Part shown: positions 1 through 64,000 of the stretch, piece after piece
Layout: every line of letters starts with the position of its first letter
How positions within the stretch are numbered: the first letter of the stretch is position 1
Origin: Epithemia pelagica
Taxonomy: Eukaryota; Protista; Bacillariophyta
Length of the DNA stretch: 64,000 nucleotides
NCBI GenBank assembly: GCA_946965045.2
Contig: OX337231.1
Coordinates: 3,782,001 to 3,846,000 of the forward strand
Direction of reading: 5' to 3'
Position numbers and translations under genes: made by a program
The notes under the pieces: model-generated
The model's input: the letters and a program-made list of their open reading frames with translations, nothing else
Database searches by the model: none
Told to the model about the DNA's origin: nothing

Positions 1-1
1 A

Positions 2-3000
2 GAGCAGCAACAACAACACGGCAACAAACATTCCTCCAAGGATGGTGCTTCCTTGCTCATTAATCCAAATTGCAGCATTGAAAAGTATCATCAAGTTTCC
101 GAAAAGGCAAGTGTCTGTGTTCGACTAGTAGTACCTCGTAGCAGCATTGCTTTTTGTATTTGTGTTTGGAGGGGCATGGATCTCACACATTTTCTTTCTT
201 TCTATATCCATACGATGATACACCATTGGATGGATTCTGGGTCTTTATTGTTGTGGTTTCGTTTGGGTGCGTGTGTTTGTGTTGTTGTTCTTTTCTCTCT
301 ATTGTTATTATTATAATGACAGGTATTGGATCAATTTTTGCAACATCCGATTGAAACACGAGAGGAATTGTTGGAAGCCTATTTGGTCGGAATGCGATTG
401 CTGCAATTTTTGCAAGAGGTCCTGCCCACCCATCCCGAATATCACAGTCATTCGACGACGAATCCAAACAAGGAGGAGGAGGAGGAGGATCCCACAACGT
501 CCTTGGATTCCTACAGTCAATCGACGGCACAAGAATTGACTCGGTACCTCAAAGAAATTGCCCTCATGATTGATCAAGAAGAACACGAGGCGTATATTAC
601 ACGTGTCTTGGTGCAATCGGGCGGTGTCAGTGTCACGGGAGACGACGAAGAGGACGACGACGAAGAGCACGAGGACGAAGATGATACCACCACCAAAGAT
701 GCATCCACGATTCAAGGACAAGCCTTTTTGCATTCCACCCTGTCCTCCCATACCACGGCCAGTACCATGATCACCGAACAACAATCCCAATCTCCTCGCA
801 GCAGCACCAACCATAACAACACTTCGGCTTCGACGGCCTTGTTGCCACCCACAGAGTCACAAGGATCCTCTAGTTCGGAATCCACATCCTCGTCGTCACC
901 CTCTTGGCCACCACGCGCCACGACAACGAAACCAACCCATCCACAACAACCACGACCAGACCCCAATGCCTTGTCGTCTCGTCGTCCAGTCTCGTCGTCC
1001 AATCCTACTACTACTGCTACGACCCAAGAAGAAGCACCCATTCGTCACGAGACACCAGCCGATCGACGACGACGACGATTGCAAGCCGTGTCCTCCTCGT
1101 CCGACAGTACCATGACGGGAAATGTGTCCTCCTTGTCGCCACCTCCGCCGCCACCACCGCCCGAACAACAACAAAGGCAACCACAACAACAATCTTCTCT
1201 GTCGGCCACCAAATATCCCCATCGTCAGGCGTCTTCACCAGCCGCAACCACAACCACAACAAGAAACACTCCAACACAGCCATTGCAATCCAACAAGAAG
1301 AAAACAAATAGTACGTTATGGACCGCGCCCTCTACTTCGGCCACTTGGAAGGACTGGACCGAATCGTCCCTCCGAGGGACCTTTACGGAAGAAAAGAAGG
1401 ACGATGGTTCCTTTGACTACCATGAGAATGGCAGAACGAAACAGCAACAAGAAGTCATAAACAGAGAGGAGACGGATGATGATGATGATGACGACGAAGA
1501 CGGTGATGAACACGATGATGATGATCAAGATACCGTAGAATGGAGTGCCTTTAGCGTGGCCACATCGCAATTGTTTGCCGATCATTCCAATACACCAGCA
1601 AGCAAACGACAACAACAACAATCGTCACCGTCGAAACAACAACAGCCACAAAACAGTGCAACACAACATGCAACACCATCATCTTCTTCCAAATCGAAAC
1701 AGATATCGTCACCAACCATCATCAAGAAATCGACGTCGCGAAATCAGACCAGTAAAGGCAGTAGTAGCAACAGTGCTACTGCTGCTGCTGCAAGTCCACT
1801 GACTCGAACCAATGGCCACAACAGTACTACCAAGAACAACAACAACAGTCCAATCGAACTGCAACGGCAACGGTCGCCACCCGCGCCCTTGTCGTCTTCG
1901 TCCTCTTCTCTCAAGAATGTTCGTGACATGGAATCCAAGATTGAACAACACCAACAACGTGGACATCGCAATCCATTAGATTTGTATTCCAAGGCCGCCC
2001 GTTACGACGACGATGATGAAGATGAGGAGGACGAACAAGAGCAGCAACATAATAATAAGCACAACAAGGAACGCAAGAGCGACACTTTGGCTAGCAACGA
2101 CAGCAGCAACAACAACGACAGCAGTACGGCAGCTCCATTGCCACTGCAACTACGGTTTTTTGGGACTCCCAGTTTGGATGATTGTTCGACGGCAGAAGAT
2201 GTGGACGAGCATACACCCTTTGCCTTGTCCGAGGACAAGGCCTCGTCTGGGTTTCCCCTTTTCAAAACGACACGAAACGGTCGAAAGAACAAAAAGATTC
2301 TGTCCTCCAAACTTTCGGGAGACAGCTATAGCAGTGATGGAGAAGCGGATTCGGCCTTGCTCTCAAGTCGCCGAAAGACGATGGCAGGCTTTGGGGGTAG
2401 CAACCACAAGAAACGAAACAGTCAAGACACGAACCACAATCCCAGTTTTCCCGGCATGACACAAGTCATGGATTGGGATACCGGATCCCTTGCTAGTGCC
2501 ACGAGCAATACTCGAAGTAGCAGCAATAGTAGCGGCAGCCACAATAGCAGCAGCCAAAACAGCTCGAATCACTTCAACCACAACAGCACGGCATTTCACA
2601 GCAACCCGTGCGACAACCACAACAACTTTTATGGTTCTCCCACGTCGTCGTCGTCGCTTTTGGCACCAACAACCTCTTCGCAATTGCCGCCTCCGTCTCC
2701 CTTACACAATCACTTTTATCCGTCCAGTGGTGGTCCTCTTAGTTTTCGCAAAAAGAAAAATGACTCGTCCTTGCTACTGAGGTTGGTGGATACGGATGAA
2801 CAACAAGAAGTGCGGAAAGAATCGTCCATGTATCATCACTCCAGTCGTGGCATTCCCATGGATGACGAGGACGACCGACCCTTTCAATTGTCCACATCAG
2901 GATCCTTCTTGTCATGTGGAAGAGGAGGAGGTGGACGGGCCAAGACGAGCAGCAGTTATCATCACGGTGGCAGCAGTCATACTAATAATGGAGGAAAGCT

Positions 3001-3043
3001 TCGCCACTTTCGATCCTGCGTCAAGTTTTTATTGGATGACTAA
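2..3043 (+). CDS. 5'-partial gene: USP8-dimerisation (AMSH/USP8 N-terminal)-like domain followed by a long disordered S/T/Q/D-rich tail; exons <2-106 and 323-3043
   Basis: The frame is open from the window edge to 106. Splicing 106 to 323 in phase 0 gives SIEKYHQVSEK|VLDQF..EELLEAYLVGMRLLQFLQEVLPTHPEY, which resembles the USP8_dimer pattern (Y..A..l....e.AY..ymr...l..lp.HpeY). The remaining ~850 aa are low complexity. Confidence 0.6.
107..322 (+). other. GC-AG spliceosomal intron (216 nt)
   Basis: Donor AAG|GCAAGT at 107, T-rich body, acceptor TGACAG| ending at 322. Phase 0 joins two open frames into one domain-like sequence. Confidence 0.65.
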
Positions 3044-3428
3044 CAAAGTGCGCGCGACCTATCCAATACTACTCAACTACCAATATACATGCACGCATAT
3101 ATATACAAGAAAACATTCAGACTCGGGGCTTTGGGATTGGTTTGCATCTCTCGGTCTGTCTGGAACAAACGGGGAAGGGGAAGGAGGAGATATGATATGT
3201 AATTATCTATGGGAATCATCAGAGTGTGTGTGTGTTTGGGGCAGCAATGACATGACCCACGACGTACCGATCTGTGACACTTGTATCATCATCATCATCA
3301 CAAAAGGATGACTAACCTTTGGGGTGGTGTTTTCCTCTACATAGAGAGAGGAAGGCATTCGGGTTGCCTCGCCTCTCAAGACAGACGACACGACAAGGAT
3401 TCATTCCTCCAAAGAAGAAAATGAGGGT

Positions 3429-3448
3429 GGGGGGGGGGGGGGGGGGGG
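3429..3448 (+). repeat. G20 homopolymer (G-quadruplex-capable)
   Basis: 20 consecutive G in intergenic DNA. Confidence 0.9.
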
Positions 3449-4660
3449 TAAATTACTGTATGTATGTAGTAGATATGGATTCGAAATTGTGTTTTCGAGA
3501 CTTCTACTAGGTAGTAGGTACTTGTCGACTTGGCTGGGAAACAGAAACTTGGATCGATGATACATGTCGCTCAAGTGTCCACTGCCTTTTGGTAACAAAG
3601 CTGCTATAGAGAGGTATATGGGAGCAAAAAAGGACACGATAGATCGAGCGAGATTGTTGTTTCTTGTTCCAGGACTGGTCTGTCCAGTGTATGGGTGGAT
3701 TCCTGTCGTCGAACGTCTTGTCTATATTGTATTGTTGTCCTCCTTATTGTTGTTTTTGTCTACCTAGGTAGGAGGGATGCTTCCCCCACCATATTGCGTC
3801 CTCTATACCGCTAGCAACACGAGAGAGAGATGAGAAGACACGAGATCTTTACTCGCACTTGTGCGTGTCTTTTGTCTTGGGTGGAATCACGAACGTCGTC
3901 GCAGTCGCAGCGACCGCCCCAGATGCTTCGGAGCCGAATCTTTTCTTGTCGCAACCAACTTGAGGAAATAGGCCCTTGTCCAATTGGATACTCGTAGTAC
4001 TCTCGTGTTATTCGTACTGGTTGCTCGTTGCTCGTAGTCCATACCCACATGCTCTGCCAGTATTGTACTTTGCAACCTGGTAGATCCGTCTGTGCATCGT
4101 ACGGAAAACAATAAACATGGCTAGCCCAAGGTTCGGGGGCTATTCTACTCCTAATATACTCCTAGTGTTAAATGTGACAGTATCGTACCGGTAGGGACAT
4201 GTCAACGCACTGCGCGGAACAACAAGAGTACTCCTTCTCGGTGTGTACTACAAGTTCATTTCTAGGCATTTTGGGACAGAATCTACGCTCGGCACTACAC
4301 GCTAGAACGTATTACAATCTATGCAGTCTCGAACAGTGTGATCACGACAAATGGAGAGCGAACAAGAAAGCCTTGAGACGACGACAACTTTTCCGTTCCA
4401 TCTAGCTCTCGATCTTATGGTGTAGCACAACGTCCGTACTTCTTTGATTGCTCTGGACGAGCCTTGAATAATCGGTGCTCTGGTTGAGAGATCCGACAGT
4501 TTGTGCGGATCGTGTGTTTGTTTGTTGGTTTGTGGGGAGAGACGACGAACCTCCTCCTCTCGCCAGCTTTGATCCATCTTCGAGTGTGTTTTGAATCTCC
4601 AACGAGTATCGCATCCTTGTTCCGCAGGTTTATTTGGATTGACCAAGCAAACGCGCGGCA

Positions 4661-7252
4661 ATGGTGATCATGACACGACGAACCACTAATACTCCTACGA
4701 CGACAAGAACGACCAGCCACAGCCGTACGACACCCAACGATTCTCCCCTCGGATGCGGCGACACGGCTACCATTGAGTCCTCCATAACCACCACACTGGC
4801 AGGGGCCACTCACAAATCATTCTCACCACACACGTTTTCTCAACAACAAGAACAAGAGGAGCCAGAGCAAGAAGAACACGACAAGGAACGACGACAATCG
4901 CCCTTATCGTCCTCCATTACTGTTGCAAAGAAAGACATGACCGATGGTCCTCCTCGACGCATTTCTCGAACGAGGACACCACCTCCTGGTAGTACCTCCA
5001 TGGGTGTCTCTTCTTCTTGTTGTTTGGAGAGGGAGGAATCATCCTCCTCGGCTCCCCAAACACCGCAACCACAACATTTACAACAACAACCACAACATCC
5101 TGGACCCATGACACCATCCCTCACGGCGGTGGTATCCTCCTCTCCCCGGACACCGACTCCTCGAACCAACAATCGTCGTCGATCCCTGGGTGCCGTGCCA
5201 CCCGATTTGGTGGGGCCGGATCCGTGCCTCCTCCTCCTTGACAACAACAACCACAACAATGACAATCACAACAGCAATCCCCATTCCTCATCGACCTGTT
5301 CTTCTTCTTCTTCCGAATCGGACTCGGATGCCGATTCCGATTCGTCCTCCACCTGCACTGCTAGTACCTCGTTGGAATCATCTCCGGATGAGATTCTAGA
5401 GACTCCGTTCCAGGACAACGACAACCACAACCCGCACCAGAGACGGGTGCACTTTTGTCCCAACGTGGCCGTCGAGTACATTTCGTCGTGTCGCGAGTGG
5501 AATATCAAAGTGATTCGACGCTTGTGGTACAGTGTCTATGAAATGAATGCCTTCAAGGCCCAAAGTCGCTTGTTGGCCAAGGAAACGCGGGTGAAACGAG
5601 GACCTCGCGTCACGCAGTGCATTGATTTTGGCTATGTCCATGCCCAAGACGTCTCCCAACGATTGTTGCTGTCAGCCGAAGCAGCAGCAGCAACAACAAC
5701 AACAGTGGAACAAGAACCATCCTTACCCTCCGAACCCAGCACAACTCTCATGGTCGAAGACGCCTTGTACGATCAAATCTTGACCACGGCCTTTCCCCAG
5801 CCATCCAACAATAACACGATGGAAGTGGAATTGGAATTGCGACCACTCGTGTTGGAACCATTGTGTTTGTGGGCGCAACGCAAAGTGACGTGTCGCGGAT
5901 TGGAACACTTTACCAGCAAGGCTCATTATACCGCACGCGTCCAAGCCAAGACACGATTGCGACACACCGTGGTCCCCACCACTACGACACCAAGTGGTTG
6001 TGGTTTTTCCTCCCACGAACCACAACCACCAGACGAGGACGAGGAATCACCGCCGACGATCCTCACCACTACTTCTACGCGGCTGGATGCACAGCCGCCG
6101 CATGATCAGTTTGCCGAACTAGCGCAAGAAATTTCCCGTCCCAGTCGAATCTTGGCACGATGGTTGGGCTTGGCCGATGCGCAATTTCGGATTGCCCATG
6201 CCAAATTGGAATCCTTGACGGACCAAATTTGGCAAGATTATCATGAGGCTCTCCGCCAAAAACAGAAACGAGAACAAGAACAACAGAACCACCAGAATCT
6301 TTATGAGAATGATGACTCTTCCATCGAACCACAGGATGATGATGATGATTCCGAACTGGAGCATGACGAACAAGAACCACCACCACCACAAGAAGAAGAG
6401 AGAGAACCCCAACCAGCCACTCTGAAGGACCAGTCAAACGAACCACACGGTGTCCAACAAGCACAACACGAACCACCATGCGTGATGGATCGGAATCTTG
6501 TTTCCCATTCACACCAAGAAAGTGCACAACTGCCGCGTCATCATGACGACGACCAGAACAAGGAGGAAGAACCACAACCTTGCAACGATATCCCATCCAG
6601 GACCATTCCCAGCATCTACAGTAGTACCGACGTGTCGGTTCCGTCTTCCATTGTTTCGTCACTGACTGGTTCGTCCTCCCACTCCACGCGGACCGACGAG
6701 GACCGCAAAGTCAAGGGTCCCTGCAGTAGGACCATGCACTCGAACCAGAACCAGGAACAACAACCACAACCACAACCACAACAACATCAACAACAAGACA
6801 AGACCTGGAACAAGAATGACACTTGGGTTCCGACAAGGATGGCACGGGAAAACCGAAAACCCATGTTCTTGCCTTCGGTGCCGTCGCCCGTCATGACATC
6901 CTCCAGACGAACTCAAGAGCCAGAACGACATGTTCCCCCACAAGCTGACCCAACTCTTCCACACAGTCCAGCAGCACGGTTCCTGCCGTCCCCCATGATG
7001 AGAACGGATACCGCCCCTTTGACGACATCTCCCGCAGGAGGACTATTCTCCACCACACCCCCTCGTGTGTCGTCACCCTTCTTGTCACCCTCGCAACGAT
7101 CCTTGCGACGACACTTACTGACGACGACGACGACGAGCTTGACATCACCACCCCTTCCAACGGCACCCTTGACGGCGTCTTCTTCTTCTTCTCCGCGAGG
7201 ACCACCACACGGGGCCATGCGTTGTTATATACGAGCCGCTGGAGAAGCCTAG
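4661..7252 (+). CDS. Uncharacterised protein of the diatom-type 'VxF..W..RGLE' family, 863 aa, mostly disordered
   Basis: ATG-initiated long ORF with core blocks RRVHFCPNVAVEYI..LWYSVYEMNAFK, CRGLEHF and ARWLGLADA. The same blocks recur in 47794-50454. Confidence 0.75.
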   Translation: MVIMTRRTTNTPTTTRTTSHSRTTPNDSPLGCGDTATIESSITTTLAGATHKSFSPHTFSQQQEQEEPEQEEHDKERRQSPLSSSITVAKKDMTDGPPRRISRTRTPPPGSTSMGVSSSCCLEREESSSSAPQTPQPQHLQQQPQHPGPMTPSLTAVVSSSPRTPTPRTNNRRRSLGAVPPDLVGPDPCLLLLDNNNHNNDNHNSNPHSSSTCSSSSSESDSDADSDSSSTCTASTSLESSPDEILETPFQDNDNHNPHQRRVHFCPNVAVEYISSCREWNIKVIRRLWYSVYEMNAFKAQSRLLAKETRVKRGPRVTQCIDFGYVHAQDVSQRLLLSAEAAAATTTTVEQEPSLPSEPSTTLMVEDALYDQILTTAFPQPSNNNTMEVELELRPLVLEPLCLWAQRKVTCRGLEHFTSKAHYTARVQAKTRLRHTVVPTTTTPSGCGFSSHEPQPPDEDEESPPTILTTTSTRLDAQPPHDQFAELAQEISRPSRILARWLGLADAQFRIAHAKLESLTDQIWQDYHEALRQKQKREQEQQNHQNLYENDDSSIEPQDDDDDSELEHDEQEPPPPQEEEREPQPATLKDQSNEPHGVQQAQHEPPCVMDRNLVSHSHQESAQLPRHHDDDQNKEEEPQPCNDIPSRTIPSIYSSTDVSVPSSIVSSLTGSSSHSTRTDEDRKVKGPCSRTMHSNQNQEQQPQPQPQQHQQQDKTWNKNDTWVPTRMARENRKPMFLPSVPSPVMTSSRRTQEPERHVPPQADPTLPHSPAARFLPSPMMRTDTAPLTTSPAGGLFSTTPPRVSSPFLSPSQRSLRRHLLTTTTTSLTSPPLPTAPLTASSSSSPRGPPHGAMRCYIRAAGEA

Positions 7253-7610
7253 CGAATCGTAGACCCCAAGCAACCAAAAGAGGAGGAATACGAACAACAG
7301 TAAGCAAGAAAAAGAGACTCGACCATTGGTGGAGAACGAGCACCTCTCGATGGACGAGACAAGCATTAGGGCCCTCGGAACATTCCCAATCCCCGATACC
7401 ATTCCAACAAGTGCGCCTTGAATTGCAGCTAGGCATAAGTTGTACCTCTCTCTAGAAAAAGACAAGTTGGAGTGCTCCGTTCTATTTGAATGACCTGTCA
7501 TTATATTCTTAGTTTAGTTCTCCTCTCGTGCTTTTCTCCCCTCTTTTGAAATCGTCCCGTTTCGTTGCTGTCACTGGAGTAATACTATGTACTTTTTGTC
7601 TTTCTAATGA

Positions 7611-8945
7611 TTATGCGAGATTGAGGGGGAGACCCAACAAGTCTTCTTCATTCTTTTTGTTGTTGTGTCGCACCAAAATCAAGACAATCACGGCCACGAC
7701 AGCCATGCCAATCAAGGTGAGAATTCCCACAATCTTTTTCGTGAAATATCCTCGTTTCAAATAAATGTGCTTGGCATTGTTGTATCGTGTCACATCAAAT
7801 TGGCTATTCTCGTCGGTAATGCCAAAAATGTCTTGCAAGACGCCACAGACACTGGTCGTATCGTACAAGTCACTTTGGGAAAGTTGTTTGGTCCGGCTGC
7901 TGTGATATGTTTGTGCTTGAAAGTATTCTTCATTGTAGTAATTGTTGTTGTTCTCGTCGGCATTGTTCTCCGCATTCTCGCCGCCGTCTTGATTGTAGCC
8001 ATTGTAATTGGCATCGTCATTGCCGCCATCTTGATTGTCGGCGTCGGCGTCGTCATTCTTTTGATTGGCATTGTAATAGGCTTCGTCGGCATTGGCATAG
8101 TTGGAATATTGACACGTTTCGATATTGGTGGCTTCTTCCATGAGTTCCTGACAGGTATAACTTTCGTAGCAATACAAATCGTGTTGCATGGGATATTCCC
8201 CCATACTGGCCGCATAGACCATTTGTTGATAAAGAGAGTCGTCGTCGTTCTCCTCATTGTTTTGGTTGTTGTTGTTGTTTTGGTTGTTGTAATTGTTGTT
8301 GTAGTTTTGTTGGGAGAGGTAGGTCAAGGCACTTTCGTAATTTGTCTTCATGCTGGAGGTATAGACGGTACACTTTTCATCCATAAAGAAATCCACAATG
8401 GGTTTGGATCCATCGGACGAACAACGGTATCCAATGTACCATTGAATGTAGTTTTCTTCTTCGTCTTGTTGATCTTGTTCTTGTCCCTCTTCTTGTTGAC
8501 CATTGGCATTGTTGACAGAGTAGCCTTGTGCATAAAGGAGGGCGGCATCGTCTCGATCGACGGCGACACAGCCACTGTCTTGTTGGCCTTCGCCGGCCAC
8601 GGCCATGTAGGACGGCAAGTCCAAAAAGTAGGTGGAATCGCGATGATTGCCATGATAGCCGTACTGAAAAAGGACGTACGAGGCTTCGGAATAATACAAA
8701 CTCTTGCCGTAATAGTAATCGTTTTGCACTGTCAAACTGATGCATTTGCCAAACGACAGGATACCATCGCCGTAAATCAAGGATTCGTCCAAGCCTTCCG
8801 AAGAAGAATAGGACAATGATCGAGCATAGGGAAGCGTCTTGGGATGATCCAGCGAGACTGCCGCCCGGTCAGTGGCGCGTACAAGGGCACCGGACAGCCC
8901 CAATAGACACACCACAACCACACTCCAAAGAGAAGAACGACTCAT
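7611..8945 (-). CDS. Silicanin-like type I membrane protein (signal peptide, RXL motif, Cys-containing N/Q-rich lumenal domain, TM helix, short tail)
   Basis: ATG at 8945 (MSRSSLWSVVVVCLLGLSGALVRA), then ARSL. Motifs LSFGKC, SYVLFQ, YFLDLPSYM, YIGYRCSSDG..FFMDEKC. N/Q runs, TM IVGILTLIGMAVVAVIVLILV, ~19-aa tail. The architecture matches T. pseudonana silicanin-1. Confidence 0.7.
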   Translation of the reverse strand: MSRSSLWSVVVVCLLGLSGALVRATDRAAVSLDHPKTLPYARSLSYSSSEGLDESLIYGDGILSFGKCISLTVQNDYYYGKSLYYSEASYVLFQYGYHGNHRDSTYFLDLPSYMAVAGEGQQDSGCVAVDRDDAALLYAQGYSVNNANGQQEEGQEQDQQDEEENYIQWYIGYRCSSDGSKPIVDFFMDEKCTVYTSSMKTNYESALTYLSQQNYNNNYNNQNNNNNQNNEENDDDSLYQQMVYAASMGEYPMQHDLYCYESYTCQELMEEATNIETCQYSNYANADEAYYNANQKNDDADADNQDGGNDDANYNGYNQDGGENAENNADENNNNYYNEEYFQAQTYHSSRTKQLSQSDLYDTTSVCGVLQDIFGITDENSQFDVTRYNNAKHIYLKRGYFTKKIVGILTLIGMAVVAVIVLILVRHNNKKNEEDLLGLPLNLA

Positions 8946-10228
8946 GGTATCAAACAACTACGAGCAAAAATGGTGATTAAACTTGTGAGAGGCAACACAC
9001 AATCGATGCAGACTCTGATCCTTTTGTTGGTGACAATCGGCCTCGAAATGATAACAAACCGGGTTTTAAAAGCATATCCGTTGAACGTAGGTCCAAGACC
9101 AGGCACTTTGGATAGTTAGAGCAATGGCGAGCGGTTCCTCTCGTCAACGGATCTATGGGCTCTAGTGAAAATAAGCATGAACGGCTCCAACAGAGTCCAA
9201 CGGATGTCCCAGCGGCTCCAGCTGATTATTCGGTCGCATTTGGGGATAGTTACGTACAATACAATAGTATGCCTCTATCTAGCTAGCAACAACGCCAATC
9301 CGTAGAGGAGCGACCTGACAACGAGAAGGTCACAGTCCTTCAATGGATAAGAACAGTCATGTCGTACCAAAAGCAACAGCTGCACAATTCCTGGATTACT
9401 CAATCATGAACCAGGAAAGGTAGTGGTACAGAAACCCCTGTGGCGAGCTGTTGTTGTTGTTCTACTTGTTGTTGTGGTTGGTTGGCCATGGGTTCGGTCG
9501 TTGCTCCTGACACACACATTGAGTAAAAAATGGTGGTGATGGGGATATTCGATTTACCTCTGGAGAGTCGACCAAGACTAGTGTGTGACTCTATGAGTTT
9601 GCGTTGCGCAAGTGTACCTACTACACATAAAAACAAAACACAAAGGACGCATGGAGCTATAGTAGTGAGTGGCTTTTTGGTGCTGCGTGAGAGGAAAAGC
9701 GACGACGTTTGTGGTCACTCTCTCTCGGCCACTGACTCCACGGCAACACAGCTCGGATACTGTTCTGTTTCTGGGGGTAGCTCTACTATAGGAGCGAAGC
9801 AGTGTTCCTCTGGTATTCAAGGCGGGCTCTCTTGCGATTGCGATGTGTGTAGCAACAATCAAAACTTTCTCCAGAACAAAGAGAATCGTGGGGGAAGTTG
9901 AGGGAGCATCATCATCATCATCATCATCATCATCAAGGTCATGTCAATGTCAAAGAATCAACCACGGCACATGACAGTCATGGTGTTCCCGTTTTGTGGG
10001 AATGCATCCTGCGATCGCAACCTTGTCGCAAGTCATGGACTGTCAGAAAAAGAGTACCGTTAGACCGAGCCTCCCGCAACACGTTCGCAATCCCCGCTCG
10101 CAGCAGTTTGCGACTCGGGGATTCCATCACCACAAAAATATCCACGATGCTCTCACAACTCCAAACCATTCAAAACGCAAAAGCATCCAGCAACACACAC
10201 CCTCCTCACCTGCAATCAAACCAGAACC

Positions 10229-11137
10229 ATGTCGATCACCGTTCAGTCTTTTCTCACTGCCTACTTGGAACCTTCCTTCCAAGAAAGTTTGAATCGTTTG
10301 TACCATGATTTGGGAAATCAATCTCCCGAAACATGGGCCAAGAATCTCTACCAGACTTTGTGTAAGGACCCGACCCATCCGCATGCCTCACTGCTCAACC
10401 GAGATCGTAAAAAGTGCCTCCAGTTGGAGTACGATCTGGTCAATGCCTGGGAAAATGCATCGAGTCCAGACGACTTTGAACAAGACATTGTCAACATCTT
10501 TCAAGTATCGCGCTTGCGCAAAATTCTCTTTATCTGTCTTGTCATGGACCGTGCCCAGTCCTTGTATCGAATGCAGCTACCATCCTCCACCTATTATGGT
10601 ATGCATTGGTATGCGAAGGAACATGTCGCACTTCTCGAAGGAAACGAAGAAGACCATTCCATCGAGGCAGCCTCCATTCCTTCGCTCATGGACAAGGCCT
10701 TGGAAAGTCTCAAAATGGCCTTGACCACGTACAAAGGCTCGCCCACCATGAATCGCCGTCTCTACAAGATCATTCATACCAAGGCATTTGGTCTGCTGCA
10801 AGACGCGGATATTGCTCGTTGGTCTCTTCCAGCCTTGGCAACCTTTGTGCAGCGACCGATGACAACTACTACAACTATTAGCACCTCGTTGGTTTCGGGC
10901 ACGAAACGAAGTGCCCCCGCTCCCACGCTCACCGAGACAGCGCAGGAAAACAAGGAGCTTGTGGAGCGTCTCAAACGTGCCAGAGTCGGAGTGTCCGATC
11001 CGAACCTGATTGTTCAACGTTATGTCAATATTTACAATGAATCATCATCTTCATACATTCGACATGCATCGTCAGTGACTGAATTGCCATTCGTACAGAT
11101 ACTATTTGAAAACTATTCCTTGAAAGAACTAATATAA
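10229..11137 (+). CDS. Unrecognised helical-domain family, copy A (302 aa)
   Basis: ATG at 10229. The N-terminal ~200 aa align by eye with 14269-16101 and 19711-20385. Confidence 0.8.
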   Translation: MSITVQSFLTAYLEPSFQESLNRLYHDLGNQSPETWAKNLYQTLCKDPTHPHASLLNRDRKKCLQLEYDLVNAWENASSPDDFEQDIVNIFQVSRLRKILFICLVMDRAQSLYRMQLPSSTYYGMHWYAKEHVALLEGNEEDHSIEAASIPSLMDKALESLKMALTTYKGSPTMNRRLYKIIHTKAFGLLQDADIARWSLPALATFVQRPMTTTTTISTSLVSGTKRSAPAPTLTETAQENKELVERLKRARVGVSDPNLIVQRYVNIYNESSSSYIRHASSVTELPFVQILFENYSLKELI

Positions 11138-11760
11138 ATCCATCGACGTAAGAGACACTATAACTTTAAAGACATGCCTCCGATTCATTTTCCTGCTGTG
11201 TTCCGATAGATTTTCCTGTTTCATGATAGGATGTTCTGATGAGAATATAGATCGCGAGACCAATGGTCCGATCAAAAATACACCACTCTGTTTTATGAGC
11301 ACATCCGTGAAAAATACGTCCAAGACCAGACATTATAATTTTTTAGGATGGCGGCAAGTGTATCTGATCCGGTGAACCCGTTTTCAGTTAGCCGACGGCA
11401 TCTGGCGTGCGAGGCTACACTGGGTTTGGTCCATGAATGGAAGAAATAAGAAATCCATTGGCGTAAACACCTTTATAATTGAAAGATATGTCTCCGACAA
11501 GACTTCTTGTTTCACCATAATATAATCGATCGGGGAATTGGTTGGTGCTCGATCAAATAGATACCACTTTGGGCTTTATGAGAGCATCCTTTGGAAGTAG
11601 GTCCAAAAGAATTATGATGGTGGTGAGCGTGTCAATAACTGAATGGTAGGCAATAGTGAAAAGGAAAAATTAACCGCTGAACCCATTTTAACATAGCACG
11701 GCATTTTGCGAGCGAGGTGACAAAGGGTATGGTTCACTGAGTGTCATGTTTAGTGGCCTC

Positions 11761-13821
11761 CTAAAATGGGTTGGGTTTGGTTAAACTTGGACGGTCGTCT
11801 TCTCTCCACCTGTTCAAGGAGTCAAAGTGGTGTTTTGCATCCTCCGCACACAACACTTTGGCAACCGGGGTCTGGAAGGAAACCGTATTACCGTCACGAC
11901 TTTCTTGATTGAAGACCCTGTCAACCATTTCTTGTAGCTTGACATGATGCTGGTGGACCCATGTGTTACCGGGGAAATCGGGATCTTCGGGGTCAATCAA
12001 ATCTGCATAAAAATACATGAGTGGAATGCATTGTCCCGATGTGGCCAACACGTGCACTAGACCGTTGCGGCCGACAAGGGTATCGCCCCGTTCGTGAAAA
12101 CGTTGTGTGGTGAGCATTCCCCGGAGACGCGCCACCATGATGCAGATTCGTCCGTATCGACCACAATACGAGTAAGGATCGTTGGCGGTATATATTCCAT
12201 CCCCAAAAGACGAACCGTTGGTAGAAACCCGAATCAGTTTGGAATCTCGTTCCTCTTTTGTGAGCAATCCGTTGGTTTGGATTCGACCTAAATTTTCTAG
12301 CCGTGTCCAGTGGTATCCAATATCCACATGGACGGGTTTGCGTTGATGCCGATACTCGTTTTGTGTGGTAATCAGCTTTTCCGCCATGGGAATCATATCA
12401 TCCAATGCAATGGCCTGGATCCAACTTGTTTCTTTCATGGCGTATGAGACCGGTGTTGTCTGCAACCTCAGACGTGACTGCTCCAGGGATTGTTGGAGTC
12501 GGCATTCTTGTTGGAGATTCAACACGAGTTCCACCAATTGCCAGGCTCGTCCCGTATGTGTGGAGGCAAAGTGGACATGTTCCAGTCCTCTTGTATAGCG
12601 TTGATCACAGAGATCGAATTGTTGTTGCGAGGCCCTGGCATAGTCGGCATCGCTGCGCCAAATTAGCCCTAATTCTTCGGCACCGCTCTTGGCACATTCA
12701 ATGACGGGAGCATCCAAATCATCTAGTTTCTGGGCATGCTTACAGGAAGGCCAGTAATATGTGATGCCCTCCATCGGGCAAACCGCTTCTGTTTTATCTT
12801 GAATAGATACTGGAAATGGTTTCGTATGCTCGTCTTCATACACACTCCCAAGTTCGACAAGAGATTCTTTAATTGCTTGTGCGAGATCTGCATCATATTC
12901 TTCATCCAGTTCTGTGGGCTGCTGGTGAGGAACGCCATCTTTTTCTGTTGGTTGTAGTTCTTTGCCTGTGCGATCCTTGGAGTTTTGTTTCTGTGCGCGA
13001 TCGCCAATGCATGGCTTGGGATACAGGGTGCCTTTCATGGAATCGGCCTCTTCTTTGGCATCTTGACCGTGCATTACGGAAGGCTTCTTTTTCTGGTCGT
13101 CTTCATTCCCAAACTTGACGGCGAGAGATGCATCAATAGCTGCGGCTAGATCTGCGTCGTAATCCTCCTCTTGCTCTACTGTATTTTGTTTGGGAGAATC
13201 CAAGAGTTGGCTCATGTCCTGGAAGGGTACAACAAGAGCCCTGGCATTGGCCTCGTCGCTCAAAGTACTCTGATTTGGTGCTGCAGCACCAACTCGCAGA
13301 GCATTTCCTTCAGTATTCTGACTGCTGCTGGTGTACTTTCCCTGGTGGTGTACATTCCCAAGTTTGGCTAGAGATACCGTAAGAGCCGTTGCGAGATCTG
13401 CGTCATAATCTTCGTTGGGTTCTGTACGTTGCAAGTCTGAAACACCACCTTTTTCGCCTGGCGGTGGCTTTGAGTGTGTGTCGTAAACGAACACTGCGTC
13501 TTTGAGGGATTCCTGCATGGCTCTGGTAAGGTCGTCATCATCATCCTCAACCTCGTCGAGGATATGGCTGCCATACAAATCGTCGTCCTCGTCGACGACA
13601 TGGTTGCCGTACGAGCAGGCCTGTGGATCTACTTCCGAGACACTTTGTTCAAGTCCACCACGGGTTATACTGGCCGGGTGATCTTTGCATTTGGTCCTAT
13701 CCACGTCTCCTACTAAGGCTCTTTCGGAAGGACACTCTTCATTTGGGGACCGTGTTGTCGCGGATTCAGCTTCCCTCTCAAGGGTCTCTTCTTGGTGCTG
13801 TTCGTTTGTTCTGGAATTCAT
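11761..13821 (-). CDS. UIM-repeat plus PARP-like (H-Y clade) ADP-ribosyltransferase domain protein, 686 aa
   Basis: Four UIM-like repeats (DDDDLTRAMQESL, DYDADLATALTVSL, DYDADLAAAIDASL, EYDADLAQAIKESL). C-terminal GYHWT..NLGRIQTNGL..NGSSFGDGIYTA..YG, then VHVL..GQCIPL. Confidence 0.75.
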   Translation of the reverse strand: MNSRTNEQHQEETLEREAESATTRSPNEECPSERALVGDVDRTKCKDHPASITRGGLEQSVSEVDPQACSYGNHVVDEDDDLYGSHILDEVEDDDDDLTRAMQESLKDAVFVYDTHSKPPPGEKGGVSDLQRTEPNEDYDADLATALTVSLAKLGNVHHQGKYTSSSQNTEGNALRVGAAAPNQSTLSDEANARALVVPFQDMSQLLDSPKQNTVEQEEDYDADLAAAIDASLAVKFGNEDDQKKKPSVMHGQDAKEEADSMKGTLYPKPCIGDRAQKQNSKDRTGKELQPTEKDGVPHQQPTELDEEYDADLAQAIKESLVELGSVYEDEHTKPFPVSIQDKTEAVCPMEGITYYWPSCKHAQKLDDLDAPVIECAKSGAEELGLIWRSDADYARASQQQFDLCDQRYTRGLEHVHFASTHTGRAWQLVELVLNLQQECRLQQSLEQSRLRLQTTPVSYAMKETSWIQAIALDDMIPMAEKLITTQNEYRHQRKPVHVDIGYHWTRLENLGRIQTNGLLTKEERDSKLIRVSTNGSSFGDGIYTANDPYSYCGRYGRICIMVARLRGMLTTQRFHERGDTLVGRNGLVHVLATSGQCIPLMYFYADLIDPEDPDFPGNTWVHQHHVKLQEMVDRVFNQESRDGNTVSFQTPVAKVLCAEDAKHHFDSLNRWREDDRPSLTKPNPF

Positions 13822-14268
13822 GATCTAGGTGCTCGTTTCGGCGAGATTACTTTTAGATATGGATCCCAATGATCACACGGCCAACGACAATGGTCCTTTC
13901 GGACCTACCTGACTCACTGCATCGTTTCCAGGACGGATGCGTTGCGGTACGTGAAAGTCGCATTTGCTTGTACATCGTTCCCACCAAAACTTGATTTCCC
14001 ATTTTGATCTCTATCAACTCCGCAAATGAGACGTGGAAAGTTGCGGGTCTCGGCTTGTTCACAAATTCTCAGCGGTTGTAGTGAATCTCTTTTATTTAAC
14101 CCAATTGGAGAAATAATTGATATCCAAACGATGAGGACTACAATATGCGACCGGATGGATGTACACAGGAGAGACAGACAGACGCTCGATCCGCATTCCA
14201 TCCGTTATCCCAGAGTCGCCTTTCCTCATAAAATTGAAAACGACACAAACCTCAAGCGACAGACAAAC

Positions 14269-16101
14269 ATGGAAATGACCAAAGTGCGGATATCGCCAAC
14301 AGCAGCGTCCTCCTCGTCAGCATTGGACCATTCACGTTGGAATCATTCTGTTTCCCAGATCCAACGGTACGTTGCCCGTTTCGAAGACAGCGTCTTTCAA
14401 AAGGCATTGCAACGACTTCAGGTGGACAAGGCCCGTCATTCGTCGGATTCCGAGGTCTGGGCCCAGGCAGTCGCCCTAGCTTGGGGCAATGCGCAGGACC
14501 CCCACCATGGTCGTGCCGTCTTGTTGGAACAAGACCGACATGTGTGTATGAGCCTCTTGTATGACATGGTGGATGATTGGGCCACGGTGGGATTTTCTCC
14601 CCACTTTGCCCGAGCCATGCGCACCGTCTTTTCCCTCCGGCGCATTGTGGAGATTCTGGCAGTGGGCTTGGTCCTGACGCGGGCGCAGACACTCTATCAA
14701 GTGATTCTTCCGGGGAGTGCGACTCGAGATGGGCGACCCCTTGTGGGAACCCATTGGTTTTGTGAACTTCATAATAGTACAATGATGGGACCACAAACCA
14801 CTGCTGAGAAATCTCCCTCCACCAGTCCACCGGTATCCTCCATCACTTGTGGAGCAACCATTCCAAATCCGAGCCGAAGCTGCATGAAAGTGCCCGGCAC
14901 CATGGATCGTCGGTTATATCGCTTGTTGTATAGTCCGGAATTAGGTCTACAACGCATTCCAGCCATTGCTCAATGGTCCCAACCGCAAGCGGCACCCCTG
15001 GTGGTCCATGGGTATCCTCCCGCCCCTACACGGGTCCGTCCTCCACCACGACAAGACCCACCCACCCGCACCGAACAACCAATGACCACCAATACTACCG
15101 CATGGGTGCGTGGTCCACAGCAGTCGCTCCCGAACCAACAAGCCATGAGGATTCCAACCCAACCAAACGCGCCATTTCATCCTCCTGCAGGTGTCATTGT
15201 CCTCCTGGGTGGATCGATTCCACAAACCTTTCCCGACGATTTGCACTTTGTGTGTGGGTGTTCCAATTTTGAACCCGTCGAAAGTGACTTTGTCGTGCGC
15301 ACACCAAAACACGACGACGACTGGAGGAATGCCGAGTCCAAACCAGAACGGATTCGGCACCTCGTGCAACAAGGTCTCGCCTCTTGGGCCGAACCCCAAA
15401 CACCACAAGACCCAAACGACGAGGAGGATGCATCTGGTTCCTCTTGTATGGTAGCAAGACCAGCCGCACCTCGGTCTATCGCCGCCGCGACCACCAAGAC
15501 ACAGCAGACACTGGGCCTTACCGTGGGCCACAATGAACTGTTTCGAGAAATTGCTCGTTTCCATTTTCAAGAGAAAAAACTGCATGCTGCCCCAGTTGCA
15601 GACGAGTCCCAGCAGCAGCACATCACCTCCTCCGCACCGACTGCTGGTGTGGATCATCCAAGAAACGGCAACAACAACAATAACACTAACAATTGTTCGG
15701 TTTCTCCCGTGCGTCCGGAAACCCGAGACGTGATACACAAGGCCCATTGCGTGGCACAACACCTCCAGAAAAGTAGTAGCAAGCATTCTCGACGACGACA
15801 CGCCAAGACAAAGGCTCTTGCTGTTGCCAAAACAAAGAAGAAGAAGGCGCGCTTTCGCATTTGGAAACCCTTGTTGGGACCCACGGTTCGACGCCTCAAG
15901 GCAAGTCAGTGGTCGACGGTCCAGTTTGTCGAAATTACCGACAATGTCGGTCATTGCAAACACATGCTCGAGCCTCTGTTGCGCAAAGCACGACAGTTGG
16001 CCGTCACTTCATTGTCGTTGTCATGCTCCCAACCAACGAACGGTGTGCTTCCCCAACCTGCTGCTACCGGCACCAACGCAGCGGCCCGCATGGAAGCATG
16101 A
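14269..16101 (+). CDS. Unrecognised helical-domain family, copy B, with a long Pro-rich and basic C-terminal extension
   Basis: Likely start MEMTKV at 14269. Shares FQ..L.RL, WA, DP.H, C..L.YD.V..W, F..RR..IL...LV..RAQ.LY and TM.RRLY..GL...I..W with copy A. Confidence 0.75.
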   Translation: MEMTKVRISPTAASSSSALDHSRWNHSVSQIQRYVARFEDSVFQKALQRLQVDKARHSSDSEVWAQAVALAWGNAQDPHHGRAVLLEQDRHVCMSLLYDMVDDWATVGFSPHFARAMRTVFSLRRIVEILAVGLVLTRAQTLYQVILPGSATRDGRPLVGTHWFCELHNSTMMGPQTTAEKSPSTSPPVSSITCGATIPNPSRSCMKVPGTMDRRLYRLLYSPELGLQRIPAIAQWSQPQAAPLVVHGYPPAPTRVRPPPRQDPPTRTEQPMTTNTTAWVRGPQQSLPNQQAMRIPTQPNAPFHPPAGVIVLLGGSIPQTFPDDLHFVCGCSNFEPVESDFVVRTPKHDDDWRNAESKPERIRHLVQQGLASWAEPQTPQDPNDEEDASGSSCMVARPAAPRSIAAATTKTQQTLGLTVGHNELFREIARFHFQEKKLHAAPVADESQQQHITSSAPTAGVDHPRNGNNNNNTNNCSVSPVRPETRDVIHKAHCVAQHLQKSSSKHSRRRHAKTKALAVAKTKKKKARFRIWKPLLGPTVRRLKASQWSTVQFVEITDNVGHCKHMLEPLLRKARQLAVTSLSLSCSQPTNGVLPQPAATGTNAAARMEA

Positions 16102-17038
16102 ATCCTGCAGTAGTGCATAATCCTGGGCGTTTCGTAAACACGACGTGACGCACGTGCTGTTTGGCAAGTCTCTGTAGAGATTCATCCATCCACATATAAT
16201 AGACAATGAACGAGTGTTGAAATTACGTTCCTCGTGCGTCCTTGCCATTCGATATGGAATCTTTTATTCGTGTCACGGATGGAATTGTGGAACTCTTTTC
16301 CTCTTTCCTGTAGAGAGACCGGTACATCTTGTCTTGTGTATAGTTCTGTAGCGAGAAGAATCCATCTCCAACACCACACAATTGTTGATGTGTGGCCCTT
16401 CAAAAGCCACAAACACAAAATTGTGGAGGCCAAACGGCGAGCCAGCCGATCTGTCGATTTTCATTTCCCCATAAATGGGGGAACGCCGAGGGACCAGCAG
16501 ATGTGGATGGAGACACGGCAACGTCTATTATTTTATACATAGCCGCAACTGTGGAACGAATACAATACGTAGATCATTGGGAGGGATAGCCCTTTTCCTC
16601 AACTCTTGGAAACAGGACACAGATGGATTCCGGTGAGTGAAATCATTGTAGGACAAGGCAGCAACGACGAAATGCAACTTTTGTGCGAATCCATCCATCC
16701 ACAGCAACACAAGGCGCGCGCAAGACAAACGTTGCAACACAGTTTCTCTCTTGTAGAATGCCATTACGACAAACCACCTAGCTAGGTAGAGGCGTGTACC
16801 ATCCACGGCCGAGACTTGGGATTCTACAGAAAGAATCCATCCTTCTTGTTGTCTGTCTGTCTTTCTTCTTCCGGCCGCCTTCTTTTGTTTCGTCTTTGTG
16901 CTACCGGCGTTAGGAGACAATTTTTTTTGTTTGTGTTTGTCATGTGATGGGTTCGTCGCCTCGTTTGGTGATTCTCATTCTACATATATATAGAATATCT
17001 CCAAACATTTTTACTGTTCACTGTTGGACAAAGGCGAT

Positions 17039-17264
17039 AATGAGAGAGTCGGAGGATCGGCGTGCGACAGAGTCTGTCTGTCTGTACGACTATTTCTTCG
17101 CGCCGTTGGACTACTCCCCGGCGGGGGAGAATCATGAGGATTAGAGATGGAATGCACGATGTACAACGCATCGCCATCGATTATGCGGGACTCACCCATA
17201 CCAGGCTTGGGGGTGACACCAACACGGCTGGTCCGCCGTTCCCCCAAATTTGGGGATCATCGAA
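17039..17264 (+). repeat. Left arm of an inverted repeat flanking the spondin gene
   Basis: 17039-17072 is the reverse complement of 18946-18979 (33/34 identical). 17236-17257 is the reverse complement of 18861-18882 (22/22, includes the palindrome CCCCAAATTTGGGG). Confidence 0.85.
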
Positions 17265-17834
17265 ATTTTTGTTGTGCCACAAAATGCTGACTGCGAACTT
17301 TTTTTTTCTCGTAGACGCACCCATTTTTGATGGGATTGCCATAATATTTGGCCCAAGACGTCGTCCTATTCGACCACGAGGATTTATAGTATATTTGATA
17401 TAGAGAATGCCCCAAACTAATAATTTCTCGACGATAAGGCCCAAAACTTCGTGAGCAGACTCTGCTGCCGAACTGTCCACCAGCCAACGAGAAACAGACT
17501 CCACAAAAATTGGAGTAGGCTAGGCTCGCATGTGATAACTTTATATTTTAGGCGTGATGCTCCACTAGTATTTTATGTTTGAGGCGATGGTAGTCCTGCA
17601 CAAGCACAAGAAGCAGATTCCGATGCTATTTAGCCTGGTGGTACAAGCTTGTACCAAGCAGGTGCAGGGTGCTCGTGCACTCATGGGCAATCGTTGGAAT
17701 TTGGCTACGACACGAGTCTTGACAAGCAAACCACCAAAAACGAAAACACTTCCTCCAAATCTTTTTTTCGTCTCACAATTCCACTGGCCCACCAATCGAC
17801 AAGAAGAAGAACAAGACGAAATCATCAGCTCACC

Positions 17835-18554
17835 ATGAAGTTTGCCATTGCCGTCGTTACTACCTTGGTCGTCTCCATGTCCATCCTCACGGAACCGGTC
17901 CAAGCGGGAGGAAAAAAGGAAAGCAAGTCCCGTGCCAAGAGGAACAAGAGGTCCAAAAAGACCTTGAATATCAAGCTGACCAATGCCATGGAACGACAAA
18001 TTTTGTCGCCCTTGTTTTACATGACACACAAGTGTGGGTACAAATTGTGGACGATTGGAGAACCGTCCAGTCCAGCCCTCGAAGTCTTGGCCGAAGATGG
18101 CAATCCCACCCCCTTGGTAGACATGTACGAACATGAGCCCTTTGTCTGTCAAGCCGGACGTACCGATGCACCGACCATGCCCGGCAAAACCACAGTCCTG
18201 AGCTTGGAGGAAGATGATTACAAGTATTGCGATTGTATCACCACGGCTTCCATGTTGATTTCCACCAACGATGCCTTTGCGGGGTTGCTCGACATGCCCC
18301 TTGACGAATTGGTCACGAGCAGTCATCCCACCTTTTCCTTTGCCTTTGATGCGGGAACCGAAGCCAATACAGAACTCTGTGTCGACATTCCCGGTCCTCC
18401 CTGTGACGCCATGTCGGGCAATGTCAACGGCAATGACGATCAGGAAGAGTATGTGCATATTAATCGAGGCATTAGTGGAATCTATGACATTCCCAATCGT
18501 TACGATTGGCGTGCGGCCGTCTTGTTTGCCAATGGATACTATTCGGAATATTAA
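17835..18554 (+). CDS. Secreted single-domain spondin (Spondin_N, bacterial-type) protein
   Basis: Signal peptide MKFAIAVVTTLVVSMSILTEPVQA and a K/R-rich propeptide. Motifs QILSP..TH, LAEDG, ASML.STNDAF.G, DAGTEANTE..IPGPPC, VHINRGI. Confidence 0.85.
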   Translation: MKFAIAVVTTLVVSMSILTEPVQAGGKKESKSRAKRNKRSKKTLNIKLTNAMERQILSPLFYMTHKCGYKLWTIGEPSSPALEVLAEDGNPTPLVDMYEHEPFVCQAGRTDAPTMPGKTTVLSLEEDDYKYCDCITTASMLISTNDAFAGLLDMPLDELVTSSHPTFSFAFDAGTEANTELCVDIPGPPCDAMSGNVNGNDDQEEYVHINRGISGIYDIPNRYDWRAAVLFANGYYSEY

Positions 18555-18844
18555 GGAAAAAAGACGACGACAAGCACACGAAATTGGATTCTTGCTGTGG
18601 AGAAAGTCTCGACCGTGGTTGGTACATGCTTGTGAAACCACATGGAGGGACACAATGGAAATGGATTTGAGAAATTCTTGAGTTTGCTCCAAAGTTTGCC
18701 GTTGGCGCTGTGCTGTGGATAGATGAATTCGCACAATAGTTCCATTCGTCCTTGCTGCCTGGTCCTATGATGGGTATCTTTCCTCTCTCCAGCGAAGTGT
18801 TTTCTCATGGTTCAGGATCATGAGAAGACGGAAGCCAAACATTC

Positions 18845-18979
18845 TTCGATGATCCATGACATCCCCAAATTTGGGGGAACGGTTTACGGACGGTGGACGG
18901 CGCACGGCGCGCGGAATATTTCAAACTGTCGAGCCGACAGGCTCGCTCTGTCGCACGCCGATCCTCCGGCTCTCTCATT
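18845..18979 (-). repeat. Right arm of the inverted repeat flanking the spondin gene
   Basis: Mirror of 17039-17264. Weaker similarity extends outward to about 16995 and 19045. Confidence 0.85.
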
Positions 18980-19710
18980 TCCCCTTCGCCAAACAAATCC
19001 CCAGTCAACAACAAAGTCAACAACAAATGTTTTCGGAGAGATAGGAAGCGACGAAGCTATCACTGGCATAGATGTCCAAATGAGACTCAAAGAGCAACGA
19101 AACATAACAGAGCCTCCCCCATGTACCAAGACGAAGCAAAAGAAGATGGACGATAATCGATTCCCTGGAGTGCCCGGTGGAACAATTCCACAATCCAACC
19201 GGTTCTCTTCGCATCCGACTATTGCAGTCAAAATTCAGTACGAGGCACCGTGTTTCCGTGCACGTTTGACGACGCTTCGTTCTTGTCTTTATCGCAAGAA
19301 CACGCCCCTGCGATACTCTCCCATGTAAACATAGCCGACGACGAGTTTGATTGATTTCGCGACAATCGACCAAATCAGGCAGTCTTTCCTTGTTTGCGTG
19401 CAACCATCAGATCCGGCTACTTGATCCGTGGTGGAAGATCTATTTTTTATCGAATGAGAGGGAGAGAGAGGGAACAAGGCAGTCCATTTGAATCCATGTC
19501 TTGTGGGTTCCCATTCCAAGAATGAAATTCCGATCCTCATGACCTTTGCTCCATCGAAAAAGTGAATTCTACTTGCAGCACGTACCAACGTCATACAAAG
19601 AGAGAAAAAAAGTTTCAACCAAATTGTTCTTAGAGAAGGACATTTACCGATACGTCTGGGATCAAACTGGTATGCTCTCCAATGGGATTGATTTACTTGG
19701 CTTCGACACA

Positions 19711-20385
19711 CTACTCCTTTGTTTTCGGTTCCTCTTTTGGGCACATGGTAACAGAACCAGTTTCACCATCAGTCCGTAGTGGCTGGAACCACCAACGGTG
19801 CAAGACTGGATCCTGCTCGCACAGGCCCAGAATTTTGCTTTGCAGCAACCGATCCAACTGCTTGGAATAATGGTGATTTGAACCCTTTGGATCCAATACT
19901 GTGATACGGGCACGTTCCAGGACCAGACAAACACTCAAAATGCGAAACAACCGACGACGTTTAAACACCAAGACAATGGCCTCTTCAAATACGCTGTCGT
20001 CTTGAGGATCAGCTGGTGGGGAATTCGAATCGTACGCTTGCCAGTGATCCACCAATTGGTACAATAGTTGCAGACAGGCTTGAGAATGTTCGTGCACCTG
20101 GAGGGCTTGCATGTTGGTTGGATCCTGGGCCAAGGTTTGGTACACTGTGGTGGCCCACATGGGTCGATCCTTGCCATGCAGAGACGCCGAACTATCGGCC
20201 CATTGGTACAAGCGTTCCAACCGTTCTTGATACGGCAAGTCATTGTAGGCTTGTACAAGGGGTGCAATCAGCGCCATGGCCGCAGTCAAGTTTGAGGAAC
20301 GATTGCTCTCGTCTGGGGACCAATAATCTCCTCCATTGGTCCCAGTGGGACGCTGTTTCGGGGGAGTCACAGTCGTCGGGGGCAT
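19711..20385 (-). CDS. Unrecognised helical-domain family, copy C (almost the domain alone)
   Basis: First ATG at 20385. YQERLERLY..WATTVYQTLAQDP..CLQLLYQLVDHW..FEEAI..VFKRRRLFRILSVCLVLERA..LGL..W aligns with copies A and B. Confidence 0.8.
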   Translation of the reverse strand: MPPTTVTPPKQRPTGTNGGDYWSPDESNRSSNLTAAMALIAPLVQAYNDLPYQERLERLYQWADSSASLHGKDRPMWATTVYQTLAQDPTNMQALQVHEHSQACLQLLYQLVDHWQAYDSNSPPADPQDDSVFEEAIVLVFKRRRLFRILSVCLVLERARITVLDPKGSNHHYSKQLDRLLQSKILGLCEQDPVLHRWWFQPLRTDGETGSVTMCPKEEPKTKE

Positions 20386-21280
20386 GCTGTGGGGTTTCAA
20401 TACTTTCTGTTCGAGACCAGAGGATGAGCATCACATGGCGTGAGAAATGGTTGGGCACTGGAAACAAAAGCTTTTCCATGGGACAGTTACCTTTGTGATA
20501 TCCGAGCCTAGGTAGTTCAATGATGCTGGTACCAAGCTTTGGTTTCGTTCGGCGCAGGGTTTGTGTCAGCTACGAGAGGACAAGGGTACCAGGCAGGACT
20601 CAAGGCTTGCAGAGAAGGTTGCGATTTTCGAGAGGTTGTAGTGATGGGCTTTTCCGCATCCTCGAGGATGTACGGGAGACTCGAACATCTACTCTAGAGA
20701 AGGATGACCCCTCGCAAGCCACGAGTCCTTTTTTCACAGTTTCCTGGGTTCGATCAAGCACCATCACACTTATACGACATGGAGAGCGACAACGGATGGG
20801 TCACGAAAGTGTTGGAGTGAACAGCAAGAATCGATAGATAGACAGGGAGAATTGTGACGCATGCTGTTCTACGCTTCACTACACACGTCATGCAGGGTGG
20901 TTGAATGTCAGCATTGGTAGCAGTGGGAACTATGATTCTGGTACAAAAGTTCATTCGCGGTACCTTATGCCCGCAACTTGTTGAATTGACTGTTAGTGAC
21001 TGGAGGCTTGTCTTCTGTATTCTCGTTTCTGATTTCGAAGTCCCATCACATCCAACCGCGGATTATCTCAATCGCGCGCGAACAGGCGATGGGGCATTGT
21101 ATGTATGTAATACTCCATTGGTTGATCGTAATATTTGTGGAGCTGAACCAGACAGGGAAATGAATCACTCACTCGCGTTTAACTCTTCTTTTTCCTTCGC
21201 CAAATCAAGACCACCACTCGCGCACGGGCCGTGGAATTGTGTTGGACATTCAATTCAAAGACCCAACGGATGATCAATAG

Positions 21281-23236
21281 TTACAAGAACCGTCGATCAT
21301 GGTACACTTTGAGTGCGGCTTGATAGTACTGAATGGAAATCCGGTCGGCCCACGAATCCAACATGTATCCACCGTACAATGGATCTTGGACAAGGCCGGG
21401 AACGAGGGAACGCAACATGGCAGACGCAGAGGAAGTGCCGTCATATCCGGCCGCGGCATTGTCCAAAAAGGGACAATGCGACCCCGTCTTGGCAATCGCC
21501 AAGAGTCCTCGCTCGGACAAGGCTGACAATTCGGCATAGGTACGACCCTCATGGTGGGCCAGTGGCGACACGTCGGCCAAAAAGTCCATAATGTTGATGA
21601 GGGCATCGTCTTTGGAATGCACCACCAAGTAGGGTGTACTGGTTTCAAAAAAGGTATTGATTGGATTGGTCGCCCCAAAGTATTCAGACGCAGTGCGATA
21701 TCCGGCCATGGGAACGGCACTGTGAATGACATCTTGCATGGTCTCGGCTTGCAAGACAGCATTGACAATCTCATCTCCGTAATGCGTTCGGAGAAGTTCT
21801 TCGTTGCGACGCACAAACCAATCCTTGACCGATGGTGTCAAGACATGAGTGTTGTAGGGATCGCGGAAACGATTGGGCCAGTAGTTGCGACGAATATCGT
21901 AATTGCCGGGTGCCATGAGAATACACGCGACAAACGAAGGAGTCGGAACCTGGGGACGGTCCCTCCGTCGTTGATCCCAAATCCCCAAGGTGGGAGCGGC
22001 CAAGCCCACACCGGCCGAAACGCCATGCAGAAACATGGGGGTATGAGGGTCGGCACCCTGGTGGTGCAGGAGTTCGTGACGAATGTACCAATACACTTGT
22101 TCCAAATCCTGGACATCGCCAAACAAGTTCCATCGCGGAGCTTGTAACCTGTGTTCCGTGCTATGCCCCCGGCGATTCATGACAATGGTTCGAAATCCCG
22201 CACCATAGGCCCGACGAACAATCATGTTGCCGGGAATGTCTTGACTCTTGCATCGCAATCCCGGTGCAATCAAAATAATGGACGAGCTGGCATTGAATTG
22301 GGGGTAGAGGACATGAGCCGTAGTAGTCGTATTCTTCTTCTCCTGGTCGGAACGGGCCATGAGTGGAGGAAAAATGTCCAAGGTAATGGTATCCGTCATG
22401 AGCGGTGAGGGTTGACAATTTGGCTCCTTGACAAGACAATCTTGGACCGTGATGGGAATGCGTTGATAGGGAATGCCATGTTGCCGATGGACTTCGTTTT
22501 GGATCAACCAGGGAAGGAGTTGCAAATGACGATTCCGAAATACGAGCGGAGGCGACGGTCCTCGCAACAAATCCGGCATGGCACGAATAATCTCCCTCAA
22601 TTGGGGATCCTGACCAACAATCAACTCCTGCAACCCGGGACCCAGCTGGAAGTGTTTGTCGGGTAAACAAGAGGTCCTATTGTCGTTGGCAAACACCATG
22701 GGGTCGTCATGATGATCCTTCATGATCATTCTAGTATTCGGCACGAGGTTCTGGTTCTTTGTCGTGTGGTTGGTTCGGACGACGGAGCATAACGAGGATG
22801 AACCACCATCGCCACCAGTCTTGGTGTGGTTGTGGTTGTAGTGTGACGACGACAGAATCCAGGGTGGTGGTTCCATCACGGATGCCATGGCAACTAGCAT
22901 CAAACCTCTGAACCAATACGCTGCTGCTCGTCGGTGATGATGAGGATCAGCATCATCTTGGGCATCTCTACTGCTACGACAACGAGATCTCCAACCGGAA
23001 CATGGAGGATTGGTGGTGTGATCTCTTGTTGAGCTACCCTGTTGTGGTGGTTGCCTAGTCGTTGTTTGTGGAAACGACACCACGAAACAAACGCAACAGG
23101 AGCCAGTCCTTTGGAGGACCACGAGGAACCCGACCCGAAGGAAATAGGCACTGGCACTGGTGGCCACCACTGCTGGAACAAGGCTCCAAACGTATTCCAT
23201 GTCCGAGATCGACCAGCCGTGTGGTGCTGGTTCCAT
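21281..23236 (-). CDS. Alpha/beta-hydrolase, ABHD1/2/3-YheT-like esterase
   Basis: FRNRHLQ, IILIAPGL, VMNRRGH, nucleophile GVSAG, acid SKDD, histidine GSHCPF. Hydrophobic N-terminus. Start codon uncertain. Confidence 0.85.
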   Translation of the reverse strand: MEPAPHGWSISDMEYVWSLVPAVVATSASAYFLRVGFLVVLQRTGSCCVCFVVSFPQTTTRQPPQQGSSTRDHTTNPPCSGWRSRCRSSRDAQDDADPHHHRRAAAYWFRGLMLVAMASVMEPPPWILSSSHYNHNHTKTGGDGGSSSLCSVVRTNHTTKNQNLVPNTRMIMKDHHDDPMVFANDNRTSCLPDKHFQLGPGLQELIVGQDPQLREIIRAMPDLLRGPSPPLVFRNRHLQLLPWLIQNEVHRQHGIPYQRIPITVQDCLVKEPNCQPSPLMTDTITLDIFPPLMARSDQEKKNTTTTAHVLYPQFNASSSIILIAPGLRCKSQDIPGNMIVRRAYGAGFRTIVMNRRGHSTEHRLQAPRWNLFGDVQDLEQVYWYIRHELLHHQGADPHTPMFLHGVSAGVGLAAPTLGIWDQRRRDRPQVPTPSFVACILMAPGNYDIRRNYWPNRFRDPYNTHVLTPSVKDWFVRRNEELLRTHYGDEIVNAVLQAETMQDVIHSAVPMAGYRTASEYFGATNPINTFFETSTPYLVVHSKDDALINIMDFLADVSPLAHHEGRTYAELSALSERGLLAIAKTGSHCPFLDNAAAGYDGTSSASAMLRSLVPGLVQDPLYGGYMLDSWADRISIQYYQAALKVYHDRRFL

Positions 23237-24326
23237 TGTTGCTCGGTCTGTTGTCAAAAGTATTCCGGGGAGACGCTTCGATTGGTTGGATCAATGGTTG
23301 TGTTTTGTTGTTGTTGTTGTTACAGAAAGTACAAAAAAGTTTGAGACATGACAAGCGGCTCGTACAATCTCCACCATCATCCTTGGGCCCGAACCAATCC
23401 AAGACAACACACAAGTGTTGTCACTACCCCAAAGAACCAGAACCGAACCGCGGTGACAACAGCCATCAACATGGCACGACAACACCGTTCCCCCTGCTGC
23501 TTCGACAAAAAACCATGGGGTCCCTCTTACATTGGACGGAGAGGATTCCCTTTTCCCTGCTGAACCCATGAGTCGATCATCAAGGTTCCACCTTGTCATC
23601 ATCATTCACATGGATCTCCATTGTGTGGGACGAGAGAGAGCAAATAATCGAAAAGTTTGGATCTTGATGCGGTTCTATCACCCGCGTTTCAGTCGCGTAT
23701 TATCGCCGCTTTCCTACGGGACCAGGAGCAAGACCAAAAGCGGGTCCCGATTCCGAAGAATGCCAAAGCAAGATCCGTTGAGATTGAGAATTGAGGCAAA
23801 GCATAATGAAAGAGTGCCGACCATGGTGTATCTTGAGGAGAGCCGGACGAGACTCCAATATGGTCCAATTCACATGGATCGATCCAGGTCCATTTGTTCT
23901 CTCATTACCTGATCCAGGACCGAACGACTTCAGTTCCATGTCCATTTCCAATCACTTCTACAACAATACACCAGCCGATCCAATGGCGGCAAGCAGGAGG
24001 ATCCTTTATAGAAAGACGGCTTGCATCGTTTGTCAGGACAGATCAAATAGCGGACTTCATCGACAAGAACCACCACAAGAACCAAACGACGACAAGTGAA
24101 TCATTCGGAGCAGCAGCACTGTCTTTGGAAGCAAAGCCGTATCATTACAAACAAGTTTGGTCGGAGGACGGAACCGAGTGCCAGCGACGACACACAAACA
24201 GAACGATTGGACGTACGACAATAAGGCAACAAAAACGAGCCTTTGCCAACGTCCCAAACAATAATATTCCAAAGCGACAACAACAACAAGAACAACAACA
24301 ACGACAAGAACAACAACAACAATATC

Positions 24327-27300
24327 ATGGCATTGTCCTTCTCCTCCGTTCGGTTCGGCGGCCCTGTCACTCGCCATTCTTCATCTTCTTCTTCGTGGTC
24401 CTCCTGCTTCGTTTGGATCTTTGCTGGCCTCCTCCTGAGAATCGCACTCCTTGCTCCATTCCTCCCGGCAGCGGCTACCAACACAACTTGTCGAAGTGGT
24501 GCCACGGGCGCGATTCCATCCTCTCGATCCGACCACGTCTTGGTGTGGTCGGACGAATTTGACTACTCCAAGAATGCCGACAACGAGGAGTGTTGGAGCC
24601 ACAAGTGGTGGCTGCCACATCAAGATCCACAACAAGACCACAATCCCCATGGCAACGATACTACTGTTGTCTCCATTACACCGGAAGGAACCTTGCGATT
24701 GACCGTGGCACCACAACCCCAATCCGCATCGTCGTCGTCTCGCACATGGAACGCACGCCTCTACAGCAAGTTTGCCCTTGTCTATGGTCGTGTGGAAATC
24801 CGCGCCAAATTTCACACACCACCCGGTACTCGAGCCATGCTGTGGTTGCTGGGACAAGACTACTTCCACGACAACACTAACAACCACGACAACCACAGCC
24901 ACCCCTTGGTCCCCTGGCCGTATTGTGGTGAAATCGACCTGGTCGATGCCTTTTGGCATTCGGCGAGTCCGGAACCCGCCCTGCGAGCCGCGGTTCATAC
25001 GCCCCAACAGTACGGAAGTACGGCTCGTCGGGGCTATGCCACTACCAATCATTCGTATCCTCCCGACGAATTTCAAGTTTATACCTTGGACTGGAACGAA
25101 ACGACGGTACAAGTGTCGGTGAATGGTCAAGCACCCTTTTTCACCTATCAACCAGCCATTCGCACGGCCCCGACATGGCCGTTGGATCGGCCACACTCGT
25201 TGCTGGTCAGTGTGACCGTGGGAGGTGCCGAGTTGGGTTTGGGCACTCCCACCACGACTAGAATGCCACCAACCGCAGTCAGTTTGGAAGTGGATTACAT
25301 TCGCATCTATCAACGCGAATCCCAACCGCCCCAAGGAGCACCCCATCCACGTCTGGCCGCCCAATGGGTGACACCCGTCTTTTCTCGTGCCTATCCCAAT
25401 ACGAATGAGGATGGAACCACCACGGCCCATCGGATCCAATCCTGGAATGCCAGCAGTACCAATGGATCCTCCTCCTCATCGGCGCAGCAGTGGCAATTGG
25501 TCTTGAATGAGACCGTGATTCAATATACGAATCTGTCCCAAGCGGTTGTTCAACTTTACGAGTCGAGTTTCGTCAATTCGTCGAATCTCACACACTTTCA
25601 CTTTAGTTTGTGGACTCCGAATGCGGCCGTGAACACTGTCTTGACCGTGACGGTGGTCGACGCGGGCATGGATGGAGTGTTGGGCACGGGCGACGATGGA
25701 ATTGTGGTTGAATCCACATTCGACCACTTGCGTCGCAATCAATGGATCTCGTACACGGTGCCGTTGGTGGATCCGGACGGCCACCAGCCGCCCGCACCCC
25801 TGCAACGAGCGCGCATTGGACAAGTTCGGTTTACCACAAGCAGCACACTACCAACCGTCTATCTGGATCACTTGTACTTGTTTCAACACGTTTCGGAACC
25901 ACACGTTCCGGCACCACGTCCCACACGGCCACCGGAACAGGTTGTTTCCTTGTGGACGGACGACTCCTTCGTGTACCAAGATATTGCTGTGGATACCTGG
26001 ATGACGTCGTGGTCCGTGGCGGCCTCGGTCGAAGAGCATTCCATTCCAGCCGCCGTTCCCAACAACCCTACTACGAAAAGTCATGTTGTCCAAAAGTATA
26101 CCAATGTCAGTTTTGTCGGCATTGAATTTGTCACCCATGCCGTGAATGCGTCGGAACTAACCGGCTTGCATTTGGATGTCTGGATGCCCCTCATAATGAC
26201 TTCTACCGTCCGTCCGCATACAGAGAATGAGGGGTGGACCGCTCTCAAGATCAAATTGGTGGACTTTGGTCCCAATCTCGTGTTTCAAAATGGCGAAAAC
26301 AAGACTGGCGACAATGACGACAGTGAATTTGAAGTGTCCCTCTCCAACTTGACGCTGGGAACCTGGATGAGATTGGATCTGCCCTTTGCCTTGTTTCCCG
26401 GATTGACACCACGACGAGAACATGTGACGCAACTCATTGTCTCGGGACAACATGGATTGCAAGTCCTGGACACTTTGTTTCTCACCAATGTCTACTTTTA
26501 TGTGGAGGATCCACACAACGAGCCGGCACCTTTATCGACCGATTCCCCCTCCAGTGTGGTGGCCCTGTACAGCAATGTCTACGACACGGTCCCCGTCGAT
26601 ACGTGGTTGGCCGACTGGTCAGGACCGACGGTGCACTGGAATCCGGATTACACGATTGGCGACACCAACAAGAACCACGATTCCGTCCTCAAATACTCTA
26701 CCCTGACGTGGGTAGGTGTGGAAACCCGAACACAACCCCTGGACGCATCGTTCATGACTGGATTTCGGATGCATTTGTGGACACCCGAATGTTGGGTCTT
26801 TCGAGTCAAATTTACCGATTTGGGCAATGGCAAGGACATTGTCCAATCCGAACACGAAATCCTTGTGGATAATTTGGTCCCCAAGGAATGGATTTCGATT
26901 GACATTGCCTTGTCAAGTTTGTCCAACTTGCAGTCAATGAGTCATATCGGCGAACTCATTTGGTCGGCGGATTGGCTGTGTACGGCCTATATTGACAATG
27001 TGTACTTTTATGGATCCTTGCAACCCACGCAGGCCGCACCCACTCCCACAGCGTACATGGAGGCCACAGAGGATACGGTCATTTCCCTCGATCTCTCCTC
27101 TGCTTCCATTCCGCCATCATCTCCCATGAGTGGCGTGGCAGGGACTGTCGACGATATCACCTCCACGGCCGAACTGGTGAATTTAAAAGTACTTTATATT
27201 CCGCAAACGGCAGGTGATGTTCCCGACTACCCCATCCTCATGTACGAGAACCAGCCTGGTTTGTCCGATGGAGCAGCTATTGAAATGACACCCATGGATG

Positions 27301-27857
27301 TATCCGACATGACTCATTTTCATGTCCATCTTTGGACACTGGACTGCCCACGAATGGGAATCAAACTGGTAGATTCTGGTCCCAATGGTGTCTTGGACTG
27401 TCCCATAAACACAAACAATGATCCGAATTGTGGTTCGGATGATTCCGAACAAGGAATAGTGATTGACACGAGGCTTCAAGAATGGATTGCTGTGGACATA
27501 CCCTTATCCCCGTCATTGGGGCTGACCAACGTCGCTCAAGTCCTGTTTTATGTTCCTCCTGTCGACACAACGACCACTGTCAGCTCCTCTTCTTGTACGG
27601 TATATTTAGACAATCTCTTGTTTTACTCGCAACGCCCACAAGGCACGGCATCATCATCACCAGCACCACAGGGGCAACCCCTACGACACACGCCGCAGCG
27701 TTCCTGGAAGCATGTCATTGCCATTGCGTCCGATTCATCCTTTTCTCCTCGTAATAGAGCCAGTCAAGGAACTCGAGTGTCCATGACAACTGGATTGGTA
27801 TGGATGACAAGCGCGTATTGGATTGGATGGTATGCTATACCGTGGTTGAGCTGTTGA
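24327..27857 (+). CDS. GH16 laminarinase-like domain plus four ~170-aa bacterial-type repeat modules; N-terminal hydrophobic segment and hydrophobic C-terminus
   Basis: LVWSDEF, LTV..P, ARL.SK..YGRVEIRAK, WP.CGEIDLVD, HTP, F.VY.LDW, WP.D.P..LL..V.VGG, LEVDYIRIYQ. Repeats have the consensus P.P..V.SL...Y..V.VDTW..KY....GIE...DAS.MT.FH..LW..KLVD.G..DD.E...W...DIPL..DN.YFY. Confidence 0.85.
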   Translation: MALSFSSVRFGGPVTRHSSSSSSWSSCFVWIFAGLLLRIALLAPFLPAAATNTTCRSGATGAIPSSRSDHVLVWSDEFDYSKNADNEECWSHKWWLPHQDPQQDHNPHGNDTTVVSITPEGTLRLTVAPQPQSASSSSRTWNARLYSKFALVYGRVEIRAKFHTPPGTRAMLWLLGQDYFHDNTNNHDNHSHPLVPWPYCGEIDLVDAFWHSASPEPALRAAVHTPQQYGSTARRGYATTNHSYPPDEFQVYTLDWNETTVQVSVNGQAPFFTYQPAIRTAPTWPLDRPHSLLVSVTVGGAELGLGTPTTTRMPPTAVSLEVDYIRIYQRESQPPQGAPHPRLAAQWVTPVFSRAYPNTNEDGTTTAHRIQSWNASSTNGSSSSSAQQWQLVLNETVIQYTNLSQAVVQLYESSFVNSSNLTHFHFSLWTPNAAVNTVLTVTVVDAGMDGVLGTGDDGIVVESTFDHLRRNQWISYTVPLVDPDGHQPPAPLQRARIGQVRFTTSSTLPTVYLDHLYLFQHVSEPHVPAPRPTRPPEQVVSLWTDDSFVYQDIAVDTWMTSWSVAASVEEHSIPAAVPNNPTTKSHVVQKYTNVSFVGIEFVTHAVNASELTGLHLDVWMPLIMTSTVRPHTENEGWTALKIKLVDFGPNLVFQNGENKTGDNDDSEFEVSLSNLTLGTWMRLDLPFALFPGLTPRREHVTQLIVSGQHGLQVLDTLFLTNVYFYVEDPHNEPAPLSTDSPSSVVALYSNVYDTVPVDTWLADWSGPTVHWNPDYTIGDTNKNHDSVLKYSTLTWVGVETRTQPLDASFMTGFRMHLWTPECWVFRVKFTDLGNGKDIVQSEHEILVDNLVPKEWISIDIALSSLSNLQSMSHIGELIWSADWLCTAYIDNVYFYGSLQPTQAAPTPTAYMEATEDTVISLDLSSASIPPSSPMSGVAGTVDDITSTAELVNLKVLYIPQTAGDVPDYPILMYENQPGLSDGAAIEMTPMDVSDMTHFHVHLWTLDCPRMGIKLVDSGPNGVLDCPINTNNDPNCGSDDSEQGIVIDTRLQEWIAVDIPLSPSLGLTNVAQVLFYVPPVDTTTTVSSSSCTVYLDNLLFYSQRPQGTASSSPAPQGQPLRHTPQRSWKHVIAIASDSSFSPRNRASQGTRVSMTTGLVWMTSAYWIGWYAIPWLSC

Positions 27858-28370
27858 GCACCAAGACCTCTATTGTACGGCTTGGAACATCTGTATACCA
27901 TTGTTGGAGATGGCAGTCCGGATGACCCCGCCGTGACAACACCATACTACGACCAGACAAGCATGTTCTCCAAAATTGTGATGGAGCAAAGCAATAACAC
28001 AACAATTTGATCCAAAACATCCAACACCGTGAGAAACGCTCCTATCCTGTAAGTTATGTTGTGAGTTTTGATATCGGCTACCTATGCTACCTATATTGGT
28101 AGATTCATTCATTAGAGCCTCGAGTCCCGAGTCCTGAAATTGTTCAAGATCAAGTGTGACTCAGACCGGAAAACTGTGACTCAACACTTGATAGAGCCAA
28201 CATGAAGCATGCAGATGTATTCCCAAAAACCGCAAAAGGTTCGTACGAATCCGTGACAATGCAACATGGCGCCAGTTCCCAAGATGTATTCCCAAAGTGC
28301 AAACCTAAAGTGCAAATCGGAGCCCCAAAGCCAGCATCACACTTCGACAAAGGCATTGTAAAATACTCAA

Positions 28371-30170
28371 TTGCTCGTGAAAAAGTGTGTTGCTTCACCA
28401 TCCAGTGAAACGTTCTTTCCCGTATCAAGTCGACAGTTCCATTGGTCTGCCACCAAGCTTGTGTTATTGATTCTCTCTGTTTCGGTCCGCCTCGCAGTTT
28501 GTACTTTGCCAGTAGAACTCTCAAACAATAACGAAAACTACATTGTTCTCGGGGATGGCACGGCCGACTGTAAGTCGTCTGAGTATCGAGCAATTACATC
28601 CAAGGAAGAATGTCTGTTGGCCGGAGAGGCCATTGGAGGTATCCCCCACCCGAACACTGGTACTGCATATGCTCATAAGGATTGGGTACACACACCTTGT
28701 GGATGCTTTTTATCGTACTGGGATTTGGGAGGGACAGATAGTGGTTGGGTGATTCATTTTGACATTGGACGCACCGAATGTAAGGGTGACTATGTGGACG
28801 AGTACCCTGTCATTTGCAAGCGCGCCAACTGGGAGCCGGGTGATGTGTTATCGGATTTTTATTCCTTGGAGGAGGATGGAACAGCAGAATGCAGCACCGA
28901 CTTATCGATTGCTTCCGCAGAGGAATGCTTGGGTGCCGGACTCTCTATCGGAGCATCGGTTGAACCAGACAGCAATTATGCCCTTGTAAAGAGCTGGGGA
29001 CACACTCCTTGTGGTTGCTTCCTTTCCGACTGGGGCATAAACGGATGGGTGATACATTACGATACTGGAGAACAGGCGTGTGTGGGAGACCCTACCCATC
29101 CGACACACATCTATCCAGTGCTTTGTCGCAAGAAAGACTACACGCAAGAATACCATCAAGTAGGGAATGCCATTCGCGACTGCTCTCAGTATAGTCCCGA
29201 AGGAATGACCGTGACGGCTGTTCAGAGCGAAGAAGAATGTATGGCAGCTGGTCTAAGTTTGGGTGGGACTTTGCGCTATACCTTTATGGTGGCATGGTTT
29301 TGGACGCACACTCCCTGTGGCTGTTTCATTCAAATATCAGCTGATGAATCGAATGGAGACATTCATTGGAATTATGGAGAAACATGCCAAGCGAATCCGG
29401 ATTTTCAAGTCATTTGTCAGGTGACTACATCAAACGATATCTTTATCGACGCCCCCACCTCTGTACCCACTTCAGTACCCACTTCAGGACCGACATTTGG
29501 ACCCACTTCAGGACCGACATTCGGACCCACTTCAGGACCGACATTCGGACCCACTTCAGGACCGACATTTGGACCCACGCTGGTACCAACGGCCGGGCCC
29601 ACTAAAGTACCTACCCCTACAGATCCAGAGGAACCCACGGACGATGTCGCATTTTTCCAGGGAACTGCGACACAAGTACTCGAATGGTGCAAAGGCGATG
29701 ACACAGGTCCATACTGCTGCAATGGCCAAGAGGCCTGTGAAGGCTGGGATTCTGTCCTTGAAGATGCCATTACCATATACAAGGGCGCCTGTATTGGTAA
29801 TGGAGCTTGTCGGGGAGCCTTCATAACGGCGTTTTTTGGAAGCAATTCCTGTATGGGAGAGCATGCCTGCGATCGAAGTACTTCTTCCTATCTTCCCATT
29901 GACTCCTTTTTCGTGGGTGATAACTCCTGTGTGGGTCCCGGTGCCTGTTCCCTATCATATGGCAGCTCCATTCTAAGTGGTAAGACACTTATAATGATGG
30001 TCGGGCCAGGATCATGCATAGGATATATGTCTGCATGTGCCGAACTCTACGCTCCTACCATTGTTATCGGAGCTGTGTCGTGTGTGCGCAGTGAGGAGAG
30101 CGTCTTTTCGACCTGTTCTCATTTGAAAACTGAAAGCAAGATTGAGATTGGGGCGAATGCCTGTATCTGA
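28371..30170 (+). CDS. Cys-rich modular, probably secreted protein (3 'EECL.AG..GG/TPCGCF' modules, PT-repeat stalk, 'C.G..AC' repeat region); first exon not resolved
   Basis: Open frame with a signal-like segment KLVLLILSVSVRLAVC and three ~70-aa modules. There is no in-frame ATG near the 5' end, so an upstream exon is presumed. Confidence 0.7.
   Translation: MLVKKCVASPSSETFFPVSSRQFHWSATKLVLLILSVSVRLAVCTLPVELSNNNENYIVLGDGTADCKSSEYRAITSKEECLLAGEAIGGIPHPNTGTAYAHKDWVHTPCGCFLSYWDLGGTDSGWVIHFDIGRTECKGDYVDEYPVICKRANWEPGDVLSDFYSLEEDGTAECSTDLSIASAEECLGAGLSIGASVEPDSNYALVKSWGHTPCGCFLSDWGINGWVIHYDTGEQACVGDPTHPTHIYPVLCRKKDYTQEYHQVGNAIRDCSQYSPEGMTVTAVQSEEECMAAGLSLGGTLRYTFMVAWFWTHTPCGCFIQISADESNGDIHWNYGETCQANPDFQVICQVTTSNDIFIDAPTSVPTSVPTSGPTFGPTSGPTFGPTSGPTFGPTSGPTFGPTLVPTAGPTKVPTPTDPEEPTDDVAFFQGTATQVLEWCKGDDTGPYCCNGQEACEGWDSVLEDAITIYKGACIGNGACRGAFITAFFGSNSCMGEHACDRSTSSYLPIDSFFVGDNSCVGPGACSLSYGSSILSGKTLIMMVGPGSCIGYMSACAELYAPTIVIGAVSCVRSEESVFSTCSHLKTESKIEIGANACI
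29478..29573 (+). repeat. Coding minisatellite, 24 nt x4 (PTSGPTFG)
   Basis: CCCACTTCAGGACCGACATT(T/C)GGA repeated four times in frame. Confidence 0.95.
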
Positions 30171-32088
30171 ACGGGTATTCTTGACGACGTGTGCTCCACG
30201 TGTAAAGAAAAGTACCTTGGAATCACGTACTTGGACAATGCCTTCAGTCTTCCGCATCGAGCATTAAGTTGTGCCGATTGTCCTGATATTGCCCTAGGTC
30301 ACTACGGACTCGAAACGCAAGTGGACAGCAATTGGGAGTACTATGGTCTATTAGAAGATGGTGCAGCGGAATGTCCCACCGTGGAATCCTCCGTGCAATC
30401 AGAACACGAATGCCTGGTTGCTGGTACAGCAGTTGGTGGTACAACTCTCACTACTTCGCCGTCGGATCCGACATCCACCCCGTGTGGATGTTTCATGGAT
30501 GGGGCATCCATCTATTGGGACAGCACGGCAAACTGTGTTGGGTATGATTCTGACACGAATGAATATCCAGTGGTTTGCCGTAAGTACGACTTTGAAGAGT
30601 TGTATGTCGCTGTTCCAGCATTTATGCATGCCGATTGTACATCCGCGGGCTACTATGACGCGGGAACAGAATGCGATGTGGCCGCCGCCTTTTTCGGAAG
30701 CATCACATACAAGCTGTCGGTTTCCGACGACAAACTTCCATGTGGATGTATGATGTATAACCGTGATGGATACAGAACTCTGCATAACACGGCATCTAAC
30801 TGTACGGTCGCAGATGGATACCGACTTGTTTGTAAAAAGAACGAAAACTCGGAGGAAAACTCGGAGGAAAACACGGAGGAGGAACCAACTTTCATCGAGG
30901 GAACTCCATCGCATGTCATTGCATGGTGTAGAGGGGATGAGACAGGTCCCTTCTGTTGCAATGGCATTGGTGCCTGTGACGGATGGAATTTAACCATTGA
31001 AGATACAACCGCAATGACCATGTACAAGGGTTCCTGTATAGGTGATGGTGCTTGCAGTGGAGTCTACTCGACAGCAACCTTTGGACGGAATGCCTGTGTT
31101 GGAGACTACGCCTGCGATCGAACCACGTCTTCTTATCTGTCTATATACTCCTTTATCGCCGAGGACAATTCCTGTGTGGGATCATATGCATGCTACCTAT
31201 CGGACGGAAGTTCTATTCCTAGTTTATCAGCACTTTCCATGACCGTTGGTGCTGGATCTTGTTCAGGAGGAACCTTTACCTGCGCTGAATTGCAATCTCC
31301 CGAGATTGTGATTGGAGCTGCTTCCTGTATCGCGAATACGGACAGTGCGTTTTCCATGTGTTGGAATCTTGTCCATGACACCAAGATTGAGATTGGGACC
31401 CATGCCTGTAACGGAACAGAGCTCTCGGAAGATGTGTGCTCCAATTGTCAGACAATGCGTTCACCCTTCCGGATCGAGCATTGAGCTGCGCCGATTCTCC
31501 CGATATTGCCTATGATATCATTATGGACTCAAGACACAGACTGACAGCTATTGGACGTATTATGGTCTTCTAGAGGATGGGGCTTCTCAATGCACAAGGG
31601 AGACATCAGCTGTTCAATCCGAACACGAGTGTTTGCTGGCCGGCACTGCTGTGGGTGGACTACCGGATACTTTTACAATACCCTTGGATTCGGAACTCAA
31701 GTCGACACCCTGTGGATGTTACATGGAAGGAAGGGTCATTTACTGGGAGGACGATAACAGATACTGTGAGGGACGAGGTAGCAACGTATATCCTGTGGTA
31801 TGCCGAAAATATGACTCTGAAGAGTTGTTTGTCAATGTTGGAACAACTTATAGCAACTGTACCGATGCGGGCTATCACGATATTACTTTGACCGAATGCG
31901 AGTTGGCGGGAGCCTTTTTCCAGAGCCCTTCAACACTCGTCCTAAGTGTGTCCGATTCGTCCCTCCCTTGTGGTTGCCTGCTGCATGACATGGGCGGGGG
32001 AGACTATGCCACGTTCTACAACACGGAATCCTCGTGTTCTGCCAACAGCGGATACCAACTCCTGTGTAAAACCAGTGCTTATTCCTGA
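30171..32088 (+). pseudogene. Interrupted continuation of the Cys-rich modular gene (4 more modules and a second 'C.G..AC' region)
   Basis: The frame continues through TGA 30168-30170, which aligns with GGA (Gly) at 31413-31415 in the duplicated unit. There are two frame changes, near 31450 and 31515, and the junction sequences are clearly homologous (LPHRALSCADCPDIA vs LPDRALSCADSPDIA). Confidence 0.65.
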
Positions 32089-32996
32089 CGATGAGTGCCG
32101 TGCCAGCAATTAGTCAAGACCCTTTCGTACCAGATGCACGTCCCACCGGATGCATGGAAGTCATCTTCGCTCAGTCGTCTTCGTTCAACATCTGACTTTG
32201 TATAAGCCATTATGCTTTTCGGAAGACGGCTTGAGGTGCAATCCTAGGCTACTCCTAGGTACTCCAATTCGTAAGAGAAACAATAAGGTAGGAGTAGTAG
32301 TCAACGACCTATCCAAACCTCTCTTCTGTCTAAAAGAAGCGATTCATCACAGACCCATGGTCGCTTTTAAAATAGAGGTCGCGGATACTACGTTCCCGGG
32401 AAAACTTTCCAGACGTATAACGACCAAGACTAAATCCTCTGACGTGTCACACGCGACCCTTCAGAGCCCGCACGGTCTCCCAACTCGCGGATTGACGAGA
32501 CATGCAATTGCAACTGGTTTGATCTTGCCAGGTGTCTCCATTGCTGGCATGGCATGTGCGCAGATTCCCTTGACTACCGCATCGGGCTATCAAAAAATTC
32601 TATCGAGAGATATCGGTTGTGTCAGGTCACAAAATTCGAGAAGTAACAGAGGACCGCCGTCCAATCATCCGAAGCTATTGGAACAGAGAAGGACCGTGAG
32701 ATTCATTGCCTTCGCGATTGACAGCAAAACGTGCAGAACGAAGAATCCAATCATTCACTTTGTTTAAGGCCGTGTCACGATCGTCAAACGGTGATTGGTC
32801 CACTTCTCTCCATAAGACACATTGCATCAAACGGCAATCGCCACCGAACAAGAAGGTCCCCAAAAAAGACACACACGGATCGATCATTGATTGATGGGAG
32901 TTGCCACTGGCATTCGGACTGCTCTTCTCAAAAATATTAGACAACAACCGTCTCGTTTTTACCAGCACACCCTCATTGCCATTCAAGCTTGTTACC

Positions 32997-33554
32997 ATGG
33001 GTTGTCAAACATCTCGCCATGGCGCTCTGGTCTACGTGGAAGATAGCATTCATTTGATGATTGCCAAGGAAGAACGACGATTGGCGCAAGAAGGCAAATC
33101 CGCAACCGGGTGTCACTATCGACCTCGCAGTGCCCTCTCCTTGCACACAGCGTCCTCTTCTTCTGCTTCTTTGCCACCAGATGCACTCCAGACCACCCGT
33201 ATTACCGTCACGGAAGAAGACGATGAAGAAGACGAACAACATCACGTGTCTTTGCAGCGCCTCCTGTGCTCACAAAAAGAAGCAGTGGAAGCATCTCGTT
33301 CTTCTCCACTACCGCCACAAACCAATCCGAATTGTCCAATCCTTACTCCCAGCACCTCTACTCGTCATCCAGTCTCACCACCGCCACGACAACAAGACAA
33401 AGAGGAGGAAGATTGGGATCGACTGCGGTATCACACGGCTCATCACAATCACACGGTCGATCCCAAAGACTGGGAATTGGTCAAGCCGGCTCTGCTCGAC
33501 AGTTCGGTAACGACGACTTGCTCCACAGTCAGCAGTACCGTGACTGCCTCGTAA
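32997..33554 (+). CDS. Small protein with an N-terminal MGC myristoylation/palmitoylation motif
   Basis: ATG at 32997 gives MGCQTS..EDSIHLMIAKE..YRPR. G2, C3 and S6 fit the N-myristoyltransferase consensus. Confidence 0.65.
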   Translation: MGCQTSRHGALVYVEDSIHLMIAKEERRLAQEGKSATGCHYRPRSALSLHTASSSSASLPPDALQTTRITVTEEDDEEDEQHHVSLQRLLCSQKEAVEASRSSPLPPQTNPNCPILTPSTSTRHPVSPPPRQQDKEEEDWDRLRYHTAHHNHTVDPKDWELVKPALLDSSVTTTCSTVSSTVTAS

Positions 33555-34703
33555 CGCCCAAACCAAAGTATTCGTACAACAACGATTCACCAGATCCATG
33601 GCACCCCGTCCCCTTGCACATGTGTCTTTTTCTTGCGCGTCAAGGTGTACCGTGCCCCCAGCAATGACACCTCGAAACACGCCTTGTTTACAACACTAAT
33701 TCATAGATAGACTTTTTTGACAACGATAAATCTCTGACAGTTGAATGTTCTCTTGTTGCGTCTTGTACTGCTCCTATAACAACATTCACTGGAGACCACC
33801 TTCTGATAATAGCTATTAGGGTCTCTCTACCGGACGGACGGATGAGTGTCCTGGACCATGAATTCAAACACTTCAGTCCTTCTGTCCGTTCTTGGATAGG
33901 ATCATGAATGCCAAACGGCAAGGACATGACGCAACAGGAGTCTCTCACTCTTTTTCCCATAGAACTCGTTCGGATAGAGTTTGGTGGTAAGATAGCGCCC
34001 CATCTCATACAAAAATCCGCACCCAACACCAACACCAAATCCAAGAACCAAAGAGTCCAATTTTTTTGAGACGACAAAACAAGGATCCTCAGTTTTTTCA
34101 TGCCTGTCTATCGTTTCATGTGTCCTTCGTGTCTGAGGCATACTTCGCCAATCGAGTGCAAACATCCGTTTGGCTTCCACGGTGTTGCAAGTCCATTGAG
34201 CCATTTGGTCCTCTAGGTTTGTAGTAGTCTTTTGGGATTCCGACTCGTTGTTTGTGACAAGCCCAACGGCTGCGTTTGGTGCGGCTTTGTTCCAGAGGCC
34301 CACGCCCTCCAGAGTTTGGAGTCCGCCAGCAGCGAACGGCGAGTCACCATGGTGTTTTCCCTGTTGGAATTCGAGTCATGTGCGCGTTCCGACAACGGAC
34401 ACCCTTTTCCACACAACACAATTACTCGTAGTCGTGTCTCTCTTTTGGATCCAAGTTTCCAGTCGCGTGGGTCGCCACGTGAAACTGTCTCCCACGTGTG
34501 CGTGTACATTCCTCAGGGTCGCATCAAAACGTCGTGGATCCGAGCTTTTCCAAACCCTTCACTATTGAAGGTAGGTGTATGTCTTGGAGATGCCATGTAC
34601 TCCACACTCCACAAGTTCCTCTCCTTGTGATAATGATGCAGAATCGCCTGTTTCGCTCTCAAAACAACTACCAAGACACTCGTACTGGTTCGTCTTTTGG
34701 CAG

Positions 34704-34940
34704 GTTTCGAACCACACCGACAAGACTCCCGTCCTTGATCATCCTGGAGAAAGATGTGGATTTGGGTATCCAAACGTCAAGAACTGGACGAACGATGAAA
34801 GCTGGATCAACGACAGAATGCCTCGATGGAAAGCCGCTTGGCTGTTCTTTCAAAAGGTCCTACAGACCATGCGAGACAAAACGAGCCGCCATTTGTGCGC
34901 GGAGGAGGAGAAACACCAAGGATCATGCAACTCTCTCTAA
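34704..34940 (+). CDS. Possible terminal exon of an unresolved spliced gene
   Basis: Protein-like stretch GYPNVKNWTNDESWINDRMPRWKAAWLFFQKVLQ follows TTTTGGCAG| at 34703. A candidate donor GTAGGT lies at 34571 in phase 0. Upstream exons not resolved. Confidence 0.3.
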   Translation, partial: VSNHTDKTPVLDHPGERCGFGYPNVKNWTNDESWINDRMPRWKAAWLFFQKVLQTMRDKTSRHLCAEEEKHQGSCNSL

Positions 34941-35493
34941 AGGACCGTCGCGTGGAACTCGAGATGCTTCTTGTTATTTGGAGAATCTCATGGTGGATGG
35001 AGAGGTGTGTGTGTGCGAATGGAGCAACTCCCCCGGGGCGAGCGTGGATGAGACTCATCTTCCAACGCGGGCTAATCTTACTTAGAAACTAATCGCCTTT
35101 CTCGTAAGGCGCGCGCTTCAATGATCTATGGAAGCGCGCGTGCCTCTCTATGGGATATGCGTTGAAAATAGGAGTATTTGGCTCCTCCACGTGGGATCGT
35201 GACGGGGCGTGTCCCACGTTCTTTGGGGAAGTTTTGTCCCGAAGTCAGTCATTGTACACGGAGATTATGACCATGGATCTTGGTCTTGGGGCGCGAGGCG
35301 GACATCCTGGCGTTGCTTGGGTGTAATTGGTTGTGACCCTCTCCTCTCTTTTGTTGTCTTTTCAACGGCACTCTTCCCACAAAACTGGAGTGTTTCAGCC
35401 GTTGGCTTCGCGCACCACACAACCACAAACAGAACCACCGTTCTCTTGCTTGTTCTACTTGTTTCCGACAACAACAACAACAACACCCTTACA

Positions 35494-36725
35494 ATGGTGC
35501 GTGTCAATCGAGTGGCGCTCTTTCCTGATGAATCGTTTTGGGTTTGATTTGTGGTATTTTCGAGACTTTTTTCTACCAGCGCATTCCTCGTCGTCGGCGG
35601 CTTCCAATGTGGGGGATGATCCATCTACCGACGGACGAGCGGTGCACGTTCGCAGGATGGATGGACGTGTCCTTAGAGACGTGGACCTTTTTCGTGGAGG
35701 ATGTCGATGTTATGTATCGTTTCCCCGTGGCGTTTTATTTCTCCATTCTGGATCCATATCCTGCACAGTCATTGTCGCTTGGATTCCAAATGACCCATCA
35801 TCCGGCAAATGGGGGCCATGACTCTTGGTGTGATGGCTGTGAAAGGGTTTCTTCGTGGGGCTCCAGTGTCTGGGGACGATGGACAATGACACTGAGAAAG
35901 GATTGGGGGTGCATGTCGTCGTCGTTGTTGGGTCATTGTGGTGGTTCCGAACCACAATGACTCTTGGGCGATGAACCCTTGGAGTATAGCCATGTAGGGT
36001 CTGCCATGAAGGGTCGAGGATTCCTTCGTGCATTGTCATTCGATTGTCAATTCGTTCGTTTGGTGATTTGTTCGTCGTGTTGTTCCTTTGGTTCGTTTGG
36101 TGATTTGTTCGTCGTGGATGAGAGCGATTGTTGATTCGCATTTGGATTCAAAGCATGTTCTCTTTCCCCCCTTTTGTGTTGCCCAGTCTTCTCACTCAGC
36201 TTTGTTCTCTCCTTCTTTCTATACTCTTTTGTTTAATTGATGATTGCCGTCGAAATTACGAAACGAAATTGACATGTCCTCTCTTGATCTTACATTCGTT
36301 AGTCTACTGGAGTGACTGTTCACGACGATATTTCGGCCACCTTCAACGAATTCAAGTTGGGCCAAGGCGTCAAGCGCCGCTACATTTTGTACACCATCAA
36401 GGACAAGAAACAAATTGTCATTGAAAGTGAAGGCGAACGCTCCAAAACCTACGACGACTTTTGCGCCGATTTGCCCGATGACGATTGCCGTTATGCCTTG
36501 ATTGATTTGGAATTCACCACGACCGATGGCCGACCCACCTCCAAACTTGTCCTCATTACCTGGGTCCCCGATACCGCCTCGATCCGAAATAAAATGTTGT
36601 TTTCCGGAAGCAAGGAAGCCTTGAAAACCGCCTTGAACGGTGTCGGCATTCACCTCAACTGCACCGACCGCTCCGAAATAGACTTTGAAACTTCGGTCTT
36701 GCCGCAAGTGCGAAAGTTTTGTTAA
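35494..36725 (+). CDS. ADF/cofilin: Actin-depolymerising factor/cofilin; join(35494-35496, 36303-36725)
   Basis: (M)STGVTVHDD..FNEFK..RYILYTIKD..DDCRYALIDLEF..KLVLITWVPDTASIRNKMLFSGSKEALK. ATG|GTGCGT donor at 35497, TTGAC branch-like site, TTAG| acceptor ending at 36302. Confidence 0.9.
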
Positions 36726-37896
36726 ACAGAACCGGCGGTTGCTCCTGGCGTGACAAGGCTGGACTGTGGTTTCCAAAACCCCTTGGTCCATTGGAATACC
36801 ATCACTGCCAGCCTTTCTCTTTGCTCTAGGTAGTCTCTAGCATCACACATCACTTCTTGCACTACTACATTTACTACTATACTAATCTGAAATTGATCCT
36901 TATTGTGTATTTTTGTTGCGTTGCGTTTGTAGCGTCTTTTGGAGGAGGGATGACACGGTTTTTTGCGCCATAGTTGGTTGCGAGAGCCACAAGGCCACCA
37001 TAGGAGAGGGTAGACCACTTTTATTGATGGACACGCGGTGTGCCAAAATTTTTCACCCGAGAACAAAACCCTCTAGACGCCATACATACTAGGGGAGACC
37101 CTGGTTGTGGTGCGACGGGGCATGTTTCCGCGAGTCTCCACACACTCGAGAGGAGGACTGCTGTTTGGTTCCAGAAGAGGAGGAGGAGAGGAGGAATGGT
37201 CCAGCCACAGGCACAAACCATGGCTAATACCTAGATACTTTCATGTATGTTGCCATCTCAACAGTACAAGTACTCGTATCTGCAAGAGACAAGAGACGAA
37301 AGACTCCTCCATTTTGTAATAAGAAGGGGATCGGGGATTCTCCATCTTGGGTCTTCCAAAACTCCCACAGCTCACTTCTCTAGCGAACGCAAGGCGTAGA
37401 CGTAGAGGGGGTAGTCCAGTGGAATCCCGCATGATTTACGTGGACAGAGGGCCAGACTGACCTAGGTAGATCTTCTCCCAAAGAATCGGAAGAAACCAGA
37501 TCTCGCAACACAACAGAATCCACCACACCCAACTCTTCAAACCAAACAAAGAAGAAGGCTGTCATTGCGCATGCCTACACGAGAGAGTTCCACTACACAG
37601 AGGCAGTGAGCAAAGCACAAGCATCCCGAGAGAGATCCCAACCAGAACGAACCAAAACGAGAGAGGCTGCTGCTGTTGCTGCTCGTCGTCGTCGTCTTCG
37701 TCGAACACAACCATCGAGAATTGCGCGACAACGAAGAACCCTCCAAACCACTAATCGACGGCGCCCGAATCATCATTACACAAAAAACAACGGACCACAA
37801 CTACCGAACCACAACGGCAGAGAGTGTGATCGAGATTTGTGGTTGCAGTTTCTATTTTACATATATATATACACACACAAGAGGAAAAGTACTAGG

Positions 37897-39051
37897 ATGG
37901 TCCAACGATTCCAGTCGGTGCCACATCATGCTACTACTTCTGCTGGACGGCGAATTGGTTTTGTGAGGAGTAATGGTTGGTGGTTGCGGCCCTGGTGGGT
38001 CGCATTTCTCGTGGCGGTGGTTGTCGTGTGGTACCAGAGTGACCCTTCGGTTTTCCGAACCCTCCTTGTGGCAAATGCCTTTGTGATTCCCATGGTCCCT
38101 GCTGCTTTTCACACTACTACTAGACGAATCCAACCTCCGTTCCTCCCAATCCCCGTCAACAACAACAAGGCGACGACAAGGCACCATCTGCAGTCTCGAG
38201 CACGGGAAGGAAAAACAAGGACTCGGACCGCACTGCGGCGTCCGAACCACGACGACGACAATGATGATAGTACTGTGGAGGAATCCGCACAAAGTTCCAT
38301 GCCTCTCTTGTTACCAGCCTCCAGTGGTCTTGCGTCTTATTTGGAACGAGCCACGGACAATGGTTCTGCCGTCTCCACAACCATGGCCACCAAACCCACC
38401 AATTCCTCCTCCTCCTTGTTTTCGTCGTCGTCCTTTTTGGATTTTTTGTTTCCTCCCAACTATACCTCCTCCACCGTGTCGTCGTCCAGGAACCACAACG
38501 ACAATAACGACACCCATCACATCTTGGTCAGTCCCTCCCATGTGACATTGCGCAAATTGCAATTGCAATTCACCTGCAACATTTGTGGATGCCGCAATTG
38601 TCATGCCATTTCACGATCGGCCTATCAAACGGGTGTCGTCATTGTCACGTGTCAAAATACCACTTGTGCCGTCCAACATTTGATTGCCGATCATTTGGGA
38701 TTTACCAATTTGGTTGGAAGCAGTAGCAATCGCCAAAACGAAGAACAAGAAGGACGAGATTCCAGGAACCATCATCCCCCAAACAACAACAACAACAAGG
38801 ACGATCCACATTCACACACCGTCGCTAGAGCAGGAGGAGGAAACATTGAAGACTTTTTGCTGGCCAAGGAGGATCACCACCACGACAGTGCCAAGACGAA
38901 TTTGGCAGGACACGATACGACTACCACGACCCATTCTCCGGTCCAACGCGTTTCGCGTCAAGTGTTTGAGTTGGAACAAGCCTTTTACAATTCCACAACA
39001 GATCAGGATCCTTCCTCTTGCAGGAATGAGACTCCGAACCAGTATGAGTAG
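37897..39051 (+). CDS. DNL-type zinc-finger protein (Zim17/Hep-like Hsp70 escort), probably plastid-targeted
   Basis: LQLQFTCNICGCRN..ISRSAYQTGVVIVTC..C..HLIADHLG. The N-terminal hydrophobic stretch ends in VANA|F, an ASAFAP-like motif. Confidence 0.8.
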   Translation: MVQRFQSVPHHATTSAGRRIGFVRSNGWWLRPWWVAFLVAVVVVWYQSDPSVFRTLLVANAFVIPMVPAAFHTTTRRIQPPFLPIPVNNNKATTRHHLQSRAREGKTRTRTALRRPNHDDDNDDSTVEESAQSSMPLLLPASSGLASYLERATDNGSAVSTTMATKPTNSSSSLFSSSSFLDFLFPPNYTSSTVSSSRNHNDNNDTHHILVSPSHVTLRKLQLQFTCNICGCRNCHAISRSAYQTGVVIVTCQNTTCAVQHLIADHLGFTNLVGSSSNRQNEEQEGRDSRNHHPPNNNNNKDDPHSHTVARAGGGNIEDFLLAKEDHHHDSAKTNLAGHDTTTTTHSPVQRVSRQVFELEQAFYNSTTDQDPSSCRNETPNQYE

Positions 39052-40081
39052 AAGATCACGAGCGATCGAATCATGATCCAGGTGCGATTCTATACTCGAG
39101 ACCCAATAAGAATACGTCCCAACGATTAGGAACACAAGAACCAACAACCATCAAGGCACGGCAAGTGCTGTCCATCTGCTCCAGTGGTATGCTGCACCCA
39201 CGAAAACGAGAAGATTCGTGGCGCAAATGGGGGGAATCCCAACAAAATTAATGTTTCAGCTTCCAGCAGCACGAATACGCCATATATCCAAAGCTCAAAC
39301 GCATAGAGTAATGAATTATTATTTACATTATTTCGCGTTTCCATACGATTTGTAAATCGTGGCTTGGGGCCTGGGGAATCTGGTCGTTTGGTCCCTTTTC
39401 AGCTTTCATGATCAGAAGAGGCAAGCTGCGCCCAGATGAATTGCAACTACCCAACCATAGCCCTCTTGCCTGGGTATGATGTATAGGTATGAGATAGCCG
39501 AATTCAAAATTCAAAATTCAGTAATAGCTGAAAAAGTTCTGGGCTTAGGCCGTTCCGACAGCACGACAAAACCAATCTGAAACGTGACGTATTGGCAAAT
39601 TTTCGAATTTGGCCTGTTTTCGTATCCTCGAGCACAACCAAAATCAAAACGAGAGACCGCGCTTGGGTCCCCAACACTCCCCAAACGTACTTTGTGGAAT
39701 TGAATACCAAAGTATTCGAAAGTCGGACTTCTTCATTAGGGATTTGGGGGGGGGGACCGCTGGAGTCGAACGCGCGCCGCTGAAGTCCAGAACGCCTGGC
39801 GGAAGTTTCTGTATGCCACATGTACACTAGGTAGACTATCTCTAATGTAATTTCAGGATTTGTCGGGCTACAAATCCTGAGCTCTGGATTTGTCGGAATG
39901 GAGGACAAAAACTGTGAAGTGAAATATGACGTCAAGATGATGTAAAATGATGACGTGTCACGTTTTCGGATTGGTTTTGTTCTGCTGTCGGAACAGCCTT
40001 AGGGTTTGAGGTTTGAGGCGTGAGCTGTGAGCTTTCTCCGTGACCCGTGACCCGTGACCCCTGTAGCTGGAGGGCTAAGGC

Positions 40082-41008
40082 TAGAGCTGGGTCAAGCGTC
40101 AAGCGCTCAAGCGCTCAAGCGCTTGACTTCTCAAGCGCTTGAGGAGCTCCAGCACAGAAAGGGTGTTGCTTGAGAGCTCAAGCGCTCAAGCACCTAGACT
40201 AGAGGAAAGTGCCAAAACGCAGCAAACCATCATTCGTCTGCCTCTAACAGCCTTTCTACAATGCCTGAGACATCTATTGATGATCACAATGAGTCATCAT
40301 ACCATCCAGATGATGAAAATTATGAGCAAGTGGCTGAAGAGGGCCCAACAGATGACAATGATGATAGTGAGAAGAATAAATTGTCATCCATGGAAAAAGA
40401 ATACATAAGGCCTCCTACTATTGCCATTCACAAAGGCAAGGAAATATGTGTTACAAAGATATCTCAAGATGCTGCTGATGGAGTTTGCGTCCCATTATTG
40501 GACAGGAAAACTGTTCATTGGCATTTGTACCATGTTGGAGTGAGAAAAAAATGGACGAAGTCTCTGACAAGCCTACTACACAACCTCCGCTAGCTAGACT
40601 CTAACAATTGAAAAGAGGAACGACTCATCATTGGACAAGAATCTCTCCACAACTTCCCACTACGAGCTCTTCGTCTGTGCCCAGCAACGAACTAAGCTCA
40701 CGCAATCAGAAGGCATTATTCTTGCAAGAAGAAGCTACTCCACGAGATCGCACAAAGACAACGGAATGAGAAGTATCTTTTAAGAGTAACTTCGAAATAG
40801 ATTTTCCATCACCTATCATGTACACAATAGATAGTATGACAAGTTACCATTTCACTAGAGATGCTATGATGAGTCTATTGCCATAGTTTCCCGTGTTAGC
40901 CCTGTTTGCTGCCGCTTGAGCGCTTGAGCGCTTGAATTTGGTCCTAGCTCAAGCGCTCAAGCGCTTGAGTTCTCCAGCAGAAAAAAGCTGTTGCTTGACA
41001 CAGCTCTA
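40082..41008. mobile_element. Non-autonomous hAT-superfamily DNA transposon (927 bp)
   Basis: 16-bp TIR TAGAGCTG(G/T)GTCAAGC, perfect 8-bp TSD GCTAAGGC (40074-40081 and 41009-41016), and subterminal arrays of TCAAGCGC / TCAAGCGCTTGA at both ends. Confidence 0.92.
40261..40593 (+). pseudogene. Short ORF inside the hAT element, possibly a transposase N-terminal remnant
   Basis: 110-aa acidic ORF located between the TIRs. No DDE or hAT dimerisation motif recognised. Confidence 0.3.
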
Positions 41009-42750
41009 GCTAAGGCCTACTTACTTATTGTTCTTCAACAGACGCAATCAAATTCACCATTCCAGTGACACGTGACATAATACGATCTGGTTCATTGGAC
41101 AGTCAGAAGGCCGACGAATCCCTTTCCACTTTTTCAGCTCGTGAAAGTCGAAAGTCAAGCAGTCATAGATACTATTCGTTTAATAAATTATATTATCAAG
41201 AGACCTCATGAAAAAACCAAACACTATACACTATAGACGACCAAGGGTAGGTTGGAAGATGGGAATGATCGAGAGCAATCTTCTCCAACTCTCATAGACC
41301 AATTCCAACAACATTTCATGGAAGTAGCCTAAAACTGTTTTCTCTCGCCTCTGAGTATTGGATAGCTATGTCCTCTATCCTCTTGTGACTCTTACTCTTT
41401 ATCTTTTCCGACCAACGAACAACGGGACTAGAGTTTTGCCGTTGGGCGCCCCCTCATTCGAGAACCTCGATGCTGCTCTCATCTTTGTCGGTATTCAGCT
41501 CCTGGCTGAAGAAGTTCTGAGCTTTGTGGAAAGCGAGTTTTTCATTGGCTTTACGCAAAACAAGAACTCCTTTCAAGACAAGAAGGATACGGAATCGAAG
41601 TATGGTCGTCCTGTCCAAAGTCAAGGTGTCAGCCTAAACTATGGGGGTGATGCCGAGATTTTAGGGGCATATACTTCTCTAGTATGGGGTGGGATCACGG
41701 GGCACTCCAAAACTGAGATAAACATCCCTTTCAAATTTTAAACATAAAGGGGGAATGGGAATATATCAACCCCCTCTGTTTCGTTATTTGCATGGGGGAA
41801 TAGCTGTATCCAAAGACTTATACTGGCGCAATCTAAACAAGATGAACTAAGCTCTTGGTCCCGTAGAGTGTAGAGTGCGCTCCCGGGGAGTAGGATATAG
41901 TACTCTCTATAGGATAGAAGAAAGAGCTGAACTACAGCGTCTTATGTCAAAACTAAGCGGTAGATAAGGTCAACCAGCAAACTCAAGACGCAAGATTGTG
42001 TCCAATTGTCCAATAGCCAAGAGGGATGAGAAAGCTCAGACGAAAATTATGTTAAATAATAGGACCAGAGATCAATCTAATATCAAAAAGCAAATAATAA
42101 TACCACGTCGGAGGTCGGAGGGCCAACCTACTGAGTTCGATAAGAGAAGGTGAGCTAAAATCTAAAATCAGGATTTATGGAGGGTAGGAAGATTCTCTCT
42201 GCCTAATCCAAAGGTTTTTATGGTGTACCATAGCTGCCTTTATGTCCGATAAACCCCAAGCGGGAGATTAAGTGCAGGTTGCTCTAGATTCATGGTGTGC
42301 ATTCTGTTACTTACAACACTGCCATTCACGAGCACGACTCAAAAAAGCCGCTAGGGGGTACTGTCCGCTAGCCGCTTAGAGTATATTGATTATTCATTAT
42401 CCATTGAAGTATCCCGTATTCATAGGAGGCCCTAAGCAATCGTGCCGGAAACCAATAAGAGCTGTACTGTGTATTCTAGGGATAGTCAGTGTATTCATAT
42501 CAATATGCAGAGTCAGTCGGTGTTCTGTGAATGAATATCCGAAAAACGTACAGAGATGAGAGAGATGCTGTCGCTCGGTGGCAACCATTTGGAGGGACCG
42601 AACGAATCTCTCGCCCACAACCATCGATACCTCTATTGGCGGCTTGTGGCAACTCATGCACGCATATTGCACCCAACCACACACCCAGGGCAACCATAAT
42701 TTTGTGAGAGTCGAATCATCTTCCGTGCGAAAATCATAAAAAGAATCCAG

Positions 42751-43800
42751 ATGAGTTCCACAACAGCAGCTTGCTTGTCTCACGCTTGCATCGATGCAAG
42801 CGCTCTAAACAACATGGCCATTGCCATGCTTGTCAAGGGACAGTACCAGTGTGCGATCCGAACCTTTCAAGACTCGTTGGCCATTCTCAAGGCCGTATGT
42901 GGTACACCTCCCACCAATTCTTGTTTGTTGCCATCTTCTCTCACTGTGCTTCGTCAAACCAAGGTGAGGGCCGCGGCCACCTTTCTTTCTCACATGTCCC
43001 GAAAATCCCACAAGCAGCAGCAAACGCCGTCGTCGTCGGTGTTTGTCGTGATGGAAAGCAACGATACATGCAATTTGTTTCACCAAGCCACAAGATTCGC
43101 CGTCGAGTCCCAGAACAAGAGCCTCGAAGACAAGCAAGATTCATCGTCGATGCAAACAATCTTTCCGCTCGTATTGATTCGCGACACTTGCGCGCTCGAT
43201 GCCAAGGCCACGGGAGAACTGGAATCGGGGGTTATTCTCTACAACTACGCCGTGGCCTGTTTGTTTGTGGCATCGATCCAATCGCCGCAGCAACGTGCGG
43301 AACTGTCCAGCAGCAGTGTCACCATTGGATCTCCGAGTCGTAACAAGCGCCCTCGCTGCATGATGGATGACACCATGGTTCCAGAGTCTAGCTGTGCTAC
43401 TACTACCACTACTACCCCGACTACCAGTCCCCGCCCCACCAAGAAAATGGCTCTCAGTCTCATGATGCTTGCGCACGCGGCCTTTTCCCGACTGGTTCTG
43501 CGCATGCAAGCCTGTATCGAACAACAAGAACAAGCTTGTGTGGATGGTGGTGAATGCTTGATTTCCCAGCAACTCGTTGTCTCTCTCTTTTCGCTCTTGA
43601 GTTTGTCCGTCGCTTCTCACATGGCCTCGGACGAACCACAACAAGACGATCCTAAACGAGTGGAGATGGAGCAGACACTCGTCTACTTGTTGGAACAGGT
43701 CCAGGGTCTGGACTTTTTGTTTGCACAGGACCCGAGATCAGCACCCGACCATCGAACCAAGGAACGGTCCTTGTGCCACAGTTCGGCGCCGGCTGCCTAA
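42751..43800 (+). CDS. TPR-like helical protein of the 'ALNN..G..A..F.D.L / ESG.LYNY' family, copy 1
   Basis: ASALNNMAIAMLVKGQYQCAIRTFQDSLAIL, PLVLIRD, LESGVILYNYAVACL. Confidence 0.75.
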   Translation: MSSTTAACLSHACIDASALNNMAIAMLVKGQYQCAIRTFQDSLAILKAVCGTPPTNSCLLPSSLTVLRQTKVRAAATFLSHMSRKSHKQQQTPSSSVFVVMESNDTCNLFHQATRFAVESQNKSLEDKQDSSSMQTIFPLVLIRDTCALDAKATGELESGVILYNYAVACLFVASIQSPQQRAELSSSSVTIGSPSRNKRPRCMMDDTMVPESSCATTTTTTPTTSPRPTKKMALSLMMLAHAAFSRLVLRMQACIEQQEQACVDGGECLISQQLVVSLFSLLSLSVASHMASDEPQQDDPKRVEMEQTLVYLLEQVQGLDFLFAQDPRSAPDHRTKERSLCHSSAPAA

Positions 43801-45384
43801 AGTCGAGTGGCGGTCGACCTTTTGCACATCCTTGTATCTATTGTACATGAAGATTTTCATTTACGATCATAACTCGTTACATAATCTATCGATCTATCCA
43901 TGTCTTTGTATGTGCTTTCTGTTGTTCCAATGGTATCCTTCTGGAATTTTCCGCTCGTCCTCTACTACGAGTTCGTAGATGAAAGCTTGGTCTCTCTAAA
44001 CTATAGGTCGTAAATGGTCCATGGTCCAACGTTCCCATAGACGTAATCGCCGAGTGTGTTGGTCATAGTTAGGTCATCTTGTGTTGTGAAACGTGACAGT
44101 GACAAGCCCTTCGCAGGTTCGGGGTACTCCGGCGACATCATCTGGTTTTGATTTATGTCTGGCTGGTTTTCGCCCTACCAGTTTGTTCGGACTTTGACAG
44201 AAAAGACAGTGTCTCTGCTTCCGAATCCGACATTTGGGAATGAACATGTCTGGGTCTGAGTCCCATTTCGTAGGGTGTCACCAGTCACCATCACCAGAAA
44301 ATCCGGCACTGCCTAGAGAACGCTAGCTTCCCTTTCTGTACCGTCGGAAAGTTTGCGGTCTAGGACGAAATACTCATTTTCGGCAGTGGCCGCATCTCCG
44401 ATATCAAGATGAGAACCTTCGGATGGAGGCCGTCCTTGGCATAAGTACGAACGAGACGAGTGAGAGACCAAACGCGAACTTTCTCTCCTGCCGTGGATAC
44501 GAAGCGTTGAGTGTCCCAGTTATTACGATGGACCTGTCTCTGATTTGACTGCGACACACCGTGAAAACGAGAGAAACCAAAGAATGGATTACGAATTACG
44601 AACTCTGGTTTACATCATGGATTGTGAAATTTTTATGGAACCTACTACCTACCCAGTAGAGACCAAAACGAGAAGACCGAAAAAAGAAAAAAGGGTTTGG
44701 CGCAATCAACTGGTTTCTAGTTTTTCGACTCTCGACTCTCGACGTGTACTCCACGGAAAGCCTTTGGAAAGGTCTGCAAGGTCGACGTACTCAACGAGAA
44801 GGCTTGGGAAAGGTCAAGAACACCAAATCGCCGTCGTGTTTCATTTTGGGGACTGGAAAACTTCGCATTTCGCATTGGCTATTCCAGTCAGTGTTTGGTG
44901 GACTCTCGGATTGATTGGCGAATTGTCGTGAATGCAAACGAGTTGGTCGACTTGTTCAGTGGCAGTGTGGCATGTTCTCCTAGAGATGGAACTGGCATGT
45001 TCTCGTTGGTGTTGTTGTATTTGTTGTATTAACAACATACCAGAGTACAACCAGCCAGACTGGTGAGTGCTGCCGTTGCGGCTTTCTGTCTGTCTGATTT
45101 TGGCGTAACAAACAACAGGAAACACCAAAAACGAACCAGTGGTTGGGTGACGAAAGCAAGCTTTTGGCCCACACACTTACAAACATACCATTTCACAAAC
45201 AACAACAACATAGGAAGAAGAAGAGGCATACAGCATTCGCACTGTGGGGATCCTCCTTGTTCGAAACGGCACCACGCGACGACGATTGAACCCACACTCA
45301 GGCTCTACTGTTGGGAGGAACGCACGAGGAGGTTAACCTGTAAAATCACCAAAGAACAACAACAACAAGTTGACTCTCTCCATC

Positions 45385-47436
45385 ATGTCGTCCTCTCCAT
45401 CATTTGTGGAGGATTCGAATGTTCGAGCAGCGCTTCGCTGTGAATGGTGTCGCCGTCGCCGCGTACACGACGAGCCGAAACCACAACAACAACAACAACA
45501 ACAAGGAATTGTAGCGGCGTGTGCCCTCAACAATATGGGCGTCCTCTTCTTGTCCAAGGGCGCTCTCCGATTGGCCATTCGAACCTTTCAAGATGCCTTG
45601 GAAATTCTACAAACTACCTTAGCAGCAACTGCTGCTACAGCAGCCACGGTCCAAACGACGACTCGACCCGTGGCGCAGCACTGTACCTGTCCACCGGGCG
45701 CACAGTTGCCAACAACGAGTCCTCGTCCTGCGGATCCATCCATCCTTGTATTGGAGGACGAACCAGACGAAACTGGGGAAGAAGAAGAAGCAGAAGATGT
45801 GGCTCGTTTTCAATCCTTTTGTCAGAAGCGACTCTCGGCGGCATCCAAGAGTCTCTGTCACTTGTCCTTGTCGTCGTCGTCGTCGTCTCGTCCTCATTGT
45901 ACCACCAGGCCGCCGGAGGCATGCCCCCAAGAAGAAGAACAAGAAGATCAAGACCATTCCTCATTGTTATCTCTCTCCGTAGAGCAGATGTCCTTGACTG
46001 AAACGGGGACAACAGCCGTCCGGTCCGAACTCGTAGAGAGTCTGGATGCCGCACCATTGCCCAGTACTGAAGGAGGCTCCGCTTCTTCTTGGAGGACCAC
46101 ACCATCCCGTGAAGAGTTACCACCAAGGACCACCCACTCCTCCGCGAGTAGTGCCACGTCCACAACACGAAGAACAAGGGGGAGAATGAGGCCATTGTCG
46201 GCGGATTCGGGTACACCGCTGACACCGTCGCCCTTCTCGAGCCAAGTACAGATTGTCGAAGACAATGATATCATTGTCTTGCTGTTTGCTACAGCCGCAG
46301 TGACTCAGGAAGAAGACGGCAAAGAAGAATCAGGGGTTCCGTCTAGGTCGTGTAGCTTGCCGGCCATTCTCATTCGAGAGCCGTTTCGCACTGGAGGAGG
46401 AGACAGTTTGGAAGTGCAACCGTCCAACGACGAGCAGGATCAAGTAGAAGATGCTACAGTAGCAAACGGAACGGACAATCGAAAGGAGGACGATCATGCC
46501 GAACGAGAATCCGGTATTCTCTTGTACAACTATGGAGTTGCCATGTTGCTCGTGGAGCTAAACATGCCGAAAGAACCACATGGCCGTGTGGGAGATTCGA
46601 CAATGCCGAACAATCAGGAGGGTGAACGCACGGGGTCCAGCACGACAAGGATGGACCCCGACGAACCTCAACAGTCTTCTCCTTCTACAGTCACAAATGC
46701 TACTGAGATGGAGGAGAGAGATGGACAACAGGAGCATCAGCAACGGCAGCGGTTCGACGAATCACAAGACTCTTCTCGAGGCACATCATCATCCAGCAGT
46801 ATCCAAGATAACATACCGCGCGATCAGACGATTTCAAATACCAACTACCATGACAACGCACAAGCGGTGGCCCACAAATTTTTCCTCATGTCCCACTCCG
46901 TTTTATTGAGGAGGCAACAACGGAGAATACAAAACGAATTGCATCATGGAGAGGTCCAACTAGGTTGGCACTTTTTGTTGTCCCAAAGTTTGAATCCTTC
47001 CTCTTCGGCTCCCTCGTCGTCGTCATCATCTTGTTTGCTCTGGGGAGATCTAGAGCATTGGATCTTGTCCCTGTTAGCTCTCGGTGGCGCGGCCCAGATG
47101 AATGCGTCATCATCTTCTTCTTCTCCGCCACTGGACAATGACGACGGGAATGAATCGCCAGTCGGTTTGGAAACTCCTCCCCCATCAAATCCCAGTAGTT
47201 TGCAAGATGATACTACTATTCCGAGTGCCGAAATGGCGCAAACCATTGCGTGGATGTTTCAACAAATTGAGTATCTCGTTCACTTTCCAGTCTTGTTGGG
47301 ATGCTTTGCCATTGGCACCATTGGTGGTACTACGGCCAACAATACCAATCGTGAGGAACAAGAAGGTACAAATCGCAATCACACACGATTATTGTCATCC
47401 CTGCGAATCACCACAACCACCGCTGGAGCGGCTTAG
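45385..47436 (+). CDS. TPR-like helical family, copy 2, with large disordered inserts
   Basis: ACALNNMGVLFLSKGALRLAIRTFQDALEIL, PAILIREP, RESGILLYNYGVAML. First ATG at 45385. Confidence 0.75.
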   Translation: MSSSPSFVEDSNVRAALRCEWCRRRRVHDEPKPQQQQQQQGIVAACALNNMGVLFLSKGALRLAIRTFQDALEILQTTLAATAATAATVQTTTRPVAQHCTCPPGAQLPTTSPRPADPSILVLEDEPDETGEEEEAEDVARFQSFCQKRLSAASKSLCHLSLSSSSSSRPHCTTRPPEACPQEEEQEDQDHSSLLSLSVEQMSLTETGTTAVRSELVESLDAAPLPSTEGGSASSWRTTPSREELPPRTTHSSASSATSTTRRTRGRMRPLSADSGTPLTPSPFSSQVQIVEDNDIIVLLFATAAVTQEEDGKEESGVPSRSCSLPAILIREPFRTGGGDSLEVQPSNDEQDQVEDATVANGTDNRKEDDHAERESGILLYNYGVAMLLVELNMPKEPHGRVGDSTMPNNQEGERTGSSTTRMDPDEPQQSSPSTVTNATEMEERDGQQEHQQRQRFDESQDSSRGTSSSSSIQDNIPRDQTISNTNYHDNAQAVAHKFFLMSHSVLLRRQQRRIQNELHHGEVQLGWHFLLSQSLNPSSSAPSSSSSSCLLWGDLEHWILSLLALGGAAQMNASSSSSSPPLDNDDGNESPVGLETPPPSNPSSLQDDTTIPSAEMAQTIAWMFQQIEYLVHFPVLLGCFAIGTIGGTTANNTNREEQEGTNRNHTRLLSSLRITTTTAGAA

Positions 47437-47793
47437 GTAGGTTTGGATGGTTGGATGCATGTTGATCTTGGATCCCCGAGCTTGGAGTGGTCACTGTCCT
47501 CGGAATGTTTGGTTCACCTAGCACTGCTAGTTTCATGAAGTCACGCCCCAAAACTTTAGGGGTATTGGAAATGTACCCTCGTACATGATTCAGACAACAC
47601 GATATTTTGTTGCATTTTTGCAGATCACCCCCTGTTCCAGTTCCCACTATCTACATAACGATACTCCTCTAGTCATGAGTATTACGTTGTCACGACTATA
47701 ATGGAAACATGAAGGAGTATCTCTATAGCTTTATAAAGGTAATGGAACATTCGATTCATGGGTATTCTGTTCTTGTGAGGTGATCTTTCCATT

Positions 47794-50454
47794 TTAATCC
47801 AATTCCATGGGAACACCACCTCGTCCTGGAGACGTTGTTGTCGCCGAGACATTAGTGCCGGTAGTCCTTCGTAGTAAAATGGGATTGGTAGTAACAGGAG
47901 GAGATGCCACAACAGCCGAAGAGGAATATCGTGGAAAGATATTGGGAACCGAGGATTGTCGTTCTCCCATTCCAAACATTCGTCGTGACGGCATGGCGAT
48001 GGCATCCGCGCTGCCACTGTTGTTGTTGTTGTTAGCATGCGAAGATGACACGACCGCAGGGGTAGCACCGGCTAGACTGAACCGTCGTCCTCCACGAGGC
48101 ATGGCACCGGCGGTACCAGTAGTGCCAGTAGAAGTGGTCGTCATGGGGGGCATGCCTCCGGTGGCGGTCTTGTGACGTTTCATGGATTCTTGACGTTGCA
48201 GCTGCATCAAACTCCGGCGAGAATTGGACCGAGTCATGAGCCCATTGCCAGCAGCAGGTGTACTGGACGAATGGCCGGGAGGTGGTTGGTAATGAAACGA
48301 GTTTTGACGATGTTGAATCAAGAGCGCACGGCGAGAATCGGATCGTTGCAACAACTCTTGGCTCCCGCGAGGTGTTTGAGTCGAAAGAGGCTGTGTCGGT
48401 AGCAATGCTGGGTCTTGACCTTGCTGCTGCAACTGTTGTTGTCCTTTCATGGACGCTCGTCGTTGCAGCAAGCTGCGCCTGGAAAAGGAGCGTTGCAAAT
48501 GCGTCATGGGACCACCGTTACTGGGAGAGTTAGTAGTACTATTTCCACCAGTGGTGCTGCTAATGGAGGCCTTGACGCTTTCGTCGACCATCCAATTCTT
48601 GTGGGACGACGATGAAGGAGTACCATTGCTATTACAGGTGGTAGCAGCCCCAGACTGAGAACACCGGCGGCGACGGAGGGGTGATGTGCTCGATCGTGAA
48701 TGCCGATGTTGCTGCGGCATGGAATCTTGACTCCCAACCGAGGAGCATCGCGATTGGTCATCGTTTTGACTGTGCATGGACGAATTGCGTTGCAAGATAC
48801 TCCGTTGCTGATGAAAGGATCGTCTTCGTTGTTCGGCCCAACACAAGTTGGCCTTGGTATGGTTGGAAGTATTGTAAAGGTTGGGCATGTCCAAGGCATC
48901 TTGTTGAGCAGCTCGAGCATCGGCTTCTCCTATGAATCGAGCAAACATGTGAGCATACTGACAGTGCTTGCCATACACTTGGGCAATTTCTTGTTCCAAT
49001 CGTTGTCGGGCTTCCTTTGAGGGCGTATTACTGCTGGTTTCCGTCGTGGAGGGTGTGGACGAGGAAGACAAGGAGGAAGAGTCGGATCCAGTACAAGAGG
49101 AGGATGTAGAGCTACTACTCGACAATTGTGCCACAACTCGTCGAGACTCATTCATCAAATCCATGCGATCCTTCTTGTGTTGTTGCGAAACATACTTTTC
49201 CAAGCCTCGAGTGGGGAGTTTGGAAGTGCACCACGATTCCAACAAGGCACAGGCAGAATCATCTTCGTCCATCATAGTCGGGTTGTTCTTGGAGGAGGAG
49301 GCAAAGACAGAGCAAGATCTCGATGATGGAAGGTTGCCCTCTTGAGGCACTCTTGATACTTGCATGCTGGCTTCCTCTTGACAATCATCATCATCATGTT
49401 CGGCTAGATCTTCGGCTTGTGGCAACTCTTGGGAATCCTCTCCACTCTTCTTGTTGTCGTCTTGTTCGTCCTTGTCCTGTTTGCAGGCTTCTACGACATA
49501 GGAAAAGGCTTGTTGGACACATTCGGCACTTAGGGTATCGCATTTGCGAATTTGTTTGGTGGAATATTTGGCCGCCAATCGAATGGCTTGATATTCATGA
49601 GGACACCACCAGGTTTCCCATCGTTCTTCGGTCGATACCTCCTTCAAACAGGGAATAGTCCCCACAATGGTAGACATGGGATGGGCAAATCGAACACCGC
49701 TATTCGTACTACTCGATGGTTTCCTCCGTGGACTGCTGCCAGTCGTGGTAGTATGGGTAGTATGGGTAGCAGTAGAAGCAGTCGAGAGACTATGAGACAT
49801 GAGGTCCTCCTCGGATGGTGCTTCCAAGGAAGAGGACTCGTGCTCGGTTTTCGTGACATTGGTCCGCCCCAGTTGTCTTGATTTCTTCTTTTTCTTATTA
49901 TTGTTGTTCTTGTTATGGTTGTTGGTTTGGGCGTTTGGTGAGGAGGATTCACTTTCTAGTTGTTGTGATTGTGCTGGAGTCGTAGAAAACAAGAGTGCGG
50001 CATCCTCGACTGGTTCCGCCACCACAGAGTGTGGTTGAAGACAAGCGCCGAGCAACTCGGCCCGATCTTCCGAAACGGAGGACCGATACGAAGTGGATTC
50101 GACCGAGGCCGTGGAACAGGTTCGACTGGAACCTTCATCTTGAAACTTGTGATTGTGGTTATTAGTATTGCTCATGAGCAATGCCTTGGAGGAACTAGAG
50201 GAATGGTGTGGAAGAAAGGGTTGTTTGAACAAATCCCGCAAGGATCGACTCTTATGATGCAAGGAAAAGCGACGACTGCTTCCTCCCAGGGCCGCAGTGT
50301 TACCACCACCATGGGGATGATTGGTATGGACCGAGTTGCGTCGTTTTTGTTTGTGCATGGTAGCTGTATTAGTGGTGATCATGGCAACAGAGGTAGTGGC
50401 ATTGCTGGATGTAGCTGGTAAAGAAGTCGCATCGAGTACCATCGACACGGGCAT
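47794..50454 (-). CDS. Uncharacterised 'VxF..W..RGLE' family protein, 886 aa
   Basis: GVRFAHP..TWWCPHEYQAIR, TRGLEKY, FARFIGEADA. Same block order as 4661-7252. Confidence 0.75.
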   Translation of the reverse strand: MPVSMVLDATSLPATSSNATTSVAMITTNTATMHKQKRRNSVHTNHPHGGGNTAALGGSSRRFSLHHKSRSLRDLFKQPFLPHHSSSSSKALLMSNTNNHNHKFQDEGSSRTCSTASVESTSYRSSVSEDRAELLGACLQPHSVVAEPVEDAALLFSTTPAQSQQLESESSSPNAQTNNHNKNNNNKKKKKSRQLGRTNVTKTEHESSSLEAPSEEDLMSHSLSTASTATHTTHTTTTGSSPRRKPSSSTNSGVRFAHPMSTIVGTIPCLKEVSTEERWETWWCPHEYQAIRLAAKYSTKQIRKCDTLSAECVQQAFSYVVEACKQDKDEQDDNKKSGEDSQELPQAEDLAEHDDDDCQEEASMQVSRVPQEGNLPSSRSCSVFASSSKNNPTMMDEDDSACALLESWCTSKLPTRGLEKYVSQQHKKDRMDLMNESRRVVAQLSSSSSTSSSCTGSDSSSLSSSSTPSTTETSSNTPSKEARQRLEQEIAQVYGKHCQYAHMFARFIGEADARAAQQDALDMPNLYNTSNHTKANLCWAEQRRRSFHQQRSILQRNSSMHSQNDDQSRCSSVGSQDSMPQQHRHSRSSTSPLRRRRCSQSGAATTCNSNGTPSSSSHKNWMVDESVKASISSTTGGNSTTNSPSNGGPMTHLQRSFSRRSLLQRRASMKGQQQLQQQGQDPALLPTQPLSTQTPRGSQELLQRSDSRRALLIQHRQNSFHYQPPPGHSSSTPAAGNGLMTRSNSRRSLMQLQRQESMKRHKTATGGMPPMTTTSTGTTGTAGAMPRGGRRFSLAGATPAVVSSSHANNNNNSGSADAIAMPSRRMFGMGERQSSVPNIFPRYSSSAVVASPPVTTNPILLRRTTGTNVSATTTSPGRGGVPMELD

Positions 50455-50510
50455 GATGATTGGTTATTCGAGAAGTTGGGCAAGGCTTTCCAAATTATGA
50501 ACTGAGTTTG

Positions 50511-50542
<32 letters not shown>

Positions 50543-53296
50543 TTGTTGAATCAAACCGATTTAGGTGGGGGAAAGGTACAGAGAATGACGACAGTGTCGA
50601 GATTCGTTTCCTTTTTCCTTGTTGTATTAGATTCAACCCAACAGTTGTGTATGGAACCAGGAACGAGTTCTTGTCGTTGGAGAGTGAAATCAAGATTATA
50701 AAAACGTGAAGTGTGTGGTTTGGATATCGATGAGAGGCCAGGACCACTTTTGTGGTTACTGGCTAACCACAGCACGGTGATGTTGGTCCAATCCAAACCA
50801 CCCAAAGGGATAAATGAAGCGATCAATACACCAATGGGAAGCCTTTGATCGGAATAGAAACAACCGTACACAGGCAGGATACGAATCTCTCTCTACCTCT
50901 AGTAGAAGTAGAGGGATGAATGAAACACTGCGTTGCTCTGTGGTCAACCGGTTGCCTAGTAGATCGGGGGATCTTGTTGTTCCATTACTACTGCAAAACA
51001 GAAAAACGTGACGGTTGCTTTGATCTTATTTGATTGTCAAAGGAAAATTCGTGAAGGTTTGTAGTGTACAAGCGTTCCAACAGTCAAATCGTAGATTAGT
51101 GACCAAGGCAATAGTAACGAAAGATACCATCTGACTCTTTCAATGACTTTGGAAACGTCGGGCTATGGTGAAGTGTCGTGGACGAGAGTTTCTTGGTCTT
51201 GGTATTGCCAGGGTTTTTTAAAATGTCATTTGGGTCATTCGGAAGATTTTTCCGATCGTTATGTCCGCGAAAAAATGGGTCGCAATTGTGGTGGAGTTCG
51301 GCGAATAGCACAATCAAATTTGTTGGGCAACCAAATGAGCTTTGGTTGGGCTTGAGTGATCGCCACTGTTCCTTGCGAAAAAAACGAGAGTCAGCTTCAC
51401 GACCCAACGCAATTCTAAAAGTAAGGGCTGTTCATGACCATCTCCTTGCCACAAAGAAAGGCTCGACCGATATTTCTGATTGATATTGAAGAAACGTATT
51501 GGGCGTTACGATTATATAACAGTTGATTCATTTCTTACGACCCCCATCCCCCATTGTCCCCCAGAGGATCTTGGGTCACAATATCGCACCAAGCAACAAG
51601 AAGTTGCTGGTGAAACAACCATCGTGCCAAATCCGCTGTCACTGCAACCCGACCGTCTTGGCCCATACACTGCTGGTTTCTAGTAGATTATATTATTGTC
51701 TATTGTTGTCTGCTATCGGTTGTCGTGTTGTTGTTTGGTGCTGGTGTGCTCCCCCCACCAGCCCATTCACGCACACTACTGCTGGAGAATTAGGTACAGG
51801 CACCACCGAGATTGACAATTGTTTTGCATTGTTTTGCAAATGACAAATGACCTCTTCGTATCGGTAATGTCCCCAAAAAAGAGTTTGTGGTGATTCACAG
51901 ACACTGTCGTTTCCCCTTCTATCTTGTCGAAACAAACTGTCTCTCGGCGGGCGCTACCTCTGCTACTACTTGTGGTTGCCATTCCGGTGCGGCAGCAAGC
52001 CCCAACGATACAGAATGACACTACGAGTAGAGAGAGGAGATATATCTAACCAAATGGGAGGCAGCCCTACATCCTTTTTATTTTATTATTGGAGTTCTAA
52101 TGGCTTTGCCGACGTGGACCATTGGTATCGTCAATTACTCACCACGGACCCAAGTCATGTCGAGAAGACGAATGGTCATCTCCTGTATGCTGGCTTTTCT
52201 ACGAGTAGACATTCCACTAGTGTATGAGTACTCCAAGAAGTTGAAAATACGTAGTCCTCGCAAGATACTTACTACTTGGTCATTTGATTGGTGTCAACCA
52301 TGTCGACGGCATCTGTATCCGTCATTTGCCTGAAACCGCTCAAAATGATCGGCAGACTCACAGTATAGCAGCGTGCACTGGTTGTTGTCGTTGTTGTATA
52401 TCTCAAGGACGAAAACCTGCGTGCTTGCTTGCGGAGTTCTCTCTCTCACTCTCTCTCCTCGTAAACATGCAACGCTTGTGTTGGCGGTCACCGCTACGCA
52501 TTCCACCGACGACGAAACTCGGTCATCTCACGACCTCCTGTAAATGCGTGATTTCGAAATCACCATTCGAATAAAAACGAGACTGTGTGATTTGTCTCTG
52601 TAGTCGTGACTTGTCGTCGTCGTCGTCGTCGTTCTTGTTCTTGTTTTTCGCTGGATTGTCTTGCAGCAGCACAAAAGTTTGGGTCGGACCGTGACTCCTT
52701 GTCTACTACCTAGACCTACAAAATCTCTACCATCAATGTTTGTTCTTGTGGTGACAGGGTGCGTTTCGAAACTTGTGTGTGTTTCTTTGGATGCCAAACA
52801 TTCGCTCGTCTACCTATATAGGTATAGAGAGAGTGAGTCTCTACTAATAATAATAGGAGTACCGGCCAATCAAACGAATGGTCGGCTATTTTTGTGCGCA
52901 CAAGAGGAGACGATTGAATAATAGGGCTACGCACAACCTCTTTTCTACTCGAGCAGAAACAAGGCATCTACGACGTCCTTGCTATATACGTGCATGGTTC
53001 CCGGTAACGACCAGTGTCCAGTAGCTACAGGCCGAGATGAGAGGGCACACTGAGAACAAGAAGCAATATAGAGATACTAGGTCCTGTCTATTCGTATGTA
53101 TTCGAGAACATGACACTCTTATTATTTCTTCTGGGAGTCAATGTTTGACACTCCAAAAACGTTGTACTACTCGTATACCAAGGTTGAAATGAGGATTGTG
53201 ATTCTCGTAAGACTCAACAAGAATCATGCGTGACGAGATGGTTGGAATATTCCGCCATTGGGGATAGCCGTGGGCCTCTCTCATTTCCTCCTCCTA

Positions 53297-54097
53297 TTAC
53301 TCATTTTGTTGCTTTTGGTTGCTCGAATCGTAGTCGGCCAATTGTTGATCCATTTCTTGTTGAATTTTTTGAATTTTTTGCCAATCCGATTGATTCTCAT
53401 CAAGATAACGACGCAATTCGGTCGTGGCCGAAGCCTTGTCCAGGGCCTGTTGGGCCACGGCCATGGTATCAATCCGTTCCTTGCTCGGCTTGTTTTCGAG
53501 GTTGGATCTGGACTGTGCGTCGTCATTGTTGGGATCGGTCGGTGGTTGGGCCAACCGCAAGACCGAATTGGCGGCTGGGGAACCCAAGACAATGTCCAAC
53601 AAGACACCGGCACTCACCACCAAGGGAACGTATTGGCGCCAGGATGAGGAGGATGTGGATGATACTACAGTGTCGGGTGCTGGATTTGATGTTCCCAGAG
53701 GTGGTACCAGTTTGGAAATTTCCAATGCAGTGGCGTCTCCCTCGATTCCGACTACCGGAACAGCCGTTGTAGTATCGGCCACAACCAAATGCAAGGAAGA
53801 AACCACACTGTGAATGGTGTTGGCTGAGTATGATGTCGTTGCGTCCGCAAGCATCCAGGTACAGGAGGATGGAAGAAGTGATTCCAGGACATGGCTGAAT
53901 AATAATTGAGATTGAGAATGATGACCAGACGGCGGTCTCCGTTTGTTCTTTTCACCACGGCAGGGCCGCAGCGCCGTGGTTCGAACCGTGGAGGATGAAC
54001 CGTGGTCCTGTAGTAGGGAGAGGGTCTGAAAGGCTCTGCCATGACCAGCGCACCCAACAACCCATACCAGCACAGCAAATATCCAGGATGGACGCAT
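53297..54097 (-). CDS. Probable plastid-targeted membrane protein of unknown function, 266 aa
   Basis: Signal peptide ending GRA|F followed by an S/R/T-rich transit-like segment. Hydrophobic WRQYVPLVVSAGVLLDIVLGSP and a helical C-terminus. Confidence 0.7.
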   Translation of the reverse strand: MRPSWIFAVLVWVVGCAGHGRAFQTLSLLQDHGSSSTVRTTALRPCRGEKNKRRPPSGHHSQSQLLFSHVLESLLPSSCTWMLADATTSYSANTIHSVVSSLHLVVADTTTAVPVVGIEGDATALEISKLVPPLGTSNPAPDTVVSSTSSSSWRQYVPLVVSAGVLLDIVLGSPAANSVLRLAQPPTDPNNDDAQSRSNLENKPSKERIDTMAVAQQALDKASATTELRRYLDENQSDWQKIQKIQQEMDQQLADYDSSNQKQQNE

Positions 54098-54364
54098 TCC
54101 GAATCAACTTATTGTTTTCGAAGATTGTTGTTGTCGTTGAAAAAGGAAAAGGATATCGCTTCTCGGGCGAAAGAACGCATCCAAGAGGAGGAGGAGGGTG
54201 GTGTCAATAGCCTATCTGGGTTAATGGTTGATGGATCTGTGGATCTTTCCTTGTGTCGTATTAGTCTGTACGTCTCCCGCCTCGCCCTTCCCCGCGAGAC
54301 GCCCTCCAAGGCGCCGGAAAAGTTCCCTACCTATAGTGGAACAAAAAAATACTATAAAATATAA

Positions 54365-54778
54365 TGGTTCTCGAATCATAAGGATTGGCATAGACGAAGG
54401 GTTCGATTAGTATGCCGCTGTAGTAGAAGCTTGTAGTAAACTTCTTGTATCGTTGTCCTCCACAACCACCTTTTCAAATGGTACTCCTAGGGCGGTAACG
54501 GCAGGAGCTTGAGAGAGGAGTCTTGATGCTTTCCGGAGTCCTTCTTGACGAGCCAGTTGTTGTCGCTCTACATCGGTTTGTTTCATGGTGGATCCCAGAG
54601 CACTTTGAATGACCGATAACGAGTCCCTGAATGTGTTTACGGCATCTTGAAAGTGGCCTTTTATCATCAACGTAGCTGCCATATTGTTGAGGGCACATGC
54701 GTCGACAATACACTGCTTAATGTTCAAGACAACATTGTCTCTTGGAGGACATGATGGTACAAACGAGGAGGATATCAT
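54365..54778 (-). pseudogene. TPR-like family copy 3, nonsense-interrupted and truncated
   Basis: DACALNNMAATLMIKGHFQDAVNTFRDSLSVI. The TAA at 54407-54409 is followed in frame by SNPSSMPILMIREP, matching PAILIREP/PLVLIRD. No ESG.LYNY block is seen afterwards. Confidence 0.7.
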
Positions 54779-55398
54779 GGTCCGTCGAAACTTGTTGTTC
54801 TTATTTCTGCTGCTAAATGTTGCACCAACCGGATAATGAGAGTGTTATTTTTTTCTTTGACAGGTAAAAGAACTTTTGGGTCTGTGGCATCCAGTGTTGA
54901 TCTACGATTTACGACATGTATTGAAGATAGAGTACATGACGTGTATGAGTTGAATGGTGCTCTGCTCAATAATAATATCTTCCATTGATTGTTCTCATTC
55001 AATAACTTACTCTTGACTTCAGGTCAAACCTCACTCAGACTCAGAACTCAGAGGTTGAGTTTCCGAACTCGATCTCTATGCTCCTAGGAGTACTCTTGTA
55101 GGAGTAAACCGTAAACTGTCGTAGTATGGGTAGCAAAAGTAGTGGAAGTGTCGAGTGCCGCTCTCACCTCTCGCTCCTCATTGCCGTCGTTGGCGTCTGA
55201 AGTTTGCTTGATGTTTGACTGGGTCTGATCGGTAAGTGAGAAGTGAGGAGTGAAAAGTCAAGAAAGCGAACAGTCTACGAGTATGTTGGAAGTTGGAACC
55301 GTAGCGAAGAGCAACGAGGAATAAATAGAGAACAATGACATAGGCAATCAGCAATCAGAAGACTGTCCCCGTGGTCCAACCTAAACCCGAACCGTTCA

Positions 55399-55471
55399 TT
55401 GGGGTATTGGGGATAAGGGATAAGAGGGTATAAGGTATAAGGTATAAGGTATGAGGGGTAAGGGGATTGGG
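55399..55471 (+). repeat. Degenerate G-rich tandem tract (GGTATAA/GGGATAA-like)
   Basis: TTGGGGTATTGGGGATAAGGGATAAGAGGGTATAAGGTATAAGGTATAAGGTATGAGGGGTAAGGGGATTGGG, directly abutting the 5' LTR. Confidence 0.8.
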
Positions 55472-55584
55472 CGAGAAAGGGTCGCGTTTATGAGCGAAAG
55501 TTTAGCGATAGATAGCTCCTCTAAGTTGGAGGTGCCTAGTAGTCACTCTTTATGTTTTTGTATCATCCACACCACGCTATTTTG
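55472..55584 (+). repeat. 5' LTR (113 bp)
   Basis: 113/113 identical to 61632-61744. Termini CG..TG. Confidence 0.9.
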
Positions 55585-55598
55585 GTTTATCAGACCCA
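55584..55598 (+). promoter_or_regulatory. Candidate primer-binding site
   Basis: GGTTTATCAGACCCA at the end of the 5' LTR. Its reverse complement TGGGT-CTGATAA-ACC looks like a tRNA anticodon arm. Confidence 0.4.
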
Positions 55599-56024
55599 AT
55601 GACTCTGAGCTGAAGAGGAAGAAGAAAAGGAGCTAAGGGCACAATGGCCTGGGAAGGTCAAGAAATATCCGGATCGGACTAAGTAGGTCCATATGATCCG
55701 CCCAAGGATCTAGTCTCGTTGAATATCTGACTTGCAACGGAGCCAGACCGGACTAGTGAGGGGTGTGGTCTGCTACTGCGCACACCCTGGGCAATGGCGG
55801 ACGCGCCTGTTCTTTGCCGTTGAAAAGAAAAAGCCTGCCATGCGACCATGCGTTTTATCCACTTATGTGGCGCGGGACGATAATGCAGCTGTGCACGCTC
55901 TCTACCTTGGTGATCGCTCATGTATCTACTTCAATGAATGAATGAGGGTAAGGTGCGCAAGACGCACACAGTTCCGAATACTGGAAAGTCTGAGAGAGTC
56001 CATCAAGAAAGATCTATTTGAATC

Positions 56025-57509
56025 ATGGCAGCACCCGATGCCGCAGCTCTGCTCCAAGAGCTAGATGACTACTGGTTGAATACGTTACAAATTCAACAGC
56101 AAACAGTTCGAGATGCCCTGTATGCTCAGGGCTTACTATCAGCGAGCGACTTCCTCGGCTTGACGGAAGAAGACGTCGCCGAAATTTGCAATAATGCAAG
56201 GAAGCCAGGAGGAACCGTTCCGAATCCAGCCTTTGACCCGTTGAACCCGGTTGTCGGCATATCCCCTACCATTACGAATCCAGGAGTGTTAGTGGGCCAT
56301 GTAATCGAGAAGAGATTGAAGATGATGAGATACTACATTCATCATTTGATGAAAGTCTCACGCTCTTTTGACCCTGCTGCACCTGCCTCATCGCTACCAA
56401 ATCTTCAAGACCTATATCGATTCAAGGAAAGTGAAGACGAGTACAAGAACAAGGACATTGAACTGCCTGAGAAGCTGACTGCAGTAGAAAATATCCGTAC
56501 CGTACTGGAAGATTTGGACGATTACTTCGAAAGAAAAAGAGGAGTAACTGGCATTCCCTTGGCCGCTTACACTCGTCCACTCAATACAGTACCACCTCTG
56601 AATCTTGATCCGGGCTATGGTCGGCCAAGTATTATCCAAGAGCTTGTGCGACGAGCACCGCACACAGGACCAACAGCCCTAACCGACAATGAAGCAGTAT
56701 GGGACGCAGTCAGGCACGTAACCCATGATGGACCGGGATGGGGCTGGGTACAGATGTACAGCCGTAACAGGGACGGCAGAGGAGCCTACAGAGCCCTCAG
56801 AAATCACTACTTCGGAGATGCCTATCAAACTCGTTTGCGAGCGAAGGCAGACCAAATGTTGGAGACAAACTATTACGACGGCTCAAAACGTAACTTTACC
56901 TACGAGAAATATATTGAGTCCTTGCAGAAGGCCTTTTCTGATCTCGAATCCACAGGAGAATTCGTGAGTGAAGAAAGGAAGATCCGTATTCTTCTCACGG
57001 GTATTCATGACACGCGACTTGAGAGTGCCAAGAATCAGATCCTAGCATCCCCAAATCTCCGAATCTCGTTTGAAGTGGCATCAGGTTATCTCGCAGAAGT
57101 ACTAGACAACAAGGTTTCCTACAGCGCTACTACGAGAAGGGCCAGGATTTCCGCTGTCCAATCAAGCGGCAACAAGAAAAACAACAAAGGCAACAATAAG
57201 AATACCCCGACCAAATTCGATCCAAACAACCCAAACAAGTACTATCCTTACAAGTTATGGGTAAAGCTCACACCTGAGCAACAACAATTGGTTCGAGACT
57301 CGCGAGACAAGCAAAATAGCAGCAGTAAGAAACGTACTGCATCAGGAGTAAACTCGAACAAGAAGAAAAGGAAGAACAATGACGGCTCATCGTCGGCGAC
57401 AGACACGACAGAAGATTTGACAAGTAACGGAGATGACCCCTCGGAAGATAGAGAAGCTGGCATTGGTGCTATCATGAGCCAAAGGAAGAAGCGAAATGAC
57501 CGAGTCTGA
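56025..57509 (+). CDS. gag: Gag (494 aa)
   Basis: First ORF of the element, with RDGRGAYRAL..HYFG, YYDGSKRNFTYEKY, KIRILL.GI and Y....W..LTPEQ. No CCHC knuckle seen. Confidence 0.85.
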   Translation: MAAPDAAALLQELDDYWLNTLQIQQQTVRDALYAQGLLSASDFLGLTEEDVAEICNNARKPGGTVPNPAFDPLNPVVGISPTITNPGVLVGHVIEKRLKMMRYYIHHLMKVSRSFDPAAPASSLPNLQDLYRFKESEDEYKNKDIELPEKLTAVENIRTVLEDLDDYFERKRGVTGIPLAAYTRPLNTVPPLNLDPGYGRPSIIQELVRRAPHTGPTALTDNEAVWDAVRHVTHDGPGWGWVQMYSRNRDGRGAYRALRNHYFGDAYQTRLRAKADQMLETNYYDGSKRNFTYEKYIESLQKAFSDLESTGEFVSEERKIRILLTGIHDTRLESAKNQILASPNLRISFEVASGYLAEVLDNKVSYSATTRRARISAVQSSGNKKNNKGNNKNTPTKFDPNNPNKYYPYKLWVKLTPEQQQLVRDSRDKQNSSSKKRTASGVNSNKKKRKNNDGSSSATDTTEDLTSNGDDPSEDREAGIGAIMSQRKKRNDRV

Positions 57510-60500
57510 CATAGAGTCAGTACGGTAGCAAGTGAAATAACTGTTATGACGGCAACGTGTGAATTGGATAGTCACGCGGACACTTGCTGCCTTGGAGATG
57601 TCTGTCAGGTCCTATATACGACAGGCAAAGCAGAAGTCAGTGGTTTTACAAATTCACTTGGAAGCATCAAAGAAACTCCAATCATCACTGGAGTAGTCGC
57701 CTATGATGACCCCAAATCAAATGAAACATACCTCTTATATTTTCATCAGGCCCTCCATTTACCGATGATGAATAAATGTTTGTTAAACCCCAACCAGATG
57801 AGAGAAGCAGGAGTCAAAGTGAATGACGTTCCTCTAAAATATATCAAGAGTGAGGACAGGAACAGTCACTCGCATTCAATCATAGCTCCTTTCTCAGATG
57901 AAAGTGACCATCTTGTCATCCCATTCGACTTGGTTGGGAGCTCCTTCACAGTAAGGAAACCAACTTGGGATGAAATCAAGAATATAGATCCGAGCAACAG
58001 GATCCATATGACTAACGACACACCGGAGTGGGATCCGAATGACTTGGCAGACGCCGACAAAAGGAAACTCCGTGTCGATTTAGAAACAGATGCAGTTCGA
58101 AAGAAAGAATCAAGAGACTTGCATCAAAGGATGACCCGAATGGTTCGGGTAAACACAAGGACGATTGCTGATTTGAGGCATCGTCGAAAGGGGACCGTGG
58201 ACCCTGTAACTCTATCAAGAAGATGGGGAATAGGTATCCCATTGGCTGAGAAGACTTGTTCGGCCACAACGCAATTGGGAGTACGAGACTTTACTGACTC
58301 TATTGGAAGTAAGAGATTACGCCATACAGCGTATCAGTTAAAGCACAGACGGTTAAGAGCGGACGTCTACACAGATACCCTCTTCTCAGACGTCAAGTCA
58401 CTTGGTCAGAATACATGCGGACAAGTGTACGCGACAGATTTTGGATGGGTAGAGTTCTATCCCATGCAACGAAAGAAGGATGCACATAAGACACTTGAAA
58501 GAGTATTCAGTGACTATGGCATCTTTAATAGTGTCATACCTGACAATGCACCTGAGTTAACAAGCGGTAACTTCAGGAAGACGGCGCACAAGTTCAGCTG
58601 CCGGATCAAACCAATCGAAGCATACACTCCTAACCAGAATCTGGCTGAAGCCAATATTCGGGAACTAAAAAGGATGTATCGCCGTGAAATGAGAAGGACT
58701 AATTGTCCCTCAGTCCTGTGGGATCACTGCCTTGAACTAATGGCAGCAAGGAGATCTCACACAGTCTTGTCGACTAGTCCATTCAATACCGGTCCACCCC
58801 TAACTACATTGACAGGGGACACACCTGATATTTCTCACCTTGTGGAACATCGGTGGTACGACCCGGTTTGGTACTCCAATCCTGGGTTTGAAGGTCGAAA
58901 GTTGGGACGATGGCTCGGACCTAGTCGAAGCGTCGGTCAAGCCATGAGCTCGAAAATCCTAACTGACAAAGGGAAAATTATATACAGGACGTCGGTTTGG
59001 CCCCTGTCTTCGGAGAAATCACATGATGAAACCTTCACAGCACAGCGTGAACAATATGACGCTAATTTAAAAGCCGTATTGGGTGCAAGATTTGAAGGAA
59101 TGCCGAAAGAACAAGGAGAACCCGATGAAGATGGCACGGATACTCCGTTTTACGACGCATATGAGGATGATGAACAGGAAGATGTTCGGAAGCCTGACCT
59201 AGACCAATACAAGACAGATTCCTATGACAAGCTCATTGCAGCGAAAGTCATGCTACCTTTGGGAGGATCATTGCGTCAGGGGCAAGTCAAGCGACGGAAA
59301 AGAAATGCAGACGGCAACCTCATTAGAAGACCTTCAACGAACCCTATCCTAGACACGACCATGTACGAGGTCGAATTTCAAGATGGTCACGTGGAGTCTT
59401 ACGCGGCAAACCTTATCGCGGAAAACATCTACAAACAACTTGACGAAGAGGGCAATAAGTATCGGCTCCTGAGCAGTATCATTGATCACAAGAAAGATGC
59501 ATCGGCTATCTCTATCTCAGATGGTACCTTCCATTGGAACGGGAGAGAGCATAAGAAAAGAACTACCAGAGGTTGGTCATTGTGTGTCGAATGGAAAGAC
59601 GGGTCAACATCTTGGGAGAAGTTGCAAGATCTCAAGGAATCCAATCCCTTGGAAGTCGCGGAATATGCTGTAGCCAATCTTATAGACAAGGAGCCAGCAT
59701 TTGCATGGTGGGTCGCTTTCGCTCTGAAGCGACGGGATCGGCTGATCAAGGCGGCCAAGTCGACTCGATATTTCCGCAAATCACAAAAATACGGTATCGA
59801 ACTGCCCAAAACGGTAGAAAGGGCGTTGGAGATTGACCGAGAGACCGGTACTGATTTCTGGGCTAAGGCATTGCAACTAGAAATGTCAAAGATATTCCCA
59901 GCAGTAAAGATACTGGATGAGGGAATGCCGCAGCCCGTTGGTCACAAAGTAATTCCCTGCCATATCGTCTTTGACGTAAAGATGGACTTTACGCGAAAGG
60001 CGAGATATGTTGCAGGTGGCCACAAGACAGGAGAGCCTGAGACACCGACCTATGCGAGCGTTGTTTCCAGGGAAAGTGTGAGAATTGGGTTCATGTTGGC
60101 AGCATTGAATGGAGTGGACGTGACGGCCGCAGATATAGCCGGGGCTTACCTCAATGCCCCATGTCACGAAAGGATTTGTACACTCTGCGGTCTCGAATTC
60201 GGAAAGGAATACGAAGGACGTTACGCAGTAATAACAAAGGCACTCTATGGCCTCAAAACCAGTGCATTCGCCTGGAGAGAGCACCTGTCCACAACTCTAC
60301 AAGAATTGTTGGGATTCAAGCCCTGCAAGGCTGACCCTGACGTGTATTTGCGACCAGCAAAGAAACAAGATGGTTCTTTATATTATGAACTCGTGTTCAT
60401 TTATATTGACGACGTACTCGTAATCTCGCACAGGGGACGTGAAATTCTCAACATGCTTGGCCAGCATTATCTATTGAAACCGGACTCAATAGGTCCACCC

Positions 60501-60725
60501 AAGATTTACCTTGGAAACGAAATTCAGACTTTTGACATCGACAACGACGTATCTAAACGGTGTTGGGCATTGAGCTCAAAGAAATATGCCAGTGAAGCCA
60601 TCCGTAATGTAAAGATTTGGCTGGAGGAAAGAGACATGATGCTCAAGACAAGAGTAGCAGGAGTACTCCCATCTGGATACAGACCCGAATTGGACACGTT
60701 GTCCTACTGTGACCAAGAATGGTAA
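57510..60725 (+). CDS. pol: Pol: protease, integrase, reverse transcriptase (in frame with gag; ATG at 57546)
   Basis: Protease CELDSHADTCC. Integrase YTDTLF..PDNAPEL..NLAEANIRELK. RT DFWAKALQLEM, FDVKMDFTRKARYVAGGH, ADIAGAYLNA, KALYGLK, YIDDVL. Confidence 0.92.
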   Translation, partial: HRVSTVASEITVMTATCELDSHADTCCLGDVCQVLYTTGKAEVSGFTNSLGSIKETPIITGVVAYDDPKSNETYLLYFHQALHLPMMNKCLLNPNQMREAGVKVNDVPLKYIKSEDRNSHSHSIIAPFSDESDHLVIPFDLVGSSFTVRKPTWDEIKNIDPSNRIHMTNDTPEWDPNDLADADKRKLRVDLETDAVRKKESRDLHQRMTRMVRVNTRTIADLRHRRKGTVDPVTLSRRWGIGIPLAEKTCSATTQLGVRDFTDSIGSKRLRHTAYQLKHRRLRADVYTDTLFSDVKSLGQNTCGQVYATDFGWVEFYPMQRKKDAHKTLERVFSDYGIFNSVIPDNAPELTSGNFRKTAHKFSCRIKPIEAYTPNQNLAEANIRELKRMYRREMRRTNCPSVLWDHCLELMAARRSHTVLSTSPFNTGPPLTTLTGDTPDISHLVEHRWYDPVWYSNPGFEGRKLGRWLGPSRSVGQAMSSKILTDKGKIIYRTSVWPLSSEKSHDETFTAQREQYDANLKAVLGARFEGMPKEQGEPDEDGTDTPFYDAYEDDEQEDVRKPDLDQYKTDSYDKLIAAKVMLPLGGSLRQGQVKRRKRNADGNLIRRPSTNPILDTTMYEVEFQDGHVESYAANLIAENIYKQLDEEGNKYRLLSSIIDHKKDASAISISDGTFHWNGREHKKRTTRGWSLCVEWKDGSTSWEKLQDLKESNPLEVAEYAVANLIDKEPAFAWWVAFALKRRDRLIKAAKSTRYFRKSQKYGIELPKTVERALEIDRETGTDFWAKALQLEMSKIFPAVKILDEGMPQPVGHKVIPCHIVFDVKMDFTRKARYVAGGHKTGEPETPTYASVVSRESVRIGFMLAALNGVDVTAADIAGAYLNAPCHERICTLCGLEFGKEYEGRYAVITKALYGLKTSAFAWREHLSTTLQELLGFKPCKADPDVYLRPAKKQDGSLYYELVFIYIDDVLVISHRGREILNMLGQHYLLKPDSIGPPKIYLGNEIQTFDIDNDVSKRCWALSSKKYASEAIRNVKIWLEERDMMLKTRVAGVLPSGYRPELDTLSYCDQEW

Positions 60726-61481
60726 TCTTTCTTTCAACAACAGATTGGAGTCCTCCGATGGCTAGTGGAACTCGGAAGGATCGATATAACAACAGAGGTC
60801 TCAATGTTGGCTGTTTACTTGGCTGGTCCAAGGGAAGGACATGTACATGCTCTCCTTCATGTTTTCGCTTACATCAATCAATATGACAGATCAAGATTGG
60901 TGTTGGATCCATCATATATTGTCCATGGGGAGGAGCCGTTGGCAGATTGGTCCGGGTTCTATCCCGATGCAAAGGAAGACATTCCACCCGATGCACCTGA
61001 ACCATTGGGTAAACCGGTGCAAATCACTGTCTTCGTTGATTCTGATCACGCGGGTGATTTGGTGACTCGTCGTTCTAGGACGGGAGTCTTGGTCTTCTTA
61101 AATCGTTCGCCAGTAAATTGGTATTCAAAGAAGCAGACAAGCGTCGAGACTTCGACGTTTGGTTCTGAGTTCATGGCCCTGAAAGTGGGTATCGAGATGA
61201 CCAAGGGCTTGAGATACAAATTGAGAATGTTGGGTGTGCCTCTGGACAGTCATGCACACATCAGAGTTGACAATATGTCAGTGGTACAGAACAGTACCAG
61301 ACCAGAATCCATTCTCCGCAAGAAATCGAATGCCATCGCCTATCATTTCGTAAGAGAAAATGTCGCAAACGGAGTATGTCGAATTGCATATGAGCCATCA
61401 AAGTCAAATCTTGCCGATCTCTTGACTAAAGTTCAGACCGGCACAGAAAGGAAGCGACTAGCGGAGATGATTTTGTACTAA
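60726..61481 (+). CDS. pol: Pol C-terminus (end of RT and RNase H), separated by an in-frame TAA
   Basis: QQQIGVLRWLVELGRIDI, VFVDSDHAGD, WYSKKQ.SVETSTFGSEF.A, VDN.SV, NLADLLTK. Same frame as upstream pol. Confidence 0.88.
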   Translation, partial: SFFQQQIGVLRWLVELGRIDITTEVSMLAVYLAGPREGHVHALLHVFAYINQYDRSRLVLDPSYIVHGEEPLADWSGFYPDAKEDIPPDAPEPLGKPVQITVFVDSDHAGDLVTRRSRTGVLVFLNRSPVNWYSKKQTSVETSTFGSEFMALKVGIEMTKGLRYKLRMLGVPLDSHAHIRVDNMSVVQNSTRPESILRKKSNAIAYHFVRENVANGVCRIAYEPSKSNLADLLTKVQTGTERKRLAEMILY

Positions 61482-61623
61482 GTGCGTTTCCCACTGTTGG
61501 AAAACAGGTTTGGGTACGTCCTGCAGTCAGATGATGAACTGATCTTTAAGCAGGTCCAGTTGGAATGGATAGAAGGAGTAGAGGAAATTGCATGATGACG
61601 ATAGTTGGGAACTATCGAATCAC

Positions 61624-61631
61624 GAGGGGAC
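61624..61631 (+). promoter_or_regulatory. Polypurine tract
   Basis: GAGGGGAC immediately 5' of the 3' LTR. Confidence 0.55.
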
Positions 61632-61744
61632 CGAGAAAGGGTCGCGTTTATGAGCGAAAGTTTAGCGATAGATAGCTCCTCTAAGTTGGAGGTGCCTAGT
61701 AGTCACTCTTTATGTTTTTGTATCATCCACACCACGCTATTTTG
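61632..61744 (+). repeat. 3' LTR (113 bp)
   Basis: Identical to 55472-55584. Confidence 0.9.
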
Positions 61745-63302
61745 TGGGGCTGAGAGAGATGTACGATGTAGAGTGTTTCGTAGATGGAGAGGATGCTTGC
61801 TTATTCGTTGTTATCAGAGATCAGAGCATTTATTATAATATTGTACCCAATACCCAATCAGTTTCAAATTGCCCATTGAATTTAGATCTTCCTGGGCCTT
61901 GATTTTCACGGCGCCTTCCTCTTCTTTCGGGGCGGGGCCCTCTAGCTCAAGCTAGCTAGCTGCCTGTTGATGTTGGTGACGCCTCTAGACCGGCCATAGT
62001 CAATCGCCATAGAATAGCCGCTGCAATCTCACGGATATCGATGATCGATGGTCCTTCTCGACACGTCGTGCCATCTCAGAAACTCCGCCAGAGTCCCCCA
62101 AGGCACGACAACCTTTTGCATAAGACCCATTTTCGAAAGCTCAGAAATCCCGAAAGCTCCGAAATCCCACAGTCCCCAAGCAACGCAACGAGACAATCGA
62201 ATCGATAGTCATCACAGTGTACGCCATCTGTCTAGAGGTATAGATCATCATATTGCTCCTGTTGGACGGTGATTCTAGGTCGCTGGCTCGCTCCTGTCCC
62301 CCATCCGGCATGGGTCAAAAAAGAGAAGAGGAGAGGTTTGCCACGTGACTATTTGTATGCGACGGAAACCACGAGGGGGTCCGAATGACCAGGCTGTCGG
62401 CAATGGGAAAAGACATGAATGATACCAGCGCTCAAGATTTTCGCCAGGCGACGACAGAATCTTTTTTGGCTTTGTTGGCAATCATTATTACGACCATAGA
62501 ATATATGGTAATCTTCAAGGACACACTATACGGTGGAACTTTGAACCTTGCCGCATGGATCGATTGGGGTTTGTGCTCCAGTGAAAAAGGCATTCGTCCT
62601 CCGTCCCGTGGAATACGAGGGACGACCCCGTTGTTTCAAATTCGCAGTGTTACTAGGGGAACGCGAATGTTTGCGTGCCTCGTGATTGGTGCAAGTTGTC
62701 GCTGCGCTTTGGTGGAATGGACACGAGCATGCATCATCCACGTTCCTTGCGTTCCAGAAGAAACACGATCCACAAAAGTTCATCAGCATTCATCCCATCG
62801 AAACCTTCCAGTAGAAATACTTTTGACTCTATACAGAGCAATCTCATGGAGCGCCACAAAAGGCTTGTCTACGTATGTATCCCATGGATACGAACTATTC
62901 GACCATGGAGTACAAGCTACCGGTAGTGAGGTAAAGGTGCGGTTCATGTCTCACGCAACAGTGTCCTCTCTCTTGCTTCCGAATCCTGCTCTTTCGAGTC
63001 GCGCAGCACGAGGCACACGTCTCACGTCTCGTCCACCGCGCGTGGACTTGCGACTTCTGGAACGCTTTGGCGTTCACCTGTAGTATTTCTATGAAACCAT
63101 ATATGTATGAGTAACTATAGAGCCGATGGAGGAGTACAGAAAAAGGATAGCGCTCATGTTCACACAGAATTCGTCCATCATCATCCTCGCAAGAGAGACG
63201 AGAGATGGATCGACTTGGTTTGCCTCTTGATTCTATTATTATAGTTTCTCTCACCCTCGTTCCAGACGTACTCTCTCTGTCGATCCGTATCATCCCACCA
63301 CC

Positions 63303-64000
63303 ATGACAACAAGTACCACTTCCAACCACAACAACGACCAGCAAGACAGTAGTAGCATGAGTAGCTTTGAAGAGATTAGCAACGGCTGGAAGGATGACAA
63401 CAACGCCGAGGAGCAGGACGAAGAAGACGAAGAAGACGAGTATCACTATGAATACGAAGAGGATGATGAAGATCCCAATGAAAGTGAGGATGATGAGGAC
63501 GGAATGGAACCACCACCAGACGACAACCACAACAACAACGTGGCTGCAGACACACACCACGAATCTGGAGGAACCGAGAGTCCGGCTGTTCCACGAGTCC
63601 AAGTGATTTGGAATCCCAACCACCAGCACGGAATTCCCTTTTACAAGGAGGAGGAGGAGGATGGCAAACCTGCCGCCCGCTCTCCACTGGCAGCGGTTGC
63701 GGTTGCCACGACAAATGTACCTGACCACCCAACGGCATGGACGACCCGTGGTGGTGGTGGTGGTGGTGGTGGTGGTGACTCGTCCTCCTCGGTGGCCTCC
63801 TCCTCCTGGACCAGCGTTGGTGGTGGTGATCCACGAGACCTGGAATCGAGTAGCCAAACTTCCGCAAGTGTCGCCTCTTCGTTTGTTCCGGTACAACGCC
63901 TGAATGCCCTGCAACTCGGTACTGAGGATGCAACAGGCGGCGTGTCATCGGTGGCCTCTAATTCCTGGAGCTATCCGTTTCCAGGGTCCACGGACGGCGA
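63303..64000 (+). CDS. 3'-partial acidic low-complexity protein (absent from the ORF track because it has no stop within the window)
   Basis: ATG at 63303 opens MTTSTTSNHNNDQQDSSSMSSFEEISNGWKDDNNAEEQDEEDEEDEYHYEYEEDDED.., with no stop before the window edge. Confidence 0.7.
   Translation, partial: MTTSTTSNHNNDQQDSSSMSSFEEISNGWKDDNNAEEQDEEDEEDEYHYEYEEDDEDPNESEDDEDGMEPPPDDNHNNNVAADTHHESGGTESPAVPRVQVIWNPNHQHGIPFYKEEEEDGKPAARSPLAAVAVATTNVPDHPTAWTTRGGGGGGGGGDSSSSVASSSWTSVGGGDPRDLESSSQTSASVASSFVPVQRLNALQLGTEDATGGVSSVASNSWSYPFPGSTDG

Follow-up and report, generated by a model that had tools for sequence, protein, structure and literature searches.

Bacterial Thoeris-type defence employs receptor domains for nucleotides made by TIR enzymes. 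The EP domain is the signal-sensing part of the plant immune proteins EDS1 and PAD4. It has been described as the unique hallmark of the EDS1 family and as a domain that arose in seed plants (PMC9806590; bioRxiv 10.1101/572826). When paired as heterodimers, plant EP domains bind nucleotides produced by TIR and make contact with LRR domains (PMC12856790). Here we analyzed a 64,000-nucleotide stretch of the genome of the diatom Epithemia pelagica (contig OX337231.1, positions 3,782,001–3,846,000; hereafter the window, whose own coordinates are used below), in which a preliminary description had noticed three copies, A, B, and C, of an unrecognised helical domain of about 200 residues. The domain belongs to a family that includes fusions to TIR, and its predicted fold probably resembles that of the plant EP domain.

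Three domain copies and a recent inverted duplication

All pairwise BLASTP comparisons among the three copies were significant: A and B share 29% identity over 258 aa (9e-27), A and C share 37% over 121 aa (2e-19), and B and C share 32% over 145 aa (7e-13). A tblastn search of the window using relatives from outside it as the queries recovered these three copies and no others. The three sequence blocks originally aligned by eye are seen in our alignment A1, and the AlphaFold model of the domain is nearly all helix, confirming the shared helical domain of ~200 aa. The domain starts within 5–120 residues of the N-terminus in all three proteins.

Gene A (10229..11137, plus strand) is an open reading frame of 302 aa consisting of a single domain of the d1 subfamily, a linker, and a 14-residue stump. 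The domain spans 10232..10870 on the same strand and covers profile positions 3–200 (hmmsearch, 3.2e-93). Comparison of the translations of A and its upstream twin A' identified the stump as the remnant of the start of a second domain (PNLIVQRYVNIYNE; 11000..11041, plus strand), and the DNA homology between the two genes stops at 11041, at the end of this remnant, where the self-blastn arm ends. Two domains are present in A' and in the orthologues P0001 and P0003, whereas A possesses one; the second domain of A has been lost. The short tail ascribed to A thus exists, but it is the linker followed by the first 14 residues of the lost domain. An identical 302-aa gene A was called on the contig of the second haplotype, in which A and B are both intact.

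Gene B (14131..16101, plus strand; 656 aa) was called in the haplotype and combines a d2-type domain (14350..15018, plus strand; hmmsearch, 2.1e-45) with a long tail. The start at 14269 given in the preliminary description is a later ATG in the frame of the start at 14131. The tail was correctly noticed, but its length is ~360 aa rather than the ~380 aa claimed. It has no Pfam match. A basic, NLS-like stretch was noted in the tail by eye.

Gene C (19711..20385, minus strand; 224 aa) encodes a domain of the d2 type that has lost ~55 internal residues, among them the invariant GMHW motif with the invariant Trp of the family. What is left is the N-terminal half of the domain at 19894..20277 (minus strand; profile positions 4–109; hmmsearch, 1.1e-26, and 7.9e-38 when the genome was searched with A1) and a remnant of block 3 at 19783..19887 (minus strand; profile positions 156–189; E 0.0047, together with alignment A1). 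The domain does stand nearly alone in C, as described, but is itself incomplete.

Self-blastn detected an inverted segmental duplication, one arm of which (9969..16705) contains genes A and B. The twin arm, whose near end is 2 kb upstream of the window, occupies window coordinates -9176 to -2084 (C4:3772825-3779917). The segment from -9176 to -3887 is 94.1% identical to 16705..11438 over 5.3 kb, and that from -3144 to -2084 is 89.4% identical to 11041..9969. With 89–94% identity, the duplication carrying A and B is recent.

Between A and B, the duplicated arm also carries a PARP-like gene (11761..13821, minus strand) with a weak PARP-like C-terminus and a weak UIM. Its match to Pfam PARP (PF00644; E 0.0014–0.003) covers only profile positions 37–100, and the score of 17.5–18.6 bits is below the gathering cutoff of 26.7 bits; UIM_2 matched with an E of 0.034. 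Its features in the ESM Atlas point to PARP clusters (score 0.94), and three paralogues are found on C4. A conserved system consisting of the domain family and the PARP-like gene was rejected as unproven, because the linkage is limited to this one duplicated locus and no such gene is present beside the orthologue of the family gene in Epithemia clementina.

Subfamilies and fusion partners

The 60.5-Mb genome of this rhopalodiacean diatom contains 18 copies of the domain in 15 genes on 7 contigs, and three of the 15 genes are two-domain tandems. In the domain tree, the family forms three clades, d1, d2, and one more: the domain of A falls in d1 (support 100/98), that of B falls in d2 (95/97), and C is d2-type on a long branch (1.56). 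The d1/d2 split is common to E. clementina and to the two-domain genes, and the divergence of A from B and C is this old split of subfamilies. An old local expansion had been proposed for the three copies. The age is right for the split of A from B and C, but the family is spread across 7 contigs, and the local cluster owes much to the recent inverted duplication. A degenerate array with stop codons was also observed at C4:456-457k.

A profile search of 1.84 billion proteins found 184 cluster representatives at E ≤ 1e-3 and 123 at E ≤ 1e-10. Polar motifs (LNxDRK, MDRAQ, GMHW, and PTMNKR) are conserved family-wide. The closest named relatives are E. clementina homologues, 41–53% identical to A. 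The hypothetical proteins ACA910_020395, _017842, _004381, _010421, _020401, and _016468 of this species are true sequence homologues and include two-domain and domain-plus-TIR forms; they carry no annotation, and therefore no functional knowledge was gained from them. A word search using alignment A4 gave no further named taxa, and evidence for the family outside Epithemia therefore comes from metagenome proteins. Contig L028, which carries a relative, was placed among raphid pennate diatoms by its ClpB gene. In the distant relative P0139, a patatin gene is located 82 bp upstream, and a candidate 72-nt GT..AG intron would join patatin and the domain in frame (L028:5902-5973).

Clustering of the extensions of the long relatives revealed a TIR group: in five of the 72 long relatives, all cluster representatives, the domain is followed by TIR (TIR_2, E 1.6e-18 to 2e-11). 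A domain-plus-TIR gene is also present in this genome (L017; TIR_2, 5.5e-16). The TIR of L017 aligns to TcpB/AbTIR with the Glu of the W-x-x-x-E-L motif kept, and it scores against ThsB-like models in PADLOC. The TIR domains fused to the family are apparently catalytic. In the domain tree, the TIR fusions are scattered over three distinct branches. In addition, the family gene on C16 has an independent TIR gene 1.4 kb away, an adjacency with a chance probability of ~0.04 by a rough estimate. Single fusions to LRR (one relative being an LRR-plus-domain protein), C2, cyclase, and bromodomain were found among the relatives, the bromodomain fusion being present in this genome, and trypsin and UEV are further partners. 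The bromodomain, C2, trypsin, UEV, and cyclase fusions are just as compatible with a general interaction module.

Predicted fold and possible function

The statement that the domain is not recognisable from any known family holds for its sequence. No Pfam family matched A at E ≤ 1, Pfam matches of B and C were at the level of chance, A had no usable match in the ESM Atlas, and a PDB sequence search with profiles A1 and A2 gave no true match, neither EDS1 nor PAD4 being found. Both outcomes named beforehand as speaking against the claim, a confident Pfam match and non-significant alignments, thus failed to appear. Matches of A1 and A2 to antibody heavy chains in the PDB were rejected as a chance resemblance to 'GMHWV'. 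The domain matched none of the PADLOC models and nothing in the BFVD viral fold library, and a scan of viral contigs found no viral relative of P0031. The Pfam EDS1_EP profile (PF18117) had no match anywhere in the genome at E ≤ 10, which is uninformative since the controls were equally silent.

The AF2 model of the domain of A is confident (pLDDT 90.3, pTM 0.86). A VIA-align search of all PDB representatives returned the EP domain of PAD4 as the top match (7xey_B 297-454; Z 10.0, rmsd 2.8, 132 aligned residues), followed by the EP domains of rice EDS1 (8zf0_C, Z 9.7) and Arabidopsis EDS1 (4nfu_A, Z 8.3); every other fold had a Z of 5.7 or less. In a second look, the top 11 entries were all EP domains of EDS1 or PAD4 (Z 8.2–10.8; next, 4.8). 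A second model, based on a different alignment, repeated the EP match and added SAG101 (Z 10.9, 10.9, and 9.3; next, 6.5). Overall, the EP matches have Z values of 8.2–10.9, rmsd values of 2.8–3.3 Å, 132–142 of ~200 residues aligned, and 6–13% identity, where a VIA-align Z below ~13 in helical bundles may mean a common arrangement only. The models compared are of the d1 type; B and C are d2-type. Foldseek comparison with EP chains was not significant (E ~0.4, probability ≤0.41). The check with AlphaFold and Foldseek suggested earlier therefore yielded a confident model and no significant Foldseek match, and the EP domain was favoured by VIA-align. We consider that the domain probably has an EP-like fold, on the evidence of the models; it is unrecognised in sequence, but its predicted fold is not new and resembles the plant EP domain alone well.

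We tentatively favour the reading that the domain serves TIR/NAD-linked signalling as an EP-like adaptor or sensor. It would act as an adaptor or receptor module in a pathway of TIR, an NAD-consuming enzyme, and would be used alone (A and C), with a long tail (B), as d1–d2 tandems, or fused to other modules. Because plant EP domains act as heterodimers, a d1-type protein (A) might, by analogy, form a heterodimer with one of the d2 type (B or C). Together they might bind either a TIR-made nucleotide or a partner and then relay the signal. Heterodimerisation, ligand binding, and any immune role are our inferences. The specific step of binding a TIR-made nucleotide is unlikely on balance, and a diatom EDS1-like receptor layer, in which d1/d2 EP-like pairs, formed between separate proteins (A with B or C) or within tandems, would sense NAD-derived nucleotides from TIR enzymes, some of them fused to the domain itself, is just as doubtful. 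The AF2 model of a two-domain protein had a pTM of 0.52, and therefore no confident packing of d1 on d2 is predicted; AF2 does not support a d1–d2 pseudo-heterodimer within the tandem.

A somewhat unlikely alternative is that the domain is a plain protein–protein interaction adaptor, homotypic or heterotypic, which binds no small molecule and would build signalling complexes by recruiting TIR, LRR, C2, cyclase, or bromodomain proteins. The domain is found by itself, as tandems, and in fusions with many unrelated partners, which is the usual pattern of adaptor modules; the expansion into d1, d2, and a third clade is in line with such a role, and EP domains themselves also provide surfaces for dimerisation and LRR contact (PMC12856790). 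However, the conserved charged and aromatic residues (R59, D106, G123, and W126) resemble a pocket more than a flat interface, and packing of d1 with d2 is not predicted by AF2 (pTM 0.52).

Less likely still than a plain adaptor is a helical domain specific to diatoms whose role lies outside TIR or immune-like signalling, for example in nuclear or chromatin regulation, with its likeness to EP arising from convergence. The searches with Pfam and with profiles against the PDB gave no sequence-level tie to EP, which speaks against the EP link, as does the Foldseek result; the bromodomain fusion in this genome, our reading of the NLS-like stretch in the tail of B, and the presence of TIR in just five of 72 long relatives also agree with convergence. 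On the other hand, the EP matches lie 3–5 Z units above every other fold in two independent models, and the tie to TIR is seen both as fusion and as adjacency. Even without the link to EP, what is left is a diatom domain family that is conserved, under selection, and as yet unannotated; it counts at least 184 cluster representatives, and its fusion partners are informative.

Purifying selection has acted on the domain. Since the duplication, the dN/dS is 0.17 between the domains of B and B' and 0.66 between their tails, meaning that the tail evolves faster than the domain, and it is 0.37 for A. These values support the earlier claim of retention in the case of B, where it applies to the domain, and give weaker support in that of A; for C, retention is doubtful. 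The family is almost certainly a real protein family under selection. It is highly improbable that A, B, and C are all decaying or non-functional (pseudogenes or by-products of segmental duplication), as the deletion and long branch of C, the lost second domain of A, and the degenerate array might suggest, given that all three reading frames are open, the dN/dS values are low for A and the domain of B, and the second haplotype has A and B intact. Decay of C alone is plausible, though we lean slightly against it.

Comparison with plant EP domains and bacterial receptors

The EP-like module that we favour may be a functional analogue of the Thoeris-type receptors, as a non-enzymatic module working with a TIR enzyme; we found no relation between the two in fold or sequence, PADLOC models included. 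The likeness to the plant EP domain (PF18117; EDS1, PAD4, and SAG101) is closer. Both domains are all-helical bundles of ~200 residues, EP is the sole well-scoring structural match in the PDB (two models, Z 8–11), both are found in association with TIR, and the d1 and d2 types parallel EDS1 and PAD4/SAG101 as two paralogous types. There are also clear differences. Sequence similarity to EP is undetectable, and proteins of the EDS1 family have a lipase-like domain N-terminal to EP, whereas A, B, and C have no hydrolase domain in Pfam searches. Membership of the EDS1 family is not shown: the fold is found in the predicted models, but neither the Pfam match nor the lipase-like domain is.

Unlike the plant EP domain, the diatom domain occurs in tandem in one polypeptide and is fused directly to TIR; in plants, a sensor is not joined to the TIR enzyme that generates its signal, which speaks against the reading that we favour. 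With its EP-like predicted fold, two types, and fusion to TIR, the diatom domain would offer a testable candidate receptor of TIR signals outside plants and bacteria, in algae that form a major group in the sea and in fresh water. If diatoms did have an EDS1-like layer, seed plants would not have invented the EP receptor fold. Its origin would then be much earlier, or an alga with a secondary plastid would have co-opted it independently for TIR signalling. The EP-like fold of the diatom domain would also have a bearing on how the plant EDS1 node arose.

Three copies of a shared domain and their wider family

The reading frames of A (10229-11137, forward strand), B (14131/14269-16101, forward) and C (19711-20385, reverse) are all open. 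Pairwise BLASTP gave E values of 9e-27 for A/B, 2e-19 for A/C and 7e-13 for B/C, the three sequence blocks proposed in the preliminary description are visible in the family alignment, and tblastn using relatives from outside the window as queries located copies of the domain in the window only at A, B and C. These results confirm that the three genes share a domain. It also proved, as described, unlike any known family at the sequence level: Pfam found no family for A, B or C, and PDB sequence searches using two family profiles (A1 and A2) found no relative, the antibody matches being rejected as a fortuitous GMHWV resemblance. PADLOC models did not match the domain, and the ESM Atlas contained no neighbour of A.

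The three neighbouring copies are real, but the family is wider. A search of the genome (60.5 Mb, 23 contigs), using A and then profile A1 as queries, found the domain 18 times, in 15 genes spread over seven contigs (C1, C3, C4, C6, C8, C13, and C16). A maximum-likelihood tree divided the domains into three groups: the d1 clade, including A (support 100/98), the d2 clade, including B and C (95/97), and a clade of N-terminally extended genes. Sequences of the diatom Epithemia clementina were placed in both the d1 and d2 clades, indicating that the split between A and B/C is older than these species. Three of the 15 genes have a tandem d1-d2 architecture, and others carry long N-terminal or C-terminal extensions. 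At G000:C4:456328-457419, family fragments in shuffled order form a degenerate array with TAA and TAG stops, which is probably a pseudogene.

The sole named relatives of the A, B and C proteins are hypothetical proteins of E. clementina. When 1.84 billion cluster representatives were searched with the family profile in HMMER, 184 of them matched at E<=1e-3, of which 123 reach E<=1e-10; the 184 matches and the lack of annotation indicate a real but unannotated family. The contig of one relative, P0031 (L033; Logan SRR7244357, 6981 bp), is AT-rich (38% GC) with tightly packed, co-directional ORFs, none of which matched Pfam or PHROG.

Inverted duplication of the locus

Self-comparison of the region revealed an inverted segmental duplication of A, a PARP-like gene and B with 89-94% identity, one arm lying at 9969-16705 and its twin at C4:3772825-3779917, upstream of the window, which spans C4:3782001-3846000. 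The segment carrying B' and PARP' (window -9176..-3887) is 94.1% identical to that of PARP and B (16705..11438) over 5.3 kb, and the d1 portion of A' (-3144..-2084) is 89.4% identical to A (11041..9969). Both domains are kept in A' (465 aa) and in the orthologues P0001 and P0003, whereas A ends 14 residues into domain 2; A is therefore a truncated derivative. Contig L027, from a second haplotype, matches the window at 98.9% identity and retains A, the PARP-like gene and B. Just past B it carries a Ty1/copia-type insertion (gag, RVT_2; L027:14144-19693) that is not in the window.

Since the duplication, dN/dS has been 0.17 in the B domain (8 non-synonymous and 14 synonymous changes), 0.66 in the B tail, 0.37 in A and 0.45 in the PARP-like gene, all from small counts. 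The unequal dS among the segments (0.05 in the PARP-like gene, 0.10 in B, and 0.22 in A) suggests gene conversion or stepwise events. C lacks ~55 residues, among them the Trp of GMHW, the sole invariant residue of the wider family, and its branch in the domain tree is long. Judging from this deletion and branch, C may be decaying.

The PARP-like gene between A and B (11761-13821, reverse; 686 aa) shows a PARP match below the Pfam cutoff and a weak UIM; ESM Atlas also gave a PARP lead. Its paralogues lie at C4:3775730-3777787 and C4:3850451-3851662, the latter, 4.4 kb past the window end, being 45% identical over residues 282-681. No PARP-like neighbour was found within 10 kb of the E. clementina orthologue, and the linkage is confined to this duplicated locus, so we do not count the PARP-like gene and the domain family as a conserved system. 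Between B and C, a 57-nt inverted repeat (17039-17095/18923-18979, 82% complementary) brackets an ORF (17565-18734, reverse) whose "spondin" label was not reproduced, the Pfam match being at chance level. Beyond C, a GH16 domain (1.1e-6) was matched in the large ORF at 24243-27857, and DUF7640 and PT repeats in the ORF at 28371-30170.

Predicted fold of the d1 domain

An AlphaFold2 model built from the 18-copy alignment is confident and all-helical (pLDDT 90.3, pTM 0.86). Foldseek found nothing significant for it; entries of EDS1, PAD4 and SAG101 recurred among the best 50. In a VIA-align search of 48,161 PDB representatives, where Z under ~13 can reflect a common helical arrangement, PAD4, rice EDS1 and Arabidopsis EDS1 led with their EP domains (Z 10.0, 9.7 and 8.3, respectively), and the next fold scored 5.7. 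In a second look, the best 11 entries were all EDS1/PAD4 EP domains (Z 8.2-10.8; next 4.8), aligned over 132-142 residues at an rmsd of 2.8-3.3 Å, with one entry at 149 residues and 5.4 Å. A second model, of the two-domain A' from another alignment, again matched d1 to EP, including that of SAG101 (Z 10.9, 10.9, and 9.3; next 6.5); the packing of d1 against d2 in it is not confident (pTM 0.52). The gap to the background and the confinement of the high-scoring hits to the EDS1 family, each of whose three members was matched, favour a specific match to EP. We thus assign, with moderate confidence, an EP-like predicted fold to the d1 type, which the comparison covers; B and C are d2.

TIR-linked partners and comparison with EDS1

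Among 72 longer relatives surveyed with Pfam, five carry TIR, always after the domain, and one of the five is from E. clementina; TIR fusions are spread over three branches of the domain tree. LRR, C2, class III cyclase, bromodomain, trypsin and UEV occurred once each. The genome itself contains a domain-bromodomain gene and, on C3, a domain-TIR gene (L017; TIR_2, 5.5e-16). The TIR of the latter aligns with TcpB/AbTIR and retains the Glu of the W-x-x-x-E-L motif, which we take to be catalytic. On C16 (2876.5-2880.0k), a TIR-domain gene (L036:3461-4705, forward; PF01582, 1.8e-7) and a family gene (L036:6068-7000, reverse) are convergent and 1.4 kb apart; a further ORF, directly upstream, matches LRR weakly. 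In a metagenome contig of an uncultured raphid pennate diatom (L028; ClpB best matching Epithemia, Seminavis, and Fistulifera), 82 bp separate the end of a patatin phospholipase gene (E 5.4e-30) from a downstream family member, within L028:4654-6684. Removal of a 72-nt GT..AG candidate intron (L028:5902-5973) would link the two in frame. The candidate order, lipase then EP-like, would be that of EDS1, but with a lipase of another fold, patatin.

Plant EDS1 pairs with PAD4 or SAG101. Between them, the EP domains build a pocket that accepts nucleotides made by TIR; once ligand is bound, the pair touches a helper NLR at its LRR domain (PMC12856790). EP has been described as unique to the EDS1 family, arising in seed plants (PMC9806590; bioRxiv 10.1101/572826), and a full-text literature search combining the EP domain, EDS1 and diatoms found nothing relevant. 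Unlike the EDS1 family, A, B and C lack the lipase-like domain, and the Pfam EDS1_EP model was silent against the genome; membership of that family therefore does not follow. The diatom family shares the predicted fold of the EP domains of EDS1, PAD4 and SAG101, includes two paralogous types that are both old, and is physically linked to TIR and LRR. These features, the tandem genes and the conserved polar motifs (LNxDRK, MDRAQ, GMHW, and PTMNKR) make an EP-like adaptor or sensor within TIR-linked signalling the best-supported reading, to which we tentatively give slightly less than an even chance. By analogy with the plant pairs, d1 and d2 might heterodimerise and bind a ligand, in which case A would pair with B or C.

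Follow-up and report, generated by a model that had tools for sequence, protein, structure and literature searches.

A diatom protein with four UIM-like motifs and a predicted PARP-type ART domain belongs to a large family with Deltex fusions

The coupling of ADP-ribosylation and ubiquitylation is an active field, and to our knowledge it is known almost only from animals, through PARP9-DTX3L, the Deltex ligases and the UIMs of PARP10. A catalytic Glu is required for poly-ART activity, and mono-ARTs carry I, L or Y instead. PARP9 is devoid of the His of the triad (Q-Y-T), and in the pseudo-PARPs PARP13/ZAP, plant RCD1/SRO1 and TASOR the His is missing, the NAD+ pocket is closed, or both. DarT, a bacterial ssDNA thymidine ART that is the toxin of a toxin-antitoxin pair, is an active enzyme with an aromatic residue after the His and without ubiquitin-related modules; nucleic-acid ends are substrates of DarT and of some mono-PARPs. 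The MIU, an inverted-UIM helix, reads roughly D-hydrophobic-x-L-A-x-x-L-Q-x-x-E. PARPs with an H-Y-[I/L/Y] triad are mono-ARTs, and one of them, the mono-ADP-ribosylating human PARP10 (ARTD10), depends on two UIMs that bind chains of K63 linkage (PMC9149570). The RING-DTC module with which a PARP-fold domain can be paired binds and ubiquitylates ADP-ribose or ADP-ribosylates ubiquitin (PMC7500938, PMC7442474, PMC7615817), and the DTC domain is the part that binds ADP-ribose and ubiquitylates it (PMC7442474, PMC7615817).

The gene compared here with these systems lies in a 64,000-nucleotide stretch of the Epithemia pelagica contig OX337231.1 (assembly GCA_946965045.2, positions 3,782,001 to 3,846,000 of the forward strand), which is called the window. 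The gene is one intact ORF (Table 1), and an identical 686-aa product was called on a public ENA contig. Contigs of four runs cover the ORF without joints across it; such contigs cannot show transcription, and a check for RNA runs of this organism found none recorded. Like PARP10, the encoded protein has UIM-like motifs N-terminal to a predicted PARP-fold domain with a His-Tyr-hydrophobic triad. It differs in having four such motifs instead of two, a Trp in place of Gly888 and an N-terminal three-helix extension of the domain that starts with a degenerate MIU-like helix; no further PARP10 domains and no sequence orthology with PARP10 were detected, the family profile missing PARP10 among the PDB sequences.

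Table 1. Coordinates in the window of the ORF and of the features of its product.
Feature	Positions	Strand	Basis
Complete single-exon ORF, 686 aa: four UIM-like motifs, helical region, PARP-like ART domain	11761..13821	-	ORF list
UIM-like motif 1 (acidic run followed by L..A...S), residues 91-107	13501..13551	-	repeat D1 copy 13501-13548; regex match
UIM-like motif 2, residues 136-152	13366..13416	-	repeat D1 copy 13366-13413; regex match
UIM-like motif 3, residues 218-234	13120..13170	-	repeat D1 reference copy 13120-13167; regex match
UIM-like motif 4, residues 306-322	12856..12906	-	repeat D1 copy 12856-12903; regex match
Degenerate MIU-like helix at N-terminal edge of conserved domain, residues 390-402	12616..12654	-	family consensus
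Helical N-terminal part of conserved domain, residues 389-493, three long helices	12343..12657	-	AlphaFold2 model
Predicted PARP-type ART core, residues 494-640	11902..12342	-	structure comparison
His504-Trp505 of Y-H-W-T motif, equivalent to PARP H-G-[ST] motif	12307..12312	-	family alignment, hhalign
Tyr544 of G-D-G-I-Y-T-A motif, equivalent to PARP G-x-G-I-Y-F/L-A	12190..12192	-	family alignment, hhalign
Val589 at putative catalytic Glu position, 8 residues before invariant Gln597	12055..12057	-	motif spacing, predicted strand

An initial annotation of this DNA had proposed four motifs of the UIM consensus, three of them visible as DNA repeats, and both proposals were borne out. The 8-mer AGATCTGC occurs exactly at 12884, 13148 and 13394 and at no other site within the window. 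Its count is by itself without significance in the window (3 versus a mean of 1.8); the three sites lie in register within a four-copy 48-nt direct repeat (12856, 13120, 13366 and 13501), and each copy encodes one of the four motifs, the cores of which fall at residues 98, 143, 225 and 313. All of them agree with the UIM consensus (acidic run, hydrophobic-x-x-Ala-x-x-x-Ser), and the pattern [DE][LIVM]..A[LIVMA]..S[LIVM] was found four times in the protein, versus a mean of 0.0065 in 2000 shuffles. The four UIM-consensus motifs are tandemly duplicated and are located in the N-terminal acidic region. Recognition by Pfam was weak, since the whole protein scored 14.7 bits for UIM (PF02809 / PF23625), under the 21-bit cut-off, and the motifs scanned singly also stayed below 21 bits; the best single score corresponded to motif 1 (UIM_2, E 0.008, 16.6 bits), motif 4 (UIM, E 0.096) and motif 3 (UIM_2, E 0.18) matched more weakly, and motif 2 alone had no Pfam match. 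UIM-like repeats are also present in relatives of the same clade (six in P0012, two in P0002/P0003, two in the Epithemia protein P0005 and one in P0011), and a 95% paralog carries a Pro within UIM 4.

A MIU-like helix marks the N-terminal border of the conserved domain in many members of the family, the consensus of which begins with xxDxxLAxxLQxxE. The pattern was detected in 67 of the 153 best representatives and in 0 shuffled sequences. The copy encoded in the window, placed by AlphaFold2 inside a long helix, fails the pattern, with Ser398 where the relatives have Leu; in the 95% paralog residue 398 is a Leu.

The C-terminal domain was modelled with AlphaFold2 from 101 sequences (model m230b18a2b4cf), with a pLDDT of 92.8 and a pTM of 0.87. 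Helices are predicted at model residues 2-32, 34-65 and 88-104, and from about model residue 40 the helical part aligns to the N-terminal helices of PARP catalytic fragments. In the comparison carried out with VIA-align, PARP15 came first (Z 12.0, with 148 residues at an rmsd of 3.4), followed by PARP13 (Z 11.7) and PARP10 (Z 11.4), and all 16 chains at Z >= 9 were PARP domains, with other ARTs at Z <= 5.3. The top 50 Foldseek matches were likewise all PARPs (best E 3.8e-6, PARP10 E 5.9e-6), an Atlas shape search led to PARP12-like clusters, and a search by language-model features to PARP clusters too. An earlier AlphaFold2 model from only 10 sequences (pLDDT 76) also had nothing except PARP catalytic domains among its top matches. 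With two models and two different aligners in agreement, the predicted structure shows the C-terminal 270 residues to be a PARP-type ART domain, the fold that the initial annotation had proposed and for which it had suggested the Foldseek check.

At the sequence level the relationship with PARPs is much less visible. The Pfam PARP profile (PF00644) gave 17.5 bits with the whole protein (E 0.0031) and 18.8 bits with the domain alone, below the gathering cut-off of 26.7, and a PARP match of any strength was obtained in only 2 of 10 relatives. When the family alignment of 101 sequences was compared by hhalign with the canonical PARP of the same genome and with 72 PARP1/2/3-type domains, E values of 0.002-0.005 and probabilities of 8-15% were obtained; only the His and Tyr motifs were aligned, and the C-terminal half, including the Glu strand, had no confident alignment to these canonical PARPs. 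The family profile found no PARP among the PDB sequences. A search of PDB chains with the whole protein pointed to gyrase B, a candidate that was rejected as its matches were at chance level.

Inactive pseudo-PARPs (PARP13, RCD1, SRO1 and TASOR) also rank high in the structure comparison, with a fold similarity equal to that of active PARPs (Z 10.0-11.7) and with the same loss of the Glu. This favours the main rival explanation, which we hold to be somewhat unlikely: the protein would be a pseudo-PARP adaptor that has kept the fold, and perhaps the binding of NAD+ or ADP-ribose, that has lost the transfer, and that uses its UIMs to bring ubiquitinated proteins together with partners, for instance the Deltex-fused paralogs, in the manner of PARP9 and DTX3L. 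The His of YHWT (residues 503-506, 12304-12315) and the Tyr of GIYTA (residues 542-546, 12184-12198), already identified by the initial annotation, are near-invariant in the family (151 and 152 of 154 rows, respectively), as are both glycines of G-x-G (154/154) and Gln597 (152/154). YHWT was paired by hhalign with WHGT of the canonical PARP encoded in this genome; His504 and Thr506 are kept and the Gly is replaced by Trp505. GDGIYTA, which includes Tyr544, was paired with GAGIYLA. The strand GLVHVL (residues 587-592), previously noted as lacking the Glu, has Val589 where the relatives carry it; Val589 is the first residue of a predicted strand (model residues 201-204), its equivalence with the Glu position coming from the family motif spacing, predicted strands and alignment ranges and not from a residue-level structural alignment. 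Judged by alignment ranges, Val589 is the putative counterpart of PARP10 Ile987. His504 and Tyr544, the residues that would bind NAD+, make up a putative H-Y-V triad with Val589, which replaces the catalytic Glu. A Glu eight residues before the Gln is present in 65 of 149 representatives, in the motif [DH]E[IV]VLxxSxQC, which makes H-Y-E the apparent ancestral state of the family.

The His is followed by Tyr in 128, by Trp in 16 and by Phe in 8 of the 154 rows, an aromatic residue in 152 altogether. In PARP10, Gly888 comes directly after His887. Trp505 is the natural equivalent of the G888W substitution, the standard catalytic-site mutant of that enzyme (PMC11266678). This Trp and the absence of the Glu throughout the clade both argue for the pseudo-PARP adaptor. 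However, the aromatic residue is a trait of the whole family, also found in the 51 of 101 members that retain the Glu, and the active ART DarT1 shares the H-aromatic-T motif. In addition, the His is kept in the diatom family, unlike in PARP9, and the window protein conserves His, Tyr, G-x-G and the S..Q motif, whereas in known pseudo-PARPs such as PARP13 and PARP9 the His, the Tyr or both are usually gone (PMC9149570).

The sole significant match of the family profile among PDB sequences was the His motif of DarT1 (E 0.0038), and one family member gave a Pfam DarT match with an E value of 0.14. DarT and the family share the H-aromatic-T motif followed by ..N...I...GL. These matches, together with the four ubiquitin-binding-type motifs that adjoin the ART domain and the association of the family with DTC, a handler of ubiquitin-ADP-ribose chemistry (PMC7500938, PMC7615817), would be consistent with an active ART that modifies something other than protein side chains; it could act on nucleic-acid ends, or on the C-terminus or another residue of ubiquitin, which the UIMs would present as substrate. 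We regard this as quite unlikely: the fold is far nearer to PARPs (Z 9-12, the best at 12.0) than to DarT, a weak match at Z 5.3, and no nucleic-acid-binding domain was detected by Pfam in the window protein.

The domain family comprises 856 clusters at 50% identity, and every named member is from a diatom. A RING-DTC (Deltex) module was found on 74 of the 153 best representatives, with Pfam DTC matches as strong as E 8e-43 (P0008) and E 1e-37 (P0010), and Pfam has no annotation of the PARP-like domain in this diatom family. Proteins named 'deltex' or 'deltex-like' of Fistulifera solaris, Seminavis robusta ('DTX2'), Thalassiosira, Chaetoceros and Skeletonema carry this same PARP-like domain (26-45% identity, E down to 1e-50), and in none of them does Pfam annotate it. 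They have RING-DTC, and many also the Glu and a good MIU-like helix, whereas in the window's clade both the Glu and RING-DTC are absent and UIM repeats occur in most members. No description of an ART-like domain in diatom or stramenopile deltex/DTC proteins was found in the limited text collection searched, which does not prove absence.

PARP9-DTX3L and other Deltex ligases resemble the diatom family in the functional pairing of a PARP-fold domain with RING-DTC. The pairing is covalent in diatoms, as seen in the 74 representatives and in locus L005 of the same genome, a Deltex-fused form whose pieces were compared separately, while the mammalian pair is a heterodimer of separate proteins. Unlike the Deltex ligases (PF18102), the window protein itself had no match to RING or DTC, and it is not among the 74 carriers. 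The clade may therefore act in trans with paralogs that have RING-DTC, a point that is also in line with the pseudo-PARP adaptor. About half of the relatives have this domain joined to Deltex RING-DTC, which supports a link between ubiquitin and ADP-ribose more strongly than the initial annotation could know. The other members of the family in which the gene is nested bear MIU-like helices and RING-DTC; since all the named ones are from diatoms, the combination of UIM and ART looks independent of PARP10, the first of the two origins (independent or ancient) that had been suggested, and the common architecture is most likely convergent.

In a cluster spanning about 110 kb, the gene is accompanied by the 95% copy in inverted orientation, by a 45% copy and by a fragment that has a stop codon and a His to Asn change. 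From small counts, the dN/dS ratio against the 95% paralog was 0.17 in the ART domain and 1.07 in the N-terminal region. Purifying selection on the ART domain fits the mono-ART and the pseudo-PARP readings alike. The cluster and the N-terminal ratio would agree with a young duplicate that is decaying or no longer functional, in a cluster of rapid gene turnover, its motifs being relics. This is highly improbable given that both 686-aa copies are intact, that the ART domain has such a low ratio and that the UIM-plus-ART architecture is retained in P0005, a relative assigned to Epithemia. In run X2, of unspecified kind, contig depth was higher over the ORFs than in the intervals separating them, an observation that is no more than suggestive but also speaks against decay. 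A conserved system formed by the ART gene and flanking genes of unknown domains was considered and rejected. Such genes adjoin ART genes in the window and at loci L002 and L010, which are paralogous segments of the species or sample, and are missing from the loci of P0004 and of P0005, so there is no independent conservation.

The reading preferred here, with a probability of roughly 0.5, is that of a ubiquitin-guided PARP-like mono-ART from a family in which every named member is a diatom. The term mono-ART is one that we infer at about even odds, and it is not a finding. The UIMs would dock the protein onto ubiquitin or polyubiquitin-marked proteins, and the H-Y-V domain, by analogy with H-Y-[I/L] PARPs such as PARP10, would take one ADP-ribose from NAD+ and attach it to the marked protein, a neighbour or ubiquitin itself. 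The ADP-ribose mark might then be read or ubiquitylated by the DTC of the Deltex-fused paralogs, so that the work of one fusion protein would be split between two. Crosstalk of this kind had been proposed by the initial annotation, and the fold, the His and Tyr in place, the UIM motifs and the Deltex fusions speak for it; what had been missed was the Trp that replaces the Gly of H-G-[ST]. Besides Trp505 and the loss of the Glu, the points that count against the mono-ART reading are the inactive pseudo-PARPs among the nearest structural neighbours, the weak sequence-level PARP membership, the score of each UIM under the Pfam cut-off, the N-terminal dN/dS of about 1 between paralogs and the Pro inside UIM 4 of the paralog.

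According to a broader scenario, which we consider rather unlikely, diatoms would have a large undescribed branch of the PARP superfamily whose ancestral form joined MIU, an H-Y-E ART and Deltex RING-DTC in one chain making hybrid ubiquitin-ADP-ribose marks, and the window's clade would have split off from it as a UIM-guided H-Y-V enzyme able to ADP-ribosylate ubiquitin or ubiquitinated proteins even with the Trp in place. If this were true, with activity in spite of a Trp at the position that inactivates PARP10, the nicotinamide pocket would be built differently. Apart from this scenario, the same ubiquitin/ADP-ribose logic appears in diatoms in two forms, the covalent ART-RING-DTC fusion and the UIM-ART form. 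If active, these proteins would be natural single-chain models for the writing and reading of ubiquitin-ADP-ribose marks, and an aromatic residue after the catalytic His would prove to be compatible with activity in the PARP fold. Genes of the Deltex family have been reported to be induced when diatoms reproduce sexually (PMC12618581), and this points to a biological setting for these proteins.

The reading frame runs through 686 codons without interruption, and an identical 686-aa product is called in a public ENA assembly. The three octamer sites reported by the initial annotation were recovered exactly where it had placed them, with no others in the window; their number is without significance by itself, and they lie in register within a four-copy direct repeat, each copy of which encodes one acidic-L..A...S motif. 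The proposal that these motifs are four UIMs holds at the consensus level, with 4 matches to a strict UIM-style pattern, where shuffling the protein 2000 times gave 0.0065 on average. A Pfam scan of the protein gave no above-threshold match, both UIM_2 (14.7 bits, cut-off 21) and PARP (E 0.0031, 17.5 bits, cut-off 26.7) being sub-threshold. When the UIMs were scanned one by one, E values of 0.008, 0.18 and 0.096 were obtained for UIMs 1, 3 and 4, and no match for UIM 2.

Coordinates of the gene, its motifs and related loci (C4, contig of genome G000; residues refer to the 686-aa protein)
Feature	Location	Description
ART gene	window 11761-13821(-)	single ORF
48-nt direct repeat	window 12856, 13120, 13366, 13501	60-75% identity to reference copy
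Octamer	window 12884, 13148, 13394	
UIM-like motif cores	residues 98, 143, 225, 313	
YHWT	residues 503-506	
GIYTA	residues 542-546	
GLVHVL	residues 587-592	
Paralog L002	G000:C4:3775730-3777787	inverted, intact, 95% identical; 4.2 kb before window
Paralog L003 (P0002)	C4:3850451-3851662	45% identical, two UIMs
Paralog L004	C4:3887327-3887650	decayed fragment, in-frame TGA, catalytic-type His replaced by Asn
Paralog L005	G000:C4:1825944-1829111	same-family domain, then RING and DTC; Deltex-type, same genome
Genes and stretch sharing the unannotated ~210-aa domain	window 10229-11137(+), 14026-16101(+), ~19906-20319(-)	29% identity, E 1e-26
Unknown-domain gene, ENA contig L007	L007 12547-13923, against window 9899-11290	88% identical, tandem pair
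Relative P0012	L010 8001-11885	1294 aa, same ENA sample; 63% identical in ART-like domain

Residues 380-686 retrieved ten relatives in a word-based search, among them two proteins of Epithemia clementina and two from JGI named 'deltex'; in both 'deltex' proteins the homologous stretch precedes a RING finger and a Deltex C-terminal domain (DTC, E 8e-43 and 1e-37). AlphaFold2 models were obtained from a ten-sequence alignment (A2, pLDDT 76) and a 101-sequence alignment (A3, pLDDT 92.8, pTM 0.87), and the top matches of both were exclusively PARP catalytic domains by two independent aligners. The top 50 Foldseek matches were all PARPs (PARP12, 10, 13, 15, 14, tankyrase, PARP4 and PARP1; best E 3.8e-6, probability 1.00). 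In a VIA-align run against 48,161 representative chains, Z was 12.0 for PARP15 (rmsd 3.4 over 148 residues), 11.7 for PARP13 and 11.4 for PARP10; all sixteen chains with Z >= 9 were PARP-family members, and the remaining clades of ARTs (DarT, exotoxin A, diphtheria toxin, Tpt1) reached Z <= 5.3. PARP clusters were also returned by the ESM Atlas, by shape and likewise by language-model features. Since both models, both aligners and the ESM Atlas agree, the question of whether the C-terminal domain adopts an ART fold is answered in favour of the initial annotation: as modelled, it is a PARP-type fold with an additional N-terminal helical part. The ESM Atlas shape search also returned a mollusc PARP cluster with a UBA domain in 45% of its members, a separate and unrelated pairing of a ubiquitin-binding module and a PARP domain.

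A profile search covering 1.84 billion cluster representatives revealed a family of 856 proteins at E <= 0.001 (391 at E <= 1e-30), whose named members are all diatom (Fistulifera, Thalassiosira, Chaetoceros, Skeletonema, Seminavis, Epithemia and a Bacillariaceae MAG); PARP appears in none of the members' precomputed Pfam annotations. A downstream RING-DTC module is present in 74 of the best 153 representatives, and 67 of them carry a helix with the layout acidic, hydrophobic-Ala, Leu-Gln, acidic, usually at the extreme N-terminal edge of the conserved domain and often in 2-4 tandem copies (P0007-P0153; e.g. P0010 residues 146-262), a pattern found zero times in shuffled sequences. This helix resembles the MIU consensus; as a literature search returned no confirmation of that consensus, the MIU assignment is a lead only. 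The window protein has Ser398 where its 95% paralog has the Leu of this helix.

All three active-site motifs were found at the annotated positions. His504 is conserved in 151, Tyr544 in 152 and Gln597 in 152 of 154 aligned family rows, and both glycines of G-x-G in every row; hhalign pairs YHWT with WHGT and GDGIYTA with GAGIYLA of canonical PARPs (E 0.002-0.005, with low probability). At the position eight residues before Gln597, 65 of 149 representatives carry Glu in the motif [DH]-E-[IV]-V-L-x-x-S-x-Q-C, with the Glu-to-Gln spacing of the one canonical H-Y-E PARP in this genome. The window protein has Val589 there, in line with the apparent lack of the catalytic Glu noted by the initial annotation, and Val589 starts a predicted strand in the AlphaFold2 model. 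VIA-align matched model residues 43-220 to PARP10 chain residues 817-1006; Val589 (model residue 201) would then stand opposite Ile987, provided that the stretch is gap-free.

His504 is followed by Trp505, where PARPs have Gly, and the standard catalytic-site mutant of PARP10 is G888W (PMC11266678). By this parallel Trp505 could be a sign of an inactivated domain, and a pseudo-PARP acting as an adaptor is a possible, though less favoured, alternative. However, the residue after His is aromatic across the family (Y 128, W 16, F 8 of 154 rows), the Glu-keeping half included, and Glu would hardly be retained in a dead scaffold. Furthermore, the only sequence-level match of the family profile in the PDB is the H-aromatic-T motif around the His of DarT1, an active ART (E 0.0038).

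PARPs of the H-Y-[I/L/Y] type are mono-ARTs, and the UIMs of PARP10 bind K63-linked chains (PMC9149570); DTC binds ADP-ribose and ubiquitylates it (PMC7442474, PMC7615817, PMC7500938). By analogy, on the architecture, fold, conserved His and Tyr and absent Glu established here, the UIMs would bring the protein to ubiquitin marks, its H-Y-V domain would attach single ADP-ribose units, and Deltex-type paralogs may later act upon the ADP-ribose mark. A probability of about 0.5 is assigned to this reading. Members of the family are fused to modules of the ubiquitin-ligase and ubiquitin-binding types. That the domain is an ART acting on ubiquitin or on a non-protein substrate is considered rather improbable. 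The window protein resembles PARP10 in layout but is not an ortholog, and is best described as a member of a new branch of the PARP fold that seems restricted to diatoms. The branch has two new features, the H-aromatic-T motif and the fusion into single proteins of the animal PARP-Deltex partnership; in the window protein, UIMs take the place of this partnership. Full-text literature searches returned no description of the PARP-like domain of this diatom family; one paper reports Deltex-family genes induced in diatom sex (PMC12618581).

In a quick, unrooted FastTree of 101 domains, where Glu occupies the position eight residues before Gln in 51 rows, the window protein falls in a clade of eight (support 99), none with Glu or RING-DTC; this clade lies within a set of 47 (support 97) whose members have Glu shifted one position or lost. 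As the tree is unrooted, the order of events, with the Glu-bearing form first, is suggested by the match of that form to PARPs. Nine clade representatives were checked for UIM-like repeats, and six of them had such repeats: six motifs in P0012, four in P0001 (the window gene and its 95% paralog), two each in P0002, P0003 and P0005 (Epithemia) and one in P0011; the UIM-style pattern found zero in P0004, P0006 and P0019. Three of the six P0012 motifs are identical, so the UIM array grows and shrinks through recent tandem duplication.

The window gene, L002, L003 and L004 form a local cluster of ~110 kb. In L005, the frame shifts directly after the GDGIYT motif, at an intron or a break, and the pieces were compared separately. 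Nei-Gojobori comparison of the window gene with L002 gave a dN/dS of 0.17 for residues 389-660 (14 synonymous, 8 non-synonymous changes) versus 1.07 for residues 1-388 (7 and 27); these small counts suggest a constrained catalytic-type domain and a UIM region free except for the motif cores. UIM 4 of L002 contains a Pro. That the window gene is a decaying duplicate is very unlikely.

A search of run records returned no RNA run for this organism; contigs of four runs span the window gene without joints. In run X2, of kind not given, whose contigs total 39 million letters and reach 19.6 kb, depth across window 9600-15500 was 110-300 over ORFs versus 8-40 between them, and in two further runs of that study it was flat, a contrast only suggestive of transcription. 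X2 may be RNA; if so, the window gene and both neighbours would be transcribed and intron-free. The unannotated ~210-aa domain, without a Pfam match, occurs in the genes flanking the ART gene on both sides and in a third stretch, and adjoins ART paralogs at L002 and L010. At L008 and L009 the relatives have no such neighbour, and segmental duplication may be all that the linkage reflects. On L007, the contig encoding the identical 686-aa protein, the neighbouring unknown-domain gene is a tandem pair with only 88% identity, which points to a second haplotype or to a duplicated region that was collapsed or expanded during assembly.
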